DNA of 64,000 nucleotides, taken from the NCBI GenBank assembly GCA_030390025.1, contig CM059431.1, forward strand, positions 116,810,001 through 116,874,000, given 5' to 3'. The DNA is from Squalus acanthias. Lineage: Eukaryota. A model generated the notes under the pieces. It did no database searches and was not told the DNA's origin. It saw only the letters and a program-made list of their open reading frames with translations. Of this stretch, positions 1-64,000 are shown in pieces. The first letter of the stretch is position 1, and every line of letters starts with the position of its first letter. The position numbers and the translations under genes were made by a program.

Positions 1-686
1 CATAGGTTGCATCCTTAAAACATTTACACCTCTCTAAATGCTGGGCGTAATTGATAATGTCAAATCAAATCACTCGTAACTGCTAGTTAATGAGTTTCCT
101 GCCCATCAGTTATAAAAAGCAGTTCTCCGCATGCATTCTGTATTCAGTACATGTATGCATCTGTCCCTTTAGAATGTACATTCCGTGCTGCTTGAAGCAC
201 TCATGATTGTAATTCATCTTTAAAGGTGTATTGGGTTGGTAAAGGTTTCACTGGTAAGTTTTCATTACATTCTCCTGAGGAACATTTTGATGCAGTAATA
301 GGCTGCAGGGCAGCAGTGACTCAGGAGAGAACCCTTGCACTGCAGAATTTCTTGTACTAAAATAGCTAACAAGAGGTTTCACGACTGAGGGGCTGTATTT
401 GTTAATATACAAATGTTGACTTTAGTGGAAGTAAAGAGATGTGATATTGTTTTCAGGGGGATAAGTATTGCAATCAATTCCTGATACCAGAATCAACATT
501 TGCTTCTCAACCCTGTTGTAAAAACTGCAATAAGGTGAACAGATTTTGCAGCTCAGCATATCATTTTTGATTCTATATCAAGTTGAAATGCAACAGAAAC
601 TACCCTCTTCCTTCTAGCTTCATATCCTGTTTGTGGTCACTGCAGGACATCGAATATTCTTTCAGAAACCGTCAACTTAAGAGGAT

Positions 687-1446
687 GGGCTAGAAATTGG
701 CCTCCTTAATGCCTCCCGTTATCATCTGCAGGGGGCGATAATGGGGTGCTAAGCACTTACCAACCGGGCGTGGCGAGAAGATCGCCTCCCGCTAAATTGG
801 GCGGGAGGTTTGCGGTGGCGGTATGGCGTTGCGGCCCGATCTCCTTCGCCCAGAGATCGTGACGTCATCAGCGTGCCCATCGCCCAGGTAGCGCCCCAGA
901 CCTGAACTTCAGTTCCGCCCCCTGCAGCATCGCCGGGCGAAAACACCGGCAGCTGCAGGAGGCATTCATCGGGAGGCCGGGTGCTTCGGAGGCGATACTT
1001 AAAGGCGAGGTGGCCGAGGTAAGTGGAAAAAATTCTGAAATGCTCGTTATCTTTTTTTTTCATTTCTCTTCGCCAGCGATCGATCAGCCCGGCACTCTGC
1101 TGCAGTGCATCGGGCTGATCAGGCCGGATCACGGCTGCCGTCGGGGGCCAGGTAAGTTTTTTCCTTGCCGAGCCTGCAGCGACGGCCCTTCCCTTTAAGG
1201 AAGGGAAGGAGTCTTCCAACGCAGCAGCGCTGCATGGCCCATTGTACAGCGCTGCTCACCTACCGCCCCGCCTGCTGCCTGCTACGCTCCAGGAAGGAAG
1301 TGGAACGCTTGATTTACTGCTCCACTTCCTTCCTGGAGCGCAAACACCGAATTTTTTAAAAGATGAAAAGCATTAGTGCCTGCCGCTAATTGTTTCAACT
1401 TTTAAAAGTTAGCCCCCCAAACGGGGCGATACCAAATTTCACCCCC
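687..1446. mobile_element. Non-autonomous PIF/Harbinger-type MITE
   Basis: Ends GGGCTAGAAATTGG / CCAAATTTCACCCCC; 3-bp flanks gat/aat; GC/CpG-rich block in AT-rich surroundings; subterminal similarity to 5240-6032 and 20820-21557. Confidence 0.8.
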
Positions 1447-1969
1447 AATTTGTTTTGTGTTTAAGATCTTTTTCCATGGGCTGCACGTTTTTTGTCCTCT
1501 CCATATGTAACATTTCTTTTGATTTGAACATTACATTGCCAACATTCATCTTCATTTTCAGTAGTTTGTAATATTTTCACTTGTCGCTTCATGACTTGTG
1601 ATCCAACAAGCCTGCCGTATAAGTTCAAAGACTTATGACAGAAATGCTTGAAACTATCCATACGGTAAAGATTTCTCATCCGACTCCAAAATTATTTTGT
1701 GGGTAAAAATTATTCCAAACTCTTCCACAACAAAGAGCCATCCCACAACCCCTTTCTCTATTTCCTCATCCTCACCTTCAGTGTAAAGTGTGAGGAGTCC
1801 ATGGATTATTTTGTCTTGAAGACCAAGACTATCACTCAGCTATCTACACCCAGCAACCTTCATATCCCAACCCATCTTCCTTTCACTTTGACTTCCCCGC
1901 CTCTGTCTCCTGTCCTCATCAAGACCATTTCTTCCATGAGGTCCGCCTCTTGTGCTTTTGGCCCTCTTT

Positions 1970-2415
1970 TAGAAACATAGAAACTAGGAGCAGGAGTAGG
2001 CCATTCGGCCCGTCGAGCCTGCTCCACCATTCAATACGATCATGGCTGATCATCCAAATCCAGTACCCTGTCCCTGCTTTCTCACACAGAATCCCCATCG
2101 AGCCTACACCGACACATATCCCACCCTATCCCCGTAACCCCACGTATTTAATTCCCCCTAACATATCCTATCCTATCCCCGTAACCCCACATATTTAATC
2201 CCCCCCTAACACTAAGGGTCAATTTATCATAGCCAAATCAACCTAACCCGCACATTTTTGGACTGTGGGAGGAAACCGGAGCACCCGGAGGAAAACCACG
2301 CAGACACGGGGAGAATGTGCAAACTCCACACAGACAGTCACCCGAGGTCAAATTCGAACCCGGGTCCCTGGCGCTGTGAGGCACCAGTGCTAACCACTAT
2401 GCCACCGTGTTGCCC
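1970..2415 (-). mobile_element. HE1-type V-SINE (tRNA head, V domain, CR1-derived 3' tail)
   Basis: Minus strand: A box TGGCATAGTGG, B box GGTTCGAATT, V-domain TGTGTGGAGTTTGCACATTCTCCCC...GGTGCTCCGGTTTCCTCCCAC, tail matching CR1 3' ends with (TTTCTATG)n. Confidence 0.9.
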
Positions 2416-2843
2416 TTAAAACACAACTGCTTCTTCTTCGCCAAATGCTCACTGACATCATCAATGGCTCACTGACATCATCAATGTCTTCCTTTCTTCA
2501 TGGTCCTTTCCTCTGCCCTGCAAAACTTCAATTAAAGCCTTCTCCTCAAAAAACCCACCCCTGAACTCTCCATCCTCTCCAAATACTGCCCCATCTTAAT
2601 CCTCCCTTTCCTCTATAAGGTACTCAAATGTGTCATTGTCATCCAGCTCTGTGCCTGTATCTCTTCTCCCTTCAGCTTAGTTCCTGCCCTGCCCACAGGC
2701 TAAATTGGTCAAAGTAAGCAACAACATCCTCAGTGACTGTGATCGGGATGCACTATTCCTAGTTGTCCTCCTTTATCTCATTGCAATATGCAGCATGGTC
2801 AACCATTCCATCCTCCTCCAACATCTTGTCTCTGTTGTCTATC

Positions 2844-3894
2844 TAAGAACATAAGAAATAGGAGCAGGAGTAGGCCATACAGCCCCTCGAGCCTGCTCTT
2901 CCATTCAATAAGATCATGGCTGATCTTCTACCTCAACTCCACTTTCCCACACTATCCCCATATCCCTTGATACCCTTAGTGTTCAAAAATCTATCAATCT
3001 CAGTCTTGAATATACTCAATGACTGAGCCTCCACAGCCCTCTGGGGTAGAGAATTCCAAAGATTCACAACCCACTGAGTGAAGACATTTCTCCTCATCTC
3101 AGTCCTAAATGGCTGACCCCTTATCCTGAGACTATGACCCTTAGTTCCAGACTCTCCAGCTAGGATCAACAGCCTCTCAGTATTTACCCTGTCAAGCCCT
3201 CTAAGAATTGTATATGTTTCAATAAGATCACCTCTTATTCTTCTAAACTCCAGAGAATATAAGCCCATTCTACTTAATCTCTCCTTATAGGACAACCCTT
3301 TCATTCCGGTAATCAATCTAGTGGACCTTAGTTGCACCCCCTCTAAGGCAAGTATAGCCTTCCTTAGGTAAGGAGACCAAAACTGTACACAGTACTCCAG
3401 GTGTGGTCTCACCAAAGCCCTATATAATTGTAGCAAGACTTCCTTACTCTTATACTCCAACGCCCTTACAATAAAGACTACCTACCATTTGCTTTCCTAA
3501 TTGCTTGCTGTACCTGCATGTTAACTTTCTGTGATTCGTGTACAAGGACCCCAAATCCCTCTGAATATCAACATTTACTCATGTCTTTTTAAATTTTTAA
3601 AAAATATTCTGCTTTTCTATTCTTCCAACCAAAGTGGATTATTTCACATTTTCCCACATTATACTGCCTGTGCTACCTGCTTGCCCACTCACTTAACCTG
3701 TCTATATCCCCTTGCAGCCTCCTCACAGCTTACTTTCCCAGCTAACTTTGTATCATCAGCAAACTTGGATACATTACACTTGGTCCCCTCAGCTAAGTCA
3801 TTGATACAGATTGTAAATAGCCAAGGCCCAAGCACCGATCCTTGCACCACCCCACTAGTTACAACCTGCCTACTCGAAAATGACCTGTTTATCT
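2844..3894 (-). mobile_element. 5'-truncated CR1 LINE (RT C-terminus and 3'UTR)
   Basis: ORF fragments QGSVLGP..FADDTKL and LYRALVRPHLEYC..RGDLIE; (TTCTTATG)n tail. Confidence 0.95.
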
Positions 3895-5216
3895 CCAAGA
3901 TACTTACTTCAAATTATTCAATTTCTAGCTGTCCCAACATATCCAGTATATCTCTTCTACTTCCACACGGTCTCCTTGGGAGCACCTGAAGGCTCCATCC
4001 TTGGCTTCTGCACTTCATTTACATGTTGCCCCTTGGAAATGTCATCCATATGCATGGTGACAACATCCAGCACTATCTGTCCACTGCCACCCTTAACTCC
4101 GTGACCATCACTGTAATATCCAATTGCATGTCTGAGATCAAGTCGTGTGTTAGCTGGAACTTTTTATGATTTAACATCAGCAAGACTAAAGCCATTCTAT
4201 TTGGCGCCCGCCCAAAAATCCTTCTTTTAATCCCTAATTATATCACCATCTACGGCTGCTCCCTCAGGTTGAATCTGACAGTGTGCAACGCCAATGTCCT
4301 GTTTCACCCTGAGCTAAGCTTCAAAATCGATGAACTATCCATCACCAAGATTGCTTAATTTCACCTCTGTTAATTTGCCCACTTCTGGAGTTACTTCATG
4401 CCACTGCAGCTGAAACTCTCATTCATGCCTTCATCACCTCCGGGCTCAACTTCTCCAATGTTCTTCATGTTGGTTTCCCAATTCCCAACCTACATGAACT
4501 CAAACTCATCCGAAATTCTGCTACCTGCACCCTATCCCACATTAAATCTGGCTCCCGAATCAGCTCTGTCCTGGTCAACCTTCATTCACCTCCCATCTCC
4601 CAATACAAAATCATTGTCCTCATTTGCACTCCTTCCAGGGATAAAGAGATGCAGCTTTACTTCACCCCACTTCTGCAACCTTCTCCAGTGCTATGTGCCA
4701 CTCCTGCTCCTCTTGTCGTCATAGGAAGGTGCTTTTGGAAAAAAAAAACTTACTTCTGGTTGACGGCTGCCACTAAACAATCTTGAGCAATGCAAGCCCG
4801 AAGCCTGCCTCGCTCATGAGGTGACTAATTTAGGAAAGGAGTCTTTTAAAAGGTGTTAGGACTTCACCAGCCTTTGCAGCTTTGGTGGAAACTCAATTGG
4901 ACTCAAACCTGTGCTCCTCCTTGTAGAGGCAGATTGCTGCCTTGTAGGTGAATGCTCACTTCCCAGGGAGCTGCTACAATGCCTTTATTCGACACACTGT
5001 GTGCAGCACACAAATGTCTGCACATACATTTGATGCTCTGCAAGCATTCTTCTTTTAAAAGCAGGAACCTTGAGATCTGGACTCCCAAAGATTTCAGCTG
5101 AGGGGCAACAAATTACTGGCTCTCTGATCAGCAACATCTTCCTCCTCATGTTCCACCACCAGCTGCCTCTGCTCACTCAAGCTCTGTGTATCACCCATTG
5201 CATTCCTCTCTGGCTC

Positions 5217-5628
5217 ACATAGAGTCATAACAGAGTCATGGGGGAAAAATTCAGTATCGCCCCGTTTAGGGCGCGATTATCAACCGGGCGCAAAGTTTAG
5301 CGCCTGCCGCTAATTATCGCCTCCAACTGCAAACTTGACTTTTATCGCCCCTGGAGGTGATTGGAGCGCTAAATCAGGCGCTACACACCTCTCTTAAGGC
5401 GCAAAGGCCGAGGAGCGAGGCGCTACCTCAGAGCGCTGGCGAATCTCGGCCTGGAGAGACCTGTACATCAAATCTGCTGGAAAGAACAATGGAGAGACCC
5501 AGGGAAAGAGCTCAGAGTGCAGCCCCACAGTCTCTTCTAAATCGATACAAGGAAGGGCAAATCAAAATTAACCTGCAAAGTGCTGCTCAGTACCCAAAAC
5601 TCCTTCACGCAGCATTGAATCTCTCCAG

Positions 5629-5663
<35 letters not shown>

Positions 5664-6545
5664 AATGCGTGGTGTAAAAATGTCACCAACAAAAAAAGGC
5701 AGGAAGCGGTCGCCTTTAAATAGCGCTCCCCCAGTCCCTTCCTGACTGCAAAACACTCCCCTCAACCTGTCGTTGCTAGCGTCAGGCGGTAAGGCAGGGG
5801 GCGTTACTCAATATCCGGTCTGGGGCGCTACTGGGGTGTTGCACACTCAACTGACGTCACGATCTGCCGGCGCAGGAGATCGTGGCGGCACTGTTTAGCG
5901 CCGCCGCAAAATGTCTAGTAAATTTTGTGAGCAGCGCAAACATCGCCGCGCACAGGAGCTAGTTGCTTTGCGCCCCATTAGCGCCCTCTTAAGGCGCTAA
6001 CGGGAGGCGCAAACCAACTGAAATTTTCCCCCATAGAGTCATAACGGCACAGAAGGAGGCCATTCGGCCCATCAAGTCCGTACCAGCTCTCTGTAGAGCA
6101 ATCCAGTCAGTCCCAGTCCCCCGCTCTATCCCCGTAGCCCTGCAAGTTTATTTCCCTCAAGTGCCTATGCAGGCTCCCTTGAAATCATTGAGTGTCTCCA
6201 CTTCCACCACTTCCGTCGGCAGTGAGTTCCTTCCTGACCCACTCTGCTTATTTTTACCTAAAACTCTACTCTGCTCTAGAGCCTTGACATGTCTCTTGCT
6301 GCTTTTAAATTTACTCTTTCCTGAATCCTCCCAACCCCCCTCTCTACTGCCCTAGTTATTCGATTCGCCAGGACACTGGACCCAGCCCGGATTTAAGTGG
6401 AGCCAGTCCCATCGGGACAGCTCCCTCTTTCCCCAGTACTGGTGCCTGTGCCCCATGAACTGAAACCCCTTCCTCCCACCCCACTCTTTGAGCCATGCAT
6501 TTAAAGCTCTAATCTGTTTGTCCGTATGCCAAAACACTCTAATTC
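5217..6545 (-). mobile_element. CR1 fragments (3' tail plus ORF1 C-terminal piece), interrupted by a MITE
   Basis: (ATAGAGTC)n tail and ggccattcggccc 3'UTR; ORF 6352-6549 (LNAWLKEW..GFQF..DWLHLN) resembles the CR1 ORF1 esterase. Confidence 0.75.
5240..6032. mobile_element. Harbinger-type MITE, copy A
   Basis: TIR GGGGGAAAAATTCAG / CTGAAATTTTCCCCC; inserted in a CR1 tail repeat; reverse-complement homologue at 7433-8318; internal (CT)n. Confidence 0.9.
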
Positions 6546-6849
6546 CCACAGACGGGATGGATGTCCATGAGCTGGTACAAAGGAGAAATAGACTAAGTGA
6601 CTACATCTGCCCTGAATTAGAATCATAGAATCATAGAATGGTTACATCATGGAAGAAGGCCATTCGGCCCGTCGAGCCCGTGTCGGCTCTCTGCAAGAGT
6701 ACTTCAGCTAGTCCCACTCCCCTGAATTACTGGCTGAGCCTAATTGTTTTTTGCGCACATCTAGATGAGGAAAACAAGAAGAGAGAATAGAATGGATTTG
6801 CTAATGAGCAGAATTCACATGTTACTTTCAATTAAAGAGTGGCATAAGG

Positions 6850-7375
6850 ACAACAACAACAACTTGCATTTATATAGCGTAAAAACGTCCCAAGGCAATT
6901 CACAGAAAAAATTTGACACCAAGCCACATAAAGAGATATTAGGACAGGTGACCAAAAGCTTGGTCAAAGAGGTAGGTTTTAAGGAGCGACTTAAAGGAGG
7001 AAAGAGAGGGAGAAGATGGAGAGGTTTAGGCAGGGAATTCCAGAGCTTAGGGCCGAGGCAGCTGAAGGCACGGCCACCAATGGTGGAGCGATTATAATCA
7101 GGGATGCTCAAGAGGCCAGAATTGGAGGAGTGCAGAGATCTCGGAGGGTTGTAGAGCTGGAGGAAGTTACAGAGATAGGGAGATGCGAGGGCCATGGAGA
7201 GTTTTGAACACAAGGATGAGAATCTTAAATTTGAGGCATTGCCGGATCAGAAGCCAATCTGGATTACCGAGCACAGGGGTGATGGGTGAATGGGACTTGG
7301 TGCGAGTTAGGATACGGGCAGCAGAGTTTTGAATGAGTTTAAGTTTACAGTGGAAGGTGGGAGGCCAGCCAGGAA
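6850..7375 (-). mobile_element. L2 LINE 3' end
   Basis: ORF 6815-7213 contains the GGRAFSCLGPKLWNSLP motif; tail gctatataaatgcaagttgttgttg. Confidence 0.9.
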
Positions 7376-7432
7376 ATCACAAGTTGCTGCCATGACACAT
7401 GGTGTCCACTAGGATGAGAGGGAAAAGAAATA

Positions 7433-8318
7433 GGGGGAAAAATTCAGTTGGTTTGCGACTCCCGTTAGTGCCTTAAGAGGGCGCTAATGGGGCGCAAAGC
7501 AACTAGCGCCCGGGCGCGGCGATATCTGCGCCTCTCGCGAAATTGACCAGACATTTTGCGGCGGCGCTAAACACTACCGCCACGATCTCCTGCGCCGGCA
7601 AATCGTGACGTCAGTCGAGTGCGCAACGCCCCAGTTGCACCCCAGAGCAGATATTGAGTGGCGCCCCCTGCCTTACTGCCTGCCGCTAGCAGCGACAGGT
7701 TGAGGGGAGCGTTTTGCAGTGAGAAAGGGACTGGGGGAGCGCTATTTAAAGGCGAACGCTTCCTGCCTTTTTTTGTTGGTGACATTTTTGCACCACGCAT
7801 TCTGAGAGAGAGAGAGACTTCTGGAGAGATTCAATGCTGCGTGAAGGAGTTTTGGGTACTGAGCAGCACTTTGCAGGTTCATTTTGATTTGCCCTTCCTT
7901 GTATCGATTTGGAAGAGGGGGGGCTGCACTCTGAGCTCCTTCCCTGGTTCTCTCCATTGTTCTTTCCAGCAGATTTGATGTACAGGTCTCTCCAGGCCGA
8001 GATTCAAGGCTGCAATGAGCAGGATGTGGATGGAGAGCAAGATCAACCCTCCCATTTAAGAACTGGCCGGCACCATTGTGTCTGTGTTCCATTGCTGACT
8101 GACATCACATGAGCTTCGCCAGCGCTCTGAGGTAGCGCCTCGCTCCTTGGCCTTTGCGCCTTAAGACAGGTGTGAAGCGCCTGATTTAGTGCTCCAATCA
8201 CCTCCAGGGGCGATAAAAGCCAAGTTTGCAGTTGGAGGCGATAATTAGCGGCAGGCGCTAAACTTTGCGCTCAGCCGATAATTGCGCCCCAAACGGGATG
8301 AAACTTAATTTTTCCCCC
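7433..8318. mobile_element. Harbinger-type MITE, copy B (inverted relative to copy A)
   Basis: TIR GGGGGAAAAATT / AATTTTTCCCCC; perfect ATA 3-bp TSD. Confidence 0.92.
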
Positions 8319-10279
8319 ATAGAATTTCACACCAAAGCTGCAGCTGGCATGTACCATCCTGCTTCCCCATATCTGACACCATACTTGATTCCCCACCCCA
8401 CCCCCTCACACCCACCCAAAGGATTTGAAGAGTTTACTCATAGGGAAAGAAAGCAGAAGTTTGTGAGACTGTCACCTGTCGCAGAACTTGCGCTAGGGTT
8501 AATGTCTTTCTTCCCCTTCTAAATGACTGCAAGAAGTGAGAATTGCCTTCGGTTATCATAAGATGCAGTAAACCTAGGTGTCAGCATGCAGCCAACTGGG
8601 TGTGATGGCAGGTATATGCATCATCAAATCCAAGTGGGGTCTTTAGTATGGTGATTGCATGTAAGACTGTGAATGGATGGACAATTCCAGGTGAAGGCTA
8701 GGATGTGGAGGGCCTCCTGGGCATTGATGGTAAGCAGTTCAAACACTTTGCTACAGTGTAAGGAGAGATCGCTGTAACTGACTGACATGCTTAGGGCAGT
8801 GTGGGGTAAAAATTGGGCTTCCTCATTCCTGGTGAAAGATGGAATTGCATACTGAGAAATTACGCATCGAGAGTCCCTGATTTCTGTCTATTAATTTTAA
8901 TGGATGAAAATTCATGATCTGGTTTCACACAGTTGTGTCCTACATGTGTTGAGGGAGGAGAAGTGAAACTTCTATCTCTGTATTTTTGGAAGGTGTGGCT
9001 GTTACCTCTTACCTTGCCTGGCCTGTTAAGGTCAGTCAACTTTTCTGGCACTGAGTTGAAGTTTGTGCTGCAGTGGGGTGGGGGATGTGGTAAATCACAT
9101 TGGCACTGACCGACCTGTCCATCTCCTTCCTTTGCTCCTGTCTCTTCTTGGGGCTCTATGTTGTTCTGGAGCAGACCTTGCATCCCTCCTCTGTCCAACT
9201 TACTTCAGGTGGCAGCTGTATCAGTGTATATTTGGGCTTTCTGCTCTCCTGCAGACCTCACTGACATGCTTTGACAGGAAACCAAAACATTAGTTTTTTT
9301 TCCCTCCGAGTCAGACAATCTCTGAAATCATTATTCATATTATAATTTTGCTGCCAAGCAATCTTTATTTAAAAGAATAACCTTTTGACCCCTAGTCTAG
9401 CTCAGGAACGATTGGTTTCTATTTCAGAAAATGATTTCTGCCTTATCGCATCACAGCAATAATGTGTCTTTGTATGATCTCACAGGTCTAGACAAAAAAC
9501 ATTGTTTTATATGCCTGACAAGTTCTTTGCTGGCACATCTTTGTCGTCATTATGACTTCCAAATTATTGGGGTCTGATGTGTGGGCCATCGAATGTTATG
9601 GCAATCATCTACAAATTGTTTCTCAATAAACATGCTAATGACATCAGAATTATTATGAGTAAAATCATTATTAAGCATCAACATCATGACGAACAGCTAA
9701 AATACATAAAGACAGCTATACAGCGTGGGGAATCAGCTGCCAATTATTTGTTTACATGGCTTAAGACAATCTCTCAATGTGCTACTACCTTGTTGCAAGC
9801 TCCTTAATGCATATTATTCTATGTCAACATTTTAACATGTTTGCTGCTTTTGGCATTAGAAATGCTAAATGTAACAGGAGTTTCAGGATAAATTGCAAAT
9901 ATTCCCATTCTAGGAGTCAGTGGTCCACAGACAGCCTTCTTTATCCTCGCGGAACAACCAACAAGAGCTGTGATTTCTGCAGGGAGGGTTGGTTATGCTA
10001 GTTGTTGCTTTTACCCGAAATGAAGCAATCAACATGAAGGCAGGTGGTGTATGCAGCTGAGCAGTTTAGAAACAGTGAGACTCACTGCTTAGCAATGGCA
10101 GATGAGATTGGCTTACAAGCATGTGGGCCATCTGGTCATTGGTTATTTTAATCTCTGAGGTGCATCGATATTTTTGTTGAAGTACTGTTCTGTGAACAAG
10201 ATTAAAGTCGAAACACACTGCAACTAATATCATCAGAACATTAAAAAAAATCTGGAAATCACAAAACATTACTAATGAA

Positions 10280-10580
10280 TCATAGAATCTCAGAATTTCA
10301 GCGCACAGATGGCGGCCAATTGATTCATCTTGTCAGTGCCAGCTCACTGAAAGAGCTATTGACTTAGTTCTATTCCCTTGCCTTTTCCCTATACCCATTT
10401 ACATTTTTCTTTTTCAAACATTTATCCATTTCTCTTTTAAAATCTTTGATGGATTTTACTTTTTCTGTCCTAACAAACCTCTGCATGAAAAAAAATCTCT
10501 TAATCTCTCCATTCATTCTTTTGGAAGTGTCTTAATTTTGTACCCTCTAATTAGCAGCTCTCCGACCATTGGAAATAGAT
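10280..10580 (-). mobile_element. Old CR1 3' fragment
   Basis: (ATAGAATC) tail and degenerate CR1 3' sequence. Confidence 0.6.
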
Positions 10581-10680
10581 TAGAAGGGGGATGAGCGTGG
10601 GCCAACAATGGCTGCAGTCTTAATGTGGAGACAGGAGAAGTACCCCTGCTTCTCCGGGCTCAACATCAAAGTACGTTAAA

Positions 10681-11136
10681 GAAAGAAAGACTTGCATTTA
10701 TATAGTGCCTTTCGTGACCACCGGACGTCCTAAAGTACTTTACAACCAATGTACTTTTGAAGTGGAGTCACTGTTGTAATGTAGGAAATGTGGCAGCCAA
10801 TTTGCACACAGCAAGCTCCCACAAACAGCAATGTGATAATGATCAGATAATCTGTTTTTGTTATGTTGATTGAGGGATAAATATTGGCCAGGGCACCGGG
10901 GATAACTCCCCTGCTTTTCTTCAAAATAGTGCCATGGGATCTTTTACGTCCACCTGAGAGAGCAGGCGGGGCCTTGCTTTAACGTCTCATCCAAAAGACG
11001 GCACCTCCGACAGTGCAACACGTCCTCAGTACTGCACTGGAGAGTCAGCCTAGATTTTTGTGCTCAAGTCTCTGGAGTGGGACTTGAACCCACAACCTTC
11101 TGACTCAAAGTGCTACCAACTGAGCCACAGCTGACA
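10681..11136 (-). mobile_element. SacSINE1-like Deu-domain SINE
   Basis: tRNA head (TGGCTCAGTTGG, GGTTCAAGTCC), Deu-domain core (AAAAGATCCCATGGCACTATTT..GGCCAATATTTATCCCTCAA), L2-type tail; lies inside a degraded MITE ending GAAATTAAGCCCC at 11374. Confidence 0.88.
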
Positions 11137-13621
11137 AAAAAACGTTTAAAAAACTTACCTGCAGGCTTCTTCTGTGACCTCCAGCGGTCCCTTTAAGGAC
11201 CACTGGTTCGGCCACTGTAGAGTCTTAAAAAGTAGTCGGAGCTGTGCAGCTCATTTCAGACGCCATGGCTTCCTAAAAAAAAGGCCCTGCCGAATTTAGC
11301 AGTGGCCCAAGGGCATTCGCAAATCAGGCGCGTCCCTTCCCGCTGTTAACTTTGTCTTCTTGAAATTAAGCCCCATTATTCCTTAATTTGATAGAGTTCA
11401 GGCAATTACATTTCAGTTATCTATTAGTTATTGACTAAAAAGCCCATGCTTATATTTCTAGTAGAGATTACTACAGTTAAAGGCCACTTAGAATTGAGTC
11501 ATGGTCCAGTTATTTGATAATGTAATCAAAACATGAACTGAGGTTAGATTATTGACCAAATACATTGGTAAAATATCACAACAATATAGTGCAAGGTTTG
11601 GATTATAAAGAGGAAGTCCTTATACATCAGGCATTGTTGTTACATCAACATCCATCTTCTTATATCAACATCAAGTTTTTCTAAGCTATCTTCCTCAATG
11701 ACCAGTAAGGCAGTGATTACACATCTATGTATGCAACAAATCACTACATTTGGTAAAAACAGAAAGAAGACAGGAAGGACAGCAATTCAGGTCAATTGGA
11801 TTTTACATAACAGCACAGGGGGTGACAATGTTATTAAGAAAAGATGATGTCAGAATTATCAACAATTTGTAAATCAGGCAAAATCTTAAAAGTTCCTTAA
11901 TTATTGAAACTCCTTCCTCTGCGTGCAATCACCAACTTTAATACAGGGTTTTTCCATCAATTGTGGCCCTGCATCTACTCCGTCTGAAATAGTTCTGTTA
12001 ACGGCTGCCAGTCATAGAGGAGGTAGTACCTTTCCTCCCCCTCACTTTCTCTAATATTTTTATTTGAACTGTAAAACTTTATTTCTAAATATAAAACATG
12101 GGTGGTAGAGGACACGCTTTGACCACTGGGCAGAAAAAGTGGTGGTAGAGGATCGGCCACCCGCCCGCCATACTCGCTTTCCTTCGACTTCAGTGGGCTG
12201 GGGTGTAAAACGGGCGGCCGATTCACCTCTTTTCCGCCCAGCGGTAAAGTGAAAGTTCACCCTGTTGTCACAATTCAAGTCAGTCAACAGCATCGCTTAG
12301 TCAGTTGAATGTTTATACCGTGTATTTTTATTTGCATGTTGGAAGGGCTACCGTGGTAAATTAAGTGTAGCTGAATGCAATGCAGCTTTTATTAAACTTT
12401 ATCAGCCTCAGTAGCTCAGGATAATTACCCTGATCCTGTCAGCCAGCTAACATTGCATTTATCTACCAGGCAATTACTTGTTTTTACCAATGAGAAACAA
12501 AGCACTGGAAGAAAGCAGTGGTCTACGAATGGCTGGAAATATTTGTTCCCTGCACTGTCAGTCATTTTAACATGTGCACTTCTATTTTAAGTTTGTGGGT
12601 CGTTTTTGAGACCCAAGCTGGTGCTGGGAATGACTCGTGAAGGCTTAAAGGAACACAGTCTACTTGAAAAAGTATCTGGCAAAGCTTTTGATTTGACTAC
12701 AGGCTCAAGATCAGAAGTCATAAATTACATCTAAGTACATCATCCTGTAAGTTGTGTGCGATACCACTGTGACAAAAGTGATGCACCAGCCTGCAGGCTT
12801 CTCTCATTTTACAAGCAAAAGAAAGCTCGGCAGAAGCATTTAATGAAAATAGTGTCCCTTAAGCTTATTTTGCTGTGGTTTTACCAGCACATGGGAAATA
12901 GTGTCAACTGCCATGAAAAGTGAGCAATGAGATTGTCATAGCAATATGGAGGAGTTGGTTATGAAGTAAATTTGTCATAAAACAGGTTTTATGATCAGAC
13001 GAGCGTTACCGACATAAATAATGCAGAGGAAGGAGTTTCAATAATTAAGGAACTTTTAAGATTTTGCCTGATGTAATTGTTGCATTTCCTTGCAGTGCTG
13101 CTATGGAAACGCCCCCCTTCAAATGGCAGGGAAAAAGCTGGCGCTGCAAAATTCGGCACCTTAGCGCCAGTAGTTATGACCTCAAAAAGGCATCAGCCTC
13201 GCTTCGGCCCACTTCCGGTACGGCCCGCGCTGTTCGCCACCTTGGTGAGGGCGACAGCGGAGGCGGTATGTGCGTGCGCCGGCAGTATGCAGAGTAGGCT
13301 GACCGTGATGTCAGTCAGCGTGTAATGCTGATTGGACACACGATCTGCCATCTTCAATGTTGTAGCTCCATTCAATGCCCTCTCCTAAACACACACAGTT
13401 CAGTTGCACGAGGGCCCCTCACCAGCGCTACTTAAAGCCATGCATTCAACTTGCACATCAGTTAATTATTGCTTTTGTAGTGGCTCTTGCAGAGTTTGCA
13501 TGAGTAGTGGGTTGCTGTAAGAGATTTAAAGTTTGTTAAAGTGTGCAGGGTGTGCTGCTGGATGTTGCGAAGGCGTTGGTTGCTATTGGAAGTCCTCTGA
13601 GTACATCACTTGCTCCCAATC

Positions 13622-14732
13622 ATGGAGGCTCTGGTTGCAGTTCCCCCTCGTGCTGCAGCAGGACAGGGAGATGGAGCAGAGGGAGCAAAGAAGATAAGCT
13701 GCTCGCAGAAGGAGGAGGAGGAGGGGAAGGAGGTCTTATGCACCTAGGGACTTCAGGGAGCACTTCTCCTACCTGCACCTATACCAGGAGCAGTGTATTA
13801 GAAGGCTCCGCTTCACCAAGGAGGTGGTCACCGAAATCTGCCACCTCTTGGAACCTGTCCTACAGCCTCAGAGCAGGGCGATGACGGTTTTGCCAGTGCC
13901 CTGAATTTTTTCGTGGATCCTTCCAGACTGGAACAGGCGACATAGCCAACATCTCGCAGTTCGGCAACAATCGCTGCATCCGGGAGATCACAGAGGCTCT
14001 GTACGCTAGGAGAGGGGACTTCATTGTCTTTTCTATAAACAGAGAAATGCAGGAGGAGTGCGCACATGGCTTTGCCAGAATATCAGGCTTCCCCATGGCA
14101 CAGGGCACATCGAATGCACACACGTGGCTTTTCAGGCACCACATCTCAATGGTGAGATGTTCCGTAACCACAAAGGGTACCACTGACTTAATGTGCAGTT
14201 GGTGTGCGACCATGACCAGCACTATCCTGGCAGCAGTCATAATGCCTTCATTCTGCGCGAATCCGCTGTGCCAGCAATCTTCCAGCCACCATGTCAACCC
14301 TGAAGGTGGCTTCTAGGCAACAAGGGCTATCCACTCTACACCTGGCTGATGACATCCCTCCGCAACCCTACCACTCATGGCCAGCACTCATATAATGAGA
14401 GCCATGCTGCCATGAGGGAAGTCATCGAGCAGACCATCGGGGTGCTCAAGCAGCTGTTCCGCTGCCTTGACCGTTCGGGAGGTACCTGCCAGTACTCGCT
14501 GGAGCGGGTGTCCCTATTCATGGTAGTCTGCTGCATCCTCCACAACTTGGCCATCAAGAAGGCCCAGCCCTTGCCACCATGAGTTCCGCAACCACCTCAG
14601 GAGGAGGAGGACGAGGAAGAGGAGGAGGGAGAGGAAGATGAGGAGGAGGAGGAGGAAGGGAGGAGGCAGCCTGCAAATCCATGTTCCGGATGGGCTGTCC
14701 ATGAATGCATCATCAGACTCCACTTCCGCTGA
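13622..14732 (+). pseudogene. Harbinger (HARBI1-like) DDE transposase pseudogene
   Basis: Pieces [56 protein letters not shown] and an acidic tail; frameshifts and stops. Confidence 0.92.
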
Positions 14733-14879
14733 ATGAAATCCCAGATCCCCGTTTCTCAACACCTTACCATCCCTCTGTCATGGAACATCATGCGTCCTCT
14801 TGGCCAGAATACTGAAATGAAAGCCACCACAAAACAAACATTCCAAACCTAATTTATAAATGATTCAATCCAATACTAA

Positions 14880-16398
14880 ATAACAAAGTCAACAAATCAC
14901 CCTTGTGCATTTCCTTAGTACCTGTCTTCCGTGTGCCTTTGCCTGTCCTAGTGCTCCTACGAGGTGCTACCCCAGTGACTGCAGCATGGCTGGTGGAAGG
15001 CTGCTGACTTTCAGCGGGGGAGACTGCGGATGGCCTTGGAGGATGACCTCGAGTAGCTCTGGGCCTAGAAGGCCCGGCTTCAGACTGCACCACCTCAGCA
15101 TGGGCAGCAGCGTTCTGGGCTGGCTGACTGACAGGCAACAGCAAGGGCACTGGCGGAGTGGCAATATGAATGCTGTTATCCTGAGAGAGGACAGCAGGTT
15201 TGTGCTCCATGGAGCCATTGGCACTCCCCCGGGGTGGCGCCTAAGCATTCCTCGCCATCTGTTGGAGGACAGATTGCTGGACTGCTGTGACACCCTGCAA
15301 GCTACTTTCCACACTGGTAAATGCAGCCACGATGGCAGCAGTCTGAGCTTGCGTGGCAGAAGCCTGAGCTTCCACTGCAGCACTCAGACGTTGGGTCTCT
15401 TCCACTGGTGCTGCAATGGAAGCTGAGGCATCGCCCATCAGACCCTGGATTGGGTCCTCAAGTGCTCCAATTGAGTTGCCCATCACTTCCGTCCTGGAAG
15501 TCATGGGCTCCAAACTCTGTGCAAAGCCCTCTGCAAGGTTGGAGCCGAACTCCTCCATGTTCCTTGACAGTGACAACAGGCTCTCTGGCAGGCCTGCTAA
15601 TGCACCAGGCATTTCTGTGTGCATGCCCATCACCCTTCTTCTGAAGGCCGCCCCATCGAAGTCCTCATCTGAGTCCTCTGCAGCAGAACCCGTGTGTGAC
15701 CTCGCCCTCTGGGGAGCTGGCACCTGCGCTACCCTTTCTACCTGCCCTGGCTGCAGGCTAGTCATGCCCGGTGATGCACGATTAGCAGATCCCGCCTCTA
15801 TGTGACCCTCTAAAGTACGCGCAGTGCCCATTTCTGAGCTGGTGCCTGTGAGTGTCAGATCGAATGATGGTGTCTCTTCTTCTCCATCACTCTCCTCTTG
15901 TTCTTCCTGCACTGACCGGAAGCTTGAGGTTGTTGGGTATCTGAAAGGAGAAAGGCACAAGGGTAGGGTTGTGTTGAGGGGAGGGGGGAAAGCAAGCTGT
16001 GTATGCTTACACCATCAGCAGCTTGTAAGTGAGAAGAGATTGTGGGATGAGGGGGAAGTGGGATGTGAGAAGGAGGATTAGGTATGAGCATACCGTCGTC
16101 ATCAATGGTTTCGGCCTCACCGATCGCCACAGCCTCAGTGACGGCCCCTCCAATAATGTCGAGAATGGTCTCCTCCAGCTGGGTCAGGATATGCTGCCAT
16201 GCCTGTCCTCCGCCATTAGCTGCTGCTGGCAGTGCCCGCTTCAGTTACCTGCTCCCACTGCCTTCTTACAGTGAGTTTGGAGGGCCTCCTGGCACCCTGC
16301 GGGTAGAGGAGCTGTCTCCTCCGTTCAACCCCTTGCACTAAGGCATCCAGTGCTGCGTCTGAGAACCTAGGTGCCCTTTCTCTACCCTGTTGAGCCAT
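14880..16398 (-). pseudogene. Harbinger Myb/SANT-like accessory protein pseudogene (spliced)
   Basis: MAQQGRERAPRFSDAALDALV..W motif; GT-AG intron 16093-15941; long low-complexity coiled-coil last exon (ORF 15241-15960). Confidence 0.85.
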
Positions 16399-17558
16399 TA
16401 CTACCTTACAGTTGCCTTGACAACAATTACAATGTGGTGTTGAATTCCGAAAGCTCTCCCCTTTAAGAGGATACTGCATTTAAAACTGGAGGCTAGCTTT
16501 AAATACAGCTCACCTGCCCTGAACTCGGGCCCCCGGCTGAGCGCTCAGCCACTCAGCAGCACTCTCAGCGCTGGGCTGAACGCATGAATCATGTTAATTA
16601 GCAGGCAGCACGAATGTCGCGTGCTGCCTGCACTCCATTCAACGGCCCTGGGCAGTTTGCGCATCGTGATCCCCACGCCCGTTTCCAGGCCTACCCCAAT
16701 TTTCAGCCCTGGGTGTGTAAGACTAGTTCTTGCATTGCCCCAGATATCTTTTCCTTCTGGTGGCCCTGGCGGCCTAGTGACAGCAGCTAGCAAAAGATGT
16801 TCTCAAAGTTTGGAAATTTTGAGAGCCCGCTAGATGATAGAGAAGTTCAGAATATCAGGCGAGGAGGGCAGTTTTCCTGATTTGTGGTGTTCCTCATTTC
16901 ACAGTCAATGATTTTAATGGCTCGGTGTGGAGATTCACAATTCAGGCTATAGCTTATATAGGAATAGGAGGAGGCCATTCAGCCCCTTGCACCTGTTTCG
17001 CCATTCAGTTAGATCATGGCTGATCTGTATCTTAGCTCCATCTACCCATCTTGGTTCCGTAACCTTTACTACCCTTGCCTAATAAAAATCTATCAATCTC
17101 AGTTTTGAAATTTTCAATTGACCCAGCCTCAACAGTTTTTTGGGGGAGAGAGTTCCAGATTTCCGCTATGCTTTTAGTGAAGACGTGCTTTCTGACTTAA
17201 CCCTGAACGCATAGCTCTAATTTTAAGGTTACACCCCCATGTTGGTCCAACCGTGGCTAACAAGAGAAATTAGAGATAGTATTAGATTAAAGGAAGAGGC
17301 TTATAATTTTGCCAAAAAGAGTAGTAAGCCTGAGGATTGGGAGGATTTTAGAATTCAGAAAAGGAGGAACTAATAAAGAAAGGGAAAATAGAATATGAGA
17401 GTAAACTAGCGAGAGCCATAAAAACAGATTGTAAAAGTTTCTATAGGTATGTAAAAAGGAAAAGATTAGTGAAAGTAAACATGGGTCACTTACAGGCCGA
17501 GACAGGAGAAATTATAATGGGAAATAAGGAAATGGCAGTGAAATTAAACAAATAATTT

Positions 17559-19263
17559 GGCCTGCGATTTTATTAATGGAGGCGGGTTGAGGGCGGGTCC
17601 ACTGCTCGGAGTCTTTCCGACCCGCTCCCGGCTGCCGCCTCCCAGCAGTTACTATTTTACCTTGATTGGCCTCGTTATGGCCGACGTGCAGGTCCATCCA
17701 GGCAATTGCTTGGAAGCTGTCAGTTTCTCGACTCTGACGATGCGTTGTTGGGATGAAAATTTAAAGGGGCCATGTCCCCTTTGGGAAAAATGTCAATGGG
17801 ATGGATTGGTGCTGTATTATATAGAAAGGGGAGTTGACAGCGTCTGTTCTGATCAAAAGTTAATGAATTAAATTGCTGGTAATATTATTCCAGATTGATT
17901 TGTATGATTTTTTTATATATCAATTTATTATCTGACTATGAAATGAAAAAGATGCCAGATTTCTTCCAATCATTGGCTTAGTAATATTAATGCTTTTTTC
18001 TCTTAAAGGTGCTGGCTGCTGCAGGAACAGCAGCCCCAATAACTAAGGCTGCACCCAGGTTCAATGAGGGCTCTCTCCGTGCTCTTGTTGAGGGAGTTAG
18101 AGGATGTCAGGAGCTCCTCTTCCCTGGAAACGGAAGGAGGAGGCCTCCTCAGCAAACCACGGGAGCTTGGCTGCAAATTGCTGAAGAGGTGAGCTCGAGG
18201 TCTGTGTGCAGATGCACATGGGTTGAGTGTGGAAAAAGGTTTAATGATCTGCTGAGATCACCTAAAGTGTGGCCTCTGTGTTCTGGGAAATGGAAGTTCA
18301 AGACTGAGGGCTCAGGGTGATTTCCATGTTGGTGATGACACTGAGTGCAAACCACCGTTTATTGGACAGATGATGCCTGGGGTTTTGAGAATGTCAGACT
18401 TATATTCATCTCCATGTGCCAGCCACCTGTGGTTGAAGCGTTAGATTACGCAAATCTGGCATGGATGAGTGCATCCCTTGCCTGACGGCCAGCAATGTGA
18501 TCGCATGCTGCTGGATTGGCCACATCCGGCCCCACAAGGCATCAATCCCCGTCCTCCTCCTCATCCTCTTCCTCGTCCTCTTCATCTTCCTCTTCCTCAT
18601 CCTCTTCATCTTCCTCCAAGGAGGCTGTGTGCTGAGCCACTTGTTCATCCGGCAGCACTAAGCTGCACTGCTCTTCCTCTGAATCTGACGACCAGGATGA
18701 GAGGATGTAAACAGTTCCCATCCTGTTGTTATAGATTTCAGTTGAGGCAAGAAGCTTGCCAGCGCACACTCAAAGTGGCCTGAAATTATTCCAATCAGTT
18801 CAAACAGCAGATGTGTGTCAGCTTGACCAGTCACAAGGTCAGTAGATTTGCAAAATCTTATTCCAAACCTCCAACAACAGAGTTGTTTCATTTGACTGCC
18901 AGCCATGTTACAGGAGCGCTTTTATAGTTCTGCACCAATAATGACTACAGATCATGTCCTCCACCAACTCGTCTCCTTGCAGCAGGATTGTTTCTGACAC
19001 GACGGGAAACAGGAGCCAGAGCCACGAAAAAGGGAAACCTCTAGCAAAATAGGATTATCGAGGCAGTTAACAGGCTCTTAACTGCCTTAACTACCTGTCC
19101 CACCGGTTGGAGTTGGGTCAGTTTGGGAGCAGCTGAACAGACACTCATGAAAATCGCGTGGGGGCGGGATGGAGACGGGTTGGGTGTCTGAAGCCATTTT
19201 TTCAGATTTTACCAGCTGACACGCCTCCAAATCCGCCTCCTCAGGGCTGATAAAATCGAGCCC
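17559..19263. mobile_element. Internally deleted Harbinger element
   Basis: Right TIR ATAAAATCGAGCCC, degenerate left TIR; Myb exon 18009-18266 (APRFNEGSLRALVEG..W..W..RFNDL); transposase remnant 18446-18721 (-). Confidence 0.88.
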
Positions 19264-20819
19264 TGAGTGACTGTCTTCATGGAAGAAGACGCAAAAAACC
19301 TCCCGGAAATAGTGGAGAACCAAGAGTCTAGTGAGAATGAGGAACTGAAAGATATTAGTTTTAGTAAAAGAAAATAGCACTGGAGAAATTAATGGGACTG
19401 AAAGCCAATAAATCCCCTGGACCTGATGGCCTACATCCTTGGATTATGAAAGAGGTGGCTATCGAGATAGTGGATGCATTGGTTGTAATTTTCCAAAATT
19501 CCATAGATTCTAGAATGGTTCCCATGGGATTGGAAGGTAGCAAATGTAACCTCACTATTTAAGAAAGGATGGCGAGAGAAAACGAGGAACTACAGACCAG
19601 TTAGCTTGACATCAGTAGCAGGGAAAATGCTAGAATTTATTATTAAGGATGTGGTAACAGGGCACTTAGAAAATAATAATAGGATTGGGAAGAGTCAACA
19701 TGGATTTATGAAAGGGAAATTAGATTTGACGAATCTGTTAGAGTTTTTGAGGTTGTAACTAGCAGAATAGATAAGGGGGAACCAGTGGATGTGGCGTATT
19801 TAGATTTCAGGAGGCATTCGATAAGGTGCCACACAAGAGGTTATTAAACAAAATTAGGGGTCATGGGATTGGGGGTAATATACTAGCATGGATTGAGGAT
19901 TGGTCAATGGACAGAAAACAGAGAGTAGGAATAAATGGGTCATTTTCGGGTTGGCAGTCTGTAACTAGTGGGGTACCACAAGGATCAGTGCTTGGGCCTC
20001 AGCTATTCACAATCTACATCAATGATTTGGATGAGGGGACCAAATGTAATATATCCAAGTTTGCTGATGATAGATGGGAATGTAAGTTGTGAGGAGGATG
20101 CAAAGAGGCTTCATGGGGATATAGAGAGGCTAACTGAGTGGGCAAGAACATAGCAAATGGAATATAATGTGGAGAAATGTGAAGTTATCCACTTTGGTAG
20201 GAAAAATAGAAAAGCAGAGTATTTTTTAAATGGTGAGAGATTGGGAAATGTTAGGGTTCAGAGGGACCTGGGTGTCCTTGTACACGAATCACTGAAAGTT
20301 AACATGCAGGTACAGCAAGCAATTAGGAAAGCAAATGGTATTTTGCCTTATTACAAGAGGGTTTGAGTATAAGAGTAAAGACGTCTTACTGCAATTATAT
20401 AGGGCCTTGGGAGACCACACCTGAAGTATTGTGGACAGTTTTGGTCTCTTTACCTAAGGAAGGATATACTTGTCACAGAGGGAGTGCAACAAAGTTTCAC
20501 CAGACTGGTTCCTGGGATGGGGGGATTGTCCTATGAGGAGAGATTGAGTAGACTAGGCCTATATTCTCTAGAGTTTAGAAGAATGAGAGGTGATCTCATT
20601 GAAACATACAAAATTCTTACAGGGCTTGACAAGGTAGATGCAGGGAGGATGTTTCCCCTGGCTGGGGAGTCTAGAACCAGGGGTCACAGTCTCAGAATAA
20701 GTCGTCGGCCATTTAGGACTGAGATGAGTAGAAATTTCTTCATTCAGAGGGTGGTGAATCTTTGGAATTCAGTCGTTGAGTATATTCAAGGCAGGAATCG
20801 ATAGATTTTTGGATATTAA

Positions 20820-21557
20820 GGGGGAATGATTCATTATCGACCATTTTGGGGGCTCTAAGATCGCCTGGGCGTTAAAGTTAGCGCCTGGCATAAAATACCG
20901 CCGGCGATCGCTAAATTCAGTTTTAGCATCCCAAGAGGTAGGTGGAGCGCTAATTCAAGTGCTCTACTTCTGTCTTAGAGCGCTAACCCGGAATATTGGG
21001 GCGGAGCTTTGTGCAGTGCTACACTCTGGGCCACATAGTTGCTGCTGCATGGAAGGGCTCTTCCCCTCATTAAAGGGGAGGGCACAAGCCCACAACTCTG
21101 CAGGGCCCTACCTGGACCACCGGGGAGCGGGGTGCCGTGCCAGCAGCCCGGCACACAAGAGGAGCGCCGGGCTGCCAGATTGCGGCACTGACCTCGCGTT
21201 CAAAGAGGCAATGGGCCGCTACAAGTAAGTCTGCTGATTTTATTTTTTCCTGTCCACCACCTCCCCTTTAGTTAGCGCCCCGCGAGCCACCTCCCGCTCC
21301 GTTCCCACCCCCTGAATCGGTCACTGTCATCGCCCGGCTCAGATTCAGGGGGCGCGGGCCAATTTTGCAGGCATGGCAAAAATGGGGCACTGCGCACGGT
21401 GATGACGTGTCACTACCGGTTACTGCCGCCGCTAAACGAGTGCTGAATATAGCGGGAGTCGTTAATGGTGCCGCACCCGGCTGAAAAGTAATTTGCGCCC
21501 CGTTAGCACCCCCCGGGGTCGCTAATGAGAAGCTAAAATGCACCGAATTTCTAGCCC
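20820..21557. mobile_element. Harbinger-type MITE
   Basis: Ends GGGGGAATGATTC / GAATTTCTAGCCC with a perfect TAA TSD inside the CR1 3' end. Confidence 0.9.
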
Positions 21558-21842
21558 TAAGGGAATCAAGGGATATGGGGATAGTGCAAGAAAGTGGAGT
21601 TGAGGTAGAAGATCAGGCATGATTTTATTGAATGGCGGAGCAGGCTTGAGGGGCCGAGTGGCCTACTCCTGCTCCTATTTCTTATATTCTTATGTTCTGG
21701 ACTCTCCCACCAGAGGAATAAGTTTCTCTATCAAATACTTTAATCATCTTAAACACTTCAATTAGATCACCCCTTAATCTTATATCTTCAAGGGAATATA
21801 GCAGTGCTCCTCGCAGATAAACTGCAAAATTATATCTGTTCA

Positions 21843-22132
21843 ACATAAGAACATAAGAAATAGGAGCAGGAGTAGGCCATTCGCCCCCTTGAGCCTGCTC
21901 CGCCGTTTAATAAGATCATGGCTGATCTGATCTTGGCCTCAACTCCACTTTCCTGCCTGTTCCCCATAACCCTTGACTCCCTTGTAGCTCAAATATCTGT
22001 CTATGTCTGCCTTGAATATATTCAATGAATTAGCCTCCACAGCTCTCTGGGTTTGAGAATTCCAAAGATTCATGACCCTCTGAGAGAAGAAGTTCCTCCT
22101 CATCTCCATCTTAATTGGGCGACCCCTTATCT
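21843..22132 (-). mobile_element. CR1 3' fragment
   Basis: (ATAAGAAC)n tail and CR1 3'UTR. Confidence 0.9.
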
Positions 22133-23519
22133 CCAGCAGTGCCCCTGTGCAAAATTAGACTCCCCTAATATATTAGAGAACTGATGCACTGCACCATGAA
22201 GGAGCAGGACAATTTTCTCCACACTGCTGTCTGCTTTCTGTTAGGGACAGAGGGAGAATTGCAGAATCAATCGTCCCATGCTGTTCTTGTTCATCTTGTA
22301 GTGACACAACAACAGATCAGAGAGAAGTGTGGCAATTGGTCAGCTGGCCAAGCTTTCACTTGCGAAGTGATGTGGGATGAGGGGACCAAAGCATGCTTTG
22401 AACCTAAAAGGTAAGGCTTGTAAAAAGATACATACCCTGTACTTTACAGTTTGAAAATCAAGAATATGTTAAAATTAAGAGAGTGATGTTGAAAAAAAAA
22501 ATGTTTTGTTTAGAAATTGTAACATATTAATATTTCAGTGTTTATAAACAACGATGCTTTTAATTCATTACTGTTGGGTCTGCATGGCTTGGCATCAATC
22601 ATAGGTACAAATGTCTTGTAATGAAATCACTCCTTAAGTGTGGGACATTATTCTCCCATCACGGCGTAATGCCATCTACAATTTGATGAGCAGTGATCCA
22701 GATCTAATGAAACAGATGGTGAGACTCTTTATTCAAAATAATGGAATTTTTATTCAGTATAAATTCAAAATGCAATGTACTTAAATCACAACTTTATCCC
22801 CCTCTCCTCAGTTGTGTGAGCAGGCTGTAACTAAAGATTTAATCAGGCTGCCTCATTGTGTTCCGGTGCATAATGAGGGATATCAGAGTTGTGAAGATGC
22901 AATATCTGTACCAGATTCCTCAGGATGAGCGTAACATTGATGAGTCTTTGGATAGCGTATCTTATAGGTAAGGAACGAGGTTCAGTCCAGGTTCAACTAA
23001 TTGGTGTCTGAGGGAGAAACTTTAAACACAATGGGGCCGATTGTAACTTGGCCAAATTGATGTTAAGGAAGCAGTAACGGCCTCAAAATGGGGTCAATAG
23101 TCTTGATTCACACCCCTCCCCCCCGCGCCCCCCCCCCATTAATGTCAATGATCTAAGGGATATGCCCTTATAATATTTAAATCCTATGACATACATTGGA
23201 CCCCAATTGCCATTTTAGGATAGAACTGAGCAGAGCGTGCACCGTGCATTTCCGAACAGGTTTACCACCGGTGCAGCAGAAAAGGTAAGTTTTAAATTAT
23301 TCTTGTGGGGCCAGGATGGGCAGGAGTGTAGAACCTGGGCCTCGAAATGGCTCCAGCCTCTTCGCTCCCGGCACACACATTCACACACTAGGCCTTACTT
23401 CAACACTCTTAGCAAATTGATTGTGCATCGGAATACATACTTGCTGCATGCTAGGTCCAAGACGATACAGCATAATTGGTGTTTTTTCAACAAACAGTCC
23501 TAAATCTGGTTTTGTGAGT

Positions 23520-23885
23520 CAAGGTGCATTGGGTTAAGACACTTTTCTTTCTTTGGACTCTGGATTGAAACCGAGATCATTCTAATGGGATGAAAGTCTC
23601 TCGCTGCTGGCTTTAGCGCCCTAACTGAGCTTGGGAAAGCTCAATCTAGTCCTGAATGGCTTTATATCCACATCACCAGAATGTCACTAATTACAACGAC
23701 ATTAGCAATCTCACTCAGGCCACAAGTACGCCTTGTGTGGCGAATGGGAAACTGGTGTAATCTGGGTGGTGCACTTCTGAGGTGGGGACAGAATAGATAC
23801 AGCTTTATACTGCTGCTGGCTATGCTGTACCTGAATCTGGAGTACTTAATGCTGCCTGAAGTCAGAAAGAGTCCCATTCCTCAGC
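23520..23885 (+). mobile_element. Ancient LF-SINE-like element
   Basis: Ordered short blocks resembling the LF-SINE consensus as I recall it (gaaagtc, ctggct, tccacatcac, cactaatt, gcaatctca, ctgctgctggctatgctgtacctg); not aligned computationally. Confidence 0.5.
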
Positions 23886-25328
23886 ATTAGAACATAAGAA
23901 CATAAGAAATAGGAGCAGGAGTAGGCCATTTGGCCCTTCGAGCCTGCTCCGCCATTCAATGAGATCATGGCTGATCTTCTGCCTCAACTCCATTCACCGG
24001 CCCTATCGCCATATCCCTTCAGGCCCGTACTAATCAGAAATCTATCGACTTCTGTTTTGAATATACCCAATGACTGAGCCTCCACAGCCCTCTGGGGTAG
24101 AGAATTCCAAAGATACACCACCCTCTGTGTGAAGAAATTTCTTCTCATCTCAGTCCTGAATGGCCTACCCTTTATCCTGAGGCTGTGGCCCCTGGTTCTA
24201 GACTCCCCAGCCAATGGAAACATTCTCCCAGCATCCACCCTATCAAGCCCTGTAATAACTTTGTATGCTTCAATGAGATCCCCCATCATTCTTCTGAATT
24301 CAAGAGAATACAGGCCTAGTTTACTCAATCTCGTCTCATACGACAGTCCCTGCCATCCCAGGAAACAATCTCGTGAACCTTCGTTGCACTCCCTCTATGG
24401 CAAGTATATCCTTTCTTAGGTAAGGAGACCAAAATTGTATACAGTACTCCAGGTGTGGTCTCACCAAGACCCTATATAATTGGAGTAAGATTTCTTTACT
24501 CCTGTACTCAAATCCTCTTGTAATGAAGGCCAGCATACCATTTGCCTTCCTAATGGCATGCTGCACCTGCACATTCACTTTCAGTGACTCATGTACAAGG
24601 ACACCCAGGACCCTTTGAGCATCTGCATTCCCCAATCTTTCACCATTTAGGAAATACTCTGCCTTTCTGTTTTTCCTACCAATGTGGATAACTTCACATT
24701 TATCCACATTATATTCCACCTGCCATGTTCTCGCCCACTCACTGAGCCTGCCGAGATCCCCTTGACACCTCTTCACATCCTCTTCACAACTGACACTGCC
24801 ACCTAGCTTTGTATCATCAGCAAATTTGGAAATGTTACATTTAGTCCCCTCATCCAAATCATTGATATAGATTGTGAATAGCTGGGGCCCAAGCACCGAT
24901 CCTTGCGGTACCCCACTAGTCAGAGCCTGCCATCCTGAAAAAGACCCGTTTATCCGTACTCTTTGATTTCTGTCTGTTAACCAATTCTCAATCTATGCTA
25001 GTGTATTACCCCCAATTCCATGTGCCCTAATTTTGTTCACCAACCTCTTGTGTGGGACCTTATCGAAGGTCTTCTGAAAATCCAAATACACCACATCTAC
25101 TGGTTCCCCTTTGTCTACTCTACTAGTTACATCCTCAAAGAACTCCAATAGGTTTGTCAAACAGGATTTCCCTTTCATAAATCCATCTTGACTATGCCCA
25201 ATCTTACTATTAGTTTCTAAGTGCCCAGTTATTGCATTCTTTATAATAGATTCCAACATTTTCCCAAGTACTGATGTGAGGCCATCAGGGCTGTAGTTCC
25301 CCGTTTTCTCTCTCCCTCCTTTCTTAAT

Positions 25329-27844
25329 TTCTTTTTTTATTCGTTTATGGGATCTGGGCATCGCTGGCAAGGCCAGCATTTATTGCCCATCCCTAGTTGC
25401 CCTTGAGAAGGTGGTGGTGAGCCACCTTCTTGAACCGCTGCAGTCCGTGTGGTGAAGGTACTCCCACAGTGCTGTTAGGTAGGGAGTTCCAGGATTTTGC
25501 CCCAGCGATGATGAAGGATCGGCGATATACTTCTAAGTCAGGATGGTGTGTGACTTGGAGGTGGTGGTGTTCCCATGCGCCTGCTGCCCTTGTCCTTCTA
25601 GGTAGAAGAAGTCGCGGGTTTAGGAGGTACTGCCGAAGAAGCCTTGGTGAGTTGCTGTAGTGCATCTTGTAGATGGTACACACTGCAGCCACGGTATGCT
25701 GGTGGTGGAGGGAGTGAATATTTAAGGTGGTGGATGGGGTGCCAATCAAGCGGGCTGCTTTGTCCTGGATGGTGTTGAGATTCTTGAGTGTTGTTGGAGC
25801 TGCACTCATCCAGGCATGTGGAGAGTATTCCATCACACTCCTAACTTGGTCCTTGTAGATGGTGGAAAGGCTTTGGGGAGTCAGGAGGTGAGACACTCAC
25901 CGCAGAATACCTAGCCTCTGAACTGCTCTTGTTCCCACAGTATTTATGTGGCTGGTCCAGTTAAGTTTCTGGTTAATGGTGACCCCCAGGATGTTGATAG
26001 CGGGGGATTTGTAAGGGGTTTTGTCGTGCTTGTATCGCAGACGGTGCTGGTGCGGGGTTAGGCCTTCGTTGCCTAATACTATTGCTTGCTCTGGTCTCCG
26101 GCCAGCCTTGTTGCAATAAGCACCTGTGAGTGGTTCGACCCACTCGCCCTTACGGTTCTAACACTGGACTTAGGTGCGAGAGCAGTAATGCAGAGAAAAA
26201 CTCAAATAGACCCGGTTGAATAGTACGAAATGGAAATCTTTATTGCATAGCGTCCAAAATCATGAAGTACATGTCATAGGCGCAAATTAACGAGAGTACA
26301 AGTATACATACATTCATAAAGCTTGGTCTATGGTAATGAAGAACGCACGGCACATCGTAAAAAGGGGAACACATTATACTTTATCCTTAATAAAACCACC
26401 CTCCCTTATCAATACCTACACTACATCTAGATTTGTAGGATCGGGAAACATGTTCACCACTCGTGATACTTCGGAGAATTTTAAAGTGAGGCGCTCGGCT
26501 CGTTTCGCTGCAGCGCCTGACTGTCACGTGTTTGGAGGGGTCTCTGTACCCCACTTGTTTATCTTCGCTGCTGCAGCAAGCAGGCTGGGCTCCCCGTTGT
26601 CATGAAGAACTCGACAGAACTCAGGCCTGGCTGTAGAACTCAAAGAAAAGTCTTCCTGTACCGACACCAGTTGCCGGTAGAATTCAAAGAAGAGTCTTTG
26701 ACCGGTTCGTGCAGTAACCTGTAGAGTTCCAGAAATGGGTCGTATATTTTTGGGCGCGGTTGGGGTTTGCTGACCGCGGCGGCACGTGGATTCTTCTCCT
26801 CTTCTTCTCGTCTCGTCTCGTCTCTCCGGGCCTTCGGGTCCAGACACCGTTTACCGACCCTCGGGATGGTGCACTCGGTCACTTGCCCTCGTTGAGGCGG
26901 CTCGTTCCGTTTGAGCTCCACCCAACATTCGAGTAACCGACCAGTACGGCTAAGAGTCAACAATGTCCAGGAAAAGCACAGAAGCTCACCAGTCAAGCGA
27001 GTCCATGGAGCGGCAGGCGAGTAAGAGAGTGAAACCCTCAGCAGTCAGCAGCGAGATAAGAGAATAAGAGAGCGATGGACATTTGTTGTCTATAGTTATA
27101 GTGCTGTGTTCCCTTATCTCCCGCCCAAATCTTAATGTTTGTCCTTTGTGAAATATTGGCGCTCAAAACTCCCAGCATGGGGGGATTCTTGTCTTTAACG
27201 GGTTTCGGTAGCACCTGAGACTGGCCAACTACCCGTTAATGTTTTCCCCATTGTTGGCCCAGCCAGGATCGTATGAATCGTCTCCCTGACTGGTTTTGGG
27301 GGACCCCGAATACTTGTTTAATCACCTGAGAATGGCTCTCTTATTGTAGAGCCGTGGGGGTATTTGTGTATTGATGTGTCTGGATGGGCCTTCGATTGCC
27401 CAGTACAATGGTCCTTACTTGTGCATGGAAAACGATTCCAGCACTCATATCTTTTGCTATTGTCACAAATGCAAACAGGTTGCATTCTGTCTTTATCAGT
27501 GCTTATCGAGTATGATCCCGTCTTATATTGAAAATGTTTATTCGAACGCCATCTTGTCTGCCCACTGTACTTCTGGAAGCTTCTGCCACGTTACGCGGCG
27601 GCCATTTTACATGCTTATGTGTCCTTTATATCATGACAGCATTTCGTTTAAATAAACTGATCAAACGAATCTGCTTCTATCTCGTTATTTTGAATCGCGA
27701 TAATTGCGAAACTTTACAGATTCAGCGATGGTAATGCCATTGAATGTCATGGGGAGGTGGTTAGACTCTCGCTTGTTGGAGATAGCCATTGCCTGGCACT
27801 TCTGTGGCGCGAATGTTACCTGCCACTTATCAGCCTAAGCCTGA
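25329..27844 (-). mobile_element. CR1-Zenon-like LINE 3' fragment, interrupted by a solo LTR
   Basis: ORF 25393-25896 (IYKDQVRSVMEYS..WNSLP); A-rich tail; homologous to 55461-58378; clade name tentative. Confidence 0.85.
26010..27718 (-). mobile_element. Solo LTR, 1709 bp (ERV- or Gypsy-like)
   Basis: TGTAA...TTACA termini; GATT 4-bp TSD; host LINE continuous once it is removed; CCAAT, GC box and TATA on - strand at ~27090-27160; AATAAA at 26239-26244 (-); orientation inferred. Confidence 0.88.
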
Positions 27845-30800
27845 TAGTGGGTTTACATTTGCTATCCTCCAATCTGCAGGAACCGTTCCAGAATCTATAG
27901 AATTTTGGAAGATGACAACCAATGCGTCCGCTATCCCAATGGCCACCTCTTTCAAAACCTGAGGATGTAGTTCATCCGGTCCTTGGGATTTATCGACTTT
28001 TAGTCCCATTAATTTTGCTAGTACTGTTTTTTTGCTAATAATAATTTCTTTAAGTTCCTCATTCTCGCCACACCTTTGGTTTTCTCGTATTTCGGGGAGG
28101 TTTTTTGTGTCTTCCTCCGTGAACACAGAAACAAAGTATTTCTTTAATTTCTCAGCCATTTCCTCATTCCCCATTATAAATTCTCCCGTCTCTGACTGTA
28201 AAGGACCTACATTTACCTTCGCCAGTCTTTTCCTTTTCACATACCTATAGAAGCTTTTACAATCCGTTTTTATATTTTTCGCTAGTTTGTGCTCATATTC
28301 CATTTTCCTTTTCTTTATCAATTTCTTGGTCCCCCTTTGCCGATTTCTAAAAAGATCCCAATCCTCAGGCTGACCGCTTTTTCTGGCAACTTTATAAGCT
28401 TCCTCCTTTGAATTAATACTAGCTTTAATTTCTTTTGTTAGCCATGGTTGGATCACTTTTCCTTTTGGGTTTTTATGCCCTAGAGGAATATATGTTTGTT
28501 GCAAATTATGCATTATTTCCTTGAATGTTAGCCATTGTATGTCCACCTTCATACCTTCTAGTGTAGTCTCCCAATCTACCATGGCCAACTTGTCCCTCAT
28601 ACCCTTGTAGTTTCCTCTGTTTAGATTGAAGACCTTAGTTTCAGATTGGACTACATCACTCTCAAACTTAATGTAAAATTCAATCATATTATGGTCACTT
28701 GTCCCTAAAGGCCCCTTTACCACAAGATTATTGATTAGCCCTTTCTCATTACATGGTCCCAGATCCAGAATAGCCTGTTCCCTGGTTGGTTCCTCCACAT
28801 TCTGATCCAGGAAACCATTCCAAGAATTCATCCTCCACACCATTAGTGGTAATTTGATTTGCCCAGTCAATATGTAGATTAAAGACCCCCATGATTACCG
28901 TATTGCCCTTGTTACATGCACTTCTAATTTCTTGATTGATACTGTGCCCTACATTACCACTACTGTTTGGTGGCCTATACACAATTCCCACCAATGTTTT
29001 CCGCCCTTTGCTGTTTCTTAGCTCCACCCAAACTGATTCCAGTTCTACATCACGATCTGCCGAGCCAAGATCTTTTATCTGTACCGTACCGATCTCATCC
29101 CTTATTAACAGCGCTACGCCACCTCTTTTTCCTTTTTTCTGTCCTTCCTAAATGTTCAGTACCCTGGAACATTCAGTTCCCAGCTTTGGTTACCCTGCAA
29201 CCATGTCTCTGTAATGGCAATTACATCATACCCATTTACTTCTATTTGTGCCATTACTTCATCTACCTTGTTGCGAATGCTACATGCATTTAGATAAAGT
29301 GCCTTCAACTTTGCCTGTTTAATATTTTTCTGCACTTTGACCCACTTTACTGTTGGCCTTTGTTTCTGCTCCCTACTAGTTTTGCTGACTACTTTTCTAA
29401 CTTGCACTTCCAGCTTTGTTTCTCTCCATTCTGGGCCCACACTTAGGTTCCCAGCCCCCTGACAAACTAGTTTAAATCCTTCTCAATAGCAATAGCAAAC
29501 CCCCCTGTGAGGATATTGGTCCCGGTTCTGCCGAGGTGTAATCCGTCCAGCTTGTACAGGTCCCACCTTCCCCAGAATCAGTCCCAATGCCTCAGGAATT
29601 TAAATCCCTCCCTCCTACACCATCTCTCCAGCCACGCATTCATCTGGTCTAGTCTCCTATTTCTGCTCTCGCTAGCACGTGGCACTGGGAGTAATCCTGA
29701 GATTACTACCTTTGAGGTCCTGCTTTTTAATTTATTTCCTAGCTCCCTATATTCTGCTTGCAGGACCTTGTCCCACTTTCTACCTATGTCGTTGGTACCA
29801 ATATGGACCACGACCTCTGGCTGTTCACCCTCCCCCTTCAGAATGTCCTGCAGCCGCTCAGTGACATCCTTGACCCTGGCACCAGGGAGGCAACATACCA
29901 TCCTGGAGTCACGTCTGCAGCCACAGAAATGTCTATCTGTTCCCCTTACAATAGAATCCCCTATCACTATTGCTCTCTCACTCTTTTTCCTCCCCTCCTG
30001 TGCAACTGAGCCACTCGTAGTGCCACGGACTTGGCTCTTGCTGCATTCCCCTGAGAAACCATCTCCCCCAGCAGTATCCAAAACGTATTGACTTCTCTCA
30101 TCTTGAAGAACACAAATATTTAGCAAAAAATTCTTAAGAAAGTAAATTCCATGGAGGTTTTTAATGGTCTTTCACCTTAACTTCAGCAGGATACTGGCAT
30201 TTCCCCTAAAAAAACAGTGTAAACAACTGAAAATAGTCCTTTATGCTGTTTCTCTGAGCTCCGCCAGTCTTCTGCTGAAGTTACAGCAGGAGACCAGATG
30301 AACCCCCGCGTAATTTCAAGGTCACCACGTCTTAGCAAGTGTTTCATCGTCATACCTTGATCGCTCATAGAACATGAAGCTCTCACCCACGATGACATTC
30401 TGATCACCCTTTGTCACGCCTACCTTGCCCAAGACAGCTAAGAACTACCCACTTTACAAAGACTAAACTGGCCAGTGGACAATGCAATTGGCAAGCAAAG
30501 GACATGCCAGGGCTTTCACAATTGGTGAATCTTGGAAAGGAAGCAGAGCATACCACAGCTGGAGGGAGGAATTATATTAGCATGCAAGGCTTCATAATGC
30601 CAGACTTATCACAAACCCCAAACAGTTCGACTGGGGCTCAAAAATACTTCATGAAATTTTATTTAACATAGCTATAATCTTTAATGGTGTGCTCTGATGA
30701 CTGACAAAGCATATTTTAAAACTTTAGAGAACAATGAGGGAGCAAAGCATTAGATCCTAACGTTCAATGTCAGATATGTTTTGAAATAGCTATATTTCAT

Positions 30801-32792
30801 ACATATGGACAGAAAATAAAAGCATGAATTTTACTTGTAACCTCCTATAGGGCTTATAGCACTGAAGGAATCTAATAAAACGTGGATTGAAGATAAATGT
30901 AAACCAAGTTGGATATTTCATCTGGTTTGGTCCTGGGGGGAATGAAGAGAAATCCAGCATAAAAGCTGTAAAGTAGTAAATTATAATCAAATGCAATTTT
31001 GATAAATTGGCAGCTACTGGACTGTACAGATACGCAGTAATGCTGCACTAAAAGGAGATACAATAACTTTGTTGGCTGCAAACAATCAGTTCAACAATAG
31101 CTTTGCAATTTATTTTTAATGAAGTTATTTGTTTGCTCTAAAGGCCATTAATAAGGCATCTGTGAGCTGTCATCTACATTAGCTGTTATGGATGCTGCAC
31201 ATCTGCCTCCACAGATGCAGAGTCAATCAGCGGTGTAGCTGGGCACTGCTATTTGTAATATTTAGGAACTTCCTTTATTTTTGAAACAAATGTGCGGCAA
31301 AAAAAAAATTGGGTTTACTTTTTTTTAATTAAACATTTTTTTTTCAATTAGCAAGTGACAAATTGCAAAATAAATCGGTCCTTAATTTGCCCATTTGTTT
31401 TTATTCTTATTTATTAGTAATAATCTTCATAGTCAGCTTCCCTGGGAGTTTTTTCTATTCACAATCATTCATTAACAATTTGAAGATGAAAGCAGCAATT
31501 TTAGACCAAAATCAACGTTATGATTTTTAGTTAACTAAGGATAATTCTAATGAAGAAATAGAGTGTGTGTCTCTCTCAATGCTCTTGTTCTACCCAGTCA
31601 GCAGTAGTAATTACAGCATTTAGCTTGGTGTAGGGGCGGAGTGGCACACAATACCCTTTTACATCTATGACTTTTGGTTCCATAGCTAGATGAGATGACA
31701 TGAAAATTGGCTTGATCTGTCAGCTATTAATGGTCATAAGTTTAATGATTTTGAATTGTTCTAATTCAGTTCCCATTGGACACAAGTCCACATACAAAAA
31801 CGCCTTGAATCTGGCACTAATTAGTACTAATTCAGCAATCTTGATATATGAAGTCAAAAGGATGCAACATGCAGGGAACTGAAAAGTCACATTGGAGCAT
31901 TGCAGATACTTGTTCAAAGCTGGACTGAAGCACATTATTTGGAACTATTTAAGGCGCTGTGCATTGCATCTGACATGCCATTATTCCCTGTGCGTGCCTG
32001 GTACAGCTCGGAGCTAAACACAGTGTTCTTCAGCCATTCCATTGCACGCCCTCACCTCTAATGAACACTTGAACACGAACACGAGTTTGCAGATGTTATA
32101 CCACAGGACACTTTTTAAAAACTGTTTTTCATTTTTTTCTTTCTCTTTTTTTCTTCTGCAGTCTCTCTGAAGCACACGTTGCCTATCCCCAAGAGAGCAG
32201 ATGGACAGCCGTCCCCTGGGCATTGTCAACACGGTTCTATTAATGACTCTTGGGAGGGACACAAGAACGGTCCAAAAGATTCTCTTATGATTTTGCGTCC
32301 TTGTGTGGAAATGCCTAGTCCCACTCATGACTGCCTTTCCATGACTAATGGGCATATGTCTTTTAAAAAGAAATTCACTTAGTCCTAGCATGATTAATCA
32401 TCATTTTATTTTTCAAAAGACAATGTATTTTCAGTCATTCATTTCCAGAACATTTCCATGACATAAGAGAGAAAGAACATGCAATTGTTCCCATCTTAAC
32501 TGTCTGTAGATATTCTGCTGCAATTCATTCTCACCTCCACTTCTACGTGTCAGTTTCAAACCAATTTGTCTTCACAAATCAATCTGCTGGAACAAATGCT
32601 TCCGTCTGCGCTATTGGCTTTCAAAATGATCCACAAGTGGTATTTACAAGGAGCCCACAGAGAACAGCTTCCTTACACAGCTATGTCTGCCTTTGCGATG
32701 CAGCTGGGAATCTGGCAAGAAGGAAAACCTACCTCAGAAAAATGTAAGAAGTCGCACAACACCAGGTTATAGTCCAACAGTTTTATTTGAAA

Positions 32793-32829
32793 TCACAAGC
32801 TTTCGGAGCGCTGCTCCTTCGTCAGGTGA
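32793..32829 (-). ncRNA. Minimal type I hammerhead ribozyme motif
   Basis: UCAC-CUGACGA-A-GGAGC-AGC-GCUCC-GAAA-GCUU-GUGA. Confidence 0.7.
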
Positions 32830-32841
32830 CGTCTGACCACT

Positions 32842-32879
32842 TCACCTGACGAAGGAGCAGCAGCTCCGAAAGCTTGTGA
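32842..32879 (+). ncRNA. Minimal type I hammerhead ribozyme motif
   Basis: UCAC-CUGACGA-A-GGAGC-AGCA-GCUCC-GAAA-GCUU-GUGA: helix I UCAC/GUGA, helix II GGAGC/GCUCC, palindromic AGCU in place of helix III. Confidence 0.7.
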
Positions 32880-33326
32880 TTTCAAATAAAACTGTTGGAC
32901 TATAACCTGGTGTTGTGCGACTTCTCACATTTGTCCACCCCAGTCCAACACCGGCATCTCCACATCATGGCACCTCAGAAAAGACTACGCGGTCCCTAGT
33001 GTGTTATTCCTGGAAGTAGCTGAAACACAGGTCCAGTGACGCGACCATTTAAACAAATGTTTAATAGCCGATCTGTGTGCAGTGTTCCTGGAGGAGTGTT
33101 GCGGAATCCAACTGGAAAAAGTTGTGTGCTGCAAATAGTTGTCAAGACAACTGCTGACTTACCTTTCACGCATCAGCACCTGCTGGATTTTCACCATTGA
33201 TGTGATGGGAATAAAATAGTCAGCTATATCAAAATGTATCAACTGAATATCTGCTGCTCAGTACAAGAGGGCAGCATAATTCATGAACTTTCCTCTGTAC
33301 TTAGTTACGACAACAACAAACACGGT

Positions 33327-34103
33327 AGGCCAGATTATGCTGGGGCGTGCCCCATTAGTTAGACTGGTTCATACACGTTTAGCTTTTAACAATTTTTTTC
33401 TCCACAAATTTGCTGGAAGTGCGAGCTGATAACAGTGTGGCGAGGGCAACAGGGCTTCTGGGACCTTGGTGAGCAATGGGACAAACAGTGTATCTCCTTA
33501 ACCAATGAGATTAAAGGATTGAGAAATAAACAGAGGAAGGACTGAGAAGAAGGACTGTAGAATTAGAGTGGGTGAATACAATGTCAAATCAGGTATGGAA
33601 AGAGGAATAAAGAGAGGGAAAGAAAGATTGGACTAAGAGAGAGAGAAAAAAAAGATAGAAAGGTAAAGTAAATTTTTTTTTAAAAATTGACATTTTTTAA
33701 ATCTAAAACAATTTACAACCTGAAGGAATGAAACCCTACACTTATAATTTTCTGGGTAAGACAGGTTGATTGGCAGTCATTAACAGTTATCACATCACTA
33801 AAAGGGTACTTCCGCTAATAATTACTAGATTTAACTTTCAGTGGCCAGTTTAATGGGCAATTAATGTGCAAATGCAGTAACTTCATGAAAATCATGGGGA
33901 GGTTAAGCTTGGGTTGCCGTTCTCACAAAGCTAACGGTGGAGTGACGCAAATCACCCAGCAGCTTGTGATGATTCGCAATTCATGTGGTATCTCTTCCTC
34001 ACCACAAATTCCTGCTGATTTGAACATTAGTACCGGTGTACATTGTTCATACACCGTTATCTATGCAGCAGTTTTGCAGCAGTTTTGCAGCAGAATCCGG
34101 CCC
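33327..34103. mobile_element. Old Harbinger-type MITE
   Basis: Imperfect 16-bp TIR AGGCCAGATTATGCTG / CAGCAGAATCCGGCCC. Confidence 0.65.
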
Positions 34104-34292
34104 AATAAGAACAGTAGTTCTGGGCCTTGTCTGAATTTCCAATAATATCGGAAGCTAATGACTATGCACATGCAACGATGCAGGCACCTTCTGAAACGAA
34201 GATAGAAACATAGAAAATAGGTACAGGAGTAGACCATTCGGTCTTTCGAGCCTGCACTGCCATTCAATGCGTTCATGGCTGAACATGCTACC

Positions 34293-37229
34293 TCAGTACC
34301 CCATTCCTGCTTTCTCACCATACCCCTTGATCCCCTTAGTTGTGAGTGTTATATCTAACTCCCTTTTGAATATATTTAGCGAACTGGCCTCAACAACCTT
34401 CTGTGGAAGAGAATTCCATAGATTCACCACTCTCTGGGTGAAGAAGTTCCTCCTCAGCTCAGTCCTAAATGGCTTCCCCTTAATCCTTAGACTGTGACCC
34501 CTGGTTCTAGTTTTCCCTACCATTGGGAACATTCTTCCCGCATCTAATTTGTCTAAACCAGTCAGGATTTTAAATGTCTCTATAAGATCCCCCCTCATTC
34601 TTCTGAACTCCAGAGGATACAAGTTCAGTTGACCCAATCTTTCTTGATATGTCAGTCCGGCCATCCCAGGAATCAATCTAGTGAACCTTCGCTGCACTCC
34701 CTCAATAGCAAGAATGTCCTTCCTTAAGTTAGGAGACCAAAACTGCGCACAATACTCCAGGTGTGGCCTCACCAAGGCCCTGTACAACTGTAGCATCACC
34801 TCCCTACTCCTGTACTCAAATCCCCTTGCTATGAAGGCCATCATTCCGTTTGCTTTCTTGACTGCCTGCTGCACTTGCATTCCCACCTTCAGTGACTGAT
34901 GTACCATGACGCCCAGGTCTCGTTGCACCTCCCCTTTCCCTAATCTGCCACCATTCAGGTAATAGTCCGCCTCTCTATTTTTACCACCAAAGTGGATAAC
35001 CTCACATTTATCCACATTGTACTTCATCTGCCATACATTTGCCCATTCACCCAACCTGTCCAAGTCACTCTGTAGCCTCCTAGCATCCTCCTCATTGTTC
35101 ACACTGCCTCCCAATTTAGTGTCATCCGCAAATTTGGAGATATTACATTTAATCCCTTCGTCCAAATCATTAATATATAATGTAAACAGCTGGGGTCCCA
35201 GCACCGAACCCTGCGGTACCCCGCTGGTCACTGCCTGCCATTCTGAAAAGTACCCATTTACTCCTACTCTTTGTTTCCTGTGTGCCAACCAGTTCTCAAT
35301 CCACGTCAACACATTACCCCCAATCCCATGTGTTTTAACTTTGCTCACCAATCTCTTGTGTGGGACCTTGTCGAAGGCCTTCTGAAAGTCCAAATACACC
35401 ACATCTACTGGTTCCCCCCTGTCCACCCTATTGGAAACATCCTCAAAAAATTCCAGAAGATTTGTCAAGCATGATTTCCCTTTCACAAATCCATGCTGAC
35501 TTGGACCTATCATGTCGCCACTTTCCAAATGGTCTGTTATGACATCTTTAATAATTGCTTCCATCATTTTACCCACGACCGATGTCAGGCTGACCGGTCT
35601 ATAATTCCCTGCTTTCTCCCTCCCTCCTTTTTTAAAAAGAGGGGTTACATTGGCCACCCTCCACTCCATCGGAACTGATCCAGAGTCTAAGGAATGTTGG
35701 AAAATGATCGTCAATGCATCCACTATTTCCAAGGCCACCTCCTTAAGTACTCTGGGATGCAGACCATCAGGCCCCGGGGATTTTTCAGCCTTCAGTCCCA
35801 TCAATTTCCCCAATACCTTTTCCCGACTAATAAGGATTTCCCTCAGCTCCTCCCTCTTACCAGATCCTCTGACCCCTTTTATTTCCGGCAGGTTGTGTGT
35901 GTCCTCCACAGTAAACACCGAACCAAAGTACTTGTTCAATTGATCAGCCATTTCCTTGTTCCCCATTACGACTTCCCCTGTTTCCGACTGCAGGGGACCT
36001 ACGTTTGTTTTTACTAACCTCTTTCTTTTTACATATTTATAGAAGCTTTTGCAGTCCATTTTAATGTTCTCTGCAAGCTTCCTTTCATATTTTATTTTCC
36101 CTGCCCTAATCAAACCCTTCGTCCTCCTCTGCTGAGTTTTGAAGTTCTCCCAGTCCCCGGGTTTGCTGCTACTTCTGGCCAATTTGTATGCAACTTCCTT
36201 GGTTTTAATACTATCCCTGATTTCCCTTGTTAGCCATGGTTGAGCCACCTTCCCTTTTTTATTTTTACGCCAGACCGGGATGTACAATTGTTGTAGTTCA
36301 TCCATGCGATCTCTAAATGTCTGCCATTGCCCTTCCACTGATAGCCCCTTAAATATCGCTTGCCAATTTAACCTCGCCAATTCACGCCTCATACCCTCAA
36401 AGTTGCCCTTATTTAAGTTCTGGACCATGGTCTCTGAATTAACTGTTTCCTTCTCCATCCTAATGTAGAACTCCACCATACTATGGTCACTCTTCCCCAG
36501 GGGGCCTCGTACCACAAGATTGCTGATTAGTCCCTCCTCATTACACAACACCCAGTCCAGGATGGCCTCCCCTCGAGTTGGTTCCTCAACATATTGGTTT
36601 AGGAAACCATCCCTTAAACACTCCAGGAAATCCTCCTCCACCGTATTGCTTCCAGTTTGAGTAGCCCAATCTATATGCATATTAAAGTCACCCATGATAA
36701 CTGCCGTGCCTTTTTTGCACGCACCTCTGATTTCCTGTTTCATACCCTCCCCCACCTCACTACTGCTGTTTGGAGGTCTGTACACAACTCCCACTAACGT
36801 TTTCTGCCCTTTGGTGTTCTGCAGCTCAACCCATATTGATTCCACATCCTCCAAGCTGATGTCCTTCCTAGCTATTGCATTAATCTCCTCTTTAACCAGC
36901 AATGCTACCCCACCCCCTTTTCCTTTTATTCTATCCTTTCTGAATGTTGAATACCCCTGGATGTTCAGTTCCCAGCCTTGATTGTTCTGGAGCCACGTCT
37001 CTGTAATCCCAATCACATCGTATCCGTTAACATCTATTTGCACAGTCAATTCATCCACCTTATTACGGATACTCCTTGCATTAAGACACAGAGCCTTTAG
37101 GCTTGTTTTATTAACATCCTTTGTCCTTTTAGACTTATGATTTAGTATGGCCCTTTGTGTTTCTTGCCTTTGTTTACTCGGCCTTCCCCTATTGTTTCTC
37201 ACCCTTCTAACATTTGTTTCTGACTGCAT
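34293..37229 (-). CDS. CR1 ORF2: APE endonuclease plus reverse transcriptase, 978 aa, intact
   Basis: EN motifs LNARS, ITETWL, GDFN, ILD, SDH; RT motifs [33 protein letters not shown]. Confidence 0.97.
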   Translation of the reverse strand: MQSETNVRRVRNNRGRPSKQRQETQRAILNHKSKRTKDVNKTSLKALCLNARSIRNKVDELTVQIDVNGYDVIGITETWLQNNQGWELNIQGYSTFRKDRIKGKGGGVALLVKEEINAIARKDISLEDVESIWVELQNTKGQKTLVGVVYRPPNSSSEVGEGMKQEIRGACKKGTAVIMGDFNMHIDWATQTGSNTVEEDFLECLRDGFLNQYVEEPTRGEAILDWVLCNEEGLISNLVVRGPLGKSDHSMVEFYIRMEKETVNSETMVQNLNKGNFEGMRRELARLNWQAIFKGLSVEGQWQTFRDRMDELQQLYIPVWRKNKKGKVAQPWLTREIRDSIKTKEVAYKLARSSSKPGDWENFKTQQRRTKGLIRAGKIKYERKLAENIKMDCKSFYKYVKRKRLVKTNVGPLQSETGEVVMGNKEMADQLNKYFGSVFTVEDTHNLPEIKGVRGSGKREELREILISREKVLGKLMGLKAEKSPGPDGLHPRVLKEVALEIVDALTIIFQHSLDSGSVPMEWRVANVTPLFKKGGREKAGNYRPVSLTSVVGKMMEAIIKDVITDHLESGDMIGPSQHGFVKGKSCLTNLLEFFEDVSNRVDRGEPVDVVYLDFQKAFDKVPHKRLVSKVKTHGIGGNVLTWIENWLAHRKQRVGVNGYFSEWQAVTSGVPQGSVLGPQLFTLYINDLDEGIKCNISKFADDTKLGGSVNNEEDARRLQSDLDRLGEWANVWQMKYNVDKCEVIHFGGKNREADYYLNGGRLGKGEVQRDLGVMVHQSLKVGMQVQQAVKKANGMMAFIARGFEYRSREVMLQLYRALVRPHLEYCAQFWSPNLRKDILAIEGVQRRFTRLIPGMAGLTYQERLGQLNLYPLEFRRMRGDLIETFKILTGLDKLDAGRMFPMVGKTRTRGHSLRIKGKPFRTELRRNFFTQRVVNLWNSLPQKVVEASSLNIFKRELDITLTTKGIKGYGEKAGMGY

Positions 37230-37276
37230 ATTACTTCCCCCTGTTTCGCTACATAGGTTCCCATTCCCCTGCCATA

Positions 37277-38220
37277 TTAGTTTAAATCCTCCCGAACTGC
37301 TTTAGCAAATATTACCCCGAGGACATCGGTTCCAGTCCTGCCCAAGTGCAGACCGTCCCTTTTGTACAGGTCCCACTTCCCCCAGAACTGGTTCCAATGC
37401 CTCAGGAATTTGAATCCCTCCCTCCTGCACCACTGCTCAAGCCACATATTCAATCTCACTATCCTGTTCTCTCTATTCTGATTGCACGTGGCCCTGGTAG
37501 CAATCCAGAGATTACTACCTTAGAGGTCCTACTTTTTAATTTAGCTCCTAGCTCCCTAAATTCTGCTTGTAGGACCTCTTCCCGCTTTTTACCTATATCG
37601 TTGGTACCTACATGCACCACGACAGCTGGCTGTTCACCCTCCCTCTTCAGAATGTTCTGCAGCCGCTCCGAGACATCCTTGACCCTTGCACCAGGGAGGC
37701 AACATACCATCCTGGAATCTCGGTTGCGGCCACAGAAACTCCTGTCTATTCCCCTTACAATTGAGTCCCCTATCACTATAGCCCTACCACTCTTTTTCCC
37801 ACCCTGCTGTGCAGCAGAGCCAGCCATGGTGCCATGAACCTGGCTGCTAGTGCCTTCCCCTGGTAGGCCATCTCCCCCAACAGTATCCAAAGCGGCATAC
37901 CTGTTTTGGAGGCAGATGACCACAGGGGACTCCTGCACTACCTTCCTGATATTGCCCTGCTTCTTGGTCACCCATTCACTGTCTGTCCTAGCCTTTACCT
38001 GCGGTGTGGACAACTCACTAAATGAGCGATTCACCGAGTTCTCGGCATCGTGCATGCTCCAGAGTGAGTCCACCCGCAGCTCCAGCACCGCCATGTGGGC
38101 TGTCAGGAGCTGCAGCTGGACACACTTCCCGCACACGTAGTTGTCAGGGACACTGGAAGTGTCCCTGGTTTCCCACATGGCACAGGAGGAGCATGAAACG
38201 GGTCCGAGACTTCCTGTCAT
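37277..38220 (-). CDS. CR1 ORF1 (zinc finger, leucine zipper, SGNH esterase) with one frameshift near 37482
   Basis: CSSC..CGKC, IVIGDS, HVGTND, DGLH; the two ORF pieces join if 1 nt is restored. Confidence 0.9.
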
Positions 38221-38508
38221 GACTTAACCCTTATGTTACTTTATTACTAAAATTTAAACTTATTTAACTTAGGTCCAGGAGTTAAGTCCCTGAAAACAAA
38301 ATATAAAATCGAACCTACCTTTTAAATTCCCTCTACCCCTAAAGGTTAGAGGAGGTGGGAGGGTGGGAGTCACTACTAGTGTAGTGTCTCGGGTTTAGCA
38401 ACCGCTCCACCTATATACGGGTACCAATGAATTGGCCCCGCCCCCTGCCTTTGAAAAAGCCCGCAAAGCTCTTTCCCCGCTGGGGAAAAAGGCCACGTAG
38501 GTGAGTTT

Positions 38509-38940
38509 AATGACTCACCTCAGGCCTCTGCCGCTCCAACCAGGTCCGCCCCTCCTTCCCCGCTGCTGACCGCTCTGTGGGAGAGAGAAAGAAAGAAAGG
38601 CTCCTCTTCCCCCACTGTCGACGCTGGTCTGAGGCCTACCTGAGCCTTGGGCCTCCCTTTAATGACTCACCTCAGGCCTCTGCCGCTCCAACCAGGTCCG
38701 CCCCTCCTTCCCCGCTGCCGACCGCTCTGTGGGAGAGAGAAAGAAAGAAAGGCTCCTCTTCCCCCGCTGTCGACGCTGGTCTGAGGCCTACCTGAGCCTC
38801 GGGCCTCCCTTTAATGACTCACCTCAGGCCTCTGCCGCTCCAACCAGGTCCGCCCCTCCTTCCCCGCTGCCGACCGCTCTGTGGGAGAGAGAAAGAAAGA
38901 AAGGCTCCTCCTCCCCCGCTGTCGACGCTGGTCTGAGGCC
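38509..38940 (-). repeat. 152-bp tandem monomers (~2.8 copies) in the CR1 5'UTR
   Basis: aatgactcacctcagg recurs at 38509, 38661 and 38813. Confidence 0.95.
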
Positions 38941-39407
38941 AGATTAAGATTACATTTACACTGAGACCAGTTGCTGCGGTTTGGGCACCACCCACACAGA
39001 ATCCTGTTCACATTGCTTGGCTCCTACCTTGTTGGAGCTTGAACTGTCTTGCTTTGTCTCCAAAAGTTAATCTTTCGAGAGCAGGGAGGGGATGAATCAC
39101 TCCTCTCTAAACATTTAAATTGAGGAAAAGTTCAAAGGGCCCTCTGAGGGCCTTGTTTGATGTTACACTGAATTTACACTTCATTCATGCCACTGCATCA
39201 TTCCTACTCCCACCCTCATAAATGGAGTTACTGTTTATTGCCCACGTTGCACTTTCTACCTACTGGGCCATGGTGGGGAAGGAGATGGTTGAGAACATTC
39301 CCTTGCCAGCCTAGCATGTCCATCCATGACAAAATTAATGAAGGAAAACAAGTTAAACATTCAGCAAGCCTGTGCTGACAGAGTTAGACTAGGGATATCA
39401 AAGCATT

Positions 39408-39664
39408 GGGGGAAATTTTAACCCTACTCACTCAGCAGAAACCTGGCAGGTGGGCATTTAAAATCGCCCTGGCTCTTACCTGTCTGAAAATCACCATTTT
39501 AACCTGCTCTCCTGAGCAGGCAGCAAGGACACAAGGAGCCAACAGGGTCCTTCTTTACATACGCATGTTGCGGCCCAATGACATCACTGAGAACCGACTG
39601 CAATTTTAACTCAGGCCTGGCACTCATTGCTACCTTGCCGTGACAAGCTGAAAAACTTTCCTCT
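39408..39664. mobile_element. Short degraded Harbinger-type MITE
   Basis: GGGGGAAATTTT ... AAAACTTTCCTCT ends; TGACATCA at 39579. Confidence 0.45.
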
Positions 39665-40568
39665 CTCTGATATACAGGTTTAAGTCTGGATTTCTATGGG
39701 TAAACTGTGATGAAGATCTCTGAAGCTATTGACATGGTTTTCAGTACCTTGAATTATGTCATTCAGTGGAATGTTCTCTCAGTGGTTGGTGGTGATGCTC
39801 GTGTTCATTGAGTTATCTCTACTTACTCAACAAATGAAGAGAAAACAAACTGATTTAGATCGGAATACTACAAACAGCAATGTAAGAATCAGTAAAACCA
39901 GTTCTGTGCCCCAGACAACAAAATCAGCTTTAATCTGCTTCCTGGTGATAAGAAATCAGTATGACAGCTTGTCATTTTGCTGTCTACAATGTTTAAGTCT
40001 AAGTTGGGTTTTACATCAGTGCCTTGCACATAGTGCCGGTGCCAACAGTCTGTTGTGAAAGGTAAATATCCTTGACAAATTGACTACATTCAATATGAAA
40101 CAAATATTCTCCATATCAGCTTCGAAATGCAATCTGCAAATAATAAGCATGCTGAAAAGTAACTTTGTACCGGCATAGATATGCAGTGTGTGAAACAAAC
40201 AAATATCCGCACACTTGCAGCTCCAACCTAACATCATGGTTTACTTTGAGCACCCTTCCCCGAAAGAAAGAGGCTGGTCTTCCTAACAGTGATAAGGAAT
40301 TGCTTTCACCGCTTGATATTTTCTGCCTGTAGTGTTTACATTAATGAGTGCAACACACAAAAAATGGAATTTTCTGCTGTTTATCTGCCATTATTGTTCA
40401 TCTAGTGAGAATTGTATAATTTTCTTATGCACAAAATGTTTGCTGAAATTTTTACATATTATTTTGTGACAGTTCCATATTAATCAACATGGTAAAACCA
40501 TGCAAATGGTTCAGATGAGAGGTCATTGATTTGAAACAACAAAAACAACAACTTGTATTTATATAGCG

Positions 40569-40950
40569 TGATGGAGTAAATTAGGACTTAAAGTTAAAGA
40601 ATGTAATACAAAAGTTAAATGTAAAAACAAAATGGTTAATCTGACACAGTTCGATGGAAAATGTCTGTGGTTAACATGTGTATGTGCGAGGGGATATCAG
40701 ACAGCCAAACCAGACAACGCTGACCACATTTCGATGTTTATAGTTTCGCTTAGGAAGTAAAAACTGTCAGATTATAATTAGACATTTGTTGCTGGGGAAA
40801 TGTAATTGGGTGAGGACATGTATAAAAGAAGTTTTGATACCACTGTAAAGATGAGAAGCTGGTCACTAGGCTTCTCCCAGAGTGCTTTGAATAAAAAACT
40901 GTGATCTTTTGCTTTAAGACAGACTCGAGTGAATTAATTTTTCACCAACA
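40569..40950 (+). mobile_element. Solo LTR, 382 bp
   Basis: TGATGG...CCAACA termini; TAGCG 5-bp TSD; TATAAAA at 40821; AATAAA at 40890. Confidence 0.88.
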
Positions 40951-41355
40951 TAGCGGCTTTAACGTAGTGAAATATCCCAAGGCGCTTCACAGGAGCGATT
41001 ATCAAACAAAATTTGACACCGAGCCACATAAGGAGATATTAGGTCAGATGACCAAATGCTTGGTCAAAGTGACAGGGCTGGATTTTGTCATTGGGGGCGG
41101 GCTGGGGGCGGGTCAGGTGGTCGGCGGGTCCTGCCCCCACCTCCGATGTGAGGCGGGACAATTGAGTGATTTTGCCCTAATTGGGCACTTGATTTCCAGC
41201 GTGTGGGAACCCCTGGCCCAATGAGTCTTTTGGTCCTGAAACTCACCCCTGATGACGTCATCTATGCAGCTGCATTTAAGGCCTTCAATCAGCCTTGGTT
41301 CATTTTCTGCCTAATTACTTTGTTATATAGACTTCTGAAGGATTTTGGTGCAACC

Positions 41356-43364
41356 ATGGCAAGCTCAAGGCCGAAGTACGCACCCCGCTTTGTTAAGGAC
41401 TCCCTCCAAGTTCTGGTGGAGGGAGCAAGAGCTAATAAGGAAGTGCTGTTTCCTTCTTCTGGGAGTAAAAAACCTCCCCAACAGACCAAAGCTGTGTGGC
41501 TGTAAGTGGCACAGGAGGTGAGTGCCATCTCAATGTGCAGCAGAATCTGGCTGCAGTGCAGAAAGAGGTTTAATTACATTCTCCGCACAGGAAAAGTGAG
41601 TATTCCATCACCATGACACTCAATCTGAACCCCATCGCCTCTCATCACCAGCACTCTGCTTTGTCAACCTCCTTCTCCACATCCCACTTGAACCTTACAT
41701 CCCTTGCACCCTTAACCATTCCCTCTCTCTGTATGTTCACATTCACTTAACTATTCGACTATGCAGCCCTCACACTCCCTATCACTGTGATGCTATGACA
41801 ACAACTTACAACACACAGGGAGGGCCCTTGGTCTTGGCACCTCACTCCATCTTTGTGTCCTTCTAAGCATCTATGCTATGGATCCTCTACACTCACTCCT
41901 TTATTCTCACTCAAACTCCACTTGTGTCCCTCATTGCAGGAAAAAAGAGCCCACAATAAGAGGGAAAGGGCGAGGACAGGAGGAGGGCCACCTTCAATAA
42001 CCCAGTTCACCAGTGCAGAGGAGGCGGCCCTCGAGATCGTGGTAGTTGAGGAGGATGCGCAAGTGGGGGACGGACAGATGGGCGCATCAGAGCAAGCTGG
42101 TGACAGAGCAGTTTTTCATCTCTCGCATTGACATTGCATGAGTGACTGATCTTGATTCTAATGCTCTAACAGATTGACTTATGATAATCTGTACAATTCC
42201 ATGTGCATGCAACGTTTATCTCACATGCCTAACTCTTTCCTTTACTCCCCCACAGGACCATCGAGAGCCCCCCTCCCCACTGTTCAGGAGGAACAGCCTG
42301 AGCCCCCAGACTCCTCAGAGGAAGCTGCAACCTCTGAGGGTGCAGCGCCAGCAGAATTAAGTGCACCCATCACCAGCGCAGACACTCACACCTCGGTGGG
42401 ACCTTCGGGACATAGAGTAGTGTTGTCACCTGGTGTATCACAGCTCACAAGTGAGCATCAGCAGATGGTGGAGACAGGGACAGCAGTGGAGAGTCCTCGT
42501 TGGAGGGCACAGGACTCTGCCAGCTCTGCTCAGCTGCATGTCGACCCTGTGCCTCTGGGTCCATCCAGAAGGAGAGTGGTGATGGAAATCCAGGAACAGG
42601 TGCAGGAGTCTCTGGCAGGTTTTGTCTCAAGGGTCACTGCGAGTGTGGAGTGAATGGAGGAGTCCATCGCTAACATGAGCAGAGCCTTTGTGGAGGCATT
42701 GGCGCATGAACGCATCACCATGGAAAGGATGGCAACCTCCATGGAAAGGATGGCTACCTCCGTGGTAAGGCTGGCTACGGTAGAGGAGAGGATGGCTACG
42801 GTAGAGGAGAGGATGGCTTCAGCCATGGAGGAGCTTAGTCGCCTGGGTCTTGAAAACATGGTCATTGTTCAGAATAGACTGACATCTCTTGAGGAGCGAT
42901 GGTCAGCTATTGAGCAGAGAAACCAGACCTTCATGGAAGTCCTCTGGAGTAGGACTTCCAGTGCAGAAACAGGTCCTCATGGCCCCCCTGAAGTGCAGCA
43001 AGGTGCTGTCAAGCCACTTGCTAGCTCTGAAGTGGGGCTGACCCATGAGAGGGATGTTGTTGGCAGAGAACAAGGAACTGGGGGCTCCTCTCCAAGCGCT
43101 CACACGACCATGCCACTGCAGAGCCCTCGGTCAGAGCCCCACCAGAGTCCGCACCCAACTGAGATCGGCGTCTCAGCCCCTGCACAGCCGCAGGAGCAGC
43201 AGACTGTTGGCGAGCCCTCACAGGCTTGCAACCGCAGAGGACACCCGCCAAAGGTGTCGAGATAGGAGCAGCATGAAAGTGAGCAAGGGGCCTCCACATC
43301 TGCTGAAGCCACAGGGGAAGCACTACGTAGGAGCACGCGTAAGAGGAAGATAAAGCACAAGTAG
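41356..43364 (+). pseudogene. Three-exon Myb/SANT-like accessory gene with premature stops
   Basis: Exons 41356-41595, 41940-42099, 42256-43364 with GT-AG introns; APRF..W..W.QCRKRFN and RERARTGGGPP motifs; stops at 41503, 42651, 43263. Confidence 0.88.
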
Positions 43365-43622
43365 TCACAAGGGTAGGCACTTGGGTGTTCCGTTGTGTTT
43401 ATTTCTGAAAAGCCATCCGTGAATTTATGTGATAAAATAACTTGATGGCAAACTATTGAAGTTTTGGGCTGTGTCATTTCGCAAATGGGACTTCCACATT
43501 GAGGGCTCAGGGCGACTTGGAATTGTCAGTATGGTGGTCAGAGTGATAGGAAGCCGTAGGTTCTTGCCCATTGTCGATGGTGTGGTAAGAAGGTGTGAGG
43601 CAAATGTGTTTGATTGGGTAGT

Positions 43623-44857
43623 CTAAGCAAATCTGGCCAAGATGAGTGCATCCCTTGCATCCCGGGCAGCAATGTGCTCGCGTGCTGCTGCCGCTGGTTG
43701 ATGCGCCTCCGCAAGCTGTTCATTCTCGCTCTCCTCCTCCTCCTCCTCCTCATCCTCATCTGAGGAGGCTATGTGATCAGCCACTTGTACCTCAGGCAGC
43801 TGCAAGCCACAATGCTGTGCGATGTTGTGCAGTGCACAGCAGACCACGACGATTCTGGAGACCCTGGCTGCTGAGTACTGCAGGGCTCCACCTGATCTAT
43901 CAAGGCATCTGAATCGCATCTTCAGCAAGCCGATGGTTTGCTCGATTATGGATCTGGTGGAAATGTGGCTGGAGTTGTAGCGCTCCTCAGCGTCGTTGGA
44001 AGGCCTCCTCAACGCCATCATTAGCCACGTCTTCAGGGGATAGCCCTTGTCTCCAAGTAGCCATCCGCAAAGTTGGTCTGGCGGACCGAAGAGCGGAGGA
44101 ACACTAGACTGCCGCAGGATGAAGGAATCATGGCAACTGCCAGGGTACTTGGCACAAACATGCAACATTTCCTTATTGTGGTCACACACCAGCTGCACGT
44201 TGAATGAGTGGAAGCCCTTGCGGTTGACAAAAATACCTGGATTGTGATGGGGTGCCTTAAGGGCCACATGTGTGCAGTCAACAATGCCCTGCACCCTTGG
44301 AAAGCCTGCCAGATTAGCAAAGCCAACCGAACGTGCGGTTACACTTGCTTGATCCTTGGAGAAGTTGATGTAATTGTGCGCGATGGCAAAGAGGGCATCG
44401 GTTACCTGCGTGATGCAAGTGTGTGCGGCCACCTGGGAGATGCCGCTGATATCTGCTATTTATCCCTGGAATGAGCCTGAAGCAAATAATTTGAGTGAGG
44501 TGGTGACTTTGACGGCCACTGGTAAGGGGTGTCCACCCACTCCTCTGGGCTCCCGGTCTTGCTGCAGCATTGCGCAGATGTGACCCACTACCTCTCGCGA
44601 AAGTCTGAGCCTCCTTTGGCACTGCTGCTCAGTCACGTTGAGGTAGCTCATCCTCTGTCTGTAAACCCTGTTTTGGGGGTATCTCCTGCGGCGACGTCAT
44701 TCCCTGCGCTGGCGGCTTCAGGTGGGTGAGCAGCAGGTTGGCGCTCCTGTTGTTGCTCCTGCTGTTGGTGCTGCTGTTGTTCCAGGTGCTGCTGCTGCCG
44801 CGACTGGTCTTCATCTGAATCTGAGGTCCAGGAGGAAAGGAAATAAATGGTTCCCAT
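43623..44857 (-). pseudogene. Harbinger DDE transposase, nearly intact
   Basis: [27 protein letters not shown] motifs in a 269-aa ORF; in-frame TAA at 44460-44462; stop and frameshift in the N-terminal region. Confidence 0.95.
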
Positions 44858-45496
44858 GCTGCTGGTTTATACCTCAGTTGAGGAAGCACTCAGTCAAGGT
44901 GGGGATAGGGGTTTCCCAGGAGGTCACAGTGGAGATGGATCTCAGCTTCAAAACTTCGACAATGAGTAGGCCTGCTAAAAGTTCTCCCAGACCTGAGAAA
45001 ACAAAGTTCTGCTACCTGCAAATGATCATTGTTGAAAACTCCTTTTTAATGGTGGAGCTGCAGCTGTTAGTAAGCCATTCACTTGTGAGCCCGCCAGGAT
45101 TAACTGGCGTGTTCCAGAGGAGACGTGCAGCATGGGGGAAATGTGTTAAACTCAGAAAGGCCTCTCAAAATGGGATTATAGAGGCCCTTAAGTGATTGTT
45201 AAGGGCCTTAAGGGCCTATCCCGCCTCTTGGAGGCGGGATCGAAATGGGGTCTGAAAGCCCGCTTTTGGGAAAGTTGCTAAGAGGCAGTCTGGAGGCGGG
45301 ATCGGAGCCCACCGCCATTTTTTGCAACTTTCCCACCTGACACGCCTCCAAACCCACCTCCTCGGGCCTGGCAAAATCCAGCCCATTGTTTTTAATGAGC
45401 ATCTTAAAGGACAACAGCGCGGTAGAGAGGCAGAGAGCTTAGGGCCAAGACAGCTGAAGGCACGGTTGCCAATGGTGGAGCGATGAAAATCAGGGA

Positions 45497-45578
45497 AACG
45501 TTAACTCTGTTATATTCTCCACAGATGCTGCCTGACCTGTTGAGTGGTTCTAGCATTTTCTGTTTTAATTTCTTATTT
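45497..45578 (+). repeat. Short fragment of a common shark repeat (probably Penelope-derived)
   Basis: tctccacagatgctgcctgacctgttgagt..agcattttctgtttt motif recognised from memory. Confidence 0.4.
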
Positions 45579-45662
45579 GCAGCGCAGTCGTATTTTCCTT
45601 TTGTTTTCATACAAATGATAGTTCTGTGAACATTTAGAGTGATGTAGTTCATTTGTTTTACC

Positions 45663-46136
45663 GTGTCAGCCATGGCTCAGTTGGTAGCACTCTCACCTTT
45701 GAGTCAGAAGGTTGGAGGTTCAAGCACCCACTCCAGAGACTTGAGCACAAAAATCTAGGCTAACACTCCAGTGCAGTACTGAGGGAGTGCTGCACTGTCA
45801 GAGGTGCCGTCTTTCAAATGAGATGTTAAACCGAGGCCCTGTCTGCTCTCTCAGGTGGATGTAAAAGATCCCATGGCACTATTTTGAAGAAGAGCAGGGG
45901 AGTTATCCCCAGTGTCCTGGCCAATATTTATCCCTCAATCGACATCACTAAAAAAAAAAGATTATCTGGTCATTATCACATTGCTGTTTCTGGGAGCTTG
46001 CTGTGCGCAAAATTGGCTGCTGTGTTTCCTGCATTACAACAGTGACTACACTTCAAAAGTAATTCATTGGCTGTAAAGTACTTCGGGACGTCCTGAGGTC
46101 ATGAAAGGCGCTATATAAATGCAAGTCTTTTTCTTT
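45663..46136 (+). mobile_element. SacSINE1-like Deu-domain SINE, full length
   Basis: tRNA head, Deu core, L2-type tail; homologous to 10681-11136. Confidence 0.9.
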
Positions 46137-47609
46137 ATAGCTATCAAATGGCTGCTGTTGCTAATTGCAGAAGAAACAGTAAGTGTACATTTTACAACAT
46201 GGAGCTAAGTTAGCCACATTTCTGAGGTAATTAGTCACCAGGAGCAGCTGTGCGAAAATGACAGCCTTAAGTTTCCCAGACGACCAGGGCAACATCATCA
46301 AAGACTGCCAATAAGCAAATGGAATGCTAATCACAAAAGTCCATCATAGTTATCAAGCAAGGGTCGGATAGTCTTAAGCGGCACGTGAAGGATACGGTGC
46401 TGCAACTGGCTAGCTTAGTCAAAGAGGAGCTCATCAAGAAAGCAAAAAAGTGCAGTGCCCTAAGAAAATTAATGAGAGTGCAGAAAGACTGAACTTGGCA
46501 TCACTAATCTGCAGACTTCGAATGGAGCTTTATTTTTTTTTTAAATATGCTCATTGTGGACAATACATCTCTGAGCTACACATGCAGTCAGTATTTGGCT
46601 GCCCTCGGATTCAATCGGTTATCAGAGTGTCTGTTAGGAACAGATATAATGGTTGGCTCTCCCAATAGGAGCAATACAGATGATATGGTGTGGCTGGTGC
46701 CAGATACGTCCTCTTCAAATTTCTGAAATGAGCTGTGGGCAAAAAATGTTATGCTTCTATGATCTTACATGCATGGCTAGAGTGTGATTCCTGGCAGAAC
46801 TGGAGTTAAGATTCCCCTTGAGCTCACTACAGGGATCTACCACTCTCTGTTTAACAAGCAAGTGCCTCCAGATCCTTTGGGTATCAGTCTGGTCCAGAAA
46901 ATTAGTTTAGAGCTGGAGTAACATTCTTTATGGGCTTCTTTAGTGTCACTCACCTTATGTTTGCTGCACCAGGTGCTATAGGAGCATATTGTAAGAAAAT
47001 CAAATCATAGAATAATAAAATAATACAGCACAGAAAGAGGCTATTCAGCCCATCAAGTCTGTGGCAGCTGTTTCGAAGAGCAATCCAGTTAGTCCCACTC
47101 CCCCGCTCTTTCCCCATATCCCTGCCATTTTTCTCCAAGTATTTATCCAATTCCCTTTTGACAGCTACTATTGAATCTGTATCCACCACCCTATCAGGAA
47201 ATGCATTCCAAATCCTAATCACACATTGTGTAAAGAAGTTTTTCCTCATGTCACCTCTGGTTCTTTTGCCAATCACCTTAAATCTGCCCTCTGGATATCG
47301 ACCCTTCAGTCATTGGAAACACTTTCTCTTTATTTACTCTATCTAAACCCTTCATGATTTTAAACACCTCGATCAAATCTCTTCTCAGCCTTCTCTGCTC
47401 TAAGGAGAACAGCCCAGCTTCTACAATCTATTCACATAACTGTAATCCCTCATCCCTGGAACCATTCTAGTAAATCTCTTCTGTACCCTCTAGAAAGCCT
47501 TCACGTCCTTCCTAAAATGTGGTGCCCAGAATTGGACACAATATTCCAGCTGGGGCCGAACGAATGTTTAATATAGGTTTAGCACAACTTCCTGGCTTCT
47601 GTACGCAAT

Positions 47610-48441
47610 GGGCTGGATTTTGGCAATGGGGAGCTTTTGGAGGCGGGACTCCCACTTGTCGGGTTTTAGTCCCGCCTCCATCGACTTGTGGTCAACCCAC
47701 GCTATTTTCCCTTGATTGACTTTGTTAAGCCTGCCCAGCGGGCCTAGCAGGCCAATTAAGGGAAAGCCAGTTACAGGTGATGTCAGCGAGTGACGTTTCA
47801 TCTGTCAAGAGCTTTTGACAGATGAAATGTCAGCGTTTGAGAACTCTGTGAAGCTGTCAAACACTGACAATCTGTCTTCTAAGTTCAGTCCTGTCACTCA
47901 GGCTCAGTTAGAGAGCTCTCCTGAGCAGAAAGCAGCTTTTGACAGTTCAGCGGCCATTCTGCTTTCTGTGCCGGTGAGCTGAGGGACTCCCAAGAACTGA
48001 ATGGAGGAAGCCTGCAGAAGAAGTAAAGGTAAGTAATTTTATTAAAACACTTTACATACACCTCACACACTTACCTCTGCACACATGCACCCATCACTCA
48101 CCAGCACATCGGACATCTCGACCCCTCCGACCCCTGCAGACCGACGGCCCACCTCGCTGACCCTGGCGAGGTTCGGAGCCACGGGAAGTCCACACTTCAG
48201 GGCTCAAAATGGGGATTAGCCAAAAAACTGCCTGTTAACTACCTGTTAACAGGCAGTTAAATGGCACTAATCGCCTTCCCGCCTCGAGGAGACGGGACCC
48301 GGCGCGGGTCGGGTACCCACCTCCCTGGAAGATGGCACGGAGGTGGGTTGGGGGCAGGATGGCTACCCGCCCCCAGATTCTGCCATTTTCCCGCAGTCCC
48401 GCCTCGAAACCCGCCTCCCCAGGGCTGGCAAAATCGCCCCC
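47610..48441. mobile_element. Harbinger-type MITE
   Basis: GGGCTGGATTTTG / CAAAATCGCCCCC ends; flanks aat/tat. Confidence 0.85.
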
Positions 48442-48444
48442 TAT

Positions 48445-48720
48445 GGGCTGGATTTTGTCTTGGGGTCGGGTTGGGGTCGTGTCATCCGCATTTCGTGTTC
48501 CCCCCCCCGACTCCAGATTAATGTGGGAGACTGATGCAATTTTCACTTAATTGGGCAATTGAGTTCCAGCATGTGGGAACCCATAAACTAATTAGTGGTT
48601 TCAGTCTGAAAGTCGCCTCTGATGATGTCATCATTGCTGCTGCCTAGTTTCAGAGACTGACTGGATGTTGGTGAGAGAGGACCTGCCTGGCTTTTTGCTG
48701 TGAGTGGACTGGATGCAAAT

Positions 48721-48768
<48 letters not shown>

Positions 48769-49220
48769 TTTTTTCATCCAAGTCCTCTCACAGCAAAGGC
48801 CATGCAGTTTCTGAAGACATTCAATTCAGCAGCGACTTTCAGACCTAATACTACTACTATCGTCGTCATCACATCTCCGTTGTAATAATGGACTTGCAGC
48901 TGATAGTCAGCTATCTACTTGTACTCTCGCCAGGTTTCACTGGAGTGTTTCACACCAGGCGTGCTTCATGCCAGAAAAGGGTTAAACTAGCTAAAATATT
49001 TCAAAATGTCATTACACAGCCAATTTAGGGCTTGTTAAGGGCTTTAATGGCCTCTCCCGCCTCCAAGAGGCAGGATGGAGTCGGGAAACCCGCGACTGAT
49101 TTTGACAAAATCGCGTGGAGGCGGGATAGTGTCGGGATGGGGTCGGGACCCCCGACCCCGCACATTTAACCCCCCACACGCCTCCAAACCCGACTCCATG
49201 GGTCATTCAAAATCCAGCCC
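48445..49220. mobile_element. Harbinger-type MITE with internal (GA)n at 48724-48766
   Basis: Perfect TIR GGGCTGGATTTTG / CAAAATCCAGCCC; TAT TSD; ends resemble those of 41075-45384. Confidence 0.9.
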
Positions 49221-50106
49221 TATGTCTCTATTTCTAAAGCCCTGGATCCCATCTGCTTTATTAACTGCTTTGTTAAACTGTTCTGCCACCTTCAAAGATT
49301 TGTGCACAAATACCCCCAGGTCTCTCTGTTCTTGCACCCCCTTTAAAATTGTACCATTTAGCTTGTATTGTCTTTCCTGATTCTTCCTAATGTACCACCT
49401 CATACTTCTCTGCATTGAATTTCATCTGCCATGTATCCACCCATTCCACCAGCCTGTCAATGTCCTCTTGAAGTCTATTACTATCTTCCTCACTGTTTAC
49501 TCCACTTCCAAGTTTTATGTCATCTGAAAATTTCTAAATTGTGCCCCGTACCCCCAAGTCCAAGTCAATAATGTATATCAAAAACTGCAGTGGTCCAAGT
49601 ACTGAATCTTGGGGAACTTCACTGTATACCTTCCACCAGTCCAAAAAACAGCCATTCACCACAACTCTCTGTTTTCTATCCCTTAGCCAATTTTGTATCC
49701 ATACTGCTACTGCTGCTTTCATCCCATGGGCTTCAATTTTGCTAACAAGCCTAATATGTGGTACTTTATCAAATGACTTTTGAAAGTCCATATACATTAC
49801 AGCAACTGCACTACCCTCATCCACCCTCTCTGTTACCTCATCAAAAAACTCAATCAAGTTACTCAAACATGATTTGCCCTTTACAAATCCATGCTGGCTC
49901 TCCTTTATTAATCCATTCTTGTACAAGTTGCTGCTAATTTTCTCCCAGATTATTGTTTCTAAAAGCTTCCCCACCACTGTCGTTAAACTGACTGGCCTGT
50001 AATTGCCAGGTTTATCTTCTCCCCCTTTTTGGACAAGCATACAACATTTGTCAATATTGTTCAGTGTTTCCATTGTTTGTGGCTATTGATAAGCAATAGG
50101 GAATAG

Positions 50107-50298
50107 GAATTGCCTCCCTAAACCGCTCACCTCTCTGCCTCTCTCTCCTCCTTTAAGACGCTCCTTGAAGCTTTTGGTCACCTGTCCTAATATTTCCTTA
50201 TGTGGCTCGTGTCAAATTTTATTTGATAACGCTCTTGTGAAGCACCTTGGGACATTTTACTACAGTAAAGGTGCTATATAAATGCAAGTTGTTGTTGT
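50107..50298 (+). mobile_element. L2 3' end fragment
   Basis: Matches the L2 3' sequence at 6850-7375; tail gctatataaatgcaagttgttgttg. Confidence 0.85.
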
Positions 50299-53200
50299 TT
50301 AATTGATCATTTGTGAATACAGTTCTTAATGTTTTTTTCGTTGGTGTTTCGATGTGTAGTGATGCGGACTGAGTTAAACTTGAATTTGGCAGGAAGGAGT
50401 CTGAAAGAAGCAATCAAACTGAGTCCAATATGAAATTTTGTAAGCATTGTAAGCGCAGTTTCCATTTGGTTGATCTTTATGCTATAACTCATTGTTCACG
50501 TGTGTCTAGAACATTACACTTGCAATTTTTCAGGGTTTAGAAAATGAATTCAGGTGGACAAATGTCCTGTATAAGGTCACATTCTTTGGCCACCAGAGCA
50601 CCAGAGATCCAATCCAATGTCCCACTGCTCACCAGACAGGAAAGCTGTAAAACCGGTTTGTGCATTAGAGATGAACACTAATCTGAAATTGAAACGCAAG
50701 CGATTATTTACTAAGTGCCTGAATTTGAACCAATTTTGGCACTTTACACCCAGTCTGCCTGTTATCTAAGAAAACAAATACACACTTGGCAGTTCCACAT
50801 AGGCACGTCCCTGTTTTTATAACAGATGCCCTGCAATCATGATGGGTTTTTATTTATGATGAGTAAATGCAATCTGTGATCACAGCTCCAAACATTTCTT
50901 TTCTTTTTTATTGACTTAATTGAGGCGAATCTCCCTGGTGGTTTCCTTGCTCCTCCACCGTAACTTCAGTAGGTGTATGTGGGACTTGCCGAATTTACAG
51001 CAGATGCGTGGGAGACCTTCCACCCCTTGCGGTAATTCATCCCCTATTTTTCTGGCTGTGGATCTTCCTTGATGTCAGGGACAAGCCTGTACAGGCCTAT
51101 AATGGAAAGGCTGTATTGTGGGCTGTCTAGCTGCCAGCCTGGCCTGCCCACAGCCTGAAGAAAATGGTGCGCAGTGGCATCCAGCATCCAGCAGTGGCAT
51201 CCAGCACTTACATTTACAACTGTTGCCACTCTGCCTTCAAAGTCAGGGCACAAAACCATATTATGACGTTGTGTTCTGTAACCCCAGGAGCAAATACGCC
51301 AGCCCCTCATTTATATTATGGCACGACCTCGGAAAGCAACTCTGCAACATAAACAGGATTTGAGGGAGACATAACTTGCAACTCCTTTTAAATATTTGTC
51401 AGAGTAACGTACATTAAAACAAGGTAATATTTTGAGATCAAAAGAATCATTGCCACTTCGAATGAGTGACACCTGTCAAGACTAGTAGACAAAGTGAATC
51501 CTGAGGTGATCTTCTCGAGCCTGTGTAATGTCAGAGCAATTCACAGCGTTGTACATCCTATTAAGGTTGACAGAGCAGCATAGCTCTGCACGAGGTCTGT
51601 TCTGCAAACCAAGTGAATAGCCTTGCTTTCTCTTGTTTTGTAAATGAACTGCTTTTGTTAGTACAGTATTGCACGCGTTCTGTACATGTTTCAGACCACA
51701 GTGAGTGGAGAAAAGTTTGCCAGTGAATGCGAGGTACTGCTGTAAGGAAACGGTTAAATTCTTTATATTAACTTTAGCTTTTAAGTGAGTTTCTATTAGA
51801 AGGCTGGAGCTATCAGTTTAATTTCCAGTGAAATATTCAGTGGGAAGTAAAAGTTGCCAGCGAGTTTAGCCGATAAGCATTTGGCTACAAGCTTTCTCTG
51901 TCTCAGTCTCAGCTGTCCTCCGAGGGATTAACTCCTCCAAGGTCATGATAGAGTGTTGGGCAGTGATTTCTATTAAAAATGGAGTTATGGCAGTTAATTG
52001 GGTGAGGTAATACTTTGAAACATGCAGATTCTCACGTAACCAGTGTGAAAGAAAGGTATAAAAAGAGGGGTGTTAGATTAGATACTTCAGAATTCAAACA
52101 GGCTTGGCCAGCCCATCCCCTCGAGCTCGAGAACTGTAACGTATGAATTCACCGGCAATTCATATTATCGTAAGTGTAATCCTAAGTATATGTGTAATTA
52201 TTATTAATAATGGTTATCATTGTATGCTTAATTCCTATGAAAGGCGATCAATGCCTTTGAACTCTACTATCTTATGGAATAACTTATAAGTTTATAAGAA
52301 ATACATCCATTCCCAAAACACAGCCTGTTACTCTTGGAGTACTGTATGCCATAAGCTTCACTCACACCACTGTCACACAATAGAAGAGTGATATCATGAA
52401 GCCCCAATACAAAGGACCATGAGGAATTTAGAACTAATCATTTTTTGTCCAGACATTTTTAAAAGTGAAGCTTTTCCTTGAAAATTCAGTTGGGAAAGTG
52501 ATGAAAGGAGAGATTATTTAAACTGCAGCAGACTTTTATATTCACGGTCAGCTTTGAACTAATGCCCCTGAATCAGTCACTGTATGCATAATTCTGTTCA
52601 ATTAAAATTGGTGAACAAGATAGATGTGTCAGAGTTGTAATAAATTAGATTAAAACATATTTTTAAATGCAAATTTCAGAACAATAATAATTATCCCTGA
52701 AGAGTTAAAAATAATTTCAAAGCCTAGAATTAGGTTTTAAAAGCAGGTAAATAATATTTTATCCTTGAAGTAGAGATAGCTGATTGCATTTTTGTTATTC
52801 ATCAGGCTCTTATTTACATAAATTATTCAGCTCTGTGAGTTACAGCTATTTCCCCATATTTTACTCAGCTATCCATCAATCAACAATATCCTTGAATAGT
52901 CTATGATGTGGCTGAGTTAAAATTCTGTCATTGTGACTCATTTGCACAGTAAATGTTACAAAATTATAGGCAAATGTTAACGCTGAGGCAAGTGGCAGTA
53001 ACAGTGACACGCCTCTTACTATAATTCCATATTCTGTGGTTTTGCTTGACCTGCTGAATGGGGAATTGAAACAGGGAGTCGAAACCTCAAAACAGCTTTG
53101 TGACATAATCAAAATATTGCACTGGGACTGCAGTTGTTTCTCACTTCATCTTTGCTTGCGGCATTTTGTAGATTGTCAAAACTGGAGAGGTGAAATCTGC

Positions 53201-54174
53201 CCGACCCAATTTAGTTGGAGTGTGATTAGAATAATTCAATTGATATGATACTTAAAGTAAAATCCACCAAAATGTTTTTGAATCATAGTTGATATTATGT
53301 TGCTATTATCAATAATTTTTTATAGTACGTAAATACAGAATCTATCTCACAAGTAAATAATACATTGCTCCTGAATTATTTGATTTCTTTACTCAAATGA
53401 AATAAATTCCTTATTAAATAATTTACTTTAGAAGACCCTTTATTGTCTATTAGGTAGAACAGAAAGTTCTCCTTTGAGGTAACTGAGTATTATTTTGAGA
53501 AATATCCTATTATATAAAAAAGCAGAGATTGGGAGAACGCATCCTACTGTAAATAAAATACTTGGTACATCAAATGAAAAAGCACAGTGTAAATATCAGA
53601 AGTGTAGAGTACTCTGACATTGGATAGAAGTTAAATGTTGATCCACTGTAGTAAGGTTCTGGAGCTCCTCACGAGAAAATCAGCAATGTAATTCAGAAAG
53701 CCTTTCTGTCACATGACAGGCTGTTTGGATCAAAGACATTTAATAAGGCAGGTTTTTCCTGTCAACAACATCACAATCAGGTGAACCATTTGGCTAAGAG
53801 AAGGTCAAAGATGTCACTGATCAATCTTCCATCCATCTCGTATTGTACTATGTTTAGTTCTTTATTGCACATGGATTTCAAATCAATGAACTTGTAGGGG
53901 GTCTGCTTAGAAGTCACTCTTGGTAATTACACATCTACTGGTAATCATTTTTCTTTAACCGTTCTGTCCATTGAGATATAAATGTAAAAGGTACTTGGTG
54001 ATTAATGTATCCCCAAAATAATTAGTTGCTGGATAAAAATTGTGCAGGACGTTCATACCACAGTATTCTATGAAAGTTTTAAAATATTATTTAAAGTGAA
54101 TTGTATTGGGCATTTGTTCTTTTAATCAATCAATATTAATCCGTTAAATGAAAATGGTGAAGCAAATTCTATCG

Positions 54175-54395
54175 AAGAAAGAAGAAAGAACTGGATTTAT
54201 ATAACCCCTTTCATGACCTCAGGTCCCAAAGCGCTTAACAGCCAATGAATTACATTTGAAGTATAGTCACTGCTATAATGTAGGAAAAATACCACAGCTA
54301 AAATTTCACACAGGCAGCAATGAGATAATGATTAGATAATCTGTTTGAGAGGCATAGGAGAACTCCCCTGCTCTTCTTCCTATAATGCCATGGGG
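54175..54395 (-). mobile_element. Deu-domain SINE 3' half
   Basis: Homologous to the 3' half of 10681-11136. Confidence 0.75.
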
Positions 54396-54875
54396 GCCTT
54401 GGGCTCAAAATGGCAGGCAGGAAGTGCGCACACACTTCTGGCTGGAAGTGCGCCAACTGGCATATTGGGTAAGGACAAAAAGAAGGCGTCCTTTATTCAC
54501 GCCTAAAACTGGTGTTACACCCTTTGCACATGCAAATGAGTCCCCTCTCCAACATTGGTTTGTCCTGAGGCAGCCACGCAACCAGCCCCAGGGATCGCCT
54601 GCAACAAAGAAGATAAGTTACTTACCTAAATGTGGAGCCGGGAGGAGCAGGAGTGTTCCTCCGACCCCACATTTAACCACCCAATGGCCCGATCGCCACC
54701 GCTCCTGACCACTGATCCTCAGCCCCGGACTCCTCTCCCAGCCATCAATCGCCCACGCTGACGGCCCCAACACCCAAATAGCTGCGTCCCGGCCCCAGTG
54801 ACTATAAGCCACAAGATCCCAGGCCCGATCTTCCTTCCCTGGCCCTCGTAACTCCAGGCCCCCCAGGCCCTATAT
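54395..54875. mobile_element. Degraded GC-rich MITE-like repeat
   Basis: Shares the ACTTACCT and GGAGCAGGAGTG motifs with ~10590-11374 and ~23033-23470; no clear TIR. Confidence 0.4.
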
Positions 54876-54881
54876 ACCCAA

Positions 54882-55460
54882 TAAGAACATTAGAAATAAG
54901 CGCAGGAGTAGGCCATTCGGTCCTTTGAGCCTGCTCCGCCATTCAATCAGATTCTGGCTGATCATCTACCTCAACTTCACCTTCCCGTACTATCCTCATA
55001 TCCCTTGGTTGCCTTAGTATCCAAAAATATAGTGATTTCTGTCTTAAATATACTCAACAACTGAGCATCCAAGCCCTCTGGGGTAGAGAATTCCAAAGAT
55101 TCATAACCTTTTGATTGAAGAAAATTCTCCTCATCTCAGTCGTAAATGGCCAGCCCCTTATTCTGAGACTGTGACCCCTAGTTCTAGTTTCCCCAGCTAG
55201 GGGAAACATCCTCCCTGCAACTACCCTGTCAAGCCTGGTAAAAATGTTATATATTTCAATGAGATCACCTCTCATTCTTCTAAACTCAAGGGAATATAGG
55301 CCTAGTCTACTCAAGCTCTCCTCATAGGACAATCCCCTCATCCCAGGAATCAGTCTAGTGAACCTTCATTGCACTCCTTCTAAGGCAAGTATATCCTTCC
55401 TTAGGTAAGGAGAAAAAACTTTACACAATACTCCAGGTGTGGTCTCACCAAGGCCCTATC
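54882..55460 (-). mobile_element. CR1 3' fragment
   Basis: ORF 55054-55341 (LYSLEFRRMRGDLIE); 3' tail. Confidence 0.92.
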
Positions 55461-58378
55461 TATTTTTTTTATTCGTTCCTGGGATCTGGACAGCACTGGC
55501 AAGGCCAGCATTTATTGCCAATCCTTAATTGCCCTTAAGAAGGTGGTGGTGAGCCGCCTTCTTGAACTGCTGCAGTCCTTGTGGTGAAGGTACTCCCACA
55601 GTGCTGTTAGGGAGGGAGTTCCAGGATTTTGTCCCAGCGATGATGAAGGAACGGTGATATATTTCCAAGTCAGGATGGTGTGTGACTTGGAGGGGAACTT
55701 GCAGGTGATGGTGTTCCCATGCGTCTGGTGCTCTTGTCCTTCTAGGTGGTAGAGGTCGCGGGTTTGGGAGGTGCTGTCGAAGAAGCCTTGGCGAGTTGCA
55801 ACAGAGCATCTTGTAGATGGTACACACTGCAGCCGCTGAATGCTGGTGGTGGAGGGAGTGAATGTTTAAGGTGGTGGATGGGGTGTTGATCAAGCGGGCT
55901 GCTATGTCTTGGATGGTGTCGAGCTTCTTGAGTGTTGTTGGAGCTGCACTCATCCAGGCAAGTGGAGAGTATTCCATCACACTCCTTACTTGTGCCTTGT
56001 AGATGGTGCAAAGGCTTTGGAGAGTCAGGAGGTGATACAATCGCCGCAGAATACCCAGCCTCTGACCTGCTCTTGTAGCCACAGTATTTATGTGGTTGGT
56101 CCAGTTAAGTTTCTGGACAATGGTGACCCCCCAGGATGTTGATGGTAGGGATTCGGCGATGGTAATGCCGTTGAATGTCAAGGGGCGGTGGTTAGACTCT
56201 CGCTTGTTGGAGATAGTCATTGCCTGGCACTTGTGACGTGCGAATGTTACCTGCCACTCATCAGCCCAAGCCTGAATGTTGTCCAAGTTTTGCTGCATGC
56301 GGGCATGGACTGCTTCATTATCTGCGGAGTTGTGAATGGCACTGAACACTGTGCAGTCATCAGCGAACCTCCCCACTTCTGACCTTATGATGGAGGGAAG
56401 GTCATTGATGAAGCAGCTGAAGATAGTTGGGCCTAGGACACTGCCCTGAGGAACTCCTGCAGCGATGTTCTGGGACTGAGATGGTTGATCTCCAACAACC
56501 ACAAGCATCTTCCTTTGTACTAGGTATGACTCCAGCTGGTGGAGAGTTTTCCCCCTGATTCCCATTGACTTCAGTTTTACCAGAGATCCCTGATGCCACA
56601 CTCGGTTAAATGCTGCCTTGATGTCAAGAGCAATCACTCTCACCTCACCTCTGGAATTGAACTCTTTGTCCACGTTTGGACCAAGGCTGTAATGAGGTCT
56701 GGAGCTGAGTGATCCTGGCGGAACCCAAACTGAGCATCAGTGAGCAAGTTATTGGTGAGTAAGTGCAGCTTGATAGCACTGTCGATGATACCTTCCATCA
56801 CTTTGCTGATGATTGAGAGTAGACTGATGGGGCAGTAATTGGCCGGATTGGATTTGTACTACTTTTTTTGGACAGGACATACCTGGATAGTTTTCCACAT
56901 TTTTGGGTAGATGCCAGTGTTGTAGCTGTACTGGAACACCTTGGCTAGAGGCGCAGCTAGTTCTGTAGCACAGGTCTTCAGTACGACAGCTGGGACGTTG
57001 TCGGGGCCCATAGCCTTTGATGTATTCAATGCATTCAGCCGTTTCTTGATATCACATGGAGTGAATCGAATTGGCTGAAGACTGGCTTCTGCAATGGTGG
57101 GGGCGTCAGGAGGAGGTCGAGATGGATCATCCACTCGGCACTTCTGGCTGAATATGGTTGTAAATGCTTCAGCCTTGTCTTTTGCACTGGCGTGCTGGTC
57201 TCCACCATCATTGAGGATGGGGATATTCATGGAGCCTCCTCCTCCCGTTCGTTGTTTTATTGTCCACCACCATTCACGACTGGATGTGGCAGGACTGCAG
57301 AGCTTTGATCTGATCCGTTGATTGTGGGATCTCTTAGCTCTGTCTCTCGCATGCTGCTTCCACTGTTTAGCATGCAAGTAATCCTGTGTTGCAGCTTCCC
57401 CAGACTGGCACCTCATTTTTAGGTACGCCTGGTGCTGCCCCAGGCATGCTCTTCTGCACTCCTCATTGAACCAGGATTTGTCCCCTGGCTTGATGTTAAT
57501 GGTAGAGTGAGGGATATGCCAGGCCATGAGGTTACAGATTGTGGTGGAATACAATTCTACTGCTGCTGATGGCCCACATCGTCTCATGGATGCCCAGTTT
57601 TGAGCTGCTAGATCTGTTCTGAATTTATCCCATTTAGCAGGGTGGTAGTGCCACACAACACAATGGAGGGTGTCTTCAGTGTGATCTCCACAATGACTGT
57701 GCAGAGGTCACTGCTATCAATGCTGTCATGGACAGATACATCTGCAACAGGTAGATTGGTGGGGACGAGGTCAAGTAGGTTTTCCCTCATGTTGGTTCTC
57801 TCACCACTTGTCTGGCAGCTATGTCCTTCATGACTTAGCCAGCTCGGTCAGTAGTGATGCACCGAGCCACACTTGGTGATGGGCAGTGAAGTCCCCCACC
57901 CACAGTACATTCTGTGCCCTTGATACTCTCAGTGCTTCTTCCAAGTGGTGTTCAACATGGAGGAGTACTGATTCATCAGCTGAGGGAGGGCGGTAGGTGG
58001 TAATCAGTTGGAGGTTTCCTTGCCCATACTTGACCTGAAGCCATGAGACTTCATGGGGTCCAGAGTTAATGTTGAGGACTCCCAGGGCCACTCCCTGCAG
58101 ACTGTATACCACTGTACCGCCACCTCTGGTTGGTCTCTCCTTTTGGTACAGGACATACCCTGTCTCCTGACTCCTGATGGACGAGTCTGGGACATTGGCT
58201 GAAAGGTATGATTCTGTGAGTATGACTATGTCAGGCTATTGCTTAACTCATCTGTGTGACAGCTCTCCCAATTTTGACACATTCCCCAGATGTTAGTGAG
58301 GAGGACTTTGTAGGGTCAACTGGGCTGGGTGTGCCATTGTCGTATCCGAAGCCAGTGCCGAGGTCGATGCCGGGTGCC
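55461..58378 (-). mobile_element. CR1-Zenon-like LINE with disrupted EN-RT ORF
   Basis: [44 protein letters not shown]-rich tail. Confidence 0.9.
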
Positions 58379-59732
58379 CACTGGAGTAGAGAATTCCAAA
58401 GATTCACCACCCTCTGAGTGAAGAAATTTCTCCTCATCTTAGTCCTAAATGGCCAGGACAGGGGAAACATCCTCCCTGCATCTACCCTGTCAAGCCTGTA
58501 AGAATTTTGTATGTTTCAATGAGATCATCTCTCATTCTTCTAAAATCTAAAGAATATAGGCCTAGTCTACTCAATCTCTCCTCATAGGAATCAGTCTGGT
58601 GAACCTTCGTTGCACTCCCTCTATGACAAGTATATCCTTCCTTAGGTAAGGAGACTAAAATGCACACAATACTCCAGGTGTGGTCTCACCAGGGCCCTAT
58701 ATAATTGCAGTAAGACTTCTTTACTCTTATACTCCAATCTCATTGTAATACAAGCTAACATACTATTTGCTTTCGTAATTGCTTGCTGTACCTGCATGTT
58801 AACTTTCAGTGATTCGTGTACAAGGACACCTAGGTCATTCTGAATACCAATATTTCCCAATCTCTCACCATTTAAAAAATATTCTGCTTTTCTATTTTTC
58901 CTGCCAAGTGGATAACTTCACATTTCTCCACATTATATTCCATCTGCCACGTTCTTGCCCACTCACTTAACATGTCTATATCCCTTTGCACCCTCCTCAG
59001 AGTTTACTTTCTCACCTAGCTTTGTATCTTCAGCAAACTTGGATACATTACACTCGGTCCTCTCATCTAAGTCATTAATATGAGGCCCAAGCACTGATCC
59101 TATGGTACCCCACTAGTTACAGCCTGCCAACTCGAAAATTACCCATTTATTCCTACTCTCTTTTCTGTCCGTTAACCAATCCTCAATCCATGCTAATATA
59201 TTACTCCCAATCCCATGATCCCTAATTTTATGTAATAACCTCTTGTGTGGCACCTTATCGAATGCTTCTTGAAAATCCAAATACACTACATCCACTAATT
59301 CCCCTTTATCTACCCTGCTAGTTGCAACCTCAAACACCTCTAACAGATTTGTCAAACATGATATTCCTTTCATAAATCTGTGTTGACTCTGCCCAATCAT
59401 ATTATGATTTTCTAAGTGCCCTGTTACCATGTCCTTAATAATAGATTCTAGCATTTTCTCTACTACTGATGTCAGGTTAACTGGCCTATAGTTTCCTGTT
59501 TTCACTCTCCTTTTCTTGAATAGCGGGATTACGTTTGCTACCTTCCAATCTGCGGGGATCATTCTAAAATCTAGGCAAATCTGGAAGATTGAAACCAATG
59601 CATCCACAACTACATCTTTTAAAACCCTAGTATGTAGGCCATCAGGTCCAGGGGATTTGTTGGCTTTTAGTCCCATTAATTTCTCTAGTACTATTTCTTT
59701 ACTAATACTAATTTCCTTAAGTTCTTCAAAAT
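58379..59732 (-). mobile_element. CR1 ORF2 (RT) fragment lacking both ends
   Basis: [34 protein letters not shown]. Confidence 0.93.
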
Positions 59733-59769
59733 TGTTCAAATGCAAATCATCAAACATTACATACAATAA

Positions 59770-59937
59770 TAATGAGGATGGGATTTGGACCCACGCATGC
59801 AGAGCACAATGTGTAGCAGTCCATTGCCTTTTTTTTATTATTTGGATTTATTCAACAGTTAAAACATTTACAACATCGTGATCCTTCCATTGTATCGTAT
59901 AAATCCGTTCCGCCACTCTGCTCTCGGCCACCTCGTC
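59770..59937 (-). pseudogene. tRNA-Ser(GCT) pseudogene split by a ~90-bp insertion
   Basis: 5' GACGAGGTGGCCGAG (59937-59923) and 3' AAGGCAATGGACTGCTA..TTGTGCTCTGCATGCGTGGGTCCAAATCCCATCCTC (59830-59774) match vertebrate tRNA-Ser-GCT. Confidence 0.85.
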
Positions 59938-60419
59938 ACATTGTAGCGAGACTGAACCTTTTCAGTGACGCAAGGCCCTGTATTTCAGTCAGAACAAACT
60001 GCCTATGTGTTAATATTTCTTTTTTTTTTCGGTCTGCTTCATTGTTTTTACGTGTAAACAGTAAAAGTTACGAACCATGGTGCATTTTATAAATTAAATG
60101 GATGTAGTCCAGTAAGATTGTAATATTGAAAAACATAATTAACAGGCAATATTCAGAGCTGATAAAGCACAGCAGCTGTAATTAAAAAACATAGAGCTGA
60201 ACCCTGAAATGCAAATTACAGTTTGCTTCAAGAAAGGTGTGCGCTTCGAAAAGAGCCTCTGTACAATGGACACCAAATGATAGAAATCCCGGTCCATGAA
60301 ATTCATGTATTAACACATAATGATATATTCTTGTGTGCATTATTTTAATTTCTACTCTCAAGAGTACTGTCCTTGGTTTCACTGCCATGTATTTATGCTG
60401 CATTAATAAACTAACATAA

Positions 60420-60596
60420 CACGGGACTGGAATCGTGTGTGGGCCAGATCCAGGTAAGGATGGTAGGTTCCTTTCTCTGAACAGCATTAATACACCAGTT
60501 AGATTTTTACCAATCTGACAGCTTTCATAGCTGGTTCTAGACCATAAATTACTCGATTTATTAAATTCAAGTTTGCACAGTGGGATTTAAACTCAT
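60420..60596 (-). mobile_element. Old shark tRNA-derived SINE fragment, cut near its B box by a Harbinger
   Basis: ggccaga..ccaggtaaggatgg..ttcc and gtgggatttaaact motifs. Confidence 0.5.
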
Positions 60597-62804
60597 GGGC
60601 CGGAATTTTGTTTACCTGGGTGCGGGAGGTCACCGTGGCCAGTCGGGAACTCGTTCCCCATTTCATCCCGCTCCTCAGTGACTTTCCCTTAATGGCGCCT
60701 ATTAAGCCCGCCCTGCATGTTTCCCGGCCCTATTAAATGGTGCAGGTCTGATGACGTCATCGATGACTCATTTTCAGCTGGGATATTAAAAGGAGCTATG
60801 GCCACTTTGCATTTGAAGGTTCATCTAGGATTGTGCAGGCACTGTATTGGAGCATTTGAGTGTTGCTAAGCCTTGGAAACATGGCTACACAGAGACAGAG
60901 GGCTGCACCCAGGTTCTCAGATGACTCCGTCCCTATGCTTGTGGAGGGAGTGAGAGCAAGCAGGGAGGTCCTCTTCCCTTCTGATGGGCGGAAGAGACCT
61001 CCCCAGGAGACAAAACGAGCCTGGCTAGAGATAGCAGAGGAGGTCAACAGCAGGGATGTTGTCAGGAGGACCTGGGTGCAGTGCCAGAAACACTTCAATG
61101 ATCTCATTAGATCAGGAAAGGTGAGTGCAAAGCCACACTCAACTTCATCCTGCTGTACCTCTCATCACATCCCCATCACACTACCTTCCCAACCCTACTC
61201 CTGCACATCCTTACTCACACCAACATACCTTGCATGTCCACCGATCCCTCTCTCTCTAAGTACATACTCACATCCCCATCTTACTAACCATCCCTCACAC
61301 TCACCCTCATCCTAATACAATCATACCAACTAACAACACACAAGGAGGCCCTTTGTCATTGGCACCACTCTCCATCATAGTCACCCTCTACAGATGGAAC
61401 CCATCCATTCCTTGCATTCATTGCATCACTCTCACTCAGACTTCTCCTCTTTCCCTCCTTGCAGGAGAAGAGAGCCCACAATAAGAGGGAGAGGGAGAGA
61501 ATCAGAGGTGGCCCTCCATCATTGGTGACGTTAACTGCAGCAGAGGAGGCTGCCCTGAAAGTATCAGGAGTCGCAGAGCAGCTGGCAGTGGGAGACTGAG
61601 AGAGGGGAACATCTCAGCAACCTGGTGACAGAATTACATCTCATACAGTCAAATGGCATACAGCAGTCACTCATAAGGGGACTGATGTCAGCAGCCAGTG
61701 AATGTTCATCATGTGCATAATGGTATTGTTACCCATTCTTGATATGACATTTCTAAATCATCTCTTTACAGGTCCATCAAGAGCCCCCAAACTGTCCAGG
61801 AGGAAGAGGAAGACGACTCTTCAGAGGAGCCTTCTGTTTCTGACGGCGCACCATCAGCAGACATAAGTGCACCCAGCACCAATGCAGAGACACATACCTC
61901 GGTGGGTCCCATGCGAGATAGAGTAGTGTTGTCACCTGGTGTGTCACAAGTCACAAGTGAGCAAGAGGAGATGGTGGAGACAAGGACAGCAGTGGAGACT
62001 CCTGGCTGGAGGGTGCAGGACTCTCCCAGCTCTGCTCAGCTGCATGCAGACGCTGAGCCTCGGGGCCCATCCAGAAAGATGGTGATCCTGGAGGTGCAGC
62101 AAAAAGTGCAGGAGGGTTTGACAGGTTTTGCGACCACGATGTCAGCAAATGTTCAGAGAATGGAGGAGTCCATCTCCAACATGAGCACCACTGTGTCGCA
62201 GGCGATAGCAACTGTAGGCTCTTCCATGGAAAGGATGGCCACCTGCTTGGAGCAGCTAATGCACCACTCCCCTGTTGCATTCCCCTCAGTCAGAGCCCCA
62301 CATGCTTCCTGGGATCACGATGGCTGTGTCTGCTCCTGCACAGTCACAGGAGGAACAGACTTTGGCAGGTCCATCACAGGCTCCAAGACCCAGAGGATAT
62401 CCACCAAAAGGGTCTGTGCAGTTGCAGCAGGGACGTGAGCAGGCTGCCTCTACCTCTGCTAAAGCCACAGGGTTGCACCTCGTAGAAGGGTAAGCACTTG
62501 GGTGTTTAATTGCTGTTTGTGTTACGCTTCCGTTACTCTGATGTCATATATTAAACTATTGTTTTCACCACTTTCCAGTCATGGCCAATTTAGTCTGCAA
62601 CTTTGGAAGTGGCTTAGTGAGTTGGAGTGAATGGTGAGACATACATTACCTCCATAATGGTGGTCAGTGTGAAAGGAATGGCTTGGTCATTGTAGGGATG
62701 CTTTATGATGATGCTGTGGGGTAGTGCCAACCTGGCTTAGCATATGGCAGTCATATGGGTGTACTGCCTGAAATTAAGTAAATCTGGCAATGATGAGCCC
62801 ATCC
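60597..62804. mobile_element. Harbinger element (left part), interrupted by a young CR1
   Basis: TIR GGGCCGGAATTTTG; Myb gene; last transposase codons DGLIIARFT* on - strand at 62774-62803. Confidence 0.9.
60881..62493 (+). pseudogene. Three-exon Myb/SANT-like accessory gene
   Basis: Exons 60881-61120, 61465-61624, 61772-~62490; the first two exon sizes match the 41356 copy; stop in exon 2, frameshift in exon 3. Confidence 0.88.
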
Positions 62805-64000
62805 AGCGTCGACAGTGGGGGAGGAGGAGCCTTTCTTTCTTTCTCTCTCCCACAGAGCGGTCGGCAGCGGGGAAGGAGGGGCGGACCTGGTTGGAGCGGC
62901 AGAGGCCTGAGGTGAGTCATTAAAGGGAGGCCCGAGGCTCAGGTAGGCCTCAGACCAGCGTCGACAGCGGGGGAGGAGGAGCCTTTCTTTCTTTCTCTCT
63001 TCCACAGAGCGGTCGGCAGCGGGGAAGGAGGGGCGGACCTGGTTCGAGCGGCAGAGGCCTGAGGTGAGTCATTAAACTCACCTACGTGGCCTTTTTCCCC
63101 AGCGGGGAAAGAGCTTCGCGGGCTTTTTCAAAGGCAGGGGGCGGGGCCAATTCATTGGTACCCGTATATAGGTGGAGCGGTTGCTAAACCCGAGACACTA
63201 CACTAGTAGTGACTCCCACCCTCCCACCTCCTCTAACCTTTAGGGGTAGAGGGAATTTAAAAGGTATGTTCGATTTTATATTTTGTTTTCAGGGACTTAA
63301 CTCCTGGACCTAAGATAAATAAGTTTAAATTTTAGTAATAAAGTAACATAAGGGTTAAGTCATGACAGGAAGCCTCGGACCCGTTTCATGCTCCTCCTGT
63401 GCCATGTGGGAAACCAGGGACACTTCCAGTGTCCCTGACAACTACGTGTGCGGGAAGTGTGTCCAGCTGCAGCTCCTGACAGCCCGCATGGTGGTGCTGG
63501 AGCTGCGGGTGGACTCACTCTGGAGCATGCACGATGCCGAGAACTCGGTGAATCGCTCATTTAGTGAGTTGTCCACACCGCAGGTAAAGGCTAGGACAGA
63601 CAGTGAATGGGTGACCAAGAAGCAGGGCAATATCAGGAAGGTAGTGCAGGAGTCCCCTGTGGTCATCTCCCTCCAAAACAGGTATGCCGCTTTGGATACT
63701 GTTGGGGGAGATGGCCTACCAGGGGAAGGCACTAGCAGCCAGGTTCATGGCACCATGGCTGGCTCTGCTGCACAGCAGGGCGGGAAAAAGAGTGGCAGGG
63801 CTATAGTGATAGGGGACTCAATTGTAAGGGGAATAGACAGGAGTTTCTGTGGCCGCAACCGAGATTCCAGGATGGTATGTTGCCTCCCTGGTGCAAGGGT
63901 CAAGGATGTCTCGGAGCGGCTGCAGAACATTCTGAAGAGGGAGGGTGAACAGCCAGCTGTCGTGGTGCATGTAGGTACCAACGATATAGGTAAAAAGCGG
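62803..64000 (+). mobile_element. Young CR1 5' part (monomers, 5'UTR, ORF1), runs off the window
   Basis: Nearly identical to the reverse complement of ~37582-38780. Confidence 0.96.
63362..64000 (+). CDS. CR1 ORF1 (partial, open to the window end)
   Basis: MTGSLGPVSCSSCAMW...IVIGDS...HVGTND, as in the ORF starting at 38220. Confidence 0.9.
   Translation, partial: MTGSLGPVSCSSCAMWETRDTSSVPDNYVCGKCVQLQLLTARMVVLELRVDSLWSMHDAENSVNRSFSELSTPQVKARTDSEWVTKKQGNIRKVVQESPVVISLQNRYAALDTVGGDGLPGEGTSSQVHGTMAGSAAQQGGKKSGRAIVIGDSIVRGIDRSFCGRNRDSRMVCCLPGARVKDVSERLQNILKREGEQPAVVVHVGTNDIGKKR

What the first reader, a model, noticed from the sequence alone, without database searches (positions are those of the whole stretch)
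32731..32982. Palindromic Penelope mini-element with a hammerhead ribozyme on each strand
Seen: a ~230-bp insertion with an 11-bp direct repeat, ~90-bp near-perfect inverted arms, and in each arm CUGACGA / helix II / GAAA with helix I UCAC:GUGA. Helix III is reduced to the palindrome AGCU, there is an extra A after A9, and the predicted cleavage is after CUU. Known: Penelope pseudo-LTRs carry minimal hammerheads thought to cleave as dimers. Inference: transcription in either direction yields one ribozyme plus its antisense arm, so the long hairpin would compete with ribozyme folding. This could be a non-autonomous ribozyme retroelement or RNA switch.
Basis: partly seen in the sequence, partly recalled or inferred. 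Interest (0 to 1): 0.7.

Follow-up and report, generated by a model that had tools for sequence, protein, structure and literature searches.

The report
Two-template Penelope leader palindrome
This 230-base mirror-image insert is a single, lineage-specific landing of two back-to-back front ends of a very abundant Penelope-type jumping gene, a known layout; its self-cutting RNA motifs are predicted to be locked shut, and a one-letter difference between the halves suggests they were likely copied from two separate RNA molecules.

Summary
There is an 11-bp target-site duplication, two head-to-head arms of 88 and 93 nt around an 8-nt filler, a one-sided 41-nt tail, and a minimal hammerhead motif in each arm. 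Two related species have the empty site, 241 nt shorter. The arms belong to an extremely abundant family. Head-to-head joins recur elsewhere, but with different centres, so this is a one-off insertion product and not a palindromic family. It is not a switch: in either direction the antisense arm is transcribed first, and helix II is predicted at p≤1e-11. Inverted ends, a tail, a short TSD and opposite-strand hammerheads are all published Penelope-like element (PLE) features. The likely mechanism is that both 3'-OH ends of a staggered cut prime cDNA on the uncleaved RNA leader, running to near its 5' end. The arms carry different loop-II alleles, both present in the family, which favours two templates over fold-back; this rests on one site. 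The scan has reported this layout and twin priming many times on other DNA (158 notes).

The parts
32731..32741 (.). Left copy of the 11-bp target-site duplication
   Evidence: single copy at the empty site in organisms B and C
32742..32829 (-). Short arm: PLE leader without tail, ending at the first base of hammerhead helix I; 3-nt loop II
   Evidence: outer end matches the family's short terminus (loose ends with mixed flanks at 32740, 32925, 32927)
32793..32829 (-). Minimal type I hammerhead motif, predicted cut 32797|32796 after CUU
   Evidence: activity untested
32830..32837 (.). 8-nt filler at the head-to-head join; not the family's natural upstream sequence
   Evidence: in X1, 101,283 of 103,244 depth at 32830 reads another letter; depth about 1e-4 of the arm. 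Its 4-5-nt matches to the ribozyme core are too short to interpret
32838..32930 (+). Long arm: PLE leader starting at a predicted initiator (A at 32839); 4-nt loop II
   Evidence: initiator and start site inferred
32842..32879 (+). Minimal type I hammerhead motif, predicted cut 32875|32876 after CUU
   Evidence: single arm: helix I p 0.71, helix II p 0.97; activity untested
32893..32950 (+). Predicted 9-bp helix (32893-32901 with 32942-32950) that encloses the short terminus
   Evidence: p 0.55-0.71; counterpart in L002 p 0.93-0.98 with three two-sided changes (two sequences only, alignment-dependent; not formed in the MFE of a shorter L002 piece)
32931..32971 (+). One-sided 41-nt tail ending in ATG GC (ATG 32967-32969, likely the ORF start)
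   Evidence: family ends with mixed flanks behind 32968, 32969 and 32971 (74, 73 and 53 contigs in X1); L002 also ends in ATG
32972..32982 (.). Right copy of the target-site duplication

Best explanation
This is one insertion of two head-to-head copies of the hammerhead-bearing leader of an abundant Penelope-like element, likely made when both 3'-OH ends of an 11-nt staggered cut each primed reverse transcription on a separate, uncleaved element RNA and ran off near its 5' end, with the ribozymes predicted to be inert in any read-through transcript. SHOWN: a single insertion with a TSD and an empty site in two species; outer ends at the family's two termini; a centre not shared as a family trait; both arms extending 33 and 38 nt 5' of the cleavage site, so the templates were uncut; arms that carry different loop-II alleles, both found in the family. 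INFERRED: (1) Transcription starts at an initiator just before helix I. (2) The RT starts internally at two sites near the ATG, one inside and one beyond the tail helix, as shown in vitro for the anole element PAc. (3) The top strand of the left flank primes the short cDNA and the bottom strand of the right flank primes the long one. (4) Repair joins the two cDNA ends with 8 filler bases. The PLE-by-product reading is about 0.9 likely; priming from both ends on two templates is about 0.6.
For: Empty site and TSD. Arm/flank depth ratio of 0.85-4.3e5 in four runs of three organisms (order of magnitude only, the tool warns that depth is not copy number). Centre/arm depth 1.9e-4 (X1), 1e-4 (X5), 6e-6 (X9). 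The gapped rows shown for X1 sum to a depth of 1,306 against 1,300-1,707 total there (about 19 contig entries, some possibly double; 12 rows not shown). One search lists 168 joints, and 7 of the 15 shown have one side within about 5 nt of the ribozyme front. 17 X1 contigs have mixed sequence directly before 32839 (agreement 0.4). The natural upstream letters complete TCACTTC, an initiator consensus (recalled), and a TATATAAG appears about 30 nt upstream in X7 (9 contigs). The 3-nt loop is in 56 X1 contigs (5.5% of depth; 12.7% in X5), while the 4-nt loop dominates organism A and is rare in B and C. A fold-back copy would have identical arms. The same ribozyme with the same AATAAA-GGAC-GTCC-ATG layout lies on two metagenome contigs with an RT frame (L001, RVT_1 E 1.5e-5, below the curated cut-off) and a GIY-YIG-like frame with a CxxxCxxC linker (L002). 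PAc cuts and extends both strands, has two internal RT starts that bound the tail, is predicted to be a dimer and uses uncleaved RNA (PMC11167929).
Against: The two-template inference rests on one base at one locus; a later deletion, gene conversion or assembly error could mimic it. The window differs from all four runs at 3 flank positions, though X1 and X5 show no flank indel. The second arm difference (32746) is rare in organism A (0.3%) and looks like a later mutation. The clustering of joins at the ribozyme front is biased, because the reference arms end there. The left arm stops 3 nt short of the predicted start. The TATA motif rests on few long loose ends of another upstream variant. 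No autonomous parent was linked to this family in the host: L001 and L002 are distant relatives, picked by a pattern that fixes helix II. In PAc the RT starts lie 111-118 nt inside the ORF, whereas here the termini lie at the presumed ATG.
Confidence: 0.6

Rival explanations
1. Fold-back self-priming: one cDNA folds on itself and is copied, so the short arm is a copy of the long arm, and the loop difference arose later.
For: Proposed for PLE inverted junctions in PMC3846280 (Discussion). The arms are otherwise nearly identical.
Against: The arms differ exactly at a site that is dimorphic in the family. The centre is an 8-nt filler foreign to the natural upstream sequence. Both outer ends match family termini, which fits two RT starts.
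Confidence: 0.27
2. A non-autonomous palindromic mini-element that is transcribed and mobilised as a unit.
For: Head-to-head joins at the ribozyme front recur. Some gapped variants have depth of 100-375 against 13 for single-copy DNA and could be small multi-copy sets.
Against: Centres differ among the contigs that cross the join, and depth there is about 1e-4 of the arm. A unit transcript would be a -164 kcal/mol hairpin without the upstream promoter.
Confidence: 0.06
3. A regulatory RNA switch or a co-opted hairpin (siRNA or editing substrate) at this locus.
For: Read-through would give about 90 bp of dsRNA.
Against: No alternative state is reachable. The insert is absent from two species whose flanks differ by only about 4%, so there is no sign of conservation.
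Confidence: 0.03
4. Two separate neighbouring insertions brought together by a later deletion.
For: Would explain two alleles in an abundant family.
Against: One TSD brackets the whole insert, and the empty site lacks exactly 230 + 11 nt with no host sequence lost.
Confidence: 0.04

Closest known systems
EN+ PLE insertions with inverted pLTR, one-sided tail and TSD (Pen2a_Av and Pen2_Av, PMC3846280; general scheme in PMC8557442 Fig. 2 legend)
   Same: Head-to-head inverted end, 30-40-nt tail on one side only, 9-10-bp TSD (11 here), initiator-like TCACT in the pLTR
   Different: No ORF and no direct pLTR here; only the two leaders remain; centre is a filler rather than an overlap or palindrome
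Minimal hammerheads of metazoan PLEs (PMC4209133)
   Same: Short helix I, extra base between positions 9 and 10.1, G10.1-C11.1 pair, palindromic 15.2-16.2, no helix III; pairs on opposite strands about 100-700 bp apart are already reported
   Different: The two motifs are only 12 nt apart; no shark named in the parts read or in 2 searched supplementary files (file 1 not searchable)
Poseidon element PAc of Anolis (PMC11167929)
   Same: Two termini bounding a tail; uncleaved RNA as template; protein extends both strands
   Different: PAc starts lie inside the ORF; the paper does not discuss inverted ends or TSDs; the relative found here has a Neptune/Nematis-type linker
Non-LTR retrozymes (bioRxiv 10.64898/2026.07.22.740005)
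   Same: ORF-less, hammerhead-bearing, PLE-derived
   Different: Retrozymes are direct tandem repeats able to release monomers; this is inverted, so no transcript holds two sense ribozymes

Membership tests
EN+ Penelope-like element insertion | Short TSD from one integration event | tested here: met
   11 bp; empty site in two species
EN+ Penelope-like element insertion | Inverted terminal copy plus 30-40-nt tail on one side | tested here: met
   tail 41 nt (39 if T/A microhomology with the TSD is discounted)
EN+ Penelope-like element insertion | Minimal hammerhead in the pLTR | tested here: met
   against the features in PMC4209133
EN+ Penelope-like element insertion | Parent with RT and GIY-YIG ORF sharing this pLTR in the host genome | tested here: inconclusive
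   No host genome held; only distant relatives L001 and L002 link the motif to RT and GIY-YIG-like frames
Active hammerhead ribozyme | Conserved core and cleavable NUH triplet | tested here: met
   CUGACGA/GAAA/CUU; position 17 is U or C in the family (21% C in X1) and A in L001 and L002
Active hammerhead ribozyme | Covariation in helices I and II | tested here: inconclusive
   No compensatory pair among the variants listed at 1% or more; contigs are unphased; L001 and L002 were selected on helix II
Active hammerhead ribozyme | Self-cleavage | not testable with these tools
   Needs an assay; folding predicts none in the palindrome
Non-LTR retrozyme | Direct tandem units, each with a type I hammerhead | tested here: not met
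   Arms are inverted
Non-autonomous palindromic family (MITE- or SINE-like) | Many copies sharing the same centre and ends | tested here: not met
   Centre depth about 1e-4 of the arm, with differing gaps; from contig depth, not a genome count

The most novel reading that the evidence does not exclude
PLE inverted ends are made by a dimeric enzyme that copies two different RNA molecules from the two ends of one staggered cut. Mini-palindromes like this one are complete run-off copies of the capped leader whose first bases are the hammerhead. Allele mismatches between arms, across a family of order 1e5 copies, would give a direct genomic test against the published fold-back model.
Probability: 0.5. 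Interest if true: 0.55.

Novelty: new member of a known kind. Interest (0 to 1): 0.27.

Why it matters
As an object it is ordinary PLE debris. Its value is as a clean footprint. How PLEs make their inverted ends and one-sided tail is still open (PMC8557442 ascribes them to untested endonuclease properties; PMC3846280 proposes self-priming). This copy has a proven empty site and two arms with different family alleles, which is the kind of observation that separates two-template priming from fold-back, and the family is large enough to count it genome-wide. It also shows that ribozyme cleavage was not needed for insertion, in line with the PAc in vitro result.

Tried and rejected
No host genome was held, so copies could not be counted or aligned; contig depth was used instead. 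Rfam has no matching hammerhead model; the miRNA matches are far below threshold and reflect the hairpin only. The window holds no second copy. Pattern scans found 0 loci in viral contigs, 0 in prokaryote genomes, and 0 then 2 in metagenomes. No RNA holder was listed on record. A run guessed to be RNA (X12) holds family sequence and has no cover over the centre; neither is evidence on expression. I looked for a depth step at the cleavage site 32876 and saw none, but contigs cannot show RNA ends. Pfam gave no family for the L002 endonuclease frame; the GIY-YIG label rests on the Atlas (score 0.97, family on 23-34% of members of three clusters) and motifs read by eye. The unconstrained fold of two single arms gives sense-sense pairing through helix II, not an AGCU helix III, so dimer activity is not supported by folding. 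The helix coordinates were off by one and were redone. I saw no evident host exon among the frames in 30100-34250 (by eye only). A cap-derived G at the centre and templated filler were considered and left as too short to interpret. Literature searches for a two-strand-priming model of PLE inversion and for shark palindromic PLE elements found none; Arkhipova 2006 and Evgen'ev and Arkhipova 2005 were not read and may hold such a model. 'Shark' is from recall and from earlier notes, not tested here.

Full report
Observation. The window shows an 11-bp direct repeat at 32731-32741 and 32972-32982 around a 230-nt insert: a minus-strand arm (32742-32829), 8 filler bases, a plus-strand arm (32838-32930) and a 41-nt tail. 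Over 88-89 nt the arms differ by one indel in loop II and one substitution. The insert folds at -168 kcal/mol, z -25.5. Each arm has a minimal type I hammerhead motif. A descriptor finds only these two in the window, against one hit in 300 shuffles. Rfam has no model that matches. The surroundings are CR1-type LINEs and a Harbinger-type transposase frame. The host looks shark-like by recall and by earlier notes; I did not test this, and no genome was held.

A real, single insertion. In organisms B and C one contig each runs from 32729 directly to 32971, lacking exactly 241 nt = insert + one TSD copy. Their flanks differ from the window by about 4%. Organism A has the insertion junctions (both in X1, the right one in X5). 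The insertion is therefore younger than the split between A and B/C. I saw no listed contig bridging this locus's own centre.

Family and uniqueness. Depth on the arms is 0.85-4.3e5 times the flank depth in the four runs (order of magnitude only). Contigs end with mixed flanks behind 32968, 32969 and 32971 and near 32925-32927, so the insert's two outer ends are the family's long and short termini. Over the centre, depth falls to 1.9e-4, 1e-4 and 6e-6 of the arm in X1, X5 and X9. In X1 the gapped rows shown account for about 1,306 of 1,300-1,707 depth, with differing 1-4-nt gaps (12 rows not shown). One search lists 168 joints with many break points. Head-to-head joins are thus a recurrent product, while this centre is not a family trait. 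Some gapped variants have depth well above single copy, so small multi-copy sets are not excluded.

Link to Penelope-like elements. A ribozyme pattern found two marine-metagenome contigs with the same core, helices I and II and a similar downstream layout ending in ATG. L001 has an RT frame (RVT_1, E 1.5e-5, under the cut-off). L002 has a GIY-YIG-like frame with a CxxxCxxC linker, the Neptune/Nematis mark named in PMC8557442. A predicted helix pairing the leader with the tail (p 0.55-0.71) has a counterpart in L002 (p 0.93-0.98) with three two-sided changes (two sequences only). This is an indirect link: no autonomous parent was found in the host.

Not a switch. In a head-to-head layout the antisense arm precedes the ribozyme in both directions. 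The central stem is predicted at 0.97 (plus) and 0.89 (minus) before the core is complete. Helix II stays at or below 1e-11 at all prefixes tested, and forcing the ribozyme costs 56 kcal/mol. A single arm alone forms helix I (0.71) and helix II (0.97). Both arms extend 33 and 38 nt 5' of the cut site, so the copied RNAs were uncleaved, as for PAc in vitro. Position 17 is U or C in the family (21% C in X1), both cleavable by established hammerhead rules. Covariation in helices I and II could not be shown.

Mechanism. The top strand of the left arm and the bottom strand of the right arm are both antisense to the element RNA and both start at a TSD end. This is the geometry of two cDNAs primed from an 11-nt 3'-overhang cut (inference). 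PAc cuts and extends both strands, is predicted to be a dimer and starts at two internal sites that bound the tail; that paper does not discuss inverted ends. The published explanation for inverted joins is self-priming, which predicts identical arms. Here the left arm has the 3-nt loop and the right arm the 4-nt loop. In organism A the 4-nt form dominates and the 3-nt form is in 56 X1 contigs (5.5%; 12.7% in X5; likely underestimated by clipping); in B and C the 4-nt form is rare. This favours two templates but rests on one base. Both arms stop at the ribozyme front. Natural upstream letters complete an initiator-like TCACTTC with A at 32839, 17 X1 contigs have mixed sequence directly before 32839, and 7 of the 15 joints shown have one side within about 5 nt of the front (biased by the reference). 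I took the run-off reading from earlier notes and found it partly borne out in these rows.

Known or new. Inverted pLTR, one-sided tail and a 9-10-bp TSD are described as the typical PLE structure (PMC3846280: passages and Discussion; PMC8557442: passages; PMC8969392: passages). Minimal hammerheads with these features, and pairs on opposite strands, are in PMC4209133 (parts 1-2 of 4; 2 supplementary files searched, file 1 not searchable). PMC11167929 was read in parts 1-2 of 4 plus passages, without supplements. The retrozyme preprint was read in part 1 of 5 plus passages; its supplements, which list the one chondrichthyan sampled, were not seen. PMC12910113 passages added nothing. Searches found no two-template model in the library, but two key reviews were not read. 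Within this scan, 158 notes in at least 16 genomes hold the same words and several propose twin priming; these are unchecked and are not support.

Verdict. The feature is real. It is a new member of a known kind: not a switch and not a palindromic family. Interest 0.27. The two-template reading has probability about 0.5 in its full form and would merit 0.55 if confirmed genome-wide.

Noticed in passing
window 34293-37301 (-): Open 1002-aa CR1-type ORF2 frame with endonuclease and RT domains, likely a young LINE copy
   Followed up: partly
window 37582-38779 and 62803-64000: 1.2-kb inverted pair, 98.6% identical, with internal ~152-nt tandem units; likely the 5' part of the same young LINE family
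   Followed up: no
window 43623-44459 (-): DDE_Tnp_4 (Harbinger-type) transposase frame, 278 aa
   Followed up: partly
window 5238-6032 and 7433-8320: Long inverted pair at 90-92% identity around about 1.4 kb; possibly a DNA transposon or another inverted insertion
   Followed up: no
window 33322-33400: Mid-abundance repeat next to the element (depth 300-1,100 against 12-36 in the flanks)
   Followed up: no
L001:374-1050 and L002:738-1414: Two marine-metagenome contigs 99.6% alike over 677 nt, holding a Neptune-like PLE end with an internal 109-nt inversion; likely animal DNA in the samples
   Followed up: partly
window 32875: The cleavage-site base is dimorphic in organism A (about 20% C in X1 and X5) but nearly fixed U in organism D
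   Followed up: no
window 32839 / 32969 (run X5): A contig joins the tail end back to 32839 through 22 other letters, a mini-tandem that restarts at the predicted initiator (table 5c)
   Followed up: no
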